A program made the translations under genes and the position numbers. A stretch of 64,000 nt of DNA from Calditrichaceae bacterium (GTDB lineage Bacteria; Calditrichota; Calditrichia; Calditrichales; JBFXGD01). The stretch is taken from the NCBI GenBank assembly GCA_050173015.1, contig JBFXLE010000006.1:147665-211664 (forward strand), given 5' to 3'. Every line of letters begins with the position of its first letter. The stretch's first letter is position 1. Shown piece by piece: positions 1-64,000 of the stretch. The notes under the pieces were generated by a model. That model saw only the letters and a list, made by a program, of their open reading frames with translations. It was not told the DNA's origin and did not search any database.

Positions 1-3000
1 TTAAAATTAATAAACAAGGGAATTGAAGTACCGGTCTATTTCAAAGGAACCGAAGACGGTAAATTTGATCCCGGTGATTATTTTGAATTCTGGGGTGAAA
101 AAAACGAAAAAACATTTTTGAGTCAGTATCCTGATGTCTATGCCGATCCGTTCTCCGATACAAATGTTTACTGGCTGACGCTCTCAACATCCAACGGGCT
201 TCGCATGATCGATGAAAGCGGCGGTATTGTGGAAACACGGCAATATCTCCGGCCCGCCTACTTCAGAGAAACACTTCATTTTGAAGAAGATAATTATTTT
301 GACAGGTTCGGACAGCCCACGGCGAATTTGAATCATCCCGCTTATCAAATTGATCACTGGTTTTTTGACGGCGGCATCAGTTCTGTAGAAAGCAGATCCT
401 ATAATTTTAATTTGCCGTATCCTCTTGATTACGGTTCTGCCGTGACCGTCAAAGCCATGTTCCGCGGAAAGTCCTATTACAGTTATCCGACTAATCTGTT
501 GCAGGGACATCAGGTTACGGTTTGGCTAAATGAGCAAAGAGTCGGACAGGTTATGCCGGCGGATAAATGGGAAGGTCAGACATCAAGGCTGGTCACAAAC
601 GCCACGGGGGCGCTCTCTCAGTCCAATTTGAAAAGCGGAGAGAATGTTTTCCGTGTGGATATGGAACAAAGCGGCGTAACGGATATTGTGCTGCTCAACT
701 GGTTTGAAGTCTCCTACCAGAGATTGTTCAGAGCAGATAATGATTTTATAAAATTTAAAGTGCAGGAAGGTCTTCCCCTGGATTATATCGTTCAATTTGA
801 GATTGATGGTTTTTCCAATTCAAAAATTGATGTGTATAAACTGGGTGTCAGCAAAATCGGAAACGGAAGAATTGATTATTTCAAGAATGAAGTCAATCGT
901 TTTTCCTACCGTTTAACGATTCAGGATGAAATTTTTGATCCAAAAACGACCTATGTGGCTGTAACCGAAAGCGGTAAGAAAAAACCGTCGTATATAAAAG
1001 CCTTTACACCCTGGAAAGAAAATAATCCCGCCCTTACCCTGACCAATAATTCGAATGCGGCTGATTATCTTATCATTACGGAAAGTCTCCTGTATCAGAA
1101 CGCGTTAAAACTGAAGCTTTTGAAAGAAGAAGCGGGTTACCATCCTGAAGTTGTCACCGTTGAGAATATCTACGATACCTTTAATTATGGAATTAAATCA
1201 CCGATCGCCATTAAAAATTTTCTAACCTATGCGTATCAGAGCTGGAGTCAGACATACCCGTTAAAATATGTGGTTTTGACCGGTGACGCCTCTTATAATT
1301 ACAAGGGAACCGGAGATCTGGTTCCGACGATGATGTTTGAGACGGAGAAATACGGCGCGGCTGCTTCCGATTACTGGTATGCACTGATATCCGGAGATGA
1401 TTATATACCGGATATAGTTGTTGCGAGGATACCGGCAAATACAAATCAGCAGCTGCTGAATTACCTTGATAAAATAAATAATTACCAGAATAATCCGGTT
1501 GCCGGAGAGTGGCGAAACACGTCGCTGTTTATCAGCGGAAATGACGCGGGTACACGGGAAAATATCACCAATAAGCCGGTGTTCAGGACCCAGAATCTTC
1601 GATTGATCAATATGAAAAACCAGGGTCAGAATTTTTCACGACGTCTGAATACCGTAAAGAATGAAGAAATCGAGGGTGTTGATCCTGCATATGGCAGTAC
1701 CACGGATTTGATCGAATATTTCGACGACGGTGTTTCCTATGTCAATTTTCTGGGACATGGCGGCGGCGGGATTTGGGCGGATGTACAGTTGTTTAGTCTC
1801 GCTGATGTGGACCGGCTCAATAATGAACATTATCAGCCGTTTATTTCCAGCATGACCTGCTTCACAGGCGCATTTGAGAATCCCGGTAAAGACGGTCTGG
1901 CGGAAAAGTTTGTGATGACCGCGAAAAAAGGAGCCATCGGTATGGTGGCGAGCTCCGGGGTTGGCTGGACTTACAATGATTTTGCTATTGAGTGGGGATT
2001 GTTCGATTATCTGTGGCAGGACGTCTTAACATTCGGCGAAGCCGTTGATATGATGAAAATCTATTATCTGGCGAACCCGATTTATTACACGGAAGACGGC
2101 AGTTTCTATACCTGGAGTTATAATTCTCTAAAATATTCAATGGTCTCCCAATATAATTTCCTGGGTGATCCCGCGTTGAAAATTCAAAAACCGGCGCAAA
2201 GTCTCTCTGTTGTGGTAGATAAGCTGACGCCGGCGGCGGGTGACAGCATCTCGATCAGTGTTAACGGTCAGATCAGCGGCGGTGAGTTGCTTCTGGAAAT
2301 AACAGATATCAATAATTATGAGATATTTAATTTCACCACATCCTTTAATCAGGCCGGTGTTGTTGTTAAAGCCAGGATACCGGAAGACCGGCAAGGTGAA
2401 ACATTATTCATTAAAGCTTATGCAAGCAACAATACGGAAGACGCGAGCGGATACAAACAAATTGGTGTTTCAAAATCAATCATTTCTGATATTGCCGTCT
2501 CACCGGAAAATCCGCTGGTGAATCAACCGCTTTCATTCAGGATCGTGGTGGAAAGCCCGATTCCGGTTACCGCAATGAATTTGCTTAATTTCAGAGATTT
2601 TGAATCGCTTGAAACTTATGGCGTAACGATTCCCATGGAAAAAATAGCGGATACGCTGTTTCAGTCCACCAATGATTTCCCCGGATTCTCCAAAGAAGGT
2701 CAAAAATATTTTGATATATGGATTCAGGATCAAAGTGGCGCTGAAACTACATTCAGATGGAATATCCTGTATATCGGAGATCCGCGCCCTGATCTGACAA
2801 TTGATCCCGGGACAATCCGTTACAGCGGCAATGATCAATTGCAGCTGGAATTTAAAGCGATTAATGACTCAAGGGATCCGGTGTCGGATGTCGTGTTTAT
2901 GGTGTTTGATGACGATGGTTTGGCGACCGGTGTTCCGTTTTCTGAGCAGAGGGTGTCTTTCGGAGCCGGCGAAAAAAAGACGGTATATGCGGATTATAAT

Positions 3001-4206
3001 CCATCCAATTTCCAGGATCAGCGGACGTTTAAAATCGCTGTGGATCCGGTAAATTCCTTTGAGGAAAGAGATGAGCAGAACAATGTATATATCCAATCGG
3101 TAGCGACGGATCATTTTTATGTTGACTATCAAATGGGGACCACCAAAAACGGTGCGCAGAATGACACGCTTCTTCTGGCGGGTATCTGGGGATTTTATAT
3201 ACCTTCTAACAGCATCACCGCGTCATCGGTTATAAATTTTAATAAAACCAATATTCGTGAAATTCTGGAAAACGGCGAGCAAAGGGACTTAAAGTATATC
3301 CGTCTTATGGGGCAAAGTGATTCCAGCGCTATGCGGATTACCATAAAAAATTCAAATACGGTTTTCACAAACCCCGCCGTTTTAAGCGCAAAAATTGATA
3401 CATCTAAATACTCCGCCTCTGTAAGAAATAATCTCTCTTTCTTCCGTTACGATACCTATCTCGGACTCTGGGTGAAAATTGCATCCGCTTTAAAAGGGGA
3501 TGAATTGAGCACGGCGGTAAACAACTCCGGTATGTACGGTGTTTTTAATTTCACAGATGAAAAATCGCCGGTGATTGAATTAACCGCAAACGGACGGCCC
3601 TTGGTAAATGACATGCTTGTGACAAATAATCCGGCTATCGCCATTCTGCTTCAGGATGAAAACGGACTGAATTTTAGGGAGACTTTCTTTGTAAAGCTGA
3701 ACGGAGAAGATGTTCCGCAGGAAGATATGACGTATCCCGACAGTATCAGCAACGCGAATACCATATCAATTTTGACATCTCCGAAACTGACCAGCGGAGC
3801 ACAGGAACTGGAAGTCACGGTTGCCGATGTCAATGGTAATATTTCAACAACAATGTCCACTTTCCAGGTAACTGAAGGATTTAATATAAAGGTTTTCGGA
3901 AATTATCCGAATCCATTTGAAGATGAGACCATAATTTCCTTTTTTGTCGACAGCAATGATGAGATTGATGATTTTTCTATAAAAATCTACACCACATCAG
4001 GAAGACTGATACGTTCCAGGATGTTGGATTTGGATGAATCGGTTGCCAGCGATAATATAAAAATGCCTTCATATCATGAGTTGATTTGGGATGGCACGGA
4101 TGACGGAGGTAATCAGGTCGCGAACGGGGTTTATTTTGCCGTGGTAAAGGGCAAGTATAATGGTAAAACGGTTAAACACACTCTTAAAATAGCCAGGCTT
4201 AAATGA
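1..4206 (+). CDS. C25 (gingipain/PorU-like) cysteine peptidase with CARDB/Ig domains and T9SS/FlgD-type C-terminal sorting domain; 5' truncated
   Basis: Frame is open from base 1 (LKLINKGIEVPVYFKG...DYFEFWG). C25 motifs ADYLIIT, YVVLTGDA, SDYWY, catalytic NFLGHG and SMTCFTG. C-terminal GNYPNPF...WDGTDDGGNQVANGVYF...KIARLK. Confidence 0.85.
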   Translation, partial: LKLINKGIEVPVYFKGTEDGKFDPGDYFEFWGEKNEKTFLSQYPDVYADPFSDTNVYWLTLSTSNGLRMIDESGGIVETRQYLRPAYFRETLHFEEDNYFDRFGQPTANLNHPAYQIDHWFFDGGISSVESRSYNFNLPYPLDYGSAVTVKAMFRGKSYYSYPTNLLQGHQVTVWLNEQRVGQVMPADKWEGQTSRLVTNATGALSQSNLKSGENVFRVDMEQSGVTDIVLLNWFEVSYQRLFRADNDFIKFKVQEGLPLDYIVQFEIDGFSNSKIDVYKLGVSKIGNGRIDYFKNEVNRFSYRLTIQDEIFDPKTTYVAVTESGKKKPSYIKAFTPWKENNPALTLTNNSNAADYLIITESLLYQNALKLKLLKEEAGYHPEVVTVENIYDTFNYGIKSPIAIKNFLTYAYQSWSQTYPLKYVVLTGDASYNYKGTGDLVPTMMFETEKYGAAASDYWYALISGDDYIPDIVVARIPANTNQQLLNYLDKINNYQNNPVAGEWRNTSLFISGNDAGTRENITNKPVFRTQNLRLINMKNQGQNFSRRLNTVKNEEIEGVDPAYGSTTDLIEYFDDGVSYVNFLGHGGGGIWADVQLFSLADVDRLNNEHYQPFISSMTCFTGAFENPGKDGLAEKFVMTAKKGAIGMVASSGVGWTYNDFAIEWGLFDYLWQDVLTFGEAVDMMKIYYLANPIYYTEDGSFYTWSYNSLKYSMVSQYNFLGDPALKIQKPAQSLSVVVDKLTPAAGDSISISVNGQISGGELLLEITDINNYEIFNFTTSFNQAGVVVKARIPEDRQGETLFIKAYASNNTEDASGYKQIGVSKSIISDIAVSPENPLVNQPLSFRIVVESPIPVTAMNLLNFRDFESLETYGVTIPMEKIADTLFQSTNDFPGFSKEGQKYFDIWIQDQSGAETTFRWNILYIGDPRPDLTIDPGTIRYSGNDQLQLEFKAINDSRDPVSDVVFMVFDDDGLATGVPFSEQRVSFGAGEKKTVYADYNPSNFQDQRTFKIAVDPVNSFEERDEQNNVYIQSVATDHFYVDYQMGTTKNGAQNDTLLLAGIWGFYIPSNSITASSVINFNKTNIREILENGEQRDLKYIRLMGQSDSSAMRITIKNSNTVFTNPAVLSAKIDTSKYSASVRNNLSFFRYDTYLGLWVKIASALKGDELSTAVNNSGMYGVFNFTDEKSPVIELTANGRPLVNDMLVTNNPAIAILLQDENGLNFRETFFVKLNGEDVPQEDMTYPDSISNANTISILTSPKLTSGAQELEVTVADVNGNISTTMSTFQVTEGFNIKVFGNYPNPFEDETIISFFVDSNDEIDDFSIKIYTTSGRLIRSRMLDLDESVASDNIKMPSYHELIWDGTDDGGNQVANGVYFAVVKGKYNGKTVKHTLKIARLK

Positions 4207-5213
4207 GAAAAATTATAACCATAACGATATCGATCTTAATATTGATCAATGTGGCCCGGGCGCAGGACAGTAAATATACTGCCTCATTTCTAGAAATGGG
4301 AATCGGGGCCAGGGCGCTGGCCATGGGAAGCGCTTATGTTGGTTTAAGTTCTGATGCTTCGGGATTTTACTGGAATCCCGGTGGTCTCGCGTTTTTGAAA
4401 AATTACCAGGCAGCCTCAATGTATGCCGATTTGTTTGGTTCGCTTGAGAATCAAAATTATATCAGTGTAGCCATCCCGATATTTGGAGGGGCAACCATTT
4501 CACTGGCCTGGGTACGTCTAAGTGTCGAGGATATCCCGCGATACGCGTTTGATGAAACTTCCAATGCTTTTCAGCGGATAACAGGCTCGGCATTGCCTCT
4601 TGATGGAGATGCTGAAGGAAGTTTCAGCAGTTATGATGACGCTTATTATATCACATTCGCGAAATATAAACGGTTAAATATGAATTTAGGTTGGCAATAT
4701 TTTGAAGTACCGATTGATTTTGCGTATGGCGCGAATTTCAAAATCCTGAGACAGCAAATCGATGATAAAACCGGATCGGGATTAGGGGTTGATCTGGGAA
4801 TTCAGGTGAGAATGGCGCTTAGTGATTTGTTTGACGATGATCTGTATGGTGATCTTTCCTTTGGACTGAATGCCCAGGATTTGACCAATACTGAGATTAC
4901 CTGGGATACGGATTCAAAGCACAGGGATGAGGTTGAAAGAAATTTTAAGTATGGATTTGCCTATATTCAGCCCCTGCAGTTTATAAAAAGCAGATTCACA
5001 TTAGCATATGATGTAAATTCCAAATATGAGGGTTCCACGCATTTTGGGACTGAACTACTGTATAATTCCATCCTGGCCATGCGGCTTGGTTCCAACAATG
5101 GTGATTTTACGACAGGAGCCGGGATATATTTCTGGAAATTCCAGTTTGATTACGCGTATCAGAGTCATGATCTGGGCAATTCGCACCGTGTATCAGTTTT
5201 ATTAAATTTTTGA
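4203..5213 (+). CDS. PorV/PorQ-family outer-membrane beta-barrel
   Basis: Signal peptide, FLEMGIGARALAMGSAY...YWNPGGL motif, C-terminal DYAYQSHDLGNSHRVSVLLNF; ATGA overlap with the upstream gene. Confidence 0.85.
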   Translation: MRKIITITISILILINVARAQDSKYTASFLEMGIGARALAMGSAYVGLSSDASGFYWNPGGLAFLKNYQAASMYADLFGSLENQNYISVAIPIFGGATISLAWVRLSVEDIPRYAFDETSNAFQRITGSALPLDGDAEGSFSSYDDAYYITFAKYKRLNMNLGWQYFEVPIDFAYGANFKILRQQIDDKTGSGLGVDLGIQVRMALSDLFDDDLYGDLSFGLNAQDLTNTEITWDTDSKHRDEVERNFKYGFAYIQPLQFIKSRFTLAYDVNSKYEGSTHFGTELLYNSILAMRLGSNNGDFTTGAGIYFWKFQFDYAYQSHDLGNSHRVSVLLNF

Positions 5214-5218
5214 GAGAT

Positions 5219-5986
5219 ATGAGAATCATTTTTTCCATATTGATTATGATGGGAATTTTTGCCTGCTCGGGGCAGGAAACCACGGATAACGATCCTCCGT
5301 CAGCACCCGTTATGGTGCTGAAAGATGCCGGCGATGATACGCTGGCGATTGAGCGAGGGATTGACGCCGTACCCGGATTATCCGATAATTACAAAATTCA
5401 GATCATGTGGTTCAGTCATCCGGAAGGCAGGAATCTGTCAAAATTCAATGTTTACCGGAGTACAGACAGAGAAGGTAAAATTCTATATAAAGAGATCGGT
5501 TCTGTGAAGGTTGATAACGCATCCTTTCAGGATACGGCCTATGTTGATGTATTGTTAAATACGAATATTCCGTATTTTTACTATGTGACGGCAGAAGATG
5601 AACAGGGAAATGAGAGCCTGCCCTCAGATACGGTCTGGTATCAATTAACTGAAAAGGCGCAGTTAGTGACACCGAAAGGTACCATTATAACGAATCCGCC
5701 GATAGTTTTTGAATTTGTTAAGCAGGGAATTCCGAACGGGTATATATTAAGAATAGAAAAAGATCTGGGGTTGCAGGTAAATCCGCTGGCTTATGTGGAA
5801 TGGGTTGAGCCCCTGAAAGATTACGCGACATCGATCATTACCGACAGCCTTTCCGGAGAACAATTGAAAACCATCTTTAGTAACGGTAATTACCGCTGGA
5901 GAATTGATTTGTTTGAGATTGATCCTCTGCATTACGGATCAGAATCCAACTGGGAAACTTTTACGATCAACTGGAGCGATCAATGA
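5219..5986 (+). CDS. Lipoprotein with fibronectin type III-like domain
   Basis: Lipobox IFAC; FN3-like YFYYVTAEDEQGNESLPSD. Confidence 0.7.
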   Translation: MRIIFSILIMMGIFACSGQETTDNDPPSAPVMVLKDAGDDTLAIERGIDAVPGLSDNYKIQIMWFSHPEGRNLSKFNVYRSTDREGKILYKEIGSVKVDNASFQDTAYVDVLLNTNIPYFYYVTAEDEQGNESLPSDTVWYQLTEKAQLVTPKGTIITNPPIVFEFVKQGIPNGYILRIEKDLGLQVNPLAYVEWVEPLKDYATSIITDSLSGEQLKTIFSNGNYRWRIDLFEIDPLHYGSESNWETFTINWSDQ

Positions 5987-6459
5987 AAAAATTTTTACCG
6001 GCCATAGCAATTCTGCTAATATTTTCTTTCGCTGAAGCGCAGAATTTCGACACACCTCAGGAAGCAATCGGTCAGTTTTCCGACCGACCGGCCCAATATA
6101 TACTCGGAACGGGCGATATCCTGCTTGTGAATGTAAATCTTTGGGGTCATGTTCAAAGACCCGGCATTTACAGTATTCCCAGTTCTTACACTCTGATTGA
6201 TTTACTATCATCGGCCGGGGGCCCCATGAAAACAGCCCGGCTAAATGATGTGAGAATTGTTCGTAAAAATGAAGAAGTGATTCGTGTGAATGTAGAAACA
6301 TTCCTTAAAACGGGAAACATTGAACTCCTCCCAATATTACAGCCCGGCGACACTATTATCGTCTCAGGGAGTATTCAGGATGTTTTTGCCCGGGTCGTGG
6401 GTTTTATGAGAGATCTGGCTATTATTGTGAATGTATTTGTGATTGCAAGCAGAATTTAG
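5983..6459 (+). CDS. SLBB-domain protein (polysaccharide export Wza-like fragment)
   Basis: VNLWGHVQRPGIY...LIDLLSSAGG and LQPGDTIIV motifs; signal peptide. Confidence 0.8.
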   Translation: MKKFLPAIAILLIFSFAEAQNFDTPQEAIGQFSDRPAQYILGTGDILLVNVNLWGHVQRPGIYSIPSSYTLIDLLSSAGGPMKTARLNDVRIVRKNEEVIRVNVETFLKTGNIELLPILQPGDTIIVSGSIQDVFARVVGFMRDLAIIVNVFVIASRI

Positions 6460-6568
6460 CCCGTGTTGATCTGTTATTTTATTTGACGAAAATTGTTACT
6501 TAATATTTGAGTAAATATTAATTGAAGAAATTCGCTCCGGTACAAATTATGGCTGATAGGAGTTGTAA

Positions 6569-7705
6569 ATGAAGAAAATAAGCGCACTCGGTACCGCCTT
6601 ATTTTTGTTCACTGTTGCATTGGCACAGGCACAGATAACGAATACAGAAGGTACATTGTTCCATACCCAATCCGGGAAAACCATAGAAAAGGGAACATTG
6701 GTCTTCACGAACAACATGAACTTTTATACGACGGCGGGCGAATATATCGGCTCACTAAAACCGGATAATTTTAAAACTAAAAATTACTGGTTGGTGGCGG
6801 GAAATTTAGGTCTTAATTATGGAATAACAAATCATTTTGATGTTTCGCTCGGCCTCCGTGTTTATCAGGATACTCATTATTCAAACGAATACAATCTTCC
6901 GGATGATTTATTTTTAACATTAAAGCTGGGATCATTTGCTTCTAGCAGAAATCATTTTTATCAGGCTTTTAGTGGAACGATGAGGTTCCCCACAGGCGAG
7001 ATACACAATTATCCGTTTGAAGAGTTTGCAAGCGGAGCCATCGAATTTGGATTTTTGTGGGCGGCAAGCTATTTTTCGGATCCATATCTTCCAAAACGGT
7101 CATTCAGCCTGCATTTTAATATGGGCTGGTGGTCTCATAATGAAGCGGGCACGACTGTTTATGAGTACGACGACGGCACAAAACTCGATGCAACCGTGAA
7201 CTCAAACGAGCTAAGATTGGCAATGGGCGCGGTTTATCCCACAAATTTGTTTGATTACCGGGTTGAATTAAGCGGGATTATTTATATAACTGATCCCGAT
7301 CGCTTTGTGTACAGCGCCGAAGAATGGTCCTTTCTGACGCCCAGTATTCGGTACAAGCCATTTAGCTGGGCCACCTTTGATCTTGGAGTGGATATACGCC
7401 TTTCGCCTGAACGGCAATTTACCAGTGGCGTACCGGATCTAAGCACTAATTTGGATCTGCCCGGCAGTTATCCCCCCTGGAAGGTGCAAATGGGAGCAAA
7501 TTTTAATCTTGGATTATTCAACAAAAGAGCATTAAATAATCCGGATTATGAGCGGAGAGAATATCTGAAAAAAATAGAATTGATCGAGACTGTTATTGAA
7601 GAACAGGAAAAGGCTGAAAAAGCTCAGAAAGAATTTGAAAATCTGAAAAAGGTTCGAAAAAGCACGGATAAGGAATTAGAGGATTTAAAAAATGTTCTGG
7701 AATAA
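6569..7705 (+). CDS. Uncharacterised exported beta-rich protein with C-terminal coiled coil (paralogue 1)
   Basis: AGGAG SD, signal peptide, amphipathic beta-strands, E/K-rich C-terminus. Confidence 0.75.
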   Translation: MKKISALGTALFLFTVALAQAQITNTEGTLFHTQSGKTIEKGTLVFTNNMNFYTTAGEYIGSLKPDNFKTKNYWLVAGNLGLNYGITNHFDVSLGLRVYQDTHYSNEYNLPDDLFLTLKLGSFASSRNHFYQAFSGTMRFPTGEIHNYPFEEFASGAIEFGFLWAASYFSDPYLPKRSFSLHFNMGWWSHNEAGTTVYEYDDGTKLDATVNSNELRLAMGAVYPTNLFDYRVELSGIIYITDPDRFVYSAEEWSFLTPSIRYKPFSWATFDLGVDIRLSPERQFTSGVPDLSTNLDLPGSYPPWKVQMGANFNLGLFNKRALNNPDYERREYLKKIELIETVIEEQEKAEKAQKEFENLKKVRKSTDKELEDLKNVLE

Positions 7706-7914
7706 TGTTTTGATGAAATATTCCATTCATTTCTTTCGGATATGACAATATTAACACTATGATTGCATCATTATAAAAAAAGAAGTAAATTCTAAATCGT
7801 TGCATCTGATGGGTTTAGGATTGTTTTGGTTTGTAAAATGCGCGGGAAATGATGCCGTGCTTAAGTAAAGGTTATAAAAATTCGTTTATTAAATCCTACT
7901 CTGGGGAGGTTGAG

Positions 7915-9039
7915 ATGAAAAAGCTCAGCTTAATTTTGCTGATATTCGTTTGTTTCGGTACCGTGTTTAGTCAACCACCTAATGGAAGCTACAGCTTAAT
8001 TCACACCCAAAGCGCGAGAACGTTTGAAAAGGGTCGTCTCGAGCTTCACACAAATATGAACTTTTATACGAAACTGGCGGACTATATCGGTGATCCAAGT
8101 TTGCGGCCTGCAGATTTCAATTCATATAACTTGTGGGTAGCGGCCGGAAACATCGCGTTAACATATGGCGTGCTTGATCATTTTGACGTGACCATCGCCC
8201 CTCGAATTTATCAGGATACTCAGCAAAAAGATGAATACAATTTGCCGGATGATATTTTTGTAACTTTAAAGCTCGGCTCGTTTGCGTTCGGCGACAGAAA
8301 ATTTTACGGAGCGTTTCTGGGGAATATGAGATTACCAACCGGTGATGTGCATAATTACCCATTTACCTCATACGCGAGCGGCGCTTATGAATTCGGATTA
8401 ACAGGAGCGCTGTCTTATTACGCGGATGCGTATTTACCTGAAAGAGCCTGGAATGTCCATCTGAATCTCGGATGGTGGAATCATAATGAAGCCGGAGAGG
8501 AATTAGCGAAGAATAAATTTGCTACTAAGAACTCGACTGAAATTCAGTATGCTTTGGGTTTTGTTTATCCAACCAGTATTTTTGATTTCACTCTGGAATT
8601 GAACGGTATCAGTTATATTGATCAGCCTGACCCGTTTGTTTACGCGCGCGAAGATTGGATGTATATAACGCCAAGTTTACGTTATAAAGCGTTGTCCTGG
8701 CTTTCATTTGATCTTGGTGTCGATATTCGTGTAACAGGAGGTACCGAAGAATCCATCTATACCTTTGACAGAATTGATTTACCGAATTATACAAGCTGGC
8801 AGGTTCAGATGGGAGCAAACATTACCATATTACCTCTGGTTTCCGTAGGAAAGAGCTCGGTTCAGCTGGAAAAGGAAGAATTTAACAAGCGTGTAAAATT
8901 TTTCCAGAAAATCCTTGAAGACCGTCAGAGATCCGATGAAGTTCAGGAAGAACTGGAAAAATTAAAAGCGGAGCGGGAAGCAGCTGAGCGGGAATTGGAA
9001 GAATTAAAACAAATTCTGCAGGAAGAAGGCAGTTATTAA
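7915..9039 (+). CDS. Uncharacterised exported beta-rich protein with C-terminal coiled coil (paralogue 2)
   Basis: GGGAGGT SD before ATG 7915 (MKKLSL...); many motifs shared with 6569..7705. Confidence 0.75.
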   Translation: MKKLSLILLIFVCFGTVFSQPPNGSYSLIHTQSARTFEKGRLELHTNMNFYTKLADYIGDPSLRPADFNSYNLWVAAGNIALTYGVLDHFDVTIAPRIYQDTQQKDEYNLPDDIFVTLKLGSFAFGDRKFYGAFLGNMRLPTGDVHNYPFTSYASGAYEFGLTGALSYYADAYLPERAWNVHLNLGWWNHNEAGEELAKNKFATKNSTEIQYALGFVYPTSIFDFTLELNGISYIDQPDPFVYAREDWMYITPSLRYKALSWLSFDLGVDIRVTGGTEESIYTFDRIDLPNYTSWQVQMGANITILPLVSVGKSSVQLEKEEFNKRVKFFQKILEDRQRSDEVQEELEKLKAEREAAERELEELKQILQEEGSY

Positions 9040-9043
9040 TATA

Positions 9044-9079
9044 AAAATCCCCTGTCCTGGCAGGGGATTTTCATTTTTT
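9044..9079 (+). terminator. Intrinsic terminator
   Basis: AAAATCCCCTGT-CCTG-GCAGGGGATTTT hairpin followed by a T-rich tract, just after the stop at 9039. Confidence 0.8.
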
Positions 9080-9236
9080 GTAATATATGTTCATTATCAG
9101 TCAGATTGTTTCGCCCCTATTATTGCTTCATGTCTAAGATTTGAATCATAAGTATAAACATTTGATAAGCGGCGGGAATATTTTCATTTTATATAAAGTG
9201 GATAGATATATTTGGCATATGGTGGAGCGGGCAATC

Positions 9237-9265
9237 TTGATTAAGGGATAAAAAAAAAGTAAATT
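9237..9265 (+). promoter_or_regulatory. Putative sigma70 promoter
   Basis: TTGATT-N17-TAAATT, 30 bp upstream of ATG 9296. Confidence 0.4.
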
Positions 9266-9295
9266 CAAATCAGGTTAAATAAATATCCGAAGAGT

Positions 9296-10891
9296 ATGAA
9301 ATCTAATAAACAAATCCAATTTCACACGCTGGACGCAAAACCGGCCGTAAATGTCTGCATATTCAGAAATCGGAAATATATTGATTTTAAGATCGAGGAT
9401 AATGTATTTGATGTCATGGATCTTGAAAACAATACAGTTCTTGCCGGAATATCGAGCGACAGAGTGTGGCGCATTAAAATTAAAGAATCAAAGCCCGCCG
9501 TTTACAGCTATTTTCTGATTTTGGATGAGTCAACGGATATGGACTCTATCCGGAAAAACTATGAAGCCTTCCAAAAGACGGTAAGCAATATTACAATTAT
9601 TGATACCGGTGGAGATGTTTATCTTGGTGAGCGGTTTTTGACAACCAATAAAAAATATTTACTGCTGGCGGGTCCCTTCGAAGATGAGCGTACAGCCAGA
9701 CACAATTCTAAGCTGTTTGGTCAGCTAAATCATTGCCGCCTCCACCGTCAGCAGGTTAAAGATGGTTCGGGTGTCCTCGAGATATTTGATTCGGAATATG
9801 AAATAAGCGCCGAAGTAAAAGATGGAATAAGGCTTGTTCCTCACGATCATTCCGCAATGATAGAGCTGGAACACTTTGAGATCCATAACCATAATAATGA
9901 TAAACGTCAGCATGAACAATTATTTTATCCCGGAGAAATGACGATCAAAATTGATGAGAGCGAACTTCTCGCGGGAATGAGTAGCGTTTGTGTTGAAGAT
10001 TATCTCAAGGGGGTAATTCATTCCGAAATCGGCGCCGGCGAGCCATTTGAATTTGTAAAAAGTATGGCTATTGTAGCGCGGAGTGAAGTGTTTGCGAGAT
10101 TCGGTCAAAAACATATCGGGGAACTTTTTGATTTTTGCGGCGATGGACATTGTTTAAGGTATTTTGGCAAAAGATTCAATGATCCCGTTATTGATCGGGC
10201 AGTGAAGGAAACACGGGGACAAGTGCTTGGAGATAACGGAAGAGTTTGCGACGCTCATTTTACTTATTCCTGCGGCGGGCATACCGAAAATGCCGCTGAT
10301 GTCTGGTTGACGAGTACATCAAATTTTTCAATCGGGAAATATGACGGAAATTCAAATAAGAAAAATGAAGTAGATTTGACCAGGGAAGAAGAAGGACAAA
10401 AGTGGATTCTAAGAAGGCCTGACGTATATTGCAACCTGGTTTCGAATGAGCCTCCGGCGGCTTTGAAGGACGCTACGGAAACATTCCGGTGGGAAGTCTT
10501 CTATACCAGAAATGAATTGGAGCAAATCCTCGAAGAAAAAACCGGTGAGCAGCCCGGGATTATCTATGAGATTATACCCAAAAAACGAGGGGTTTCCGGC
10601 AGGTTAAAAGAAGTTGAGATTTTCGGAAGTCTAAAAAATATTACCATCAAAGGTGAACTGAACATTCGATCCGCGTTTTCGGATGGTTTGTTAAAAAGTT
10701 CGTGTTTTTTTGTAAAACCGGATGTTGATGATGACGGAGTTCCCATAAATTTTATGTTCATCGGGGCCGGTATGGGGCATGGTGTTGGGCTTTGCAAAGT
10801 GGGCGCCGCCATGATGGCGAAGGATAATAAATCAGCGGATGAGATTCTCCTTCATTATTTTGAAAAAAGTAAAATCATAAAAATTTATTAA
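9296..10891 (+). CDS. SpoIID/LytB domain lytic transglycosylase
   Basis: EDYLKGVIHSE, AIVARS, FDFCGDGHC, SCGGHTE and GAGMGHGVGLCKVGA motifs. Confidence 0.9.
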   Translation: MKSNKQIQFHTLDAKPAVNVCIFRNRKYIDFKIEDNVFDVMDLENNTVLAGISSDRVWRIKIKESKPAVYSYFLILDESTDMDSIRKNYEAFQKTVSNITIIDTGGDVYLGERFLTTNKKYLLLAGPFEDERTARHNSKLFGQLNHCRLHRQQVKDGSGVLEIFDSEYEISAEVKDGIRLVPHDHSAMIELEHFEIHNHNNDKRQHEQLFYPGEMTIKIDESELLAGMSSVCVEDYLKGVIHSEIGAGEPFEFVKSMAIVARSEVFARFGQKHIGELFDFCGDGHCLRYFGKRFNDPVIDRAVKETRGQVLGDNGRVCDAHFTYSCGGHTENAADVWLTSTSNFSIGKYDGNSNKKNEVDLTREEEGQKWILRRPDVYCNLVSNEPPAALKDATETFRWEVFYTRNELEQILEEKTGEQPGIIYEIIPKKRGVSGRLKEVEIFGSLKNITIKGELNIRSAFSDGLLKSSCFFVKPDVDDDGVPINFMFIGAGMGHGVGLCKVGAAMMAKDNKSADEILLHYFEKSKIIKIY

Positions 10892-10900
10892 GCAGGATCT

Positions 10901-12005
10901 ATGAATACAGAATTATTGGAAAAAGTAATTGATTTTAAAGACCGATTGAATAATTTGCGGAGTTATCTTTGACCTCGATAAAAAAGACGCGGAGTTAAAG
11001 GAGTTAGAGAAAAAAACACTGGCGGATGATTTCTGGCAGGATAATGAACTTGCGCAGACGGTTTTCAAAGAAATAAATCAGAAAAAAGAGTGGGTCGATA
11101 AGTGGAATGCATGCAAGGCTCAATTCGATGATATTGAAATTTTAATCGAACTGCAAAAAGAAGAGAATGACGATTCAATCGACGATGAGTTGATCAGCCA
11201 GGTAGATAAATTAGAAAATAATCTAAATGACCTGGAATTCCGTCGCATGCTTGGCGGGATTAATGATCCTAAAAACGCCATTCTCACGATTCATCCGGGC
11301 GCGGGCGGGACAGAAAGCCAGGATTGGGCTGAAATGCTCATGAGAATGTATCTGCGTTACGCCGAAAGAAAGGGATTTCAATCGGAGGTTCTTGATTACC
11401 AGGCGGGTGACGAAGCCGGATTAAAGAGCGCGACTATTGAAATAAAAGGTGAATACAGCTATGGATATCTGCGAGCAGAGGCAGGAGTTCACCGCCTTGT
11501 CAGGATTTCACCATTTGATGCAAACAGCAGAAGACATACTTCATTCGCGTCCGTATTTGTCCTTCCGGAAATAGATGTAGATATAGATGTAGATATTAAT
11601 CCGGTAGACTTAAGAATTGACACTTACAGAGCCAGCGGGGCGGGCGGTCAGCACGTAAATAAAACTGATTCTGCTATCCGAATCACACATATCCCAAGCG
11701 GCATTGTCGTTCAGTGTCAGAATGAAAGATCACAACATAAGAATAAAGCAAACGCGATGAAAATTCTTGCTTCCAGGTTATATCAAAAGAAACTGGAAGA
11801 GCAGCGCGAAAAAATGAAGGAATACGAGAATACCAAAAGAGATATTGCCTGGGGCAGTCAGATTCGTTCGTATGTCTTTCATCCATACAACATGGTCAAG
11901 GATCATCGTACTAACGTTGAAACCAGTAATACGCAGAGTGTCATGGATGGAGATCTGGACCAATTTGTCGAAAAATATCTGATCGATTTTGGAACAAGTG
12001 ATTGA
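10901..12005 (+). CDS. prfB: Peptide chain release factor 2, join(10901..10969,10971..12005) by +1 programmed frameshift
   Basis: The 23-codon first frame ends CTT TGA C at 10967-10973, preceded by internal SD GGAG. The +1 frame joins the ORF carrying the SPF and GGQ motifs. Confidence 0.96.
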
Positions 12006-12036
12006 GAATCATATAAGGGAATAGAAGGAGTTCGTT

Positions 12037-13530
12037 TTGGAAGACTTTAATCAGCTGATACAAATAAGGAAAGAAAAGCTTGAAAAAATACGTGAAATGG
12101 GAGTCAACCCATATCCGCATAAATTTGATCAAACGCACCTCTCGGCAGATGTTATAGCCGATTTTGATAATCTTAATGAACAGGTTGTCTCGGTCGCGGG
12201 AAGAATCATGTCTGTCAGACTTATGGGTAAGGCTTCATTCTGCCACATTCAGGACAGCAAGGGCCGCATACAGGTATATCTTCGTTCCGATCAGATTGGC
12301 GAGAAAATGTTTGAGCTTTTTAAAATTTTGGATATCGGAGACTTTATAGGAATTACCGGAAAAGTATTTAAAACACGCACCGAAGAGATATCCGTCAACG
12401 CCTCGGAATTGATCCTCCTTTCAAAATCGCTCAGACCTCTGCCGATTGTAAAAGAAAAGGAAGAAGACGGTCAGAAAGTCGTATATGATCAGTTTGCTGA
12501 CAAAGAGATGCGTTACAGACAGAGATATGTTGACCTGGTGGTTAATCCCGAGGTGAAAGATGTGTTCGTAAAACGCAGTAAAATTGTAACTGCTATTCGC
12601 GAATTTTTAAATGAATATGATTTTCTTGAAGTGGAAACACCGGTTCTACAACCCATATATGGCGGAGCAACCGCGCGTCCCTTCAAAACACACCATAATA
12701 CACTGGATACGACATTATATCTGCGGATCGCCAATGAACTCTATCTGAAAAGATTAATTGTCGGTGGATTTGACCGCGTATATGAATTTGCCAAGGATTT
12801 CCGCAATGAAGGTATGGACCGCTTTCATAATCCGGAATTTACACAGGTTGAGCTTTATGTGGCGCATAAGGACTATGTCTGGATGATGGATTTTGTAGAA
12901 CAATTGTTTAATCATGTGGCCGTAAAAGTCATGGGAAGTCCAAAGATCCAGTTTAACGGTCATGAGATTGATCTTACTCCGCCGTGGAGACGATTAACGA
13001 TGTTTGAGGCGATTAAGGAATTTACAAAAACAGATATCAGCCGAATGGATGAATCCCAGCTTCGCGCGACCGCAAAAAAACTTAATCTGGAAGTCGGACC
13101 GGAACTCGGTGCCGGAAAGATCATTGATGAAATTTTCGGTGAATTTGTTGAACCAAATTTGATTCAGCCTACATTCATAATGGACTACCCGGTTGAGATG
13201 TCGCCTCTGGCTAAAAAACATCGCGCCCAAGAAGGATTGGTGGAAAGATTTGAGCCGATCATCGGAGGAAAAGAAGTCGGTAATTCTTTTACTGAATTAA
13301 ATGATCCTATCGATCAGCGCGCGCGGTTTATGGAACAGATGGAACTTAAAGAGCGCGGTGATGATGAGGCGCAGGTAATGGATGAAGATTTTCTGCGCGC
13401 CCTCGAAATCGGTATGCCTCCGACGGCAGGTCTCGGCATCGGGATCGACCGGCTTGTTATGCTTTTTACAAATCAGTCAAGTATTCGTGACGTCATCTTC
13501 TTCCCTCAAATGCGACCAGAAAGCAAGTAA
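12037..13530 (+). CDS. lysS: Lysine--tRNA ligase (class II)
   Basis: [43 protein letters not shown]; follows prfB. Confidence 0.97.
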
Positions 13531-13536
13531 CCAATT

Positions 13537-14772
13537 ATGTCTTTTGAAACTTTTATAGCGAAGCGGTACCTGCGCGCGAAGCGCAAGACCGGTTTTATTT
13601 CAATCATCACTTATGTCTCAATCGGCGGCGTGGCAATTGGTGTGACCGCGTTGATTCTCGTGCTTTCCGTCATGAACGGATTCGAGCAGGAAGTGCGCTC
13701 CAGGCTCATTGGAGCAGACGCCCACCTGCGTCTCCGGAAGTATTTTACAGAGACCATCACCGAGCCCGATTCCATACTAAAGATTGTACGGGGCATTCCA
13801 CATGTCACCGGAGCGTCTCCGACAATTTTTGAAGAAGGAATGGTAAAATCCAAGACAACTCAAAGACCAACAGCAATAAAAGCGATCGATCCCAAAACGG
13901 CCGATTCCGTTACCGAAATTTCCAAAAATATTGTCCTGGGTACACTGGATTTTTCCCCGAAGGAGATCAATGGGCGGATGATGCCCGGAATTGTGTTGGG
14001 ACGTTATCTGGCTGACGCCATACTCGCGCTGCATGTGGGGGATGTCGTAACGCTGTGGATTATGCCCTCGGAAGGGGGGATTTTTGTTCAACCAAAAATT
14101 ATGCAGTTTTATGTTGCGGGTCTCGTTGAGTTCGGATATTACGAATATGATAAGATATTTTCCTACATATCCATCCAGGACGCGCAAAAACTGTTTGATC
14201 TAAACACAGGCGTCACCTGGATTGAGATAAAACTTGATAATTATGAGCTGGCAAATGAAGTAAAAGTGACCATTGAAAATGAACTGGGATACCCTTATAC
14301 GGCATTGACATGGTTCGATTTGAACAGATCGTTATTCTCGTGGATGGAAATCGAAAAATGGGGAGCGTTTGTCATTCTGAGTTTGATTATCATGGTAGCC
14401 GCCTTTAATATCATCAGTTCGCTTGTCATGGTGGTCATGGAAAAAACGCGGGAAATCGGTATTTTAAAATCGATGGGCGCTTCGTCTAAAAGTATTATGA
14501 AAATATTTATGTTTGAAGGGCTGCTGGTGGGATTAGTCGGCACAACCATCGGAAGTCTTCTTGGCTACTCAATAGGATTCCTGCAGCTTCATTATCATTT
14601 GATTTCACTCCCATCTGATGTTTATTTGATAAATGCGCTTCCTATTGAAATGAAGGTGTTGGATTTTATCGCGATAGCTGTGGTGGCTATATTTTTAAGT
14701 TTGATCGCCTCGGTCTATCCCGCCTATAAAGCGTCAAAATTAGTCCCGGTGGAAGCAATCAGATATGAATAA
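13537..14772 (+). CDS. lolE: Lipoprotein-releasing ABC transporter permease LolC/E
   Basis: FIAKRYL, LSVMNGF, VAAFNI, REIGILKSMGA, YPAYKASKL. Confidence 0.9.
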   Translation: MSFETFIAKRYLRAKRKTGFISIITYVSIGGVAIGVTALILVLSVMNGFEQEVRSRLIGADAHLRLRKYFTETITEPDSILKIVRGIPHVTGASPTIFEEGMVKSKTTQRPTAIKAIDPKTADSVTEISKNIVLGTLDFSPKEINGRMMPGIVLGRYLADAILALHVGDVVTLWIMPSEGGIFVQPKIMQFYVAGLVEFGYYEYDKIFSYISIQDAQKLFDLNTGVTWIEIKLDNYELANEVKVTIENELGYPYTALTWFDLNRSLFSWMEIEKWGAFVILSLIIMVAAFNIISSLVMVVMEKTREIGILKSMGASSKSIMKIFMFEGLLVGLVGTTIGSLLGYSIGFLQLHYHLISLPSDVYLINALPIEMKVLDFIAIAVVAIFLSLIASVYPAYKASKLVPVEAIRYE

Positions 14773-15457
14773 TGTAATGATAGATATAAAAGATGTTTTT
14801 AAAAGCTATGAAAACGGCCCGCAAAAGGTGGATGTCATCAAGGGGATCAGCCTTCAGGTGAAGCAGGCGGAAGTTGTTGTAATAATGGGGCCGTCAGGTG
14901 TCGGGAAAAGTACGCTTCTGCATCTTATAGGCGCGCTGGATCTGCCCACAAGCGGAGAAATAAAAATCGCCGATCAAAATGTTCACACACTCAGGAATGA
15001 TTCGCTCGCCAGGTTCAGGAATAATTCAATTGGCTTTGTATTTCAGTTCCATCATCTTCTTCCGGAATTTACGGCATTGGAAAATATATTAATCCCGGCG
15101 ATGATGTACGGGAAGCTTACAGCGGAAAAAGAAGAATACGCAAAACATATACTCGATGAGGTGGGATTATCTCACCGGTTGAATCATAAACCGCGTGAAT
15201 TATCAGGTGGGGAGCAGCAGCGTGTTGCGGTAGGACGGGCACTGGTGAATCAGCCAAAGGTAATACTCGCCGATGAACCGACGGGAAATCTGGATAAAAA
15301 AAGCGGTGAAGCTCTTTACGCGCTGCTGCTGGATCTGAATAAAAAACTAAAACAGACGCTGATCATAGTGACCCATAATGAAAATATGACTTCACAGGCG
15401 TCAAGAGTGATCGAAATGGATGACGGGAAAATAGGCAAACAGATCATCAGAGAATAA
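14765..15457 (+). CDS. lolD: Lipoprotein-releasing ABC transporter ATP-binding protein
   Basis: GPSGVGKS, GFVFQFHHLL, LSGGEQQRVA, DEPTGNLD. Confidence 0.92.
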   Translation: MNNVMIDIKDVFKSYENGPQKVDVIKGISLQVKQAEVVVIMGPSGVGKSTLLHLIGALDLPTSGEIKIADQNVHTLRNDSLARFRNNSIGFVFQFHHLLPEFTALENILIPAMMYGKLTAEKEEYAKHILDEVGLSHRLNHKPRELSGGEQQRVAVGRALVNQPKVILADEPTGNLDKKSGEALYALLLDLNKKLKQTLIIVTHNENMTSQASRVIEMDDGKIGKQIIRE

Positions 15458-15518
15458 AATTCAGAAATCCGGCTTCTCATTACAATTAATGGAACTTCAA
15501 CAATAAGATCTACCCATT

Positions 15519-17615
15519 ATGGGCAAGTATAATTCCGACGAATTTGATTTGCAATATCTTAAAGGAATTGGACCGAAACGGGCTCAAATTCTTTCCGGGA
15601 ACGGAATCAAATCCTTCCACGATTTAATCAATTATTTCCCAAGAAAATATGTTGACCGAAGCACAATCGTATCGCTGGATAAACTTCAGCCCGATCAGGA
15701 AGTTACCGTGATTGGTAAAATTGAGGTGGCGGGGATCCGCCGTATGAGAAAAGCGGTGTTTTATCTGGTTATCAGTGACGGTAAAGGTATAATGGAAGCA
15801 ATCTGGTTTAATTCCGTCTCTTTTTTCAAAAATCTGTTCAAAGTGGGGGAATGGATTTCTCTCTCCGGCAAGCCTTCATTTTACCGCGGATATCAGATGG
15901 TTCATCCTGACTATGACCGGCTGGGTGATGGAGAAATTGATAATTTGTTTAATACGGGCAAGATACTGCCCTTTTATCCTGAAAACGAAACGTTCAAAAA
16001 AGTCGGTATCAATTCATATACATTCCGAAAAATCTTTTTCCATTTGTTCCAGACGGTAACAGATGAAATCCAGGAGATACTCCCTGAAATCTTAATCAAA
16101 AAACGCGGTTTTCAGAATCTGGATGAGGCCTACAGGCAAATTCACAATCCGGATAATCAACAGAAATTAGATCTCTCCATCTACCGTTTTAAGTATGAAG
16201 AGTTTTTTTATCAACAGTTAATGATGGCTCTGCAAAAAGCAAATTTAAAATCAAAGCCGGTTGGAATTGCTTTTATGGCGAAAAGTGAGCGTTTGGAGCA
16301 ACTCTATAAATCCTTGCCGTTTACAATGACGGAAGCGCAGAAACGCGTTGTCCGCGAAATTCGCGAAGATATGAAGAATCCCGCGCCGATGAACCGTCTT
16401 TTGCAGGGGGATGTTGGTTCAGGGAAGACCCTTGTAGCGATCATGGCCATGCTCATCGCCATTGATAACGGTTACCAGGCCGCTTTGATGGTACCCACTG
16501 AAATTTTGGCGGAACAACACTTTATAAATATTTCTAAATTGCTTAATCCGCTAAATGTCAAAGTCAGTCTTCTGACCGGAAGTACACCGGCCCGCCAGCG
16601 AAAGCAGCTTCAGGAGAATCTGGAATCAAGTGATCCTCATATTGTCATAGGTACCCATGCGATCATTCAGGACGCGGTTGAATTTAAACAACTTGGACTG
16701 GTGGTAATTGATGAACAACATCGTTTTGGCGTCATGCAGCGTGGTTCGTTAATGTCGAAAGGAACCCATCCCGATGTGCTGGTGATGACCGCGACTCCCA
16801 TTCCACGGACTTTGGCCCTGACCGCTTATGGCTCTCTGGATGTATCAGTCATTGACGAGATGCCCGCTGACCGAAAAGATATTCTGACCGTCTGGCGCTT
16901 TGACGATAAGGCAAATCAAATTTATGAGTTTATCCGCGAACGGTTAAAAGAAGGCGAGCAGGCATATATAGTGTATCCTTTAGTAGAGGAGAGTGAAAAG
17001 CTTGATCTGAAAGCCGCGACGGAAAGTTTTGAGTATTTACGAAACGGGCCTTTTGCCGGATTTAAGTTGGAATTGCTCCATGGGCGCATGAAATCGGCGG
17101 AAAAGGAACGGGTGATGCAACTATTTGTGGATAAAAAAGTTGATATACTTGTCTCGACAACGGTAATCGAAGTTGGGGTCGATGTGGCGAACGCTACGGT
17201 AATGCTTGTTGAACACGGGGAACGGTTCGGACTCTCTCAGCTTCACCAGCTGCGTGGGCGCGTAGGCAGAAGTGATAAAAAATCATACTGTATTCTGAAA
17301 ACACCGCATAATATCGGTGAGGTCGCGCTGCAGCGGATGCGCATCATGACGGAAACTCAGAATGGGTTCGTAATTGCAGAAAAGGATCTGGAGTTAAGGG
17401 GATGGGGAGATTTTTTCGGAACGAAACAAAGCGGGATGCCCGATTTTAGACTGGCGAATCCGATTATCGATCTGGATATTTTGAAACAGGCGCGTCAGGA
17501 TGCTTTTGAGCTTGTCAACGCCGATAACCTGCTGAGAAAACCGGAAAACAAAGAATTGAATCAGGTTATGCGTACGCGATTCAAAGAAAAAATGGATCTA
17601 ATAAATATTAGTTAA
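15519..17615 (+). CDS. recG: ATP-dependent DNA helicase RecG
   Basis: QGDVGSGKT, DEQHRFG, MTATPIPRTL, QLHQLRGRVGR. Confidence 0.97.
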   Translation: MGKYNSDEFDLQYLKGIGPKRAQILSGNGIKSFHDLINYFPRKYVDRSTIVSLDKLQPDQEVTVIGKIEVAGIRRMRKAVFYLVISDGKGIMEAIWFNSVSFFKNLFKVGEWISLSGKPSFYRGYQMVHPDYDRLGDGEIDNLFNTGKILPFYPENETFKKVGINSYTFRKIFFHLFQTVTDEIQEILPEILIKKRGFQNLDEAYRQIHNPDNQQKLDLSIYRFKYEEFFYQQLMMALQKANLKSKPVGIAFMAKSERLEQLYKSLPFTMTEAQKRVVREIREDMKNPAPMNRLLQGDVGSGKTLVAIMAMLIAIDNGYQAALMVPTEILAEQHFINISKLLNPLNVKVSLLTGSTPARQRKQLQENLESSDPHIVIGTHAIIQDAVEFKQLGLVVIDEQHRFGVMQRGSLMSKGTHPDVLVMTATPIPRTLALTAYGSLDVSVIDEMPADRKDILTVWRFDDKANQIYEFIRERLKEGEQAYIVYPLVEESEKLDLKAATESFEYLRNGPFAGFKLELLHGRMKSAEKERVMQLFVDKKVDILVSTTVIEVGVDVANATVMLVEHGERFGLSQLHQLRGRVGRSDKKSYCILKTPHNIGEVALQRMRIMTETQNGFVIAEKDLELRGWGDFFGTKQSGMPDFRLANPIIDLDILKQARQDAFELVNADNLLRKPENKELNQVMRTRFKEKMDLINIS

Positions 17616-17674
17616 CTTATGAAGACCGATTTTTGTGAATTTGATCGATACAGGAAGTCGGAAAACAGGAGATC

Positions 17675-18742
17675 ATGGTTAAAGACCCGGTAATATCAGT
17701 GGTGATTCCGCATTTCAATGGAAAAGATATTCTAAATGATTGTCTGGAATCCTTATTTAAAAATACATATGTCGAATTTGAAACTATCCTGATAGATAAC
17801 GGCTCAACCGATGGCAGTCAGGATTTTGTCCGGGATAAATTCCCGCAAGTGAGATTGATCCGGAACAAGGTAAATCTTGGATACGCTGGCGGCTGTAATC
17901 AGGGAATTGGATTATCACAAGGGCGTTTTGTACTGCTGTTAAATAATGACACTGTGATGCCGGAAAATTTTCTCTGGGAAATGCACGCGGCCATAAAAAG
18001 TGACGATGCCATTGCCGCGGTTCAGCCAAAAATAATTTCTATTCAGAATAATCGCCTGTTTGATTATTCAGGGGGCGCCGGCGGAGAAATGGATTTGTTG
18101 GGATATCCGTTTGCAAGAGGCCGGATTTTCGATACGGTTGAAGCTGACAACAAACAGTATGATCATATGGAGCGGCAGGTTTTCTGGACATCGGGATGCG
18201 CCCTTTTATTGCGTAAGAGTATTACGGATCAGATAGGAATCCTCGATGAAGATTTTTTTGCGCATCAGGAGGAAATTGATCTGAACTGGCGGGCGCAACT
18301 GGCAGGATATAAGAATGTAGTGACAACAAGAACGCATATAACGCACTTTTCCGGATATACACTGCGTGGTGATAATGAACGAAAAATGTACTATAATCAT
18401 CGCAATAATCTGATGATGATGTTGAAGAATTATTCTTTATTGATGTTGTTGCTCGTTTTTCCCATACGTATTGTATTTGAGCTGGCGACTGTAGCAGCCG
18501 ACGGAATTTTTTGGGAAGGGAAGCGGGCCAGAGCGGTTATGAGATCATTGATGTATCTCTTTACACACCCTTTGTTGATATATGGTAAGAGACGCAAAAC
18601 ACAGAAATTACGGAAAGTTTCTGATCGTATGATTATTCGGAATATGTATCCGGGAAGCGTTGTCATCGACCATTTTATCAGAAAATTATCACCGGTTGAA
18701 TGTATTCTGAAATTCAGAAAAAACAATCACGCCGGAATTTGA
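17675..18742 (+). CDS. Glycosyltransferase family 2
   Basis: SVVIPHFNG, IDNGSTDGS, LLNNDT, EEIDLNWR. Confidence 0.9.
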   Translation: MVKDPVISVVIPHFNGKDILNDCLESLFKNTYVEFETILIDNGSTDGSQDFVRDKFPQVRLIRNKVNLGYAGGCNQGIGLSQGRFVLLLNNDTVMPENFLWEMHAAIKSDDAIAAVQPKIISIQNNRLFDYSGGAGGEMDLLGYPFARGRIFDTVEADNKQYDHMERQVFWTSGCALLLRKSITDQIGILDEDFFAHQEEIDLNWRAQLAGYKNVVTTRTHITHFSGYTLRGDNERKMYYNHRNNLMMMLKNYSLLMLLLVFPIRIVFELATVAADGIFWEGKRARAVMRSLMYLFTHPLLIYGKRRKTQKLRKVSDRMIIRNMYPGSVVIDHFIRKLSPVECILKFRKNNHAGI

Positions 18743-18873
18743 ACGCCGGGCAGAACTATTTTTCTTTAAATTTGTTTTACATCTGGACGCTGGAATTAAT
18801 TATCTTGCGAAAAAGAGTCAATTTGGTTAGTTTAATCGCTTCCTTCGCGAATAAAAAATTTAAATAAAGGGTT

Positions 18874-21534
18874 ATGATGATGACCATGGAAAAGATGAAT
18901 CGAATTACCGCTTTAGTAATTTTTCTGTTTACAACCTTCATTTATTTTTTGACGGTGGCACCGACGGTTTCTTATTGGGACTGTGGTGAATTTATCGCGT
19001 CGAGTTTTAAAATGGCTGTGCCGCATCCGCCGGGAAGTCCGTTGTACCTGCTGGTGGGCCGCGTGTTCACGCTGCTTCCGTTGGGAAGTGATATTGGTTT
19101 CAGAGTAAATATAATATCCGTGTTTTCCAGTTCCATCACAGTGATGCTCCTCTATTTGTCGATAGTACATCTGGTGAGAGAGTGGAAAGGTAAATTAGAG
19201 ACAAAAAGCGACTGGCTGACCGCCATATTCTCTGGTGTGCTGGGTTCCCTTAGTTTTGCTTTTACCCATAGTTTCTGGTTTAACGGTTCCGAAGCGGAAG
19301 TTTACGCGGCTTCGATGCTCTTTACTTCATTAATTGTATGGTTGATCCTGGTGTGGGCGGAAAAATCGGATGAACCGGATAATGGCCGGTATTTACTGAT
19401 GATTGCCTATATCATTGGTTTAGCAATCGCGGTTCATCTTCTAAATGTCCTTGCTCTGCCTTTTGTGGCGATGATTTATTACTATAAACGGTATGATTTT
19501 AATATTAAATCATTCCTGATAATGATGGCGATAACGGTTGTTCTCATACTCGCGGTATATCCGGGGATGGTGAAGTATGTGCCGCTGATCGCGCTAAATT
19601 ATGGTGTGATCGGATTGGTCGCGTTTGTTGTGTTTATCATCGGCGGGACGATTTGGGCATTAAATAATAAAAAAAATCTGCTAAGCTATGCATTTCTTTC
19701 AATCTTACTGATATCCATCGGTTATTCTACTTACGCCACAATTTACATTCGTTCAAATCTGGATCCGATGATCGATGAGAATGATCCGGAGAATATCGAA
19801 AATTTCATAAAATATATAAACAGAGAACAGTACGGCGATCACTCCATCACCGACCGTGAAGCAGTCTGGAAATCATCTCCGAACGGAAGAAACTATACAT
19901 CCTCCGGTGATTTTTTCTGGAGATATCAGGTTGATAAAATGTACGTCCGGTATTTTCTCTGGCAGTTTGTCGGGATGTCCGAAAACGGAATGGACTGGTC
20001 GGCTAAACAATTTTTTGCGCTCCCTTTTCTTCTTGGTTTGATCGGAATCTACTGGCACTTCAGGAGAGATCCAAAGCACGCGCTGGCGGTTACCGCCTTG
20101 TTCTTTATGACGGGATTGGCCATCATCATGTATCTAAATCAACCCGACCCGCAGCCGAGAGAACGTGATTATAGCTATGTCGGCAGTTTTTTTGCCTTTG
20201 CCTTTTGGATAGGACTTGGCTACGCGGGTGTTATTGAGCTGCTAAAAGATTTGTTCAGGAAAAAATCTGATGAAAAATCCGGCTTCGGGACAACCATGAT
20301 GGCAGTTACATTTGTCGTACTATTGTTAGCTGTGCCCATGCAGATGCTGGCAAAGAATTTTCATAGCCATGACCGTTCGGGCAATTATGTTGCCTGGGAT
20401 TATTCGTATAACATGCTGATGTCCTGTGAACCGGACGCGATCCTCTTTACCAATGGGGATAACGATACCTTCCCGCTCTGGTATTTGCAGGAAGTTGAAA
20501 ATATCAGAACGGATATCCGAATCGTAAATCTAAGTTTGCTGAATACCGACTGGTACATCAAACAATTGAGGGATATGGAGCCAAAAGTGCCGCTTGTGAT
20601 GAGCGATGCCGAGCTTAGTCGCGTAGGACTGCGTCCATGGAAAAAACAAAAGGTGACCTTAAAAGTTCCCGCGAAAGTGGCTGAGACAGCTCACGCTGAA
20701 TTTCAGGATGCGTTTAAATTCAGTAACATCGAAATTCCCGAGCAGATAAGCATTGAAATTAATCCCACAATGGATACACCTTATGGTCCGGTGATTCGTA
20801 CACAAGACTATATGATTCTCAATATTATCGCGACAAACCAGTGGCAAAGACCGGTTTACTTCGGAGTCACCGTTCCTCAAAGTAATATGCTTTCGGAACT
20901 TGCGGATTATATGCGAATGGAAGGCCTAGTGCTCCGGCTGGTTCCTTACAAAAACTGGGATATGTCACCAACACACATCCGGAAAAATCTTCTGGAAATT
21001 TATAAATATCGCGGTCTGAACGATCCGGATGTTTATTATGATGAAAATATTACAAGTCTGCTGCAAAATTATAGAACCGGATTTATGCAGTTGGCGGAAT
21101 ATGATGCCAGATTTGCAAATGACAAAGAAGCCTTAAAAGAAGTGCTGACCGCGATGGAAGAAAAGATACCATCCGAGGTGATTCCATGGTCGAGCCGGTT
21201 TATGCGTCTTTATGGGGATGCATTCCGGGTTGTCGCGGATTCTTCATACACAGAGACGATCCTTAATGACGCGTCGAGAGTGAATGACCTTCAGACCATA
21301 GGTGAACACCTGCTTCGTCTGCGGAAATTGAATCCCGCGATCGCGCTGCTGGAAAAGGATTATGAGAAAAATCCGCTGAATCCAAAAACACTCGGATTGC
21401 TTATTAATGCCTATGATATGAACGGTGAAAAAGAAAAAGCTGTCGCGCCGCTTGAAAACTGGCTAAAAGCAAATCCCGGCGACAATAACGCAAAAAATAT
21501 TTTAGAGTCAATAAAAAGCAAAAACCGAATGTAA
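18874..21534 (+). CDS. DUF2723 / TMEM260-like multi-pass membrane glycosyltransferase with C-terminal TPR
   Basis: PTVSYWDCGEF, HPPGSPLY, EAEVYA, RERDYSY, GDNDTFPLWY motifs; many TM segments. Confidence 0.85.
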   Translation: MMMTMEKMNRITALVIFLFTTFIYFLTVAPTVSYWDCGEFIASSFKMAVPHPPGSPLYLLVGRVFTLLPLGSDIGFRVNIISVFSSSITVMLLYLSIVHLVREWKGKLETKSDWLTAIFSGVLGSLSFAFTHSFWFNGSEAEVYAASMLFTSLIVWLILVWAEKSDEPDNGRYLLMIAYIIGLAIAVHLLNVLALPFVAMIYYYKRYDFNIKSFLIMMAITVVLILAVYPGMVKYVPLIALNYGVIGLVAFVVFIIGGTIWALNNKKNLLSYAFLSILLISIGYSTYATIYIRSNLDPMIDENDPENIENFIKYINREQYGDHSITDREAVWKSSPNGRNYTSSGDFFWRYQVDKMYVRYFLWQFVGMSENGMDWSAKQFFALPFLLGLIGIYWHFRRDPKHALAVTALFFMTGLAIIMYLNQPDPQPRERDYSYVGSFFAFAFWIGLGYAGVIELLKDLFRKKSDEKSGFGTTMMAVTFVVLLLAVPMQMLAKNFHSHDRSGNYVAWDYSYNMLMSCEPDAILFTNGDNDTFPLWYLQEVENIRTDIRIVNLSLLNTDWYIKQLRDMEPKVPLVMSDAELSRVGLRPWKKQKVTLKVPAKVAETAHAEFQDAFKFSNIEIPEQISIEINPTMDTPYGPVIRTQDYMILNIIATNQWQRPVYFGVTVPQSNMLSELADYMRMEGLVLRLVPYKNWDMSPTHIRKNLLEIYKYRGLNDPDVYYDENITSLLQNYRTGFMQLAEYDARFANDKEALKEVLTAMEEKIPSEVIPWSSRFMRLYGDAFRVVADSSYTETILNDASRVNDLQTIGEHLLRLRKLNPAIALLEKDYEKNPLNPKTLGLLINAYDMNGEKEKAVAPLENWLKANPGDNNAKNILESIKSKNRM

Positions 21535-22517
21535 TGCAGTATCTAAAAACCTTTTTAAAGACCGTAATTTCTCTGGGTCTGTTTGCTTATCTTGTATATC
21601 ATGCAGACCCTAATGAGATTGTTAAAGTTCTGGCGGGAATCAGCGCCGGCAACGGGATATATTTTCTGATGCTGGCGGTTATATTTGAGCTTGTATCTAT
21701 ATATTTGATGTCACTTCGCTGGAAAGTCCTGCTAATACAGTACGATATAAATATCAGAACCGACCGGTTGTTCGGGTTTTACCTGATCGGGTTGTTTTTT
21801 AACAACTTTCTACCAACAAGTATCGGCGGTGATGTAGTCAGAATATATAAAGCCGCCAATGAGAGTGAAAATAGAACCGCGGGGTTTGCAAGTGTCATAA
21901 TCGAGCGGCTTGTGGGTATGGCGTCAACTTTTTTTCTTGCTATTGTGGCTCTCTTTTTTGTCTCTCAATATTTTCATAGTAACAGATTATTGTATATGTC
22001 TCTGATCCTGTTTACCGGAATTATTGTATTTATTTTTCTGATCACCAGGAACCGGCCCTTCAAGATGCTCCTCCGAATATTTGACAAAGTCACTTTCTTT
22101 AACATCGGCGAAAAATTTAATAAGCTGTTTGAGGCGATACACCAATTGAGAACATACCGTCGTGTATTTGTATATGTATTCATCTTATCCCTGCTATCAC
22201 AAATCGCGATCGTTTTGATGAATTATTTCATATCTCAGGCATTTTCTATGAAAATTGATCTGTTATATCTATTTCTGGTTGTACCGGTCACATTTGCCCT
22301 CACGCTCCTCCCGTCAATTAACGGTGTAGGGGTTAGGGATGGAGGTTATGTGGTTTTACTGGGGAAGATTGGCATTTCAGGAGCTGCCGCGATCTCACTT
22401 TCTTTTATGAATTTGCTGATTCCAATGTTCATATCCCTTTTCGGCGCGATTCTATTTATCATTCAAAAACGTAGACTAAGACAAGAGGAAATCAATGAAA
22501 TCGAACCGTCCGTATAA
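21534..22517 (+). CDS. Lysylphosphatidylglycerol-synthase TM domain / flippase-like (UPF0104) protein
   Basis: RWKVLL, FFNNFLPTSIGGDVVR, LPSINGVGVRD. Confidence 0.85.
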   Translation: MQYLKTFLKTVISLGLFAYLVYHADPNEIVKVLAGISAGNGIYFLMLAVIFELVSIYLMSLRWKVLLIQYDINIRTDRLFGFYLIGLFFNNFLPTSIGGDVVRIYKAANESENRTAGFASVIIERLVGMASTFFLAIVALFFVSQYFHSNRLLYMSLILFTGIIVFIFLITRNRPFKMLLRIFDKVTFFNIGEKFNKLFEAIHQLRTYRRVFVYVFILSLLSQIAIVLMNYFISQAFSMKIDLLYLFLVVPVTFALTLLPSINGVGVRDGGYVVLLGKIGISGAAAISLSFMNLLIPMFISLFGAILFIIQKRRLRQEEINEIEPSV

Positions 22518-23523
22518 GTCAGCAGGAGTATGTTTTATTATCATCATGATCCTTATGATGTTAAACGGTTGTGATTATAAGATGTCAACAATGGGATATC
22601 CTCAGAGGATATTTGTTGTCGCGGATTCTCTTTTGTGGGAGGATGTTCAGGATGATGTACTGGAAACTTTTGAGTCAATTTTATATACCCCTCACGTTGA
22701 GCAAAGTTTTTTTCTTGAATGGATTCCGCTCAGCCGTTTAAATGAATATAAGACAAGAATGAATGTGTTTTTGATCGGTGTCGATAATGAAAAAAATCCG
22801 ACTAACGATTACATCAGTAAAATTCTTCCTGAAAATTTTAAACAGGATGTCCGGGAAAACAAGTATTTCTATTTTTTTAAAGATGATTTGTTCGCGCGGG
22901 ACCAGATTAGTTTAATCATGTACGCAAAAGACCGGTCAGCGTTAAAAAATAATTTCGCGGCTCGAAAAAATGAAATATTTGATACGTTTAATCAGAAATA
23001 TTTCGACCGGTTAAAGGCCGGCATGTACGAAAAAGGGGAACAGGTAAAGATAGAAAAACATCTCTCAGAAGAATTTGGCTGGATGGTTAAAGTACAGCAT
23101 GATTATTTTGTGGCGACCGAAGATATATCCGAAAAATATGTATGGCTGCGACGCAAAGATCCTGACCGCTGGCTTTCTGTCTGGCGGGTACGCGGAGACA
23201 GCACGTTGATCAACAGAGATTCTATGATCAAGCTTCGCGACCGAATGACCCTGAAATTTTATGAAGGCGATCACGCTATCGAAGAAGATACCTATATAAC
23301 GGAGACAAATTTTAACGGTCAGCGGACAAAAAAGCTGGTGGGACTTTGGAAGAATGATTCGTTATTGGTCGGCGGACCATTTCGAACTTATGCTGTGCAC
23401 AGCGCGATAGATTCATCACTTTATATGATAGATATCGCCGTGATGGCTCCCGGCAAAAATAAAAAACCATTTCTGGACCAGTTGGAAGTTATGGCGAATA
23501 CCTTTAAAATTGTAGGTAAATAG
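22495..23523 (+). CDS. DUF4837-like lipoprotein
   Basis: Lipobox LNGC; C-terminal GLWKN..GGPFRTY...APGKNKKPFLDQLE pattern. Confidence 0.7.
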   Translation: MKSNRPYKSAGVCFIIIMILMMLNGCDYKMSTMGYPQRIFVVADSLLWEDVQDDVLETFESILYTPHVEQSFFLEWIPLSRLNEYKTRMNVFLIGVDNEKNPTNDYISKILPENFKQDVRENKYFYFFKDDLFARDQISLIMYAKDRSALKNNFAARKNEIFDTFNQKYFDRLKAGMYEKGEQVKIEKHLSEEFGWMVKVQHDYFVATEDISEKYVWLRRKDPDRWLSVWRVRGDSTLINRDSMIKLRDRMTLKFYEGDHAIEEDTYITETNFNGQRTKKLVGLWKNDSLLVGGPFRTYAVHSAIDSSLYMIDIAVMAPGKNKKPFLDQLEVMANTFKIVGK

Positions 23524-23538
23524 AACCTGGGTGAGTCG

Positions 23539-24015
23539 TTGTACCCGACAAATGCAATCGTCGTCGGATTTATCGCGATGATTGTTTTGATATACTGGTT
23601 TTATGGATGGAGAAAGAAGCATTTAAAAGGGAAACTGGCCGAAAATCTCAAAAAAATTGACTATTTTAATGCAAAAGAATATTATCGGTCATACCTGAAT
23701 TCGATTATTCAGCAAATCGGAGCCGGTGAAATGTTATGGGTTGAAATATTCCCTTCAAATGAACCCGCGAATCGTCTTTTACTAAACAAATTACCCGGAT
23801 CCGAGTCGCTGTCCCTGACATTTCAGTTATCAGACTGGGATTTAAATGACACTAACAGAGTTATGGCGCTTGGTGCCGAATCGGTTTTACAAAAGATGTC
23901 CGGGGTTATGATACAGATTCCCCACAACTCAAAAATAACAACTGACATTATCTACTATGTATTTGAGAAACCGATGGATATGGTCCGTGTTTACCATCTT
24001 AAATTTAAATTTTAA
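23539..24015 (+). CDS. Hypothetical protein with N-terminal membrane anchor
   Basis: 158-aa ORF filling the gap in the operon; single hydrophobic helix. Confidence 0.6.
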   Translation: MYPTNAIVVGFIAMIVLIYWFYGWRKKHLKGKLAENLKKIDYFNAKEYYRSYLNSIIQQIGAGEMLWVEIFPSNEPANRLLLNKLPGSESLSLTFQLSDWDLNDTNRVMALGAESVLQKMSGVMIQIPHNSKITTDIIYYVFEKPMDMVRVYHLKFKF

Positions 24016-24024
24016 GGAGAAAAA

Positions 24025-24486
24025 ATGCCAAAGTTAGCCATACTTTTGGGCAGTAAGTCGGATAAATCGTATGCGGAATCAGCTGAAATATATTTAAAAT
24101 ATTTTGGGATTGAATATGAGATAAACATCATGTCGGCACACAGAAATCCGGCCCTGGTTACAGAGTTTGCGACAAATGCGCGTGAGAAAGGATACAGCGC
24201 AATCATTGCCGGAGCAGGAATGGCGGCGCATCTTGCCGGCGTGGTTGCCGCGCATACTGATCTGCCTGTGCTTGGCGTACCGCTTCCGGGTGGAGTAATG
24301 GATGGCTTAGACGCCTTACTGTCAACTGTTCAAATGCCTGCAGGGGTGCCGGTGGCCACTTTTGCGGTTGGAAAAGCCGGTATGAGAAATGCCGTTGTTT
24401 TTGCGGCGCAGATATTTGCATTGTCAGAACCGGGTATCCTGGAGTCACTCAAAGAATTCAGGGAAAAGGGCAGCAGACTGGATTAA
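24025..24486 (+). CDS. purE: N5-carboxyaminoimidazole ribonucleotide mutase
   Basis: GSKSD, SAHRNP, AGMAAHL, STVQMPAGVPVA. Confidence 0.96.
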   Translation: MPKLAILLGSKSDKSYAESAEIYLKYFGIEYEINIMSAHRNPALVTEFATNAREKGYSAIIAGAGMAAHLAGVVAAHTDLPVLGVPLPGGVMDGLDALLSTVQMPAGVPVATFAVGKAGMRNAVVFAAQIFALSEPGILESLKEFREKGSRLD

Positions 24487-24543
24487 TTCATTCAAAAAAA
24501 AGTCAGGTTGAACTTTGATGTTGAATAATGTATTTTAGATTCC

Positions 24544-25449
24544 ATGAAAATTATGCTGATTGGTACAGTCATATCTGATCGAATCCGGAATTATGATGGT
24601 ACGCGGTCAGAAAGTCTTGGGGGATTGCTCTTTTCGATAAACGCTTTCTCCGCGCTGATGGGGGAAACGGATCAATTGATTCCGGTTTGCCGGGTTGGAT
24701 CTGATATCTACGAGTCGGTTTTTGAGAGTCTGAAGAGAGATAAACGAATTATCACAGACCGAATAATTCGGTGTGACGGTAAAAATAATTTAGTTGACAT
24801 AACTTACACAAGTCCTTCTGAGAGGATTGAGCGGTCTTTGTATCCAATGGTGCCACTAAAATTTGAAGATCTCGGTCCCGTTTCAGATTTGGATGCCGTT
24901 TGTATCAATATGATCTCGGGTTGGGATATAGAACCGACAGCGATAGCCGGGTTGAGAAAAAAATATAGCGGAATCATTTATTTGGATTTGCACAGCGTCG
25001 CCCTTGGCCGCAACAATGATGGAAGAAGATATTATAAACCGGTTGAAGATATCCAGGAATGGATGAATAACTGCGATATTTTGCAGATGAATGAGCGCGA
25101 ATTTGATATGATTCGGGGCAATCATGATTCGGTAAATGATTTATTTATGGAATATTGCTTTTATAAGTCAAAAATAATTAATTTAACTTTAGGCGCGGAA
25201 GGGAGTCATTCGATTTTTAGGGAAGGCAAAAATCTGAAAAATATCCTTAGCCGTCCGCCTGAAGATATAAATGTGATCGATCCGACGGGCTGCGGAGACG
25301 CGTACGCGGCGGGATTTTTATCAGCATATTTGAAAAATAAAAATATTATGGACGCGGCTAACACGGCGAATAAAATTGCAGCGGTCAGCGGCGCCAGAAG
25401 AGGTTTGCCGGAAACCGATTTTCTAAAAAAGGAATTTAACCGATTATAA
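24544..25449 (+). CDS. PfkB-family carbohydrate kinase
   Basis: NERE and DPTGCGDAYAAGF signature. Confidence 0.85.
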   Translation: MKIMLIGTVISDRIRNYDGTRSESLGGLLFSINAFSALMGETDQLIPVCRVGSDIYESVFESLKRDKRIITDRIIRCDGKNNLVDITYTSPSERIERSLYPMVPLKFEDLGPVSDLDAVCINMISGWDIEPTAIAGLRKKYSGIIYLDLHSVALGRNNDGRRYYKPVEDIQEWMNNCDILQMNEREFDMIRGNHDSVNDLFMEYCFYKSKIINLTLGAEGSHSIFREGKNLKNILSRPPEDINVIDPTGCGDAYAAGFLSAYLKNKNIMDAANTANKIAAVSGARRGLPETDFLKKEFNRL

Positions 25450-26372
25450 TGACAGGAAGTTTGATGAAAAGAGTATTGGTGACCGGATCGAATGGTTTGC
25501 TTGGACAGAGTCTGTTAAAGACTTTCAGTAAGAACTATGAGGTTTTTGGAGCTTCAAAAGGAAGCGCCGAGCATGGTTCCCGTTCGGATGTTTCGTATCA
25601 CGAAGTTGATCTTACGCATCGTGGGCAGACGAACAGTTTGATTGAAGAAATCAAACCGGATGTAATTATTAACGCGGGGGCTTTTACCGCGGTCGATGCC
25701 TGCGAGGCAGAAAGAGAACTTTGCTGGAATTCAAATGTAAAAGCGGTTGAAAATATTATCGAAGGATCTGCCCGATTGAATCCCATACTGGTGCAGATCT
25801 CAACGGATTATGTGTTTGACGGAACAAATGGCCCATATAAAGAGAGTGATGTTCCGAATCCAAGAGGGGTTTACGCAAGAAGCAAGTACGCGGCTGAAAA
25901 CATAATAAAATCCGGTTCTCTGGAATATATGATCGTTCGTACTCAGGTGCTGTACGGTGTCGATAATCGCGGAAGACATAATTTTGTGTCATGGGTGATT
26001 GATCAGCTAACCCGGGGAAAAGAAATAAGGGTGGTTGGTGATCAGATTGGTAATCCTACCATTACAGATGATGTCAGTGAGGGGATCGCGAGGCTTCTGA
26101 AAGGGAATGACTACGGGATTTTTCATATTTCCGGATCTGAGATTGTAAGCCGATACCAGTTTGCGCTGAAGATCGCGGAAATATTTGAACTTGATAATTC
26201 ACTCATTAAAAAGATATCAACGGAAGAGCTGCAACAACATGCTCCTCGCCCGATGAATTCTTCTTTTATTCTGGACAAGCTGGTCAATAGGACCGGTTGG
26301 GAACCGCATGATGTCAAATCCGGATTGATGCTCTATAAAACAAAAATTGAAGAAGAACATGGTAGATCCTAA
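25449..26372 (+). CDS. rfbD: dTDP-4-dehydrorhamnose reductase
   Basis: GSNGLLG, STDYVFDG, YARSK, DQIGNPT, APRP. Confidence 0.88.
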   Translation: MTGSLMKRVLVTGSNGLLGQSLLKTFSKNYEVFGASKGSAEHGSRSDVSYHEVDLTHRGQTNSLIEEIKPDVIINAGAFTAVDACEAERELCWNSNVKAVENIIEGSARLNPILVQISTDYVFDGTNGPYKESDVPNPRGVYARSKYAAENIIKSGSLEYMIVRTQVLYGVDNRGRHNFVSWVIDQLTRGKEIRVVGDQIGNPTITDDVSEGIARLLKGNDYGIFHISGSEIVSRYQFALKIAEIFELDNSLIKKISTEELQQHAPRPMNSSFILDKLVNRTGWEPHDVKSGLMLYKTKIEEEHGRS

Positions 26373-27084
26373 AAAAGCGCTGATAATTGTTCCAACATAT
26401 AATGAAATAGAAAATGTCGAATCACTGGTAAAGGCGATTTATAATTCACAACCCGGCATAAATATTTTATTCGTGGATGATAATTCTCCGGATGGCACGG
26501 CGGATTTAATAAAAAAACTGCAGAAAGAACGGAATACAATATTTATACTTGAGCGACCCGGGAAATTGGGTCTGGGGAGCGCGTACACCGCGGGATTTAA
26601 ATACGCGCTTGAGAACGGCTATGAATATATTTTTGAAATGGATGCGGATTTTTCTCATGATCCTAAAGAAATACCGCGTTTTTTGGAGCAGATTGAGAAC
26701 TATGATCTCGTTTTAGGTTCACGGTATATTAAGGGTGTCAATGTGGTAAACTGGCCGTTGAGCAGATTGCTTTTGAGCTATTTTGCAAATATTTATACAC
26801 GATTCTCAACCGGTCTTCCGGTACGTGATTCCACCGGCGGATTTAAATGTTTTCGCAGGGAAGTACTGAGTTCAATAGGTCTGGACGAAATTAAATCCAA
26901 TGGCTATGCGTTTCAGATTGAGCTAAATTTTAAAACCTGGAAGAAAGGTTTTAAGATTAAGGAAATACCTATTATTTTTGTGGATCGTGTGTACGGCCAG
27001 TCCAAACTGTCTTCAAAAATCATGTGGGAGGCCATGTTTTTGGTCTGGAAATTAAGATTCAGCAGTCTGATTGGAAAACTTTAA
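26359..27084 (+). CDS. Polyprenol monophosphomannose synthase (GT2, Ppm1/DPM1-like)
   Basis: [40 protein letters not shown]. Confidence 0.9.
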
Positions 27085-27092
27085 AGGAAGAT

Positions 27093-28061
27093 ATGGCACT
27101 AAGCGCGTTAAAATTTGTTCTGGAATTTGAAAAACCGGTTGTCGAGTTGGAGAGGAAGATTCAGGAGATGCGTGAATACGCGGCTTCAACCGGAATTGAA
27201 TTAACAGATGATATAAAAAGACTGGAAAAAAAAGCCAAACAACTGCGCAAGGAAATATATGCAAATCTGACCCGCTGGCAAAGAGTGCAGCTGGCGAGAC
27301 ATCCAATGCGTCCTTTTACGCTGGATTATCTTGAAAGATTAAGCACTTATTTTGATGAATTGCACGGTGACCGTTTTTTTGCTGATGATACCGCGATTGT
27401 TTCCGGTTTCGCGAAAATTGATGATTTTTCTGTTGTAATCGTGGGACATCAAAAGGGGCGTGACACTAAATCCAATTTATACCGAAATTTTGGTATGCCA
27501 AATCCCGAGGGGTATCGTAAAGCAATGAGGATAATGAATCTCGGGGCTAAGTTTAATAAACCGATTATTACTTTTATTGATACACCGGGCGCGTTCCCGG
27601 GAATTGGAGCTGAAGAAAGAGGCCAGGCTGAGGCCATTGCTCATAATCTGTTCCAGATGTCGCATTTGCCGGTTCCGATCATTAATGTGATTATTGGGGA
27701 AGGCGCGTCCGGAGGAGCGTTGGGAATTGGTGTAGGAGATCGTATCCTGATGATGGAGAATTCCTGGTACTCGGTAATTAGCCCGGAAGGATGTGCCGCG
27801 ATTCTTTGGCGTGACTCGGCGAAAGCTCCGGAAGCAGCAGAGGCGATGAAGGTGACCGCTCCTGACCTTTTGTCTTTAAATATTATTGATGAAATAGTAA
27901 AGGAACCCGAAGGCGGAGCCCATCGTGACCATGATATGGCAGCGTCTTTATTAAAGAAGTCGATCACTAAACATCTCAGTGAACTCATGAAAATACCGGC
28001 GGATACACTGATAGAACAGCGGATTGAAAAATTCGCCAAAATGGGAGCCTGGAAGGAATGA
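27093..28061 (+). CDS. accA: Acetyl-CoA carboxylase carboxyltransferase alpha subunit
   Basis: [37 protein letters not shown] before ATG 27093. Confidence 0.96.
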
Positions 28062-28465
28062 TCGAGCATAGCAGTCAGTTACGTGTCCGTTATGCTGAGA
28101 CCGATCAGATGAAATTCGTGCATCACTCAAATTATATTGTTTGGTTTGAGTTTGGTCGAACCGAATTGCTAAAAGCATACGGGTTTTCTTATGCCGGGCT
28201 TGAAAAAGACGGATATCTGATGCCGGTGCTTGAAGTGAACGCGAGATACCTGAAACCCGCAAAATATGATGATCTGATTACCATAAAAACAACGATACCC
28301 TTTGTACCAAAAGCCAGAATTGGCTTTGAATATCAGGTTTTTAATGAAGGAAATCAGCTTTTATGCGAGGGTTCATCCCTTCATAGCTTTATGAATAATG
28401 GTGAGCGGGCGATTAAACCGCCAAAAAATTTCTTGATAAAAATGAAAAATTATTTTGAGGGATGA
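28058..28465 (+). CDS. Acyl-CoA thioesterase (YbgC/4HBT family)
   Basis: [22 protein letters not shown] motif. Confidence 0.9.
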
Positions 28466-28468
28466 AAA

Positions 28469-28633
28469 ATGCTGGATAAGGAGTTACTGGATATTTTGGC
28501 CTGCCCTAAATGTAAGGGGGATCTGGAATATAAACCGGATGAAAAACAGTTGATTTGTAATGAATGTCGTTTAATTTACAGAATTGAAGATGATATTCCG
28601 ATCATGCTGATTGATGAAGCTGAAAAATTTTAA
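28469..28633 (+). CDS. Trm112-family (YcaR-like) small protein, absent from the ORF track
   Basis: Manual translation MLDKELLDILACPKCKGDLEYKPDEKQLICNECRLIYRIEDDIPIMLIDEAEKF (54 aa); GAGG SD. Confidence 0.92.
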   Translation: MLDKELLDILACPKCKGDLEYKPDEKQLICNECRLIYRIEDDIPIMLIDEAEKF

Positions 28634-28716
28634 AATTAGTGAATAAGTTGTTTTTTTGTTCATTTTTCATTTTTTCGGCCGAATAACAGAGATAACCCTG
28701 ATTTGCCAAAATTGCC

Positions 28717-28745
28717 TTGACAATCTAAGGCTTCAGGATTAAATT
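28717..28745 (+). promoter_or_regulatory. sigma70 promoter of the porV operon
   Basis: TTGACA-N17-TAAATT. Confidence 0.65.
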
Positions 28746-28780
28746 TGAATAAATTCTTAAGAGAATGCGGAGAAGCGCCT

Positions 28781-28937
28781 ATAAGCGGTTTGTTAAAGGA
28801 AATTTGTAATAGTAAGATTTTGATCCAGAAATACATGGATACATCTGCCTATACCTTTAACAAGTTGCTTATTTTTTATTTCAAGCCGGTTAAATGGAAT
28901 CTTTCAGGTAGATTGGCCATTTAACCGGTTTTTTTTT
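28781..28937 (+). promoter_or_regulatory. Structured 5' leader with two long hairpins, the second terminator-like
   Basis: 19-bp stem 28781-28799/28854-28872 (3 G-U) + T6; 15-bp stem 28883-28897/28917-28931 + T9, immediately before SD GGAGGAG. Confidence 0.65.
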
Positions 28938-28950
28938 GGAGGAGAACAAG

Positions 28951-30042
28951 ATGAGAAAAGTTATAATCCTATCCCTGATGTTTTTGGGACTATTATCAAC
29001 CAGTGATATTGCATTCGCTCAGGGGGAAGCCGCGGTTCCATTTCTCATGATCAACCCCGGCGCGCGTAGTGGCGGACTTGGTGAAGCAGGCGTCGCGCTC
29101 GCGGAGGATGCGACAGCAGTTTACTGGAATCCGGCGGGTCTCGCGTTCCAGTATGATAATCCCGAAGTGGATTCACGCGGTGAGATATCTCTGATGCACG
29201 CGAAATGGCTCCCGCAGTTCAATTTTTCCGATCTGTTTTATGATTATCTTGCCTGGCGGTATTATATAGAAGATATCGGGATGATAGGCGGGAGTATCAC
29301 ATTTCTGAATTTGGGAGAAAATGTCTGGACGGATGAAAACAATAATGAACTTGGTACTTTTGATTCTTATGAATACGCGGTGACGCTTTCCTATGCGACC
29401 AAGTTAAAATCTAATCTTGGGATTGGCGTGAACGCAAAGATTATACAGAGTAATCTGTCTGATGTCGAAGTCGGCTCGGAGAATAAGGATGGAAAAGCCA
29501 CCGCATTTGCAGTTGATCTGGGTGTATTATGGACGCCGGGTTACGCTATATTTGATAACCGCTTAAGGCTTGGAGCAAACTTGTCAAATTTTGGACCAAA
29601 AGTAACATATATTGACAAAGACCAGGCCGATCCTCTCCCGACCAATTTACGTTTAGGTTTGGCTTATAAAATATATGATGATGAATTTAACAAAATCAAT
29701 TTTGTTTATGACCTTAACCGGTTGCTTGTCGTGAAGCACAAAGACGGCACATCCGACAACGTATTTGAAGCGACTTTTTATTCGAGCTGGGTTGAAGGTG
29801 ATTTGAGCGACCGGTTGAAAAGATTTACCCACTCATTGGGGTTGGAATACTGGTACGGCAATCTGATCGCTCTAAGGGCGGGGTATTTTTACGAAGATCC
29901 GAATTACGGTGATCGAAATTATCTCACCTTTGGCGGGGGCTTGCAATATAATATTTTTGGAATCGATTTTAGTTATGTGTCTGCCGGAGAAGAAGATCCG
30001 CTTTCCGATACCATGCGATTTTCTCTCGCGGTTCAATTCTAA
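28951..30042 (+). CDS. porV: Type IX secretion outer-membrane shuttle PorV (most canonical copy)
   Basis: AAVPFLMINPGARSGGLGEAGVA, YWNPAGLAF, WLPQ, LPTNLRLG, LRAGYFYE, PLSDTMRFSLAVQF. Confidence 0.8.
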   Translation: MRKVIILSLMFLGLLSTSDIAFAQGEAAVPFLMINPGARSGGLGEAGVALAEDATAVYWNPAGLAFQYDNPEVDSRGEISLMHAKWLPQFNFSDLFYDYLAWRYYIEDIGMIGGSITFLNLGENVWTDENNNELGTFDSYEYAVTLSYATKLKSNLGIGVNAKIIQSNLSDVEVGSENKDGKATAFAVDLGVLWTPGYAIFDNRLRLGANLSNFGPKVTYIDKDQADPLPTNLRLGLAYKIYDDEFNKINFVYDLNRLLVVKHKDGTSDNVFEATFYSSWVEGDLSDRLKRFTHSLGLEYWYGNLIALRAGYFYEDPNYGDRNYLTFGGGLQYNIFGIDFSYVSAGEEDPLSDTMRFSLAVQF

Positions 30043-30056
30043 TAATAAATTAAAGC

Positions 30057-30088
30057 GGGAAATCAGTTGATTTCCCATTGTCTTTTTC
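30057..30088 (+). terminator. Possible terminator or stabilising hairpin after porV
   Basis: GGGAAATC-AGTT-GATTTCCC; the T-tract is offset by a few bases. Confidence 0.4.
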
Positions 30089-30186
30089 GGGACTGTCCCA
30101 ATTACTGATAACTTGCCGGATATTAATGGTATTTGGAGGCTCTAAATGTCCTGACATAATCTTATCTGAAATTGAGTGACCTGAAA

Positions 30187-33117
30187 ATGATGATTCTTCG
30201 AATTCTTGGTTTTGTGCTCCCGTTAATTCTGCTGGTAAATTCCTCCTATTCTCAGCAAACCATTAAAATTTGCGCCATCAGGGTGGAATTTTTGGCTGAT
30301 GAGAATGAATTAACTTCCGGTGACGGCAAATTTATGATCGATTCCACCACTACAGATCCTTTTGCAATCGATCCTGCACCACACAACCGCACGTATTTTA
30401 ACGATCAAATGCTCGCGGCAGCTAATTATTATCAGAATGTATCAAACGGACGGATTGTTATTGAGAGTGATGTTTTCCCGCAAGCGCTGAACACCTCGTA
30501 TCAATTACCGCAAAAAATGGGGTACTATAACCCGAATACCGGCGATGCTGCTACAAATCTCGGGTTGAGCAGGCTTCTGAGCGATGCGGTAAGCGCCGCG
30601 GACGCGGATACAACATTTTTGTTTGCTGATTACGATCTGGTTATTGTTTTTCATGCCGGTGTAGGAAAAGATATTGACGTGGGGTTCGATGATACTCCAC
30701 AGGATATACCTTCCCTTTTTATCACATCGCGATTCCTGAAAACAGCCTTCGGGGAAGATTTCGAGGGTGTTTCCGCAGACAATGGTTCTTATCTGATCGA
30801 CCGGGGAATTATTATGCCGGAGACTGAAAATCAGGATGGACTGCAGATCGCCATGACCGGAATCCTTGTATCTAACATCGGGAGTTATCTTGGTCTGTAT
30901 GATTTATTCAGTCCAACAACTCAACGGTCAGGAGTTGGCAGATTTGATCTGATGGATGTGGGATTAGTGAATCTTAACGGTTTGATTCCTTCACCCCCGG
31001 GCGCCTATTCCAGAACACTTTTGGGATGGGATGAACCATATCTGGCAGATGTTCCGCAAAACGATATCCGTCTTGGAAGAATCGGGGGTAGCATTCCGGC
31101 GGACCGTCATTCTATCGTAAAAATCCCGATTAATGATGATGAATACTATCTGCTGGAAAATCGAGGCGACTATCTTGTCAATATGGATTCCTTATTTTTT
31201 GTTCTCTACGAAAGCCGTGAAACACCTCCTTCCTATCTGGAAGTATTGAAGACATATTTTCCTGATCGGATCAACGTTTCTGACTCAAGCGGAGTCCTGC
31301 TCAGTGTTGAAGATTATGACTGGGGGCTCCCCGGTTCCGGAGTCCTGATCTGGCATATAGATGAGCGTATAATCACTGAAAAAAAGGATGATAATAAAAT
31401 AAATGATGATCCGGCCCTCAGGGGGGTGGATATTGAAGAAGCCGACGGATCGCAGGATATCGGAAAATTATATTCCATCATAGAGAGCGGTTATCAGTCA
31501 GAACTTGGTACATGGCTGGATTTCTGGTTCAGGGGGAATCCGTCTCCTTTGTACAAAAATGAATTTTCAACGGTAAGCGCTCCCGCCACACGGGCAAATC
31601 TGAATAACGCGGTTTCGCATATAACACTCAAAAATTTCAGCGGCAGAAATGCGAATATGATATCCTTTGACTATCTTCGGGACTATTATGAACCCGGTTT
31701 TCCCATAAAGATTTCAGAAACAAATTCAACTTTCAACGCGATTGTAGCTGGGAAAGTGGAGAATTTTGATAACTCATTCCTGTTTGGGATTGACAACAAG
31801 GGGATTATTTACGCGGTCGGACCGGAGGGGAAGGGACTTCTAAGTGATGATGATACCGGATTGGCGGAAATCACTGCTGCTGGGGGATCTGTAAATCTTG
31901 TCTTGGCGGACGCGGATCAGAATGGCCAAAATGATTTTCTGTTTGCGTCTACTGTTGATTCCGTTTATGGGTTTGATCTGCGCTCACCTCTTGCCGCATC
32001 ACTGTTTACACCGGTTGGTACTGGTTCTGAAATCATTACACCGCTTATTGTTTCAGGGAACGCTGTTTATTTCGGATGTTCAAATGATACCGTTTATACC
32101 CTGAATTTTAACGGTGACATATCAGCGAGGTATTCAAATACTGAATTATCAACTGATTTTGTGGTTTACAACGGCCATCCGGTGTTCGCGAATGGTTTTA
32201 AGTCCGGTTCTTCCGCGATCGCGCCGATGCTCCGGGCGGATGAATTAAATCTTATCATTTATGATGACGAAACAGGCTTTTTCAGGATATTTGATGTGGA
32301 CGGCAATGAGCAGCTTACGAATTTTAAAGCCGCCTCGGTACCGACAGGACAATTCGTGGTTGCCGATTTGGATGACAATGGAACGTTTGATATTGTTTAT
32401 GCCGGTTCTGATAAAATATACGCTATAAATGCCAGAGGTTTCAGCCTTGATGGATTCCCAATCCGCGCGGATTTAACAAATGGGGAAATGTTTGTCGGTT
32501 CACCTTTAGTACTTGATGCCGATGGCAGCGGCGATGCGGATCTACTCCTTTCCACCGATAAAGGACAGGTCAGAGGATACCGGCAGAATGGCCGTCTGCT
32601 GCAGGGTTACCCGTTGGCAGCCGGAGGCGTTCTGCATGATTCACCGGTTGTTCTTCAACTTGATGGGGACGAACAACTTGAACTGGCCGTTAGAAATCTG
32701 GAAGGATCGCTCTATGTCTGGCAATTGCCGGTTACAGAAGCTGAAGCGGACATAAAATGGGGTCAGGCAAATCTTAATGAATATGCGAATGTCCTGCTTT
32801 CTGAAGGATTAATTTATAAGCCGATATCGTCTAAACTGATGCCTGCAAACAGGGTGTATAACTATCCGAATCCTAATGAAGGTGGATTTACAAAAATCAG
32901 ATATTACCTTAACGAACCGGCGACCGTCAAAATCAGGATTTTTGATACGGCGGGTATGGCGGTTGCCTCCTTTGAAGGTCCGGGATATGCTGGTGCCGAT
33001 AATGAGGTTGTCTGGAATGTCTCCGGTATCGCATCCGGCATTTATCTCTGCCAGATTGATGCTAAAGCCGATGGAAAATCTGAGTCGAAAGTTATCAAAA
33101 TTATGGTTGTTCACTAA
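30187..33117 (+). CDS. M6 (immune inhibitor A)-like protein lacking HExxH, with FG-GAP/VCBS repeats and T9SS-type CTD
   Basis: FHAGVG, LGLYDLF, EYYLLENR, GVLIWHIDE, DIEEADG; ADLDDNG-type repeats; YNYPNP...ASGIY...KIMVVH. Start codon uncertain (30172-30190). Confidence 0.8.
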   Translation: MMILRILGFVLPLILLVNSSYSQQTIKICAIRVEFLADENELTSGDGKFMIDSTTTDPFAIDPAPHNRTYFNDQMLAAANYYQNVSNGRIVIESDVFPQALNTSYQLPQKMGYYNPNTGDAATNLGLSRLLSDAVSAADADTTFLFADYDLVIVFHAGVGKDIDVGFDDTPQDIPSLFITSRFLKTAFGEDFEGVSADNGSYLIDRGIIMPETENQDGLQIAMTGILVSNIGSYLGLYDLFSPTTQRSGVGRFDLMDVGLVNLNGLIPSPPGAYSRTLLGWDEPYLADVPQNDIRLGRIGGSIPADRHSIVKIPINDDEYYLLENRGDYLVNMDSLFFVLYESRETPPSYLEVLKTYFPDRINVSDSSGVLLSVEDYDWGLPGSGVLIWHIDERIITEKKDDNKINDDPALRGVDIEEADGSQDIGKLYSIIESGYQSELGTWLDFWFRGNPSPLYKNEFSTVSAPATRANLNNAVSHITLKNFSGRNANMISFDYLRDYYEPGFPIKISETNSTFNAIVAGKVENFDNSFLFGIDNKGIIYAVGPEGKGLLSDDDTGLAEITAAGGSVNLVLADADQNGQNDFLFASTVDSVYGFDLRSPLAASLFTPVGTGSEIITPLIVSGNAVYFGCSNDTVYTLNFNGDISARYSNTELSTDFVVYNGHPVFANGFKSGSSAIAPMLRADELNLIIYDDETGFFRIFDVDGNEQLTNFKAASVPTGQFVVADLDDNGTFDIVYAGSDKIYAINARGFSLDGFPIRADLTNGEMFVGSPLVLDADGSGDADLLLSTDKGQVRGYRQNGRLLQGYPLAAGGVLHDSPVVLQLDGDEQLELAVRNLEGSLYVWQLPVTEAEADIKWGQANLNEYANVLLSEGLIYKPISSKLMPANRVYNYPNPNEGGFTKIRYYLNEPATVKIRIFDTAGMAVASFEGPGYAGADNEVVWNVSGIASGIYLCQIDAKADGKSESKVIKIMVVH

Positions 33118-33130
33118 TGCGGGAAGCTAG

Positions 33131-36100
33131 ATGCAGCGAAAAGTAATATTTTTTTTAATCGTTCTTTTAATCAGTACCGGCTGGTCACAACAATATGAAT
33201 ATCATCATCCGGAGCTCAAATGGGAGACCTTTGACACGGATCATTTCACCGTGCATTTTCATCAGGGGACGCGTCAGACCGCATTCATTGTCGCTAAAAT
33301 TGCCGAAGATATATATCCCCATATAACCGGACTTTATAATTATAGGCCGAAAGGGAAAATACACTTCATCATAAAAGATACCGATGATTATTCAAACGGC
33401 GGGGCATTCTTTTTTGACGATAAGGTAGAAATCTGGGCATCTAATCTTGACTATGTCATGCGCGGAACAAAAAACTGGCTTCGCGATGTGGTGACACACG
33501 AATTCACGCATATGATTTCGATTCAAAAGGCAGTGAAGACGAATACATTATTCCCTTATGGATTTTTCCAGGTGTTCGGTTATGAAAATGAGCGGCGCAA
33601 AGATGTGGTGCGCGGATTTCCTAACACAATCGTTTCTTATCCCATAAGCTCAATAAATATACCCGTGTGGTTTGCGGAAGGCGTTGCCCAGTACCAGGCG
33701 GACAGCAGCCGGTATGATTACCGGGATCCTCATCGGGAGATGATTGTACGAGACAGGATACTTAACGATAAATTACTGACGTACAATGAAATGACCGTTT
33801 TCGGGAAAAACAGCCATGGGAATGAGTCTTCTTATAATCTGGGATTTTCGTTTGTAAATTATCTGACGGATCGTTTTGATGAAAAAATTCTGGAAAAAAT
33901 TACCGAAATATCATCGCGCTGGAATTCCTACACGTTTGAGGGAGTGATCAGAAAGGCGACCGGCGTCCAGGTGGAAATTCTGTACTCGGACTGGAAGGAT
34001 TCCCTCCAAACAGTTTATGAACAAAGAACGGAAGAAATCCGCAAGAATCTGGTCAGGGGCCGCGCCATAGAGAAAGAGGGTTTTAGTAATCTTTATCCGG
34101 CATGGTCACCGGACGGTTCAAAAATTGCTTATCTTTCAAATGCGGGTGAAGATTATTTCGGTGAAAATCGTCTTGTACTTTACGACAGGAAAACCGGATC
34201 AAAGAAAAATATTACCGGGTTAGTATCATCTTCTCTTTCATGGTCGCCGGATGGAAAATATCTTGCTTATGCCCGTCAAATCCGCGGTAAAAATGAGTCG
34301 TCATTTTACGATTTATTTCTGTTTGATATACAGGAAAACAAAGAAATTCGTCTCACGAAGGGACTCAGAGGAACCAATCCCGATTTTAGTCATGACGGCA
34401 AACGGATCGTATTTGTAACATCAACGAATGGTCTGAATCAGCTTAATATTTATGATTTGCCCGAATCATTTGACCGGAATGATGAGCAGGTCATCTACGC
34501 GGATATGGAAACCGGTAGAATGGTTCCGGAAAAGACGAACAAGACCGGTTTAAGGGAAATCCGGATGGTGGGCGGTAAGATTCAGCAGGTTTTAGTATTT
34601 GAGGATAACAGGCAGATATATCACCCACGCTGGTCAAACGATGATTCTGAAATTATTTTTGATACAGCAATCGGTTACGGACGTAATTTAGGTGTTTATG
34701 ATCTGAATAAAAAAAGTTTCAATATTTTCATGGATGCGCCGGAGGAAATTCGATACCCGGTATTTAAACCCAATTCGCCATGGTTGTATTATTCGGCAAG
34801 TACCAGCGGAATTTATAACATCTACAGATATAATCCGGAAAGCGGTAAGAAAGAGCAGTTGACGAATGTGACAGGCGGCGCCTTCATGCCGTCGGTAAAC
34901 GCGGAGGGCGATATTGTTTACGCTTGTTACGACAGTCTCGGCTATCACATATATGAAATACAAAACCCGATGCCTGTTCCGTCTGAAAAGGCGGTCTATG
35001 ATAATCATTATTCTGCCATGATTCCCGCGAAAAATTTTGACGATTCAACATATCCTGAATATGAAGTAAAGCCGTATAAAAGAAAATTTTCAGGAATTCA
35101 TATTTTACCGCGTGTGCTTATCGACTATAAAACAATTAAACCCGGATTTTACGTCGTATCTTCAGATGTTCTTCAGAAGACTAATTTTATCGGGGGCGCC
35201 GCTGTTAATTCTGATCTGGATTATGATTTATACGCCTATTTTGAGCTCAAGGAATTATTGTCGTCACTTTTTTTTGAAGTATATAATTCAACCGCAAACA
35301 TCGAAGACACACTGAGCATAAGAAGAGGTGAATCGTCATACCTCAGTTTCAAAAGAAATGTAAATTTTAATCTGACAGAAGCAAGGGTCGGTATAAATGC
35401 CAGACTGATGGGATTGTTGGATTCGAAAGCGGCGTTTGTTTACCGGTATTATAACGCTAATCTTGATCCGGCTTCGGCATATAGCGAAAATGAAGGATGG
35501 GTTTACATTCCGACGATCCGATATAATTATCTGAAAGGCTGGGCTCTCGAGTGGAGCGTTTTTGCCGATATGGTTCATCCCGGCAAAGACGAGGAGATAA
35601 ATCCGTCGGGGGGAAGATATTTTTTTCTGAAACACAGTTATCAGTCAAATGATTTTTTGGAAGGATTTTCAACCGACAGAAGTCTAGGGCTTGAAGAGTA
35701 CAGGAACTACACATTTAATCAGATCGAAATGGATTGGGAGGAGTTCTTTAAAAATCCGTTCCTGGCCGGACACGCTTTTAGTCTGAGGCTGAGAGGGGGG
35801 TATATAGACCGGTCCGTGGATAGTTTTTTTAATCTGTTTGCCGGAGGACTGATTGGTATGAAGGGGTATTCCTACTATAGTCTCGAAGGTAGAAAAAAGC
35901 TAATCGGGACAGCCACATATCGATTCCCGGTTCTAAGCCATATTGATAAACGTATCGGACATCTATATCTTGATAAAGTGTACTTTGGTATGTTCTATGA
36001 TTTTGGAAACGCCTGGAACGAAGATGAAATTAAATTTGAAAAATTTAAGCGCGATGTTGGTTTTCAGTTGAGATTAGACTCATTTTCGTATTATCTTTTC

Positions 36101-36274
36101 CCGACACGGTTTTTTGCGGAGGCGGTGTATCCGCTGGATAAAGTTACTAATAACGATACGCTTTATGACAAAGAATGGCGATTCTATTTTGGGGCATTAT
36201 TTGAATTTGATATACGTGAACGATTCGGCGGTCTGTTCAGAACAAGTAAATCCGGATCTGACCGAAGATTTTAA
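33131..36274 (+). CDS. Gluzincin peptidase + TolB/PD40 beta-propeller + Omp85/BamA-type barrel fusion
   Basis: HEFTH...WFAEG; PAWSPDG/SWSPDG/PDFSHDG repeats; MKGY and FYDFGNAW Omp85 motifs. Confidence 0.8.
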   Translation: MQRKVIFFLIVLLISTGWSQQYEYHHPELKWETFDTDHFTVHFHQGTRQTAFIVAKIAEDIYPHITGLYNYRPKGKIHFIIKDTDDYSNGGAFFFDDKVEIWASNLDYVMRGTKNWLRDVVTHEFTHMISIQKAVKTNTLFPYGFFQVFGYENERRKDVVRGFPNTIVSYPISSINIPVWFAEGVAQYQADSSRYDYRDPHREMIVRDRILNDKLLTYNEMTVFGKNSHGNESSYNLGFSFVNYLTDRFDEKILEKITEISSRWNSYTFEGVIRKATGVQVEILYSDWKDSLQTVYEQRTEEIRKNLVRGRAIEKEGFSNLYPAWSPDGSKIAYLSNAGEDYFGENRLVLYDRKTGSKKNITGLVSSSLSWSPDGKYLAYARQIRGKNESSFYDLFLFDIQENKEIRLTKGLRGTNPDFSHDGKRIVFVTSTNGLNQLNIYDLPESFDRNDEQVIYADMETGRMVPEKTNKTGLREIRMVGGKIQQVLVFEDNRQIYHPRWSNDDSEIIFDTAIGYGRNLGVYDLNKKSFNIFMDAPEEIRYPVFKPNSPWLYYSASTSGIYNIYRYNPESGKKEQLTNVTGGAFMPSVNAEGDIVYACYDSLGYHIYEIQNPMPVPSEKAVYDNHYSAMIPAKNFDDSTYPEYEVKPYKRKFSGIHILPRVLIDYKTIKPGFYVVSSDVLQKTNFIGGAAVNSDLDYDLYAYFELKELLSSLFFEVYNSTANIEDTLSIRRGESSYLSFKRNVNFNLTEARVGINARLMGLLDSKAAFVYRYYNANLDPASAYSENEGWVYIPTIRYNYLKGWALEWSVFADMVHPGKDEEINPSGGRYFFLKHSYQSNDFLEGFSTDRSLGLEEYRNYTFNQIEMDWEEFFKNPFLAGHAFSLRLRGGYIDRSVDSFFNLFAGGLIGMKGYSYYSLEGRKKLIGTATYRFPVLSHIDKRIGHLYLDKVYFGMFYDFGNAWNEDEIKFEKFKRDVGFQLRLDSFSYYLFPTRFFAEAVYPLDKVTNNDTLYDKEWRFYFGALFEFDIRERFGGLFRTSKSGSDRRF

Positions 36275-36296
36275 TTAGATTCCGGAAGGAGAGATA

Positions 36297-37205
36297 ATGC
36301 GTTATCTTCATATCGTTTTAGTCCTCTTGATGTGCGCGTCAGTATTTGGTAAGGCCGATCCCGGTTCTGAACCAGACACATCTCAGATCGCGATTGCCGG
36401 TTCGGCGTCATTGACCCTGAATAGTGACAGGTTCGATCTGCTTGAACAGGTGAAAACAGAAACGCAGGTCGTTGAAAATAAAAATAGAAAATCGGGACTT
36501 AAGGCAGCCATGATGTCGGCAATCATACCGGGCGCCGGTGAATACTACGCGAAATCCTATTGGAAAAGCGCCCTGTTCCTGAGTGTCGAAATCCTTGCCT
36601 GGACCGGGTATTTCATCTATGAACATAAAGGTGATACCGAAGATAAAAAAATGCGGGGTTTCGCGGACAAAAACTGGAGTGAACAGCGTTACTGGTCAAG
36701 GGTTTATGACGAGGCGGTTAAAAGAGATAAATGGACGGGAGATCCGCTTTCTGTAGATGAAAACAGAATTATTTTAAATGATGACTATACGAACGACACC
36801 ATTTCAGAGTTACGTCGTCTTGAAAGAAGCGGTGAGCTTGGTTTCACCCATACACTCCCGGAAACAAAGACACAGCAGTATTATGAGATGATTTACAAGT
36901 ATCTTCTGCAATTTGGCGGGGGATGGGTTGATGTACCTTCAATCGACTATTACAATCAGTCGAATTTTACACAGCCTACGCCGCTCATCAGCCGGTACCG
37001 GGATATTCGGAATACCAGTAATGATTTTTATGATCTGGCTACGACCATGTCAGGGGTGGCCCTGATGAATCATTTGTTAAGCGCGTTGGATGGCGCGTTG
37101 TCAGTGAAGAAGTATAATAAACGTGTCGGATATTCTGTCAGGATTGGCCAACAATATTATGCGGGTGAGAGGATGCGGACTTACGGAGTTTACTTTTCAT
37201 GGTAA
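36297..37205 (+). CDS. DUF5683-like exported/membrane protein (paralogue 1)
   Basis: Signal peptide; KSGLKAAMMSAIIPGAGEYY; QYYEMIYKY; C-terminal W. Confidence 0.7.
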   Translation: MRYLHIVLVLLMCASVFGKADPGSEPDTSQIAIAGSASLTLNSDRFDLLEQVKTETQVVENKNRKSGLKAAMMSAIIPGAGEYYAKSYWKSALFLSVEILAWTGYFIYEHKGDTEDKKMRGFADKNWSEQRYWSRVYDEAVKRDKWTGDPLSVDENRIILNDDYTNDTISELRRLERSGELGFTHTLPETKTQQYYEMIYKYLLQFGGGWVDVPSIDYYNQSNFTQPTPLISRYRDIRNTSNDFYDLATTMSGVALMNHLLSALDGALSVKKYNKRVGYSVRIGQQYYAGERMRTYGVYFSW

Positions 37206-37266
37206 TTGGAAAGACCGTTTTGCCAAAATTGATTCAATTTTACAATCACATATGTCTGGAAATGTA

Positions 37267-38055
37267 ATGATAAAGTTAAAGATCTCGCTATTTTTAGGAA
37301 TATTTGCCATAATACCGGCAATCTTGTCTGCCCAGGAAAATCCGGTCCATATTCCGTTCAATCCTTCCTTATCATATACTCAAAATGATGCTAAAATTTC
37401 CGGTTTTGCGGAAATACCTGTCACAGATCGGCTGGTTCAGGAAAATGATGGGCTATTGAACGCGCCACAGAAAAAATCGGTTGGAAAAGCGCTCCTGCTC
37501 AGCCTTCTGCTTCCCGGAAGCGGTGAATATTATACCGGACATGGTAGTTCAGCCAAATTTTTTCTCGGCGTCGAACTGCTTGCCTGGGGCGGATGGTTAG
37601 CAAATACCCTGCATGTAAACCGGCTTGAAGACGCTTATACGGCTTACGCTTCACAACACGCGGGAGTGAATAAAAACGGCAAGGATGATCAGTATTGGAT
37701 CGATATAGGGAAATATGATAATATCTATGATTTTAATGAACAGAGGCGTCGCGACCGGGACATTGACGCGATTTATACTGAAAATGATCTGAATTACTGG
37801 GAATGGGATTCGAGTGATAACCGCTTAATCTTTGACGGTAAACGCATTCACGCGTCGGAAATAGCCAATCAGGATATTTATTATGTCGCCGCCATCGTTC
37901 TTAACCATATGGTAAGCGGAATCAACGCCATGCGCCTGGCCAGAAAACATAACCGCAATATTGCGGAACAAACTTCATGGAACGTTAAATTCTCCTCACA
38001 TAACTACGCCGGAAATGATCGCTTTATTGGATTTCAAATTTCAGCCCGGTTCTGA
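37267..38055 (+). CDS. DUF5683-like exported/membrane protein (paralogue 2)
   Basis: Signal peptide from ATG 37267; KSVGKALLLSLLLPGSGEYY; QYWIDIGKY; C-terminal F. Confidence 0.7.
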   Translation: MIKLKISLFLGIFAIIPAILSAQENPVHIPFNPSLSYTQNDAKISGFAEIPVTDRLVQENDGLLNAPQKKSVGKALLLSLLLPGSGEYYTGHGSSAKFFLGVELLAWGGWLANTLHVNRLEDAYTAYASQHAGVNKNGKDDQYWIDIGKYDNIYDFNEQRRRDRDIDAIYTENDLNYWEWDSSDNRLIFDGKRIHASEIANQDIYYVAAIVLNHMVSGINAMRLARKHNRNIAEQTSWNVKFSSHNYAGNDRFIGFQISARF

Positions 38056-38060
38056 TTAAA

Positions 38061-38996
38061 ATGAATAAAAAAGTACTCATTACCGGTATAAGCGGCTTTA
38101 TCGGTCAGTATCTATGGCTGACCAGGCCAAACGGTGTTTTATTGTCAGGGACCTGCAGAGCGCCTGATGAATGGGCTCTAAATTTCTTTGGAAAATCCCT
38201 TTTAGATCAACCGAATGTCTTGTCTTATGATCTGCTTAGGGATCCGGTGTCACAATTGGAAAAACAGCATCCTGATATCATTATTCACGCGGCAGCCATG
38301 GCCAACCTTGGCATGTGTGAAAAAGAGCCGGAACTTGCCGCGCGGGTCAATTCCGGGGCCACGGAAAAGTTGGCTGTCTGGAGCGCGGATCGAGGCATCC
38401 GTCTGATATTTTTATCAACGGATATCGTTTTTAAAGGCGACCATCCCCCTTACACGGAAGACAGCCATCCCGATCCTGTCAATATTTACGGTAAAACAAA
38501 ACTTGAGGCTGAAAAAGCGGTAACGACCTTAATGAATGATTTTGCGATTGTCAGGATTGCTCTCGGTCTTGGCAGAGGACTCGGTACAACAACCAACTTT
38601 ATCGACTGGTTTCTCAATCGACTTGATCAGAAAATGGAGATTCCTCTGTTTTATGATGAAATCCGGACGCCGACTGCCGTCCGGTATCTCGCGGATACAA
38701 TCTGGAAAATAGCTTTAGGGGAGGAGACAGGTCTTTTCCACGTTTCAGGCGCGGATTCTCTCAGCCGTCAGGAACTTGGGCTTTCGATATGTAAATCCCT
38801 GGGGAGAGGGCGCGATCTGATAAAGCCGGTATCAATAATGTCCATGGCGGATTACAGACGGCCCGCGGATGTCTCGTTAAAATCGGTCAGATCAGTGGAT
38901 GGAAAAATCCTTTCTGTTCCCGGAATCAGACAAGTGCTAAATGAAACATTGAAAAAGCATAACGGAATGGGTATGCAGGCAGAGGATGTTAAATGA
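38061..38996 (+). CDS. RmlD-like extended SDR oxidoreductase
   Basis: TGISGFIG, STDIVF, YGKTK, DEIRTP. Confidence 0.85.
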   Translation: MNKKVLITGISGFIGQYLWLTRPNGVLLSGTCRAPDEWALNFFGKSLLDQPNVLSYDLLRDPVSQLEKQHPDIIIHAAAMANLGMCEKEPELAARVNSGATEKLAVWSADRGIRLIFLSTDIVFKGDHPPYTEDSHPDPVNIYGKTKLEAEKAVTTLMNDFAIVRIALGLGRGLGTTTNFIDWFLNRLDQKMEIPLFYDEIRTPTAVRYLADTIWKIALGEETGLFHVSGADSLSRQELGLSICKSLGRGRDLIKPVSIMSMADYRRPADVSLKSVRSVDGKILSVPGIRQVLNETLKKHNGMGMQAEDVK

Positions 38997-40324
38997 CCGC
39001 GCGGGAAATTGCATTCAGAGTGTTATTAAATTTCGAAGATAAAAAACCACGCTTAGATGATTTGCTGGATGATGCGTATTCCAAATACAAAATCAGCCGG
39101 CAGGATAGAAAACTGTTAAAGAATATCACATCCGGAGTCGTACGCAATTTAACATATCTGGATTGGATCGCTTCTCAAGTCTATCACGGCCGATACAAAA
39201 AAATGCTCAAAAAAATCAAAATTATATTGAGAATGGCGCTTTATGAGCTCATTTTTGTCGAGCATATTCCGGCGCGCGCGACCATAAATGAATATGTCAA
39301 TCTTGCTAAAAAAACGGCGGGCATGGGTTCCGGAGGTCAGGTTAACGGTATGCTTAGAACCTATGTTCGCGAATCCGGAAATTTGCAGCCGGAAAATTCA
39401 ATAAATGCGCGAGCTGAACTCATCGCGGTAAAATATTCATTTCCCGAATGGCTTGTTAAACGCTGGATAAGTATCTGGGGTGAATCTGAAACAGAAGCGT
39501 TATGTGAAGCCATGAACGCGCTTCCAGTGTTTGATATCCGTATAAACACCGGAAAAATTGCGATTCCCGATTTTATAGATTTATTAACGGAAAATAAAAT
39601 CGCTTTTCAGGTATCAGAGCACTTTGATGATATGTTGAAGGTATCAGATATTCAGGCTGTCCGGAATAATAATTGGTTTGATGAGGGGCTTTGCAGTATC
39701 CAGGACGAAAGCGCCCATATTCCGGTTGAACTGCTTGATCTCCGGTCAGGAGACAGGGTGCTGGATATTTGTGCCGCGCCCGGTGGAAAGTACACCCAGA
39801 TCTTAAAATATCATCCTGATCAAATTCTGGCGGTAGCTGTGGATCAGGATTTTGAACGTTTGAAAATAGTGAAAGAAAATGTTCAAAGGCTGGGATTTAA
39901 GAACCGGCATTTTATCGTGGCTGACGGACGCGCCTTGCCGTTTAAATCCGTATTTAATAAAATATTGCTGGACGCTCCGTGCTCCGGGCTGGGTGTGATC
40001 AATAAGCATCCGGATATTAAATGGAGAAGGGATATGAATCAGATTATGGAGTTTGCAAAATTACAGGAAAGTATCCTCTCTCAAGCCGGTGAATTACTTG
40101 CCATTGGAGGTCATCTGGTTTACAGCACCTGCACAGTTGATCCGATGGAAAATGAGATGGTCATCCAGGATTTCATGGAGCGAAACGCGGAACAATTTGA
40201 ATTATCCGAACCACCGGCAAAATTCAGCGGATGGGTTTCTGATTCCTTAATCCGTACCTTTCCGCACCGAGGTCAGAAAGATGGAAGTTTCTGCGCCCTG
40301 CTTCATAAAAAACCACTTTTTTAG
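38993..40324 (+). CDS. rsmB: 16S rRNA m5C967 methyltransferase
   Basis: NusB-like N-terminus, QDES, DICAAPGGK, DAPCSGLG, YSTCT. Confidence 0.93.
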   Translation: MTAREIAFRVLLNFEDKKPRLDDLLDDAYSKYKISRQDRKLLKNITSGVVRNLTYLDWIASQVYHGRYKKMLKKIKIILRMALYELIFVEHIPARATINEYVNLAKKTAGMGSGGQVNGMLRTYVRESGNLQPENSINARAELIAVKYSFPEWLVKRWISIWGESETEALCEAMNALPVFDIRINTGKIAIPDFIDLLTENKIAFQVSEHFDDMLKVSDIQAVRNNNWFDEGLCSIQDESAHIPVELLDLRSGDRVLDICAAPGGKYTQILKYHPDQILAVAVDQDFERLKIVKENVQRLGFKNRHFIVADGRALPFKSVFNKILLDAPCSGLGVINKHPDIKWRRDMNQIMEFAKLQESILSQAGELLAIGGHLVYSTCTVDPMENEMVIQDFMERNAEQFELSEPPAKFSGWVSDSLIRTFPHRGQKDGSFCALLHKKPLF

Positions 40325-40463
40325 ACTAATCGCTTGATAAGGTGAATTTAATTAAATACATTCAGCGCTCATAAAAAAATGAACTATATTGGCGAATGGA
40401 CTGACTCAGTCACAGACTATTCTTGCCAACTGATTGAATAATCTGGACGGACGGCAAAAAATT

Positions 40464-41780
40464 ATGAAAGTGCTAAAATTTGGCGGCACCTCCGTAGGGA
40501 CTCCGGAAAAAATTAAATCTTTAGTCAGGCTTATCGATTATCCTGAAACCAAAATTGTTGTTCTGTCGGCAATGTCCGGTACTACAGATGCATTGGCCGA
40601 AATAACCCGCCTGTTATACGATAAAAATTCAGATGCGGCAAACACAAAAATTAACGAACTCGAAGAAAAGTATATACATACGGTCGATGAACTGTTTGAT
40701 TCTGAAAGTTACAAAAAACAGGGCAACGAAATGGTTGAATCACATTTCTCCTACATCCGAAATTTTACCGTAAAGGTATTTACAAAATTGCAGGAAAAAG
40801 CCATCCTTGCCCAGGGAGAATTAATTTCGACCGCGTTACTTCATTTCTATCTGCAGGAGAATGAAAAAGATTCAGTCCTTATCCCTGCATTGAACTTTAT
40901 GAGAATCGATAAAGACAACGAGCCGGATTATTTTTATATTCGTGAAAATCTGGAACGCGAACTAAAACCGCGTAAAAATACATCCATTATCATTACCCAG
41001 GGATATATCTGCCGGAACGCCTATGGTGAAGTGGACAATTTAAAACGTGGCGGCAGCGATTATACCGCCTCGTTAATCGGAGCGGCTCTGGATGCGTCCG
41101 AGATTCAAATATGGACGGATATCAATGGATTTCACAATAATGATCCAAGGTTTGTAAAGAACACATCTGTGTTAAGAGAACTGTCATTTGATGAAGCGGC
41201 GGAGCTGGCATATTTCGGAGCAAAAATTCTTCACCCCACAAGTGTTCTCCCGTGTAAGGAAAAAAATATTCCTGTTCGTCTGAAAAATACGATGCTTCCT
41301 GAAGATCCCGGGACCTTGATTACCGGTAAATATACCCACGATGAAATTAAAGCGGTGGCCGCAAAGGATGGGATTACGGTAGTTAAGATAAAATCAGACC
41401 GAATGCTGCTTGCCTACGGATTTTTAAGAAAAATCTTTGAAATTTTTGAGATATATAAAACTCCGATCGATATGATTACCACATCCGAGGTTGCTGTTTC
41501 GCTGACCATTGATGATACAACCAACCTGAATGAAATTGAGGCCGAACTGAATAAATTCGGGCAGGTGGAAATTGAGCGGGATAAAGCCATCATTTGCGTG
41601 ATCGGGGATTTTATCGCCGAAAAAAGCGGCTCCGCGTTAAAAATTATGGAGGCATTAAAAGATATACCGCTGCGAATGATTTCATACGGGGGAAGCAGGC
41701 ACAATATCTCTGTACTGGTGAACGCGGAAGCAAAAGTACCGGCCTTGAATGCTCTCAGCGGTCACCTGTTTAAAAAATAA
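40464..41780 (+). CDS. lysC: Aspartate kinase
   Basis: MKVLKFGGTSVG, RGGSDYTA, ELAYFGAKILHP, ACT domains. Confidence 0.95.
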   Translation: MKVLKFGGTSVGTPEKIKSLVRLIDYPETKIVVLSAMSGTTDALAEITRLLYDKNSDAANTKINELEEKYIHTVDELFDSESYKKQGNEMVESHFSYIRNFTVKVFTKLQEKAILAQGELISTALLHFYLQENEKDSVLIPALNFMRIDKDNEPDYFYIRENLERELKPRKNTSIIITQGYICRNAYGEVDNLKRGGSDYTASLIGAALDASEIQIWTDINGFHNNDPRFVKNTSVLRELSFDEAAELAYFGAKILHPTSVLPCKEKNIPVRLKNTMLPEDPGTLITGKYTHDEIKAVAAKDGITVVKIKSDRMLLAYGFLRKIFEIFEIYKTPIDMITTSEVAVSLTIDDTTNLNEIEAELNKFGQVEIERDKAIICVIGDFIAEKSGSALKIMEALKDIPLRMISYGGSRHNISVLVNAEAKVPALNALSGHLFKK

Positions 41781-41818
41781 TATTGACTAAAACCAAAAAT
41801 TAAATGTATTAATCTCCC

Positions 41819-42973
41819 ATGTTTAAAAAAAATACGATCAATAGATTTAGGAATCTGCCGACACCCTTTTACTACTACGATTTAGAGCTCCTGAATCGGA
41901 CATTGGATACTGTAAACAGAGAGGCGGAACGCTTTCAGTATATTGTGCATTACGCGTTGAAGGCCAATGCAAATGAACGGATATTAAAGATTATCCGTGA
42001 GGCGGGGCTTGGCGCGGATTGTGTGAGCGGGAACGAAATCAAAAGGGCTCTTGAAGTGGGTTTTGATCCCGGCCAAATCGTATTCGCGGGTGTGGGTAAA
42101 GCAGATTGGGAGATTAATCTGGCTCTTGATCATGATATTTTTTGTTTTAACTGCGAGTCGGTCCCCGAGTTGCAGGTTATTAATGAACTTGCCCGGGGGA
42201 AGAATAAAATCGCCCGCGTGGCTTTGAGAATTAATCCGAATGTGGATGCCTCAACCCATCATTACATTACAACCGGCATAGAAGAAAACAAATTCGGAAT
42301 CAACCGCTGGGAGTTGGATGAGATCATTGAGATATTGCCCGGTATGAAAAATATCAATCTGATAGGACTGCATTTTCATATCGGTTCGCAGATCACCGAT
42401 TTGGCGGTGTTTAAGGGTTTGTGTATCAGAGTGAATGAAATTCAGCAATGGTTTGCGGATCATATGATAATCCCTGAACATATAAATGTCGGCGGCGGAC
42501 TTGGTGTGGATTACAAAAATCCGGATCAGAACAGCGTCCCTGATATTGAAAATTATTTTCGGATTTTCTCTGAACTTCTTGAGTTAAGGCCGGAACAGAA
42601 GGTCCATTTTGAACTGGGAAGATCAGTGGTGGCGCAATGCGGAAGTCTTGTGACCAAAGTGATGTACGTAAAAAACGGGGTGAAAACAAAATTTGCCATT
42701 GTGGATGCCGGAATGACTGATTTGATACGGCCGGCTCTGTACCAGGCCTATCATAAGATACAAAATCTAACTTCGTCCCGGGGGAATGATCATTATAATG
42801 TTGTAGGACCTATTTGTGAGTCATCAGACAGCTTTGGGAAATATATAGAATTACCGGAAACTACGCGCAATGATCTTTTGGCGATCCGGTCTGCCGGCGC
42901 TTATGGAGAGATAATGGCTTCCCGTTATAATTTAAGGGATTTGCCGGCGGCGAGATATTCAGATGAATTTTGA
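41819..42973 (+). CDS. lysA: Diaminopimelate decarboxylase
   Basis: YALKAN, HFHIGSQ, GGGLG, GPICES, GAYG. Confidence 0.95.
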   Translation: MFKKNTINRFRNLPTPFYYYDLELLNRTLDTVNREAERFQYIVHYALKANANERILKIIREAGLGADCVSGNEIKRALEVGFDPGQIVFAGVGKADWEINLALDHDIFCFNCESVPELQVINELARGKNKIARVALRINPNVDASTHHYITTGIEENKFGINRWELDEIIEILPGMKNINLIGLHFHIGSQITDLAVFKGLCIRVNEIQQWFADHMIIPEHINVGGGLGVDYKNPDQNSVPDIENYFRIFSELLELRPEQKVHFELGRSVVAQCGSLVTKVMYVKNGVKTKFAIVDAGMTDLIRPALYQAYHKIQNLTSSRGNDHYNVVGPICESSDSFGKYIELPETTRNDLLAIRSAGAYGEIMASRYNLRDLPAARYSDEF

Positions 42974-43190
42974 TAAGATGCTTGACTTTGTTTAGGAATT
43001 GTCTGTAATATTTATCAAGGATATTATCGTAATATTATAAATATACCGACAATACTAATATTGTCATTTTCTATTATTGCTCAGTGGGAAAATAAATTAC
43101 CGCGTTTCTTAATAGACAATAAATAGATATCTATGGCTAAAAATGGAAGAAGTCTTAATTTATAAAATTAAAACCGTCCGGAATAATGAC

Positions 43191-43219
43191 TTGAAAAGAT
43201 AAGAATATTTACTTATATT
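43191..43219 (+). promoter_or_regulatory. Putative sigma70 promoter of the ffh operon
   Basis: TTGAAA-N17-TATATT. Confidence 0.5.
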
Positions 43220-43259
43220 CTGCGGTCATAGTCGGATTTTAACGATACTGGTTCTTAAT

Positions 43260-44585
43260 ATGTTAGAAGATTTGACGCTTAAGCTGGAATCGACGTTTCG
43301 GAAGTTGCGCGGTTACGGAAAATTAAACGAAAAAAACATCGCTGATTCTTTAAAAGAAATCAGGCGCGCTCTATTAGAGGCCGATGTTAATTATAAAGTT
43401 GCAAAAGATTTCATTGCCGCGGTTCAGGAAAAGGCGGTTGGTGAAGATGTTCTGCGTAGTGTTACACCGGGTCAGATGATCGTAAAGATTGTGCATGATG
43501 AGTTGGTGAAACTGCTTGGTTCTTCAACGGTACAGCTCAAAACCGCAGGCATTCCTCCCACCATCATAATGATTGCCGGGTTGCAGGGTTCAGGGAAAAC
43601 AACATTCTCCGGAAAGCTGGCCGGGTATCTGCGTAAGCGAGGCCGTAAACCGCTGCTTGTGGCCGCTGATGTTTATCGGCCGGCGGCTATTCAGCAATTA
43701 AGGATACTTGGTAAAAGTCTTGATATCCCGGTTTATGACGAGGGGATCGGAGATCCGGTAAAAATAAGTTTCAACGCCATAGCGGAAGCGCGAAAAAAAT
43801 TCTGCGATACGATTATCCTGGACACGGCGGGACGGCTGCACATAGATGAAAATATGATGAATGAACTCGTGCAGATCAAAAACCGGATTCGCCCGCATGA
43901 AATTCTTTTTGTCGCTGATGGTATGACAGGGCAGGATGCCGTAAATACGGCAAAAGAATTTTCGGATCGCCTTGATTATGATGGCGTGATTTTAACAAAG
44001 ATGGATGGTGACGCCCGGGGCGGGGCGGCGCTTTCGATAAAGGCTGTAACCGGTAAACCAATTAAATTTATCGGCGTCGGTGAAAAGCTGGATGCCATTG
44101 AACAGTTTCATCCGGACAGGATGGCTTCCCGTATCTTAGGAATGGGTGATGTCGTCACTTTTGTTGAGCGCGCCCAGGATACGATTGACAGTGACAAGGC
44201 GGCCCGCCTGGAAGAACGGCTGCGGAAAGCCGAGTTCACACTGGAAGATTTTTATGATCAGTTACAGCAAATCAAGAAAATGGGTTCGTTGGAATCGCTC
44301 TTGTCAATGATTCCCGGAGCGGGAAAGCAGCTTAAAAATGCAAAAATTGATGAAGGGGCTTTCGTGCGAACCGAAGCTATTATCAATTCGATGACTATTG
44401 AAGAACGTAATAAACCGCAACTTTTAAACGGAAGCAGGCGTAAAAGAATTGCATCCGGTAGTGGAACGCGGGTTCAGGATATTAATCAATTGATTAACCA
44501 ATATGAACAAATGAAGAAAATGATTAAACAAATGAAGGGTAAATCCATGAGAGGATTTGGTGGAATGCCTTTCGGGCTTGTTTAA
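43260..44585 (+). CDS. ffh: Signal recognition particle protein
   Basis: GLQGSGKTT, DTAGR, TKMDGDARGG, Met-rich M domain. Confidence 0.97.
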   Translation: MLEDLTLKLESTFRKLRGYGKLNEKNIADSLKEIRRALLEADVNYKVAKDFIAAVQEKAVGEDVLRSVTPGQMIVKIVHDELVKLLGSSTVQLKTAGIPPTIIMIAGLQGSGKTTFSGKLAGYLRKRGRKPLLVAADVYRPAAIQQLRILGKSLDIPVYDEGIGDPVKISFNAIAEARKKFCDTIILDTAGRLHIDENMMNELVQIKNRIRPHEILFVADGMTGQDAVNTAKEFSDRLDYDGVILTKMDGDARGGAALSIKAVTGKPIKFIGVGEKLDAIEQFHPDRMASRILGMGDVVTFVERAQDTIDSDKAARLEERLRKAEFTLEDFYDQLQQIKKMGSLESLLSMIPGAGKQLKNAKIDEGAFVRTEAIINSMTIEERNKPQLLNGSRRKRIASGSGTRVQDINQLINQYEQMKKMIKQMKGKSMRGFGGMPFGLV

Positions 44586-44611
44586 TGTTATTTAATTAAT
44601 GGAGGTTTAGT

Positions 44612-45133
44612 TTGGCTGTTAGATTGAGATTGCGCAGGATGGGGCGGAAAAAAAGCCCATTCTATCGAATAGTTGCTGCGGATAGCAGAGCTCCTCGTGA
44701 TGGGCGTTTTATCGAGATGCTCGGAACGTATGACCCTCTTCAGAAGCCTTTTCAGGTTGAATTTGAAGAGGATCGGGTATTGTACTGGTTGAAAAATGGC
44801 GCCGAGCCTTCCCAGACAGTGAAAAATCTTTTCCAGAGAAAAGGGTTCTGGCTAAAATGGGATTTGATGAAAAATGGCGTTGATGACGCTAAAATTGCAG
44901 AAGAGTTTTCGAAGTGGGAGGCTCTGCAGGAGTTGCGTGAAAAGCGTCAGGCAATGAAAGAAAAAGAGGATGAAAAGGCAAAAAAGGCGAAGAAGACTGA
45001 AGAGCCTGTTGCTGAAGAAAAACCTCAGGCGGAAGAAGTTAAGGCTGCCGATGCCGTAACAGAGGAAACTCCATCTGCTGATGACGTTAAGGAAGATGTG
45101 TCAGAGAACCAGGAAGAGAACAAAGCGGAATAA
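44612..45133 (+). CDS. rpsP: 30S ribosomal protein S16 with acidic C-terminal extension
   Basis: [35 protein letters not shown] start with GGAGG. Confidence 0.96.
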
Positions 45134-45225
45134 GAATAGAAATTGTTTTGTTGTGATGTCTGTAGAGATTCTAATTATTACTATCTAGGCGAAACTGGTT
45201 TACTATCTTTAGGAGGTATGGGATT

Positions 45226-45456
45226 ATGAAAGATTTTGTTGAGTACATCGCGAAGCACCTTGTAGACAAACCGGATGAAGTACATGTTGCTGAAGTGGAA
45301 GGCGAACGCGTTACCGTATATGAGTTACGCGTAGGTGAAGGTGATTTGGGTAAAGTGATCGGTAAAAGAGGACAAACAGCAAAATCAATCCGTACCCTGT
45401 TGGCGGCTGCTTCAGCAAAAGCCGGCAAAAGAGCAGTGCTTGAAATTCTTGAATAA
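45226..45456 (+). CDS. khpA: KH-domain RNA-binding protein
   Basis: [17 protein letters not shown]; position between rpsP and rimM. Confidence 0.9.
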
Positions 45457-45953
45457 TGTACGTAATCGGTAAAATTATTAAACCTCAGGGTATAAAGGGT
45501 GAACTGAAAGCGGAGATCATTACGTCTTTCCCTGAACGCTTTACCGGATTGAAAAAAGTATACATTAATAAAAAAGAATCACAAGCCTATTCGATAGAAT
45601 CAGTGCGTTTGTCGGATAGGTTTGTTTTTATTAAGCTGAAAAATATTAATACTCGCGATGAAGCCGAAAAATTGCGAAATGAATATCTCTATATTCCACA
45701 GGATGAATTAGTGGATCTGGAGAAAGACGAGTATTATATTCATGATTTGCTCGGGATAAAGATTTATGATGAGCAGAATAATCTGCTTGGTGAATTGGTG
45801 GATGTGGAGTCTATAAGCAGTAATGATGTCTATACCTTGAAATCTGTCGATGGCCGGGAATTTTTAATTCCGGCAATTAAGGATGTCATTATGGAAGTGG
45901 ATATCGCAAAAAAAACAATGAAAATCCGCAACCTGGAAGGGTTGCTTGAATAA
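45456..45953 (+). CDS. rimM: Ribosome maturation factor RimM
   Basis: IGKIIKPQGIKGE, EYYIHDLLG, LIPAI. Confidence 0.93.
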   Translation: MYVIGKIIKPQGIKGELKAEIITSFPERFTGLKKVYINKKESQAYSIESVRLSDRFVFIKLKNINTRDEAEKLRNEYLYIPQDELVDLEKDEYYIHDLLGIKIYDEQNNLLGELVDVESISSNDVYTLKSVDGREFLIPAIKDVIMEVDIAKKTMKIRNLEGLLE

Positions 45954-45964
45954 CGGTCTTTGAG

Positions 45965-46669
45965 ATGCGAATTGATATTATAACCGGATTCCCAAAATTA
46001 GTTGAAATGCCCCTGGATGAAAGCATTATTAAGATGGGGCGAAAAAAGGGCGTGGTGGATATCAGGGTTCATGATCTTCGTGATTATACAGATGATAAAC
46101 ACCGTACGATTGATGATTACCCTTATGGCGGCGGACCGGGGATGGTACTCAAAATAGAGCCTGTTATCAGATGCCTGGATGATATTTTTAATGAAGAAGC
46201 TGATAAAAACAACGCGGAAATCATTTTAATGTCTCCGCGTGGTCAGATGTATCATCAGGCAATGGCGACGCAGCTGAGTATGAAGCCGCATTTGATTCTC
46301 ATATGTGGCCATTATAAAGGGATAGATGAACGGATTCACGAATTTTACAAGGTGAGAGAAATTTCTATCGGTGATTATATTCTCAGCGGTGGTGAAGTGG
46401 CGGCTCTGGTAATTGTAGATTCAATCGTCAGACTGCTTCCCGGAGTTCTAAGAGATATTGATTCGGCCTGGACGGATTCGTTTTCGGATCAATTGCTGGA
46501 CGCGCCTTACTACACGCGTCCGGAAATATTCAGAGGCGTGAAAGTACCGGATGAGCTGCTTTCCGGGAATCACAGTGTTATAGAAAAATGGCGTACGCGG
46601 GAGCGGGAAACGGCGACAAAAGAACGCCGCCCGGATTTATATAAAAATTATTTGAAATCATTTAAATAA
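45965..46669 (+). CDS. trmD: tRNA (guanine-N1)-methyltransferase
   Basis: [26 protein letters not shown]. Confidence 0.96.
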
Positions 46670-46685
46670 AAGTGTAGGTGAGACA

Positions 46686-47024
46686 ATGGATTTATTACAC
46701 ACTGTAACAGCAAATCAGTTACGCAATGATATACCTCAGTTTAAAGCCGGTGATACTTTAGGGATTCAGGTGCGGGTAATTGAAGGTGATAAGGAAAGAA
46801 TTCAGCTATTCGAAGGTGTTTGTATTAAACGCAGCGGCGGCGGAATTAATGAGACCTTTACCGTCAGAAAAATTTCTCACGGCGTTGGCGTGGAGAGAAT
46901 TTTCCCAATTCATTCCCCAAGAATTGCTAATATTGAAGTCAAAAGAGTCGGAAAAGTTCGCAGAGCTAAACTTTACTATTTGCGTGAGCTTAAAGGTAAA
47001 GCCGCCAGAATTAAAGAGAAATAA
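46686..47024 (+). CDS. rplS: 50S ribosomal protein L19
   Basis: [28 protein letters not shown]. Confidence 0.97.
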
Positions 47025-47054
47025 GAATCCGCTGGGATACCGGCGGTTTCTTTT
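47023..47054 (+). terminator. Intrinsic terminator after rplS
   Basis: CCGCTGG-GATA-CCGGCGG hairpin + TTTCTTTT. Confidence 0.7.
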
Positions 47055-47408
47055 AATCTGTGTGTGATTCACCTTCCGGACGCGACCGGTCAGTTTGGTT
47101 TTTCCATCACTATTATTAGTTGCTCTGTCTGGCGTTGCTCGAAGTATATAATTCGGCATGAGTCGGAATAGTGAATTTCTTACCCGGTCGTTTATTTTTA
47201 TTGATCACTGATTATATAGTTGCAAAGCAATGTCAGTTTTGTGATGTTGGGTCATCATCCTCCCCGCCATTCGGCGAATATTTTATTTATACCACAAAAA
47301 TTAGAAATAATAACTTAAAATCGTTATTTTTTAGTCAACTTATAAATCATATATTGATTATATTAACAATGAATACCAAGCCGACCATACAGAGGAGATT
47401 CCGGTTTC

Positions 47409-49103
47409 ATGCTGAAAAATAATTCACTTCTGCTCTTCTTTCCCATAATATTTTTTTTATTTTACGGATGTGCAACGCGAGGAAATCCTTCAGGCGGTCC
47501 TCTTGATCGCACGCCTCCGTATATCTCAGTGATTTACCCCGATTCAAACGCGACAATGGTGAGTGGTCTTAAAGAGATCTCGATAGAGTTTTCTGAACGG
47601 ATGAACGAAGCAACGCTTGTAAACAGCTTGTTTATCTCACCGCCGCTTAAATATGATATGAATTGGTCAGGCAGTCGAAAATTACAGTTAATCTTAAAAG
47701 ATACCCTGAAATCGGATCAGACCTATGTTGTTTCAATCGGCACAGACGCGAAGGATGAGCGCGGCAATAAAATGCGGTTAAGCGCGCAGTTCGCTTTTTC
47801 GAGCGGTGAAAAAATTGATCAGGCTCATATATCAGGAAAAGTGCATGGGTTATCCGGCAAGGAGACGGTTTCCATATTCGGTTATCGTCTCTTAAATGAC
47901 TCATTAGACGGTTTTAATAAAAAAGAACCGGATTATATCTCGCAGACCGGTGAGAATGGTTCGTATAGGCTCAATTATCTGGCTAAAGGAATTTACAGGG
48001 TTTTTGCCGTGGAAGACCAGAATAACAATCTTTTGATCGATTCAGATTTTGAAAAAATCGGCATCCCTTACTGTGACGTGGTACTGGATTCAACGCATCT
48101 TTCGTTTAAAGGATTGGATTTCAACATGTCAAAAAATGATACGATTAAGCCTTTCATAACCGGGGTGAGAGCCATATACAAACATCATGTTCAAATCCGT
48201 CTGAGTGAAGCGGTAGTAACACCGGATTTGGCTGAAATCACCGTAATTGACAGTTTGTCATCTGCTTCGATGAGATTGCTCGGCATATCACAAAATATTG
48301 AATCGACTAATATTCTGGATCTGTTCACGGAGCCCATGGACAGCAGCGCCAGATATTTATTGTCCGCGGCTGTATTGGCGGACAGCTCAGGCAATAAGGC
48401 GTTTTCAGATAAATATTTTCCCTTTAATGCGGTCACACGAGAAGATACGATGAAGTTCCGGATGGTTCTGATGACTCCGGCAGACAGCGCGAAATCGGTA
48501 AGACCGGAGGATCCGGTTTTTATGGAATTTACAACACCTGTTGACTGGGAATCTGTCAGGAAGTACTTTTCACTTATAAAACTTTCCGGCGATACAATAA
48601 ACGGCCATTGGAAGTTTAATTCACAATATGATGCGGAATTTATACCTGAAACGCTTTTTGAAACTGATTCAAGCTATATCGCTGTGTTGAATCCCGGCGG
48701 AGTCCGTAATCTTTGGGGAGAATCTCTTGCAGATTCTATTCAATCCCATTATTTTACTATCATCTCATCAAAAGAGCTCGGTGAAATATCAGGTAAGGTC
48801 AGAACGGCGGGGGAAGATGGGATACCGGTGCATTTGCGCTTTGAGTTTTTAAAGGGAAGAAATAGAGGATATTCGCTAAAATTAAAGGAAGCCGGTGATT
48901 ATATAATGAAATATTTGCCGGAAGGAAACTATCTGATTAACGCGTATCTGGATATGGATAATTCAGATACTTATTCACACGGAAAACTGTTCCCCTTTGA
49001 ATTTTCCGAACCCTTTATTTATAACTCAGATACCGTAAAAGTTCGTAAGCGATGGGAAACAGGGGATATCAATATCAGCATACCGCATGGGAATAATAAT
49101 TGA
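47409..49103 (+). CDS. Ig-like (Big_5) domain lipoprotein
   Basis: Lipobox FYGCA, PSGGPLDRTPP, IEFSERM, FAFSSG motifs of the FCB Ig-like lipoprotein family. Confidence 0.8.
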   Translation: MLKNNSLLLFFPIIFFLFYGCATRGNPSGGPLDRTPPYISVIYPDSNATMVSGLKEISIEFSERMNEATLVNSLFISPPLKYDMNWSGSRKLQLILKDTLKSDQTYVVSIGTDAKDERGNKMRLSAQFAFSSGEKIDQAHISGKVHGLSGKETVSIFGYRLLNDSLDGFNKKEPDYISQTGENGSYRLNYLAKGIYRVFAVEDQNNNLLIDSDFEKIGIPYCDVVLDSTHLSFKGLDFNMSKNDTIKPFITGVRAIYKHHVQIRLSEAVVTPDLAEITVIDSLSSASMRLLGISQNIESTNILDLFTEPMDSSARYLLSAAVLADSSGNKAFSDKYFPFNAVTREDTMKFRMVLMTPADSAKSVRPEDPVFMEFTTPVDWESVRKYFSLIKLSGDTINGHWKFNSQYDAEFIPETLFETDSSYIAVLNPGGVRNLWGESLADSIQSHYFTIISSKELGEISGKVRTAGEDGIPVHLRFEFLKGRNRGYSLKLKEAGDYIMKYLPEGNYLINAYLDMDNSDTYSHGKLFPFEFSEPFIYNSDTVKVRKRWETGDINISIPHGNNN

Positions 49104-49927
49104 TGGAACGCTTGATTGAATTTGCAAAAATCGAAGCAACCGGCAATGATTTTATTCTGGTTGACGCGCGAAAATTTTCAATGGAATGGTTCAGTGAATC
49201 AATGATTCAGTCCATGTGTCACCGACATTTCGGGATCGGCGCCGACGGAATTATCTTCTTATCCGACCACCCTTCAGAGAAATACACATTCCATTATTAT
49301 AACTCGGATGGGAAAGAAGCGGAGATGTGCGCCAACGGAAGCCGCGCCGCGGTTTTGATGGCATATACCCTGGGAATAATCAGAAAAAATGAATGGTTCA
49401 GGTTTGAAGCATCGGACGGGCTGCACCATGCCAAAATGGATTCAACAAAAGATATTACTGTGGAGGTAATCGTCCGGGATGCCGCGGAACACATTGAAGA
49501 CAATATATTTAATATTCCGGATGGAATTAAAACAGCCGGTTTCATTAATACCGGAGTGCCTCATCTCGTATTGAATGTAAAAAACGATCTGAATGAGATT
49601 GATGTGCAAAAAATTGGCGCCTATCTCAGAAGTCATTCCCGTTTTGGAGTTCATGGAACAAATGTAAATTTTGTTAAATGGATCAATACTCACAAATTAC
49701 AGGTACGTACATTTGAACGTGGTGTGGAATCCGAAACCCTGTCCTGCGGAACCGGAATCACGGCGAGCGCGATTCTTTTCTGGCCGGAGCAGGAAGCATC
49801 TCCATTTAAAATGCAGGTCGAAACAAAAGGCGGATCCGTAAATGTTCTGAAAGAACAGGGCAAAATCTATCTGGAAGGACCGGCAAATATTGTTTTTATC
49901 GGGAGTTATCTGTTAAAGACATGGTAG
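49103..49927 (+). CDS. dapF: Diaminopimelate epimerase
   Basis: GNDF, GIGADG, EMCANG, NTGVPH, ERGVESETLSCGTG. Confidence 0.94.
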   Translation: MERLIEFAKIEATGNDFILVDARKFSMEWFSESMIQSMCHRHFGIGADGIIFLSDHPSEKYTFHYYNSDGKEAEMCANGSRAAVLMAYTLGIIRKNEWFRFEASDGLHHAKMDSTKDITVEVIVRDAAEHIEDNIFNIPDGIKTAGFINTGVPHLVLNVKNDLNEIDVQKIGAYLRSHSRFGVHGTNVNFVKWINTHKLQVRTFERGVESETLSCGTGITASAILFWPEQEASPFKMQVETKGGSVNVLKEQGKIYLEGPANIVFIGSYLLKTW

Positions 49928-50010
49928 GCATGAAGAATAAGTATATAGAAGTCGGGAATCATATCTTTGAAGGATATGATAATTAGAGATCAATTAGCTT
50001 GGAGGCTGGC

Positions 50011-50949
50011 ATGAAGAAGTTATTCGTTGTTGCCATATTATCTCTTTTGGTATCATCTTGCGCCTGGTTTTCGAAATCACCTGATAAATCAATGGAAGAA
50101 ACGAACGCGGCTGAAGAAAGACGCTTGCTTGAAGCTGAAAATTTTGTGGCGGATGGTGTAGCTTTTCACACGGCGGGAAATGACAGTATGGCGGCAAAAT
50201 CATGGGAAAAAGCGCTTGAGATCATACCACAGGATGCTGAAATCCATAACTTTTACGGAATATCACTGCACCGCTTGAATAATATTGATGGAGCCTTATC
50301 CGAATTTGACAAAGCTGTTGAGTTAAATCCCAAATATTTTGAGGCCTATAATAATCGCGGGTATATGCTGTTTTTAATGAACCGTTATGATGAGTCGCTC
50401 TCTGCTTTCCATAAATCCCTGGAGGTTAACCCGCATTATGAACCGGCAATTCGCAATGTCAGACTAACCGAAAATATCATGAAGGGTAATCTAAGTCGCA
50501 AAGCCTTTGAACTCTCTGAGGAAGCCGCGAAGGTGGAAGATTACGCCGAGCAGATCAGAAAATACAGAGAAGTATTAAAGATAGATTCCACCTATTCAAA
50601 GGCGCATAATAATATTGCGGTTGCTTACTACTATGAGGATTTTGCGGACAGCGCGTATTACCACCTTGAGAAAGCTATCGAATATCAGAAAAACTATTCC
50701 GAAGCGATCAATAATCTTGGGTACCTGTATAAAGTGGATGAAAATTATGATATAGCCATTAAATTATTCCTTAAAGCGCTCACACTAAAACCCAGATATA
50801 TCGGCGCATTGAACAATCTTGGAGAAACTTATACATTAAACAGAGAATTTGAGAATGCAAAGAGGGTTTTCTCGACGGTGCTGGATCTTGAACCTGATAA
50901 TGAAGTTGCCAAAAAATGGCTTGCGGTGCTTCATGTTAAAGTTGAATAA
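50011..50949 (+). CDS. TPR-repeat lipoprotein
   Basis: Lipobox VSSC; repeated AYNNRG/AHNNIA/AINNLG/ALNNLG units. Confidence 0.88.
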   Translation: MKKLFVVAILSLLVSSCAWFSKSPDKSMEETNAAEERRLLEAENFVADGVAFHTAGNDSMAAKSWEKALEIIPQDAEIHNFYGISLHRLNNIDGALSEFDKAVELNPKYFEAYNNRGYMLFLMNRYDESLSAFHKSLEVNPHYEPAIRNVRLTENIMKGNLSRKAFELSEEAAKVEDYAEQIRKYREVLKIDSTYSKAHNNIAVAYYYEDFADSAYYHLEKAIEYQKNYSEAINNLGYLYKVDENYDIAIKLFLKALTLKPRYIGALNNLGETYTLNREFENAKRVFSTVLDLEPDNEVAKKWLAVLHVKVE

Positions 50950-50970
50950 AAGCGATAATTAGGAGGATGA

Positions 50971-52053
50971 ATGTATATTGTTCTAATGGCGGGCGGAGTG
51001 GGAACCAGATTTTGGCCTAAGAGCAGAGAGGCGCGCCCGAAACAATTCCTGAATATTTTTGGCGAAAGATCTATGCTGCAGATGACCTACGACAGAATTA
51101 AGGGGATTACGCCTGACGATAAAATACTTGTAATTACAAATATGGATTTTCGGGATCAGGTACTTGAACAGCTGCCAGAGATTCCTGAAATAAACGTAAT
51201 AGGTGAGCCTTTCGGACGGAGTACCGCTCCCTGTATCGGAATGGCAAGCGCGATTATTATGAAACGCGAGAAGAATGATTCTGAAGTGATGGCGGTACTT
51301 CCCGCGGATCATCTTATTGAAGATGTGAATGTTTTTCGCGAGACGCTGATCCTGGCTGAGAAACACGCCCAACGAGCCGGGACACTCATAACAATAGGAG
51401 TAAAGCCAACCTATCCGGAAACAGGGTATGGTTATATACAAAAAGACGCGGAATCCGTATCTGAAAATCATCACAATATCTATAAAGTCAAAGCTTTTGC
51501 GGAAAAACCGAACAGGGAAACAGCCGACCGCTTTCTCCAAAGCGGAGATTTTCTCTGGAACAGCGGAATGTTTATCTGGACAGTCAGCGCAATCATGAAT
51601 GAGTTCGATGAGCATCTGACTGAGTTTGCCGAAAGCGTAAACAAGATTTGTGAAAAAGTTGATACAGAGCAGTTCGATGACGCTATGCTGGATGTTTATT
51701 CGAGAATAAAATCAATTTCGATCGACTATGGTATCATGGAAGTCGCGCAAAATGTTTGTGTCATTGAAGCGGACTTTAAATGGAATGATGTAGGTTCGTG
51801 GGAATCAGTACATAATATTTCGACAAAAGATGATCACGGCAATGCAATCAGCGCAGCGGATCAGGTAGTTCTTGATGCCCGGAATAATTATGTCTCCATG
51901 ACTAATGATAAGCTGATAGCGCTTGTAGATGTATCTGACCTGGCCATTGTAGAAACCGATGATGTGCTTCTGGTCTGCAGGAAGGAAGGATCACAAAGAG
52001 TGAAGGATATTGTGGATGCATTGAGACGCAGGGATATGACAAAGTATTTATAA
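50971..52053 (+). CDS. manC: Mannose-1-phosphate guanylyltransferase
   Basis: MAGGVGTRFWPKSR..PKQF, PETGYGYI, WNSGMF, SIDYG, WNDVGSW. Confidence 0.92.
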   Translation: MYIVLMAGGVGTRFWPKSREARPKQFLNIFGERSMLQMTYDRIKGITPDDKILVITNMDFRDQVLEQLPEIPEINVIGEPFGRSTAPCIGMASAIIMKREKNDSEVMAVLPADHLIEDVNVFRETLILAEKHAQRAGTLITIGVKPTYPETGYGYIQKDAESVSENHHNIYKVKAFAEKPNRETADRFLQSGDFLWNSGMFIWTVSAIMNEFDEHLTEFAESVNKICEKVDTEQFDDAMLDVYSRIKSISIDYGIMEVAQNVCVIEADFKWNDVGSWESVHNISTKDDHGNAISAADQVVLDARNNYVSMTNDKLIALVDVSDLAIVETDDVLLVCRKEGSQRVKDIVDALRRRDMTKYL

Positions 52054-52156
52054 AATCATCACTTGATATGCGATCGTTTTTTACTAAATTTGTATTGATG
52101 AAAGAACCAATACACGCGATCCCTATGATTAATAAATAAAAAAAACGGTTATTTCT

Positions 52157-52414
52157 TTGATAGAGAATGAAAAGACATTGCAAATCTTGGTGGATTATCT
52201 GAACCGCCTGGGTATCACAGTAAAATATGACCGGGGAAATTTTAAAGGCGGCCTGGTGCGGTATCATGATGATTCCTGCTTTTATATTAACCGACGTATT
52301 GAAACTTCGGTGAAAATTAATCTGATTATTGATGAATTAAAACAAATGCAGATAGCGGATGAAAACATACCTCCCGAAATCAGGAAAATATTGGTATTTA
52401 AGGAAGGGCATTAA
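52157..52414 (+). CDS. Small hypothetical protein
   Basis: 85-aa ORF with LGITVKYDRGNFKGG; plausible composition. Confidence 0.6.
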   Translation: MIENEKTLQILVDYLNRLGITVKYDRGNFKGGLVRYHDDSCFYINRRIETSVKINLIIDELKQMQIADENIPPEIRKILVFKEGH

Positions 52415-52461
52415 TTAATTTGATTAAAATATTCAATTAGTTATATTTAATTTGACAATAA

Positions 52462-52815
52462 ATGATGGAGGAAAACGTGGATTTTGAAGGAAGAGGATCT
52501 GCGCGCATCGATTCTGAAAACCTGCTTGCCTTTCGATTGTTTGATACTGACGGGCGTGTATTTCATGAGGGCATGGTTAAAACTCTCGATATCAGTCGTA
52601 CAGGTGTCTCCATTCAATCTCCGGTTCCCATGGAAAAGGGATTAAAAATCGAAATAACCATTGGAATTGGCGATGATGTGGTGAAAGCCAGGGGGATTGT
52701 CAGAAATCAACACCAACTCGATGAAAATACTTACCAGGTCGGAATTGAGTTTGAATTTCTCTCGGAAGAAGATTTAAATAAGATGTCGGTGACGTTTCCA
52801 TCTATTCTAAAGTAA
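52462..52815 (+). CDS. PilZ-domain protein
   Basis: RGSAR (RxxxR) and DISRTG (DxSxxG) c-di-GMP motifs; GIEF. Confidence 0.85.
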   Translation: MMEENVDFEGRGSARIDSENLLAFRLFDTDGRVFHEGMVKTLDISRTGVSIQSPVPMEKGLKIEITIGIGDDVVKARGIVRNQHQLDENTYQVGIEFEFLSEEDLNKMSVTFPSILK

Positions 52816-52818
52816 AAC

Positions 52819-55044
52819 ATGGCGTTCATAAGATTTTGTATTATAATCTGCCTGCTTTTTATGACGGTACCTGATCTGCGCGCACAACTTGCGATGGAAG
52901 ATCGCGATAAAGTTGTTTGCGGTGACCCTATTCTTCCTGATTCGGGCAGGGTCCGGGAATATTTCAAAAGAATTGCTTTGGAATCACCATCCCTTTTTAA
53001 ACAATTTGATCTTTCCGTAAAATCAACCTATGATATTGGAGATGAACGGATTTTTAATGTTTTAAATCTTGTAAATCCGGATAAAATAAAATTTGATCAG
53101 GTTACCGCCGTTTTGAAAGCGACTAATTCCGGTGTAAATATCTGGGTGGATAAGAATGAATTGTCGAACAATCATGTTACCGAGGCGGTTATTCAGAATA
53201 TTATCGACGGGCTCACGGTCAGCACGCCTCCGGAAAGCGCGGATCCCTCATCGGGCATCGTTGAAATTGAAACAGATATCTTTGGAAATCCTCCGGATAT
53301 TGATAAAAACAGCACGGTAGAATTTCTTCTTGTGGATATCAAAGATGGATGGAAAGGCGAAGGCAGCTATATAGGCGGATTTTTTTATTCACTGGATCAA
53401 CTGGTCAATCAGACCGGCTCCAACAAAGCAGATATGCTTTATATTGATACCTATCCCGGTATATTTTATGAAAATGAGTACGGGTCATCTTATACCACCC
53501 AAAAAGCGCTGGCCACGGTTGCCCATGAATTCCAGCATCTGATTCAATTTAACTATGATAAAGATGAATCAGATTTTATAAATGAAGGCTTGTCTGAGCT
53601 TGCCAGTTATGTCACCGGTTACGGATTACGCAATCCGACCCCATATCTGATGGATACCGGTATCAGTCTTAACACCTGGGATAATACGTCCAACGATGCC
53701 AGTCTTAAACATTACGCGAAGGTCGCTCTATGGGATTACTATCTGTATGAAAAGTATCAGAGTGTCTTTATACGAAATCTGACTCAGGATCCCAATAATG
53801 GCATAACCGGTATTAACAGCGCTCTCTCAAAAAGCGGAATGTCAGAAAAATTTGATCAGGTGCTGAAAGAATTTTTTTTAACACTTGTCTCAAACAATCC
53901 GGATGTGTTGCCTCAGTATAGCTTTAACAAGACTGATCTAAGGTATCTTCAGGCAAAGCCCAAAAAACTCGCGGACCATTATCCGGTAAGTTATGATATA
54001 GAAACAAAACCTTATTCGCTGAATTTGGTGTCCTGGACAAACGGGGACACGCTTAAAATTGATATGAGCGGAGCGTTTTTCGGGGATATTTACCTGAATA
54101 AATCAGGTGTGAATCAGTTGACTCTTTTGGAAAACGCATCCGGATTTCCGTCGATTGATCCCGAATTTGGGACATCTCATCATACCCAGACACTTTCCTT
54201 TTTGAATAATACCGAAACTACGGGACGAATAACCCTGACGGGTGAGGCCCGGGAAAAATATTATATTACCACCCTTGAATATGGAAGTGAGAAGCCGACT
54301 TTTAATATTTCATCGGAAAACAATATTAACGCGATTCATTTTGCAGCGCCCTACGATTCCACATTGATAAAATCGATCAGATTTTATAACGGCGCGTCAG
54401 TTCCGGTGCGCGTACATATTTATCAGCAGGCAATCAAAGCGGGTCAGGTTCCACTGTCTTATTCAGTGACCATTCCAAACACCTATGCCTACGAATGGGT
54501 GACAATCGATGTGGAAGATTTACAGATATATCGGAATCAGAACGAATTTCTGGATGTGGGAATCGAATATTTTGATGAGGGCAGCCTGGGTTATGAAGCG
54601 GTAAGCAATCGCGCCGGTTATTCTTTTATTAAATTTCCCGATCAGCCGTTCAGGATTTTAAGTGATTTCAAAGTAGGGGATAATCTAAATCTTTCGGGAA
54701 TATGGATGATAGAGGTTGATGCGGCGGTTCCTGTTTATCATCGTCCGCAGGGGGATGAAGCAACAAAAATCACTTTGCTAAGCTGTTTCCCGAATCCATA
54801 CAATCGAACGGTAGCATCGACAATAACCTTTGAATATGAATATGAAGGCCGGGATCCTGTTAATCTTGATATTTTTAATATTCTGGGACAACGGGTATAT
54901 TCATTTAGAGATACAGATTTGACCGGTAGGATTGACTGGGATGGCACTGATCAGAAAGGCGCGGATGTGGCGTCAGGAACCTATATTATCCGGTTGATGA
55001 CAGCCGGGAGCGCGGTGTTTGCCAAACTAATGATCATTAAATAA
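52819..55044 (+). CDS. Secreted zinc metallopeptidase (M30/hyicolysin-like) with T9SS/FlgD-type CTD
   Basis: Signal peptide, TVAHEFQHLI...FINEGLSE, FPNPYN...WDGTD...ASGTY...KLMIIK. Confidence 0.8.
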   Translation: MAFIRFCIIICLLFMTVPDLRAQLAMEDRDKVVCGDPILPDSGRVREYFKRIALESPSLFKQFDLSVKSTYDIGDERIFNVLNLVNPDKIKFDQVTAVLKATNSGVNIWVDKNELSNNHVTEAVIQNIIDGLTVSTPPESADPSSGIVEIETDIFGNPPDIDKNSTVEFLLVDIKDGWKGEGSYIGGFFYSLDQLVNQTGSNKADMLYIDTYPGIFYENEYGSSYTTQKALATVAHEFQHLIQFNYDKDESDFINEGLSELASYVTGYGLRNPTPYLMDTGISLNTWDNTSNDASLKHYAKVALWDYYLYEKYQSVFIRNLTQDPNNGITGINSALSKSGMSEKFDQVLKEFFLTLVSNNPDVLPQYSFNKTDLRYLQAKPKKLADHYPVSYDIETKPYSLNLVSWTNGDTLKIDMSGAFFGDIYLNKSGVNQLTLLENASGFPSIDPEFGTSHHTQTLSFLNNTETTGRITLTGEAREKYYITTLEYGSEKPTFNISSENNINAIHFAAPYDSTLIKSIRFYNGASVPVRVHIYQQAIKAGQVPLSYSVTIPNTYAYEWVTIDVEDLQIYRNQNEFLDVGIEYFDEGSLGYEAVSNRAGYSFIKFPDQPFRILSDFKVGDNLNLSGIWMIEVDAAVPVYHRPQGDEATKITLLSCFPNPYNRTVASTITFEYEYEGRDPVNLDIFNILGQRVYSFRDTDLTGRIDWDGTDQKGADVASGTYIIRLMTAGSAVFAKLMIIK

Positions 55045-55566
55045 TTGCACTTGTTTAGGTGGATGTAATATTTATTAAAAGAATTATGAACTTATGGATG
55101 ACTGCTGTATATTAATACAGCCGGTTTCTATGGATAATCTGAATGTGGAATAGCGAAAAATCATTGCAAATGCAATTTTTATACATGCTTAGGCATAAAA
55201 AATGAATATATTTAAGATTAGGGATTGCATTTTAATCAGGATATTGTAAATTTGTATGGTCTTTTAGCTATATCCGGGGGAAAAGACATTACAAACTGTG
55301 TGGCCGTTTGTTTAAATACAATGTGATACCGGATGAATTATGTTCTTTCACTCTTTACTCCTGGATGCTCGTGAATATTAACAGAAACGAAACCTGATCC
55401 GCCAGCGGAATTATCTTACTCCAGTATTGTAACGAAAAGTATGGTCATAAAATATTGATGGTTCTGTAAATGTAGTCCAAAAATTTTATGAGGAAACCAT
55501 TTATGAAGAATTTTTACAGTACGATTATTTCTAAAACCTGCCCAAAAGCCCATAAATACAAAACAC

Positions 55567-55608
55567 TTGACAATAAATTGTTTTTTTTTTAAAGTGATGA
55601 TTATCACA
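55567..55608 (+). promoter_or_regulatory. sigma70 promoter with T10 tract in the spacer and an overlapping palindromic operator
   Basis: TTGACA-N17-TAAAGT; AGTGA-N6-TCACA at 55593-55608. Confidence 0.55.
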
Positions 55609-55740
55609 CACTCGTTAAAAGCTTGAAAATTAAGATAAGTAGAATAAAACCAACAGGAGGTGAAGTATGACATGATGTGTAGCCGCATACATTGACTATT
55701 AATTAGCGCATTTAAGTCATTAATTTGTGGAGGTAGTAGG

Positions 55741-58695
55741 ATGTTCAAAAAAATGCTTTTATTATTGATCGTCTTAGCCATGCCGATGTATATTTTCGCG
55801 CAATCGTCCGGAAAGATCATTGGTGTGATTAAAGACAAAGATACGGGTGAGCCATTACCCGGGGTCAATGTTTTTCTGCAAGATACATACATCGGCTCAA
55901 CAACTGATGTCGATGGCTATTTTGTACTCTTAAATGTACCGGTTGGTACCTTCAACCTGGAAGTCAGCTATGTTGGGTATCAAAGTATTGTGTTTGAGAA
56001 TATTCGTGTTTCAGCAAACGTGACGACGGAACAGAATGCTTCGTTAGCGCCCACAACCCTTGAGTTGGGTGAAGCGGTTGTTGTAACGGCAGAACGTCCG
56101 TTGGTTGAAAAACATGTTACTCAGAGTATCTCAAAGGTCACAGGTGAAGATCTTGCTTCAATACCTGTTCGTGGCACGCAGAATATTCTTGCCATTCAGG
56201 CAAGTGTTGTTGTTCAGGATGGTAATGTTCATGTTCGCGGTGGTCGTGCATCCGAAACCGGTTACTATGTAGACGGTGCCGCCACAATGGATCCTGTAAG
56301 CAGAACGAATGCGGTTCATGTTATTCAGGAATCTGTTGAGGAAATCCAGGTACTTACCGGTGGTTACACGGCTGAATTTGGTGACGCTAACTCCGGTATT
56401 GTTCGTACGGACATGAAAACCGGTGGTTCTGACTATCATATTTCATTTGATGCCCAAACCGATAAATTTGCGGATAGCGGTGACGAATTTTTGGGTACAA
56501 CAAGCTATCGTGAACATATTCTTTCCTTAACCGCCAGCGGTCCGATAATGGGCAAAAACATTCGTTTCTTCGTTGCAGCGGAAAATCAGGATATAGGAGA
56601 TACCGTTAAGCGGTATAGCTCCGGGTTTGAGTTTAATAATCTTGTGGATAGCGAGCCAAAGAACGCAAATGTCATTGACGGAAATCCTGATACAGTTTCG
56701 ACGCTAAATTATCCGGACGGATATACACCAAGGAATGAATTTGAGCGCTGGTCAGTCAATAGCACATTATTGTTTGATTATAATCCTTATAAGTTCCGTG
56801 TAAGCGCAATCTATAACTGGAGCAAGGATTATACAGACGATACTCCGATGCTGAGCACATTAAATACGCGTGAGCAGGCTCTGAACAATAATCAGGTTCT
56901 TTTGTCCGGAAAGTTTACGCATGTTTTGAATCCGACCACTTATTATGATGTCAACCTCAGCTACTATTATGACACCAATGAGATGGAAGACGATTGGTTT
57001 GGAACAGACTGGCAGTCGTGGCAGGACAGCGCTAAGGTGTCCGATTATACAGGAGGCAGGGTAACCTACCGGGATAAATGGACTGAAGATTATGATTATT
57101 TGTTCAATGGTTTTCAATTCACAAGAGACGGTACGGTTGAAAGGGCATATTATAAAGATGAACAAACATATATCGGCGGCAGCTTCGATTTTGTAAGCCA
57201 GCTTACCAAAAATCATGAAGTCAAGGTTGGTATGAATGCCCGGAAATATACGATCCGCAGATACCAGATGGACACAGGCGTGATGAGGACAGTGGAGCCT
57301 GGCGGCTCTATTGAAAATGTGTCGGATCAAAGATTAGCCGCATATGCGGGAAATACGTATGGATATGATCTTCTGGGTAATGAGATTGATGACGGATTTG
57401 ACGGACCAAAAGAACCGTTCTTCTTTGCCGGATATATACAGGATAAAATTGAGTATAAAGATTTAATTGTTAATGTCGGTTTGCGGTATGATTATTTTTA
57501 TACCGATGATCGTGTGTTAAAAAATCCGGATAATCCGGATGTCAATCCTGAAACTTTCCAGGTAGCGTTTTATGAATGGGAAGAGAAAGATCCAATGACT
57601 TTCCTGAGCCCGCGTATAGGGATTTCTTTTCCCGTGAGTGAAAAAACCGTGTTTTATACTCAATATGGTATTTTTTACCAGCTTCCGCAGCTGAATGATT
57701 TTTACTATGGTTCGTGGTCTTATGCATCTCAGATTGGCTCCGGAGGTTATTATTATATCAACCCGGTCGGTTATGATCTCGATGAGCAGAAAACAACATC
57801 TTATGAAGTCGGTTTCCGTCAGCAGTTAGGAGAATTTGCTTCATTTGATATCTCCGGCTTTTATAAAAATATTGAAGGTCAGGTTCAGGTTGGCCGAACT
57901 GAAGCAGCGGCGGGGTCGGATATCAGCACCTATCTGAGCCTCGAAAATGGCGATTTTGCGACAACGAAGGGTCTTGAGTTTAAGTTAACCATGCGTAGAT
58001 ATAATCGCCTGCAGGCGCAGTTCAATTATACCCTGACTGATGCCGAAGGCGTCGGATCTAACGAAACCTCATATATGTCGGCTGTTTATAATGTGTCTGA
58101 AACTCCAAAAACACTAAACCCGTTAGATTATTCGCAGACGCACCGCGGTTCAGTCAATCTGGATTACCGGTTTGGTAAAGGTGATGGCGGGAAAGTTTTC
58201 GAACAATCCGGAATTAATATGTTGTTCAATTTTAGCAGCGGCCATTCATATACGTATGTATATTATTCTCCGGGAGGTCAGGTAAGCCCCTATGACGCAG
58301 GTATTGATTATATGCTTGATACGCGCACAAGGGAAGCTCTGGAACCTGTGAATGCATCAACAACTCCATGGACTTATACGGTTGATCTTTACATGGACAA
58401 ATCCTTTGACTTAATGGAAAAACTGAAGGCCACTCTTTATATGAGGGTGACAAATTTATTCGATACGCAAAACACAATAAATGTATTTCCTGCCACGGGA
58501 AATGCTGAAGACGATGGATTTCTTTACGACCGTGCGCGTTCACAGACTTATATTGATAAATATGGCGGTCAGGATTATATCGATATGTATCAGGCAATTA
58601 ACCTGGATAATGGCCAGGCTTATTGGGACGCGACAGGTAATCAGCTTTATGATCAGCCAAGACAGATTTTCTTTGGAATAAAGCTGAATTACTAA
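55741..58695 (+). CDS. TonB-dependent receptor with N-terminal carboxypeptidase-regulatory-like domain
   Basis: GKIIG...TGEPLPGVNV; plug HVRGGR..E..YYVDG and EEIQVLTGGYTAEFG; C-terminal PRQIFFGIKLNY. Confidence 0.92.
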   Translation: MFKKMLLLLIVLAMPMYIFAQSSGKIIGVIKDKDTGEPLPGVNVFLQDTYIGSTTDVDGYFVLLNVPVGTFNLEVSYVGYQSIVFENIRVSANVTTEQNASLAPTTLELGEAVVVTAERPLVEKHVTQSISKVTGEDLASIPVRGTQNILAIQASVVVQDGNVHVRGGRASETGYYVDGAATMDPVSRTNAVHVIQESVEEIQVLTGGYTAEFGDANSGIVRTDMKTGGSDYHISFDAQTDKFADSGDEFLGTTSYREHILSLTASGPIMGKNIRFFVAAENQDIGDTVKRYSSGFEFNNLVDSEPKNANVIDGNPDTVSTLNYPDGYTPRNEFERWSVNSTLLFDYNPYKFRVSAIYNWSKDYTDDTPMLSTLNTREQALNNNQVLLSGKFTHVLNPTTYYDVNLSYYYDTNEMEDDWFGTDWQSWQDSAKVSDYTGGRVTYRDKWTEDYDYLFNGFQFTRDGTVERAYYKDEQTYIGGSFDFVSQLTKNHEVKVGMNARKYTIRRYQMDTGVMRTVEPGGSIENVSDQRLAAYAGNTYGYDLLGNEIDDGFDGPKEPFFFAGYIQDKIEYKDLIVNVGLRYDYFYTDDRVLKNPDNPDVNPETFQVAFYEWEEKDPMTFLSPRIGISFPVSEKTVFYTQYGIFYQLPQLNDFYYGSWSYASQIGSGGYYYINPVGYDLDEQKTTSYEVGFRQQLGEFASFDISGFYKNIEGQVQVGRTEAAAGSDISTYLSLENGDFATTKGLEFKLTMRRYNRLQAQFNYTLTDAEGVGSNETSYMSAVYNVSETPKTLNPLDYSQTHRGSVNLDYRFGKGDGGKVFEQSGINMLFNFSSGHSYTYVYYSPGGQVSPYDAGIDYMLDTRTREALEPVNASTTPWTYTVDLYMDKSFDLMEKLKATLYMRVTNLFDTQNTINVFPATGNAEDDGFLYDRARSQTYIDKYGGQDYIDMYQAINLDNGQAYWDATGNQLYDQPRQIFFGIKLNY

Positions 58696-58750
58696 TGGAA
58701 ATATGGATAATTGTGATACAAATTATTTAAGATTAAGTTAAGGAGCTAAC

Positions 58751-61700
58751 ATGGGTAAAAGGAATAGAAATGTTCCCCTGATGTTGTTGCTGGGGATGGT
58801 TTTCATTCTCTATGGCAGCAATCTTTTTGCAAGGGGAGATATAGGCAGCGAGCAGAATAATCAGGTGAGCTTGTTAAAAACTGCCGCTGACAAGGTAACC
58901 CAGACGATGTCTAATATCGGTAACTGGGGGTATTGGATAAATTATCACGGTCAATCTGCTCATGATCCATTCGTAAATGGTTCGGGTGGTTACTATCCAC
59001 GTGGAACCGCCGCCGTTCTATATATGGACGGATTTATTTGGGGCGGATATGTAAGAACCCCAACCCCAACTGTCAACCCGCGTGTCGGAGGATGGGGATT
59101 TTCAATTGGCACCCAGGCGGGGTGGATTGACGCTTCAGGGAACGCTGTGGATCCGGCGAATCCAAGAGTTCGCACATATCGTATCCGCACAGACTGGGAG
59201 ACCTTGACCAAGGATGATGTTAGGAAAGATGCCTCGGAGCTGAATGATGTAAAAGAAGAAAACGTGACGGAATCCATGACACAGGCCATTTTGGATCAAT
59301 ATGCAGCGGATTGGAATGAATGGCCGGTAGATCTTGGTGCTCCATGGGTTGATAAAAATGACAATGGAGTCTGGGATGGCCCGGATATTGATGAGCCGGG
59401 TATCGCGAATGCCGATCAGGTAGTTTGGCAGGTGATTAATGATCTTAACTCCAGTAAAACAACAGCTCTCTATGGTTCTCCTCCGATCGGGTTAGAAGTG
59501 CAGATAACTTTGTGGCAATATAACCAGGCCGGCTCTTCGCTTGGACAGATCCTATTTAAGAAATATAAAGTAATTAATAAATCCGGATTTGCTATTGATT
59601 CCATGTTTGTCAGTCAGTTCGCGGATCCGGATCTTGGGAATGCCGCAGATGACTACGTGGGGGCAAATGTCGAAAAGAGTTTGCACTATGTTTACAATGC
59701 GTACGCAACTGACAGTGAATATGCCAATTTTGGTCTGCCTCCGGCAGCGGGCGGTTTCGATTTCTTTCAGGGACCTATCGTGCCATCAGTCGGAGATACG
59801 GCGATTTTTGATCTGAAATATAGAGAGGGTTTCAAAAACCTGCCAATGACGTCATTTGGATATTTTGCTGCCGGCGGTACTATCTCGGACCCGCCGATGG
59901 AAAAATATGAGGGCACATTACAATGGTATAATATGTTAAATGGCTATACCCCTACAAATGATTTAGATAATCCGACACCATATACTCATGTGACCGGGCC
60001 GAATGCCGGTGAACCGACAAAGTTTCCGTTGGATGGTGATCCTGTAACCAATAGCGGTGATGTGGATACTAATCCTGGCGACAGGCGTATGTTTGCCTGT
60101 TCAGGGCCATTCACTTTGGCCAACGGTGATACTCAGGAAGTGGTTCTTGCATTGGTTGGCGGTATTATCCAAGGAGAAGGTGGGACAAACCGTAATGCTG
60201 TTGCACAATTGTTGTTAACTGATGATTATGCTCAGTTTATTTATGATAATTTATTCCGCGGAATACCAAAACCTCCTGAATCACCCAAAGCGACCGCGAC
60301 AGCGTTGGAAAAGGAGATCGTTCTTAATTGGGGATCGGATCAGCAAGCGGTAGTAGCAACAGAAGCTGATGATCCGGTTTTAGGTTTTAATTTTGAAGGA
60401 TATAATGTTTACCAATTGCCAAGTTCGAGAGCTACAATTAGTGAAGGCAAGAAAATTGCAACCTTCGATAAAAATAACGGCGTACAGATTATTCGGGCGA
60501 AAAAATTCCTGGCGTCGTTCGGTGATGTTGTTGAAGTACCCGTCCAAAACGGAACCGATTCGGGGATCCAAAGGTACACGACCATCGATTGGGATTATTT
60601 AATGGATAGACCTCTGTATCAGGGAAACTCTTATTACTATGCAGTTACCGCCTACAATTACAGCAGTGATCCCACAGTTCCTGAACCTTCCCTCGAATCA
60701 TCGATTAATATTATGACGGTTGTGGTCCAATCAACTACTCCCGGTGTAAGATATGGCGCTGATGTCCAAAGTGAAGTACCCGTTAATCATGTTATGGGTT
60801 CAAGCGATGGCCAAATTCAGGTTACTGTCGTTGATCCTAAAAATGTCAATGGTCATGAGTATAAAATATTTTTTACTGATGACGGTGATACTAATTCAAC
60901 TACATATGGTCAAATACTCTGGAGTGTGGAAGATTTGACAGCAGGAATTACTGTTGTTGAGCTTCAGCCACAAACTTTAGACTTTTCCGATAATGATCAA
61001 GGGATATTTGATGGTCTTCAGGTAAAAGTTGCAGGACCTCCAAATGATTTTAAAAGCATTGTTGTTACAGCGAATGCAAATGGACCATTAGAAGAGCCAT
61101 TTCCATCCGGATTTCCTTATTATCAGGGAGGCCCGGGTTTGATTTCAAGCAATGATAACTATGACAACCAACAGGCAAATAGTGATGCCACATGGTTCCT
61201 GCATCAAAATGACCCTAGTGATGGTTCATATTCTACGTTTGTTGCCAAGGTTACTGGATATTCCGGAGGATATGGTGAACCAAATATGGGAATGGCTTTC
61301 TTTATACCGCGTGATTATGAAATTCGATTTACGGCTACGGGGAGTAAAGCATTATATAATTGGAGTGATCCTGTAGTGATGGGAACTGTCCCATTTGAGG
61401 TCTGGTGTGTTGGAGATGTAAATGATCCAAATGATGATTATCAGGTATTTGTGATGGTCAATGATGCTGATGAAAATGGGGAGTTTAATATACTTAATGA
61501 GGATCATGCGGCATCAGGCGCTAGCAATGATCCATATACTGATAGTTTTTATCTTGTTGAACCGCTCTCCAGAGATGCGGCAGGATACGATGCCCTGGTA
61601 GCGGCGGCTGAAGCTGATCCTGTTGGCGCAAATGCTGAATACTTGTGGGCCTACCTGACTGATTATGATCCATGGAACTGTGTTGCCGGTTTTATGAGAA

Positions 61701-62188
61701 TGGTCTTTGTCAATTGGAATGGTGGTGATGTTAGTGGCGGGAGCTATAATTCTGATATGCCTGAAGAAGGCACAGTAATAAGAATTATCACTACTAAACC
61801 CATTACAACTTCTGACGAATTCTCCTTTACTGCGCCGGAGAATACTTATAGTACATCATTGGCGGCAGAAGATGTTAAAAAAGTTAACGTGTTCCCAAAT
61901 CCTTACTATGCATATAATTCACTTGAAGAAAATCGATTCAGTCGATTTGTTACTTTCACTCACCTGCCTCAGGAAGCCACGCTTAGAATCTTTAACCTTG
62001 CCGGTTCTCAGGTTCGTAAGCTGGAGAAGAATGATCCAAATCAGTTCCTGAAGTGGGATCTGAAAAATGAAACGGAATTGCCGGTTGCGAGTGGTATCTA
62101 TATTATACATGTAGATATGAAAAAGCTTGGGACAAAGGTTCTGAAATTGGTAGTTATTCAGGGTGAACAGATTCTGAAATACTATTAA
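58751..62188 (+). CDS. Large secreted acidic protein with FN3-like domain and T9SS-type CTD
   Basis: Signal peptide; FEGYNVY...YYYAVTAY; VNVFPNPYY...WDLKN...VASGIYIIHV...KLVVI. Confidence 0.85.
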   Translation: MGKRNRNVPLMLLLGMVFILYGSNLFARGDIGSEQNNQVSLLKTAADKVTQTMSNIGNWGYWINYHGQSAHDPFVNGSGGYYPRGTAAVLYMDGFIWGGYVRTPTPTVNPRVGGWGFSIGTQAGWIDASGNAVDPANPRVRTYRIRTDWETLTKDDVRKDASELNDVKEENVTESMTQAILDQYAADWNEWPVDLGAPWVDKNDNGVWDGPDIDEPGIANADQVVWQVINDLNSSKTTALYGSPPIGLEVQITLWQYNQAGSSLGQILFKKYKVINKSGFAIDSMFVSQFADPDLGNAADDYVGANVEKSLHYVYNAYATDSEYANFGLPPAAGGFDFFQGPIVPSVGDTAIFDLKYREGFKNLPMTSFGYFAAGGTISDPPMEKYEGTLQWYNMLNGYTPTNDLDNPTPYTHVTGPNAGEPTKFPLDGDPVTNSGDVDTNPGDRRMFACSGPFTLANGDTQEVVLALVGGIIQGEGGTNRNAVAQLLLTDDYAQFIYDNLFRGIPKPPESPKATATALEKEIVLNWGSDQQAVVATEADDPVLGFNFEGYNVYQLPSSRATISEGKKIATFDKNNGVQIIRAKKFLASFGDVVEVPVQNGTDSGIQRYTTIDWDYLMDRPLYQGNSYYYAVTAYNYSSDPTVPEPSLESSINIMTVVVQSTTPGVRYGADVQSEVPVNHVMGSSDGQIQVTVVDPKNVNGHEYKIFFTDDGDTNSTTYGQILWSVEDLTAGITVVELQPQTLDFSDNDQGIFDGLQVKVAGPPNDFKSIVVTANANGPLEEPFPSGFPYYQGGPGLISSNDNYDNQQANSDATWFLHQNDPSDGSYSTFVAKVTGYSGGYGEPNMGMAFFIPRDYEIRFTATGSKALYNWSDPVVMGTVPFEVWCVGDVNDPNDDYQVFVMVNDADENGEFNILNEDHAASGASNDPYTDSFYLVEPLSRDAAGYDALVAAAEADPVGANAEYLWAYLTDYDPWNCVAGFMRMVFVNWNGGDVSGGSYNSDMPEEGTVIRIITTKPITTSDEFSFTAPENTYSTSLAAEDVKKVNVFPNPYYAYNSLEENRFSRFVTFTHLPQEATLRIFNLAGSQVRKLEKNDPNQFLKWDLKNETELPVASGIYIIHVDMKKLGTKVLKLVVIQGEQILKYY

Positions 62189-62234
62189 AATCAAATCAAA
62201 CAAGCATGATAAGGAAATAATTTAGGAGTGAATA

Positions 62235-63275
62235 ATGAAATATAAGATGAAAATAAACGGGACCATGGTTCTCGTGTTCTTTCTTCTCCTTGCTATGCTG
62301 CCCCTTTACGCTGGCTCTGATGCGCGAGTAGGTACAGCAGCAGGCGTCCAGGTCCTTGTACCGGTAGGTGCTCGTGATCTGGCCATGGGCGGTGCAAACA
62401 TTGTCAATACTCAGGGTGTTGACGCCATGTATTGGAATCCCGCGGGTTTGGCGAATTTGGATGGTAAGGCGCAAGGTGCGTTCTCGAACATGACCATATT
62501 CAGTGATATAGGTGTGAACTATCTTGCTCTCGGTGTGAATATGGGCTCGTTGGGAAATTTGGGATTTGATATCAAAAGTTTTGATTTTGGTGATATCCCG
62601 GAGACAACGGTTCTGGATATGGATGGGGCTTCAGGAAAAACATACTCACCCACCTATTCAACTGTTGGGCTTACGTATGCCAATAAATTGACCGAAACAA
62701 TCAGGGTTGGTTTTACCGGTAAAATGATATACGAGTCAATTCCCCGGGCTGAGGCCACCTCTTTTGCCTTCGATATTGGTATTCAGTACATGAACCTGGC
62801 CGGATTAGATGGCGTTTCATTTGCTGTTGTTGCGAAGAACATTGGCCAAAATATGAGTTATGAAGGTTCCGGCTTCTTGTATGCGGTGCAGGATCCGGTA
62901 ACAGACAGAACTGATTATGTTAGCCGCGAGACTTCATCAGATCAATTACCCGCCAGTATAGAATTTGGCGTGGCATATACCTACAAACTGATGGAAAGGA
63001 ACACGCTTCTGATTTCAGGTGACTTTGCGAACAATAATATCGATAACGACGAATTAAAATTCGGTGTCGAGTACAGTTACAATAACTTTGTCGCATTGCG
63101 CGGTGGTTATGTCAATAAGCTTAGCGTTGATTCTGAAGATGAAGATTTTGATTTCAGCTTCGGGGCGGGTATAAATTACAAGCTCGGCAATACAATGCTG
63201 ACACTTGACTATGCCTTCCGTAATTCAGAGTATTTCGATGCCAATAACATGTTCACACTCAAAGTTGGGTTTTAA
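62235..63275 (+). CDS. PorV/PorQ-family outer-membrane beta-barrel
   Basis: VGTAAG..VLVPVGARDLAMGGA, YWNPAGLA, C-terminal FTLKVGF. Confidence 0.88.
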   Translation: MKYKMKINGTMVLVFFLLLAMLPLYAGSDARVGTAAGVQVLVPVGARDLAMGGANIVNTQGVDAMYWNPAGLANLDGKAQGAFSNMTIFSDIGVNYLALGVNMGSLGNLGFDIKSFDFGDIPETTVLDMDGASGKTYSPTYSTVGLTYANKLTETIRVGFTGKMIYESIPRAEATSFAFDIGIQYMNLAGLDGVSFAVVAKNIGQNMSYEGSGFLYAVQDPVTDRTDYVSRETSSDQLPASIEFGVAYTYKLMERNTLLISGDFANNNIDNDELKFGVEYSYNNFVALRGGYVNKLSVDSEDEDFDFSFGAGINYKLGNTMLTLDYAFRNSEYFDANNMFTLKVGF

Positions 63276-63300
63276 TAACTGACTTTTGGTTGAAGTATCA

Positions 63301-63337
63301 AAAAAGGCCGGTGGTTTTTCCACCGGCCTTTTGTTTT
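63301..63337 (+). terminator. Intrinsic (possibly bidirectional) terminator
   Basis: AAAAGGCCGGTGG-TTTTT-CCACCGGCCTTTT then GTTTT. Confidence 0.88.
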
Positions 63338-63352
63338 ATATAGTCAAACGTG

Positions 63353-63443
63353 GAAGTAAGAAGTAGGAAGTGGGAAGTAAGAAGTAGGAAGTAGGAAGTG
63401 GGAAGTAAGAAGCAGGAAGTGGGAAGTAAGAAGTGAGAATTGA
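63353..63443. repeat. Tandem heptamer repeat GAAG(T/C)RR x12 plus one degenerate unit
   Basis: Units GAAGTAA, GAAGTAG, GAAGTGG etc. at exact 7-bp spacing from 63353. Confidence 0.92.
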
Positions 63444-63523
63444 AGAGCGTTAAGAGGAAAGAGTTATGAGTTAAGTGTAGGGCGAGCCAAGCGAAAATTG
63501 GATCTCTAATCCCGGAGGGATGT

Positions 63524-64000
63524 CTATTGAGAAAAAAGTCAATAGGGTGTTCTTCTCCATTATGAATTTTAATTCATTTTTTTTTACTTTGACTTTTGGT
63601 CGAACGGTCTGCCAATGCCGATAATCTTCTTTTTTGTTTTGTGTATTTATTATTTACCTGTTTTTTTTAAATTTTATACTATGCGTCTATTTGAGCTCTG
63701 CCATTTTCCATGAAAAGGCGGCTATGGCAAATTACGAGTTTTATTATAGATGGGGACGGGTTAACCGAAATATGGGCACTTTATCTTTGTGCATCATCCA
63801 GAATGAACTCTCATCCCCAAACTCTTAAATACACTTAGAGCACTCCTGGTCTTTATGGGCTTAACAGCGACCACACCACATTTCTATGCAGCTGTTATTT
63901 CATCTTTTCTCCAACGATACGGTTCATATTTCCGGCCATTTTTGAGCATACTTAAACTTACCTTTGCCAGGTAACGGCTTACCATCTGATGCGCCTGTTT
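63524..64000 (-). mobile_element. Probable IS110-family element, 3' part (extends beyond the window)
   Basis: Transposase-like C-terminus, ~360 bp structured non-coding end, outward TTGACT -35 hexamer near the presumed end. The boundary is inferred. Confidence 0.55.
63884..64000 (-). CDS. C-terminal fragment of a probable IS110-family transposase
   Basis: Manual translation KQAHQMVSRYLAKVSLSMLKNGRKYEPYRWRKDEITAA*, resembling the IS110 tail pattern A..AVARKL....Y.MLK.G..Y.P. Confidence 0.6.
   Translation of the reverse strand, partial: KQAHQMVSRYLAKVSLSMLKNGRKYEPYRWRKDEITAA

What the first reader, a model, noticed from the sequence alone, without database searches (positions are those of the whole stretch)
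63524..64000. Probable IS110 end with a structured non-coding region: bridge/seekRNA candidate
Seen: the minus-strand ORF tail resembles IS110 transposases. The ~360 bp after its stop hold several stems (+ coordinates): TGGTC/GACCA 63847-63873, TGGGGACG/CATCCCCA 63751-63819 (fully paired only on the minus strand, via G-U) enclosing a GCAC/GTGC hairpin, and TGCCAT/ATGGCA 63699-63729. An outward TTGACT (63542-63537) lies just inside the presumed end. GTCTATTTGAG at 63685-63695 nearly copies the junction GTCTATTGAG at 63522-63531. Known: IS110/IS1111 elements encode guide RNAs in their non-coding ends, downstream of the gene in the IS1111 group, and form a promoter on circularisation. Inference: this region encodes such an RNA, and the copied motif may be a guide segment.
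Basis: partly seen in the sequence, partly recalled or inferred. Interest (0 to 1): 0.75.

Follow-up and report, generated by a model that had tools for sequence, protein, structure and literature searches.

The report
IS1111-type insertion sequence guide RNA
The window ends inside a small jumping gene of the IS110/IS1111 kind, and the 360 bases after its transposase gene encode the folded guide RNA that tells the enzyme where to insert; this is a clear new example of a mechanism described in 2024.

Summary
Window 63522-64000 is the right end of a roughly 1.53-kb IS1111-type element, cut by the contig end. A complete sibling copy on contig C45 encodes a transposase with both IS110-family Pfam domains. 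A covariance model of minus-strand 63679-63828 finds the same RNA just 3' of the transposase gene in 77 of 85 sources. In that alignment 95% of cells pair and 23 of 27 pairs show compensatory changes. One loop holds two strands that co-vary with the DNA flanking each element (0 of 5000 permutations reach the observed match for either). The following strands co-vary with the element's own two ends (48 of 51; 7 of 7). In this genome 4 of 9 repeat copies with the matching CCTGGATG sequence are occupied, against 0 of 46 near-miss copies. The window copy sits in a weaker-matching repeat type. Transcription was not shown. This is a new member of a known kind, in a deep-branching clade that no Rfam model hit at E<=1.

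The parts
63884..64000 (-). Last 38 codons plus stop of the IS110-family transposase gene, cut by the contig end
   Evidence: The tail is identical to the C-terminus of the complete 374/358-aa ORF at L002:1866-2990, which carries PF01548 and PF02371.
63679..63828 (-). Bridge/seekRNA core (match to covariance model R1)
   Evidence: 173.3 bits, E 2.7e-35. The same RNA was found in 77 of 85 sources, always on the transposase strand. 95.3% of cells pair and 23 of 27 pairs show compensatory change.
63736..63824 (-). Stem-loop 1 (target-binding): P1 GAGUU/AACUC, P2 UGGGGAUG(A)G(A)GUU / AACCCGUCCCCA, internal loop, P3 hairpin
   Evidence: For example, pair U23-A69 is U-A in 38 rows and C-G in 33 rows of alignment A4.
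63794..63802 (-). 5' loop strand UCUGGAU-GA: complementary to the top strand of the target right of the crossover (ATCCAGG) plus target core TC
   Evidence: Co-varies with the flank after the right end in relatives: longest exact run 6.04 for own flank against 3.10 for other flanks, 0 of 5000 permutations. 4 of 9 CCTGGATG repeats are occupied against 0 of 46 others.
63776..63792 (-). P3 hairpin GCAC-loop-GUGC between the two target guides
   Evidence: All 4 pairs show compensatory changes (helix 3).
63764..63775 (-). 3' loop strand CCAUAUU-UC-GGU: same sense as left target flank, then core, then the first 3 nt of the left end (handshake-like)
   Evidence: Own 5.02 against cross 2.95, 0 of 5000 permutations. 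The core equals the left-junction core in 50 of 54 loci. GGU/GAU tracks left end GGT/GAT, 7 of 7 for GAT.
63724..63733 (-). Donor strand AAUUUGCCAU: complementary (one G-T wobble, one A-C mismatch) to core plus left end AC-GGTAAATT
   Evidence: AAUUU(G/A)CCGU or AAUUUGCCAU occurs in 45 of 77 rows. The AUC variant occurs in all 7 loci whose left end is GATAAAAT.
63694..63723 (-). Stem-loop 2: AGCC / G(A)GCU stem capped by a variable hairpin
   Evidence: helix 4: G-C in 64 rows and A-U in 6 at one pair. The cap is absent or short in distant relatives.
63685..63693 (-).
   Evidence: The RNA hexamer equals the right-end hexamer in 48 of 51 loci (ATAGAC 32, ATAGGC 10, ATACAC 5, ATATAC 1).
63524..63678 (-). 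Distal right end: A-rich spacer, conserved block CCGUUCGACCAAAAGUCA (63590-63607), covarying hairpin AUGAA..UUCAU (63562-63577), then the terminal repeat
   Evidence: Alignment A5 of 12 elements. Its function was not worked out.
63526..63540 (.). Right arm of the subterminal inverted repeat (ATTGAGAAAAAAGTC)
   Evidence: pair I1. The partner at the left end is GACCTTTTTCTCAAT (C45). Both arms are conserved in relatives.
63537..63542 (-). Outward -35-like TTGACT; with 13 nt + 2-nt core + GG it would stand 17 nt from TAAATT of the left end in a circle
   Evidence: Sequence. The TTGAC(T/A)...TAGAC block is 21 nt in all 50 relatives where this right-end motif was found, out of 75 loci. The circle itself was not observed.
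63522..63523 (.). Core copy at the right junction (GT on +, AC on the element strand; the donor core)
   Evidence: AC in 52 of 52 right junctions. Unoccupied sites diverge from occupied ones here.
63500..63521 (.). Target: hairpin module (ATCCC-GGA-GGGAT) of a genome-wide modular repeat, 'type 2'
   Evidence: Unoccupied paralogues read GGGAT|GA|AATTATTGTAGAAAA (4 copies). The start of contig C13 carries the matching other junction TTTACC|GA|AATTATTGTAGAAAATAG.

Best explanation
Window 63522-64000 is the right (3') end of a roughly 1.53-kb IS1111-type member of the IS110 family. The genome holds at least five copies, which break the assembly. The 360-nt non-coding end encodes, on the transposase strand, a bridge/seekRNA of about 150 nt. 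Stem-loop 1 is the target-binding loop. Its 5' strand (UCUGGAU-GA) pairs with the top strand of the target just right of the crossover. Its 3' strand (CCAUAUU-UC-GGU) has the sense of the left flank plus core, so it pairs with the bottom strand, and it runs 3 nt into the left end. The next strands (AAUUUGCCAU, and CAAAUAGAC after a short stem) recognise the element's left and right ends in the same way. Inferred steps follow. The element excises as a circle. The joined ends form TTGACT-17-TAAATT, which drives the transposase gene and probably the RNA behind it. The DEDD/Ser transposase, loaded with the RNA, pairs donor and target and exchanges strands at an invariant C. Each junction keeps its own first core base: the target base at the left junction and donor A at the right. 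The natural target here is a small hairpin module (…GATCCCTCCTGGAT|GA|C…) of a lineage-specific intergenic repeat. The window copy sits in a second, weaker-matching module type.
For: The transposase is IS110-family: PF02371 46.8 bits and PF01548 34.4 bits, both above their cut-offs. A profile of 37 relatives hits the IS621 transposase 8wt6 at E 8.5e-6, with the invariant S-G aligned to ESG of IS621. Ends are fixed by 5 right-end and 5 left-end junctions and by unoccupied sites; contigs from other metagenomes leave the element at the same base. There is a 15-bp subterminal inverted repeat. The non-coding stretch is 360 nt on the 3' side and about 95 nt on the 5' side. RNAalifold on an unfitted MAFFT alignment finds P2 and P3, with 8 compensatory pairs. 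The covariance model hits 77 of 85 sources, all on the transposase strand. 95.3% of cells pair, 23 of 27 pairs are compensatory, 0 of 500 shuffles reach the observed values, and the score is 0.41 against 0.05-0.08 for slid controls. Twenty U-G pairs at one position make the structure strand-specific. Right-flank guide: own 6.04 against cross 3.10, 0 of 5000 (45 distinct of 51 loci). Left-flank guide: own 5.02 against cross 2.95, 0 of 5000 (54 distinct of 56). Donor strands: 48 of 51 for the right end and 7 of 7 for the GAT left-end variant. Occupancy is 4 of 9 CCTGGATG sites against 0 of 46 CC(A/G)GGATG sites (hypergeometric 3.7e-4, my arithmetic). The order of the two guides (complement of the top strand 5' of complement of the bottom strand) is the one reported for IS1111 seekRNAs (PMC11187229, section 9 read).
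Against: No transcription evidence was obtained. The one RNA run that holds a near-identical part of the element is laid as contigs; its single 269-nt contig covers only part of the transposase gene. No convincing promoter or terminator for the RNA itself was found: 6 promoter-like sites against 4.1±2.3 in shuffles. Rfam has no match at E<=1. The NCBIfam IS110 model scores 133.7, under its cut-off of 140. A single-sequence PDB search found nothing. The pair counts were made on a model-fitted alignment, which leans towards the structure. The left-flank match is modest, often 4-6 nt including the core. In the window copy only 4 of 7 right-flank positions pair. The window itself holds only the last 38 codons of the gene. 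That C13 is its other end is inferred from matching repeat flanks, not from an assembled join. Placement in the IS1111 clade was not tested by phylogeny, and the GL-P----S(T)G motif has W/H in place of P.
Confidence: 0.9

Rival explanations
1. The conserved non-coding end acts only as DNA (transposase-binding sites, promoter parts, single-strand DNA hairpins), and no guide RNA is made.
For: No transcript was observed. No RNA-specific promoter or terminator was found. The distal 100 nt do look like protein-binding DNA, with an inverted repeat and a third AAAAGTC-like block.
Against: Compensatory changes occur in 23 of 27 pairs. Frequent G-U pairs would be A-C on the other strand. All 77 hits are on one strand. 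The loop strands track unrelated flanking DNA in about 50 elements, which a protein-binding site cannot do. Relatives of this family have been shown experimentally to need such an RNA (PMC11187229 sections 7, 9, 10; PMC11208160 passages).
Confidence: 0.04
2. Only stem-loop 1 is the functional seekRNA (target seeker). The following AAUUUGCC...CAAAUAGAC part is not a donor-binding module but a conserved 3' tail, a processing site or DNA-level end sequence that resembles the ends by common descent.
For: The IS1111 seekRNAs that sufficed in assays were short, 82-96 nt (PMC11187229 sections 9, 10). The ends vary little, so donor covariation rests on few independent changes: four right-end hexamer classes and one left-end variant. 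No outer stem closing a donor loop was found.
Against: Each variant class changes in the RNA and in the end together (48 of 51; 7 of 7). The same left-end change also appears in the GGU-to-GAU position of stem-loop 1. [quoted passage not shown]
Confidence: 0.08
3. The window copy is a stranded off-target insertion: the RNA gene is intact, but this copy cannot excise efficiently because its right flank (ATCCCTC) matches the guide at only 4 of 7 positions.
For: The four other mapped right junctions lie in CCTCCTGGATG repeats. Only this one lies in the GGAGGGATG type. Its left-flank guide differs from the sibling's (AUAUU against AUGUG) and gives 5 contiguous matches to its own left junction. ISEc11 needs target-derived flanks on both sides for circle formation (PMC11187229 section 7).
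Against: This concerns activity, not identity, and is compatible with the main explanation. The transposase half of this copy is not assembled, so its state is unknown.
Confidence: 0.4

Closest known systems
IS1111-group seekRNA elements (ISEc11, ISPa11, ISKpn4, ISPst6; Siddiquee et al. 2024, PMC11187229)
   Same: Long non-coding region downstream of the transposase gene. Subterminal inverted repeats. No target duplication beyond the shared base(s). The RNA carries two short target matches, with the complement of the top strand lying 5' of the complement of the bottom strand. Outward -35 at the right end. Targets are repeated intergenic sequences.
   Different: The transposase is very distant: the annotated plasmid IS110-family genes listed are 22-26% identical. 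The GL-P----SG motif reads GLV(W/H)xEKxSG. The RNA, transposition and circle are untested here.
IS621 bridge RNA (Durrant et al. 2024, PMC11208160; Hiraizumi et al. 2024, PMC11208158)
   Same: Two modules, each with one strand pairing the top and one the bottom strand of the target or donor around a 2-nt core. Extra 'handshake' bases match the partner DNA. DEDD plus Ser recombinase. Junction promoter in the circle.
   Different: The RNA lies in the right end, not the left. The order of the strands is reversed. The donor strands flank a short stem rather than sitting in a simple internal loop. Core is NC with only C invariant, and donor (AC) and target (TC/CC/GC) cores usually differ, whereas IS621 has CT in both.
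REP/hairpin-targeting IS110-family elements (ISPpu9, ISPpu10, ISPa11; PMC12288879 search listing only; bioRxiv 10.64898/2026.03.19.712850 abstract)
   Same: Inserts at a fixed position beside a small hairpin in a multi-copy intergenic repeat.
   Different: The repeat family and the host lineage differ. Whether the hairpin itself contributes to recognition was not tested here.

Membership tests
IS110 family (DEDD transposase IS) | N-terminal DEDD_Tnp_IS110 (PF01548) and C-terminal Transposase_20 (PF02371) domains | tested here: met
   on the complete sibling copy (95% identical DNA over the shared 483 nt). The window itself holds only the last 38 codons.
IS110 family (DEDD transposase IS) | Conserved catalytic Ser-Gly in the C-terminal domain and conserved acidic residues | tested here: met
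   S271-G272 are invariant in 37 relatives, as are D27, E74/E75, D97, D111, D114. SG aligns to ESG of IS621. Assigning the acidic residues to the DEDD tetrad is inference.
IS110 family (DEDD transposase IS) | NCBIfam NF033542 curated cut-off | tested here: not met
   133.7 bits against a cut-off of 140, full-length match 1-342 of 343. This is a divergent member, just under the naming threshold.
IS1111 group | Subterminal inverted repeats of 7-17 bp | tested here: met
   ATTGAGAAAAA(A/G)GTC, 15 bp, 14 of 15 matching, starting 2 nt (right end) and 5 nt (left end) inside the core.
IS1111 group | Longer non-coding region downstream of the transposase gene | tested here: met
   About 360 nt on the 3' side against about 95 nt on the 5' side.
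IS1111 group | Transposase groups with IS1111 in a phylogeny; GL-P----S(T)G motif | tested here: inconclusive
   The motif reads GLV(W/H)xEKxSG, without P. No ISfinder reference sequences were available for a tree.
Bridge RNA / seekRNA | Conserved structured RNA in the non-coding end | tested here: met
Bridge RNA / seekRNA | Two guide segments matching opposite strands of the target on either side of the insertion point, changing with the target | tested here: met
   permutation 0 of 5000 each; site occupancy.
Bridge RNA / seekRNA | Segments matching the element's own ends (donor) | tested here: met
   (48 of 51; 7 of 7), resting on few independent variant classes.
Bridge RNA / seekRNA | The RNA is transcribed, binds the transposase and is required for circle formation and insertion | not testable with these tools
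   The only RNA run is laid as contigs, with one contig lying in the transposase gene.
Bridge RNA / seekRNA | Promoter assembled at the circle junction | tested here: inconclusive
   The geometry fits (TTGACT, 17 nt, TAAATT) and is constant in the 50 relatives where the TTGAC...TAGAC block was found. No circle junction was seen in the laid contigs.

The most novel reading that the evidence does not exclude
In this deep-branching clade the first core position is not shared between donor and target. The right junction keeps donor A in 52 of 52 elements. The left junction keeps the target's own base, the one written in both target-guide strands, in 50 of 54 elements (TC 26, CC 17, AC 7, GC 4). 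The four exceptions all carry donor AC. This would mean that both strands are exchanged around a single invariant C, with no 2-nt heteroduplex as expected from the IS621 CT core. It would also mean the RNA reads 'core position 1' separately for donor and target. A 3-nt handshake lies on the opposite side of the loop from that of IS621. In addition, the window copy, with a variant left guide and lying in a different repeat module, may be a natural snapshot of retargeting.
Probability: 0.35. Interest if true: 0.55.

Novelty: new member of a known kind. Interest (0 to 1): 0.4.

Why it matters
RNA-guided IS110/IS1111 recombinases are being developed as programmable DNA insertion tools. Experiments so far have centred on a few proteobacterial elements. 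This clade has 999 relatives at E<=1e-20 in metagenome protein sets. Its guide code is unusually legible: 7 nt plus core on each side, donor strands, and a handshake. Its listed matches among annotated plasmid copies are only 22-26% identical. No Rfam family matched the RNA at E<=1. It therefore gives a ready covariance model and testable rules for core choice and strand order in the less-studied IS1111 branch. For the genome itself, it explains several contig breaks. It also shows that the lineage's modular intergenic repeats serve as landing pads for a mobile element.

Tried and rejected
1. A scan of genome contigs with the single protein gave 57 pattern hits, none confirmed.

2. Rfam at E<=1 on the complete copy gave nothing.

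3. A PDB search with the single protein gave nothing. The profile search did work.

4. Sequencing runs: no run holds more than 0.24 of the sampled words, and all are served as contigs. On laying, RNA run X20 gave one 269-nt contig inside the transposase gene and nothing over the RNA region. No joint showed a circle junction. This says nothing about expression either way.

5. A first fixed-register scoring of guide against flank mis-registered distant relatives and mis-called one left end (L020). It was replaced by a register-free longest-run measure. Two intermediate left-end regexes dropped the near group and were corrected.

6. The first 29-sequence alignment had wrong coordinates for C45 and an off-target stretch for L040 and was discarded.

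7. I looked for an outer stem closing a donor loop and found no conserved one. Relatives carry a second AAACUC after stem-loop 2 that could pair with GAGUUU. It is degenerate in this element.

8. The 11-mer TGACTTTTGGT shared between 63280 and 63590 also occurs at unrelated sites, so it is chance.

9. tblastn against plasmids gave only unnamed 'IS110 family transposase' hits. All 288 were below 60% identity, and the 30 listed were 22-26%, so no subgroup could be assigned from annotation.

Supplementary figures of PMC11187229 and PMC11208160 (seekRNA folds, family trees) could not be seen. They may already include this clade.

Full report
**Observation.** The minus-strand ORF tail covers 63884-64000: 38 codons, open at the window end. 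The window is contig C6:147665-211664 of a 54-contig genome, and C6 is 211,664 bases long, so the gene is cut by the end of the contig and not by biology. A single-sequence fold of the 364-nt region is only mildly better than shuffles (-77.4 kcal/mol, z -2.16; 1 of 100 shuffles as good). The stems alone therefore prove little.

**The element and its ends.** Contig C45 carries a complete copy that is 95% identical over the shared 483 nt.
- Its minus-strand ORF is 374 aa, or 358 aa from the start used by relatives.
- It has PF02371 (46.8 bits, cut-off 21.3) and PF01548 (34.4 bits, cut-off 29).
- NCBIfam's IS110 model matches full length but scores 133.7 against a cut-off of 140.

Five right-end junctions (C6, C45, C54, C27, C53) and five left-end junctions (C45, C9, C24, C37, C13) lie mostly at contig ends. 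The genome therefore holds at least five copies, and they break the assembly.

On the + strand the junctions read ...GGAT-GT-CTATTGAG... and ...TTTACC-GA-flank. Unoccupied sites are abundant and read ...AGCAGAAGATCCYTCCNGGAT-GA-C... ('type 1'). The window copy sits in a second module type...GGATCTYTAATCCCGNAGGGAT-G(T/A)-AATTATTGTAGAAAA ('type 2').

The start of C13 reads TTTACC-GA-AATTATTGTAGAAAATAG..., which matches unoccupied type-2 copies with GA (4 in the genome). It is probably the other end of the window copy. That is an inference; the join is not assembled.

Contigs from other metagenomes leave the element at the same base (loose ends at L002:1505). The element is about 1,533 bp. It has a 15-bp subterminal inverted repeat (ATTGAGAAAAAAGTC / GACCTTTTTCTCAAT), about 95 nt before the gene and about 360 nt after it.

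**Relatives.**
- The protein has 999 relatives at E<=1e-20 among 3,393 candidates. The best are 95, 74 and 67% identical, followed by many at 45-65%.
- It is rare in related genomes. 3 of 41 genomes searched, counting the window's own, have it at E<=1e-20.
- The RNA model finds 4 of 86 genomes of the phylum at E<=1e-5. Repeats are often unassembled, so this is 'not found' and not 'absent'.
- A metagenome scan with a 37-protein alignment confirmed 522 of 568 candidate stretches. The best 80 loci were kept.
- All 288 plasmid records with a tblastn match are below 60% identity. The 30 listed are 22-26%.
- A profile of the 37 proteins reaches the IS621 transposase (8wt6, E 8.5e-6) over the C-terminal domain. 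The invariant S-G is aligned to the ESG of IS621.

**The RNA.** Downstream of the stop codon, elements of only 56-65% protein identity share a strongly conserved core of about 150 nt.
- A covariance model with my structure (27 pairs) hits 77 of 85 sources (263 kb, E<=0.001). Every hit is on the transposase strand, just 3' of the gene. The window hit is 63679-63828 (minus strand, 173 bits).
- On the resulting alignment (71 distinct rows), 95.3% of cells pair, 23 of 27 pairs have compensatory changes (326 cells), and the covariation score is 0.41.
- Column shuffles give 0.157, and 0 of 500 reach the observed value. Slid controls give 0.05-0.08. This alignment is fitted to the model, which favours the structure.
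- The clearest pairs have invariant neighbours: U-A in 38 rows and C-G in 33 at one pair, G-C in 35 and A-U in 34 at another. One pair is U-G in 20 rows, which fits RNA on this strand only.

TGCCAT/ATGGCA competes with a pairing that is conserved, AGCC with G(A)GCU plus a variable cap. That pairing switches to AACC/GAGUU in some relatives. Its 5' half lies in a single-stranded guide.

**Target guides.** The internal loop of stem-loop 1 has a 5' strand CAU-UCUGGAU-GA-U and a 3' strand C-CAUAUU-UC-GGUU.

Across relatives the 7-nt block of the 5' strand is the reverse complement of the DNA that follows the right end.

| Element | RNA block | Flank after the right end |
|---|---|---|
| L021 | UCGGGA | ATCCCGA |
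| L022 | UCGCAA | ATTGCGA |
| L031 | GUCCUAU | ATAGGAC |
| L032 | GUGCCAC | GTGGCAC |

- A register-free measure was used: the longest exact run between the loop strand and 10 nt of flank. It gives 6.04 for own flanks against 3.10 for other elements' flanks, with 0 of 5000 permutations as high. The test used 51 loci with a right end and at least 12 nt of flank out of 77 rows, 45 of them distinct.
- The 3' strand has the sense of the left flank plus core. Own is 5.02 against cross 2.95, 0 of 5000. The test used 56 loci with a left end, 54 distinct.
- Weak cases exist. L034, L026, L044, L060 and L071 score 3 for the right flank, and the left-flank match is often only 4-5.
- This order, complement of the top strand first and then complement of the bottom strand, is the one reported for IS1111 seekRNAs and is the reverse of IS621 (PMC11187229 abstract and section 9; PMC11208158 passages on LTG and RTG).

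**Site choice in this genome.** 55 type-1 repeats match AGATCC[CT]T[CG]CNGGATG. Of the 9 with CCTGGATG (right flank ATCCAGG, which pairs UCUGGAU), 4 are occupied. Of the 46 with CCAGGATG or CCGGGATG, none is occupied (hypergeometric 3.7e-4 by my arithmetic).

The window copy's right flank is ATCCCTC, so only 4 of 7 positions pair. Its left guide reads AUAUU-UC where the C45 copy has AUGUG-UC. This gives 5 contiguous matches to its own left junction (ATTTC). This copy is therefore an off-consensus insertion, possibly helped by a guide variant.

**Cores.**
- The right junction is AC in 52 of 52 elements.
- The left-junction dinucleotide equals the two bases before GGUU in the RNA in 50 of 54 elements (TC 26, CC 17, AC 7, GC 4).
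- The four exceptions carry AC where the RNA has GC, which a G-T wobble would tolerate.
- So the target core stays at the left and the donor core at the right, and only the C is common.
- By analogy with IS621, where top strands are cut 3' of the core (PMC11208158, passages), this fits top-strand exchange after the C. The absence of mixed junctions suggests no 2-nt heteroduplex. This is inference.

**Donor strands.**
- AAUUU(G/A)CC(G/A)U, before the AGCC stem, is the complement of AC-GGTAAATT (core plus left end).
- The RNA hexamer equals the right-end hexamer in 48 of 51 loci, across four classes (ATAGAC 32, ATAGGC 10, ATACAC 5, ATATAC 1). The three misses differ at the last base. The near group was missed by that regex, but it has ATAGAC in both the RNA and the right end.
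- All 7 loci whose left end starts GATAAAAT have AUC instead of ACC/GCC in the 5' donor strand. They also have GAU instead of GGU after the core in stem-loop 1. This is a three-way co-variation and a handshake-like feature.
- These are few independent changes.

**Promoter.** On the element strand the right end reads TTGACT + 13 nt + core. With GG of the left end this places TAAATT 17 nt away. The TTGAC(T/A)...TAGAC block was found in 50 of 75 loci and is 21 nt in all 50. No circle was seen, and no separate promoter or terminator for the RNA stands out. I infer co-transcription with the gene followed by processing.

**What is known, and verdict.** Durrant et al. predicted bridge RNAs in the right ends of 93% of IS1111 elements and noted multi-loop donor binding (PMC11208160, passage read). 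Siddiquee et al. showed seekRNAs experimentally for four IS1111 members (PMC11187229, abstract and sections 6, 7, 9, 10 read).

The present element fits that kind in every feature I could test, apart from a slightly sub-threshold NCBIfam score and a variant C-terminal motif. It is a new member of a known kind in a divergent clade. Rfam gave no match at E<=1 on the complete copy. I ran no search for prior publication of this clade, and supplements were closed.

The element's targets are hairpin modules of that repeat family.

Noticed in passing
window 63340-63460 and genome-wide: Purine-rich short-period tract (GGAAGTA/GGAAGTG/AGAAGTA units) followed by gagcgttaagag...gagttatgagttaag. It is part of a modular repeat family with 120 matches to window 63300-64000 across many contigs, often at contig ends. 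The insertion sequence uses its hairpin modules as targets.
   Followed up: partly
window 63306-63336: Terminator-like hairpin GGCCGGTGG-TTTTT-CCACCGGCC followed by a T run. It lies 30 nt after the stop of the 346-aa outer-membrane-like ORF at 62235-63275.
   Followed up: no
window 63562-63607 (distal right end): A conserved block CCGUUCGACCAAAAGUCA, and a hairpin AUGAA..UUCAU that switches to AUGAU..AUCAU in L024 and L025. The block resembles the AAAAAGTC part of the terminal repeats. It may be a third transposase-binding site or a 3' extension of the RNA.
   Followed up: partly
L020-L029, just 3' of the RNA core: Relatives carry a second AAACUC after stem-loop 2 (…GCAUAGUUAAAAACUC…). It could pair with the 5' GAGUUU and enclose both modules in a multi-loop. 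In this element it is degenerate (AAAAUUU / AAAGUUU).
   Followed up: partly
L041, L043, L048, L064 left junctions: These are the only four elements whose left-junction core (AC) differs from the core written in their RNA (GC). All four carry the donor's AC. The cause could be wobble tolerance or occasional transfer of the donor core.
   Followed up: no
G035:C282 and G035:C131 (L012, L014-L016): Related transposase genes of 49-59% identity interrupted by 1-3 stop codons. At least one still has the RNA (L012, 136.5 bits). These are decaying copies in a related genome.
   Followed up: no
L043:1801-1975: A copy of the RNA with an internal duplication of about 25 nt in the hairpin cap and 3' loop strand of stem-loop 1.
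   Followed up: no
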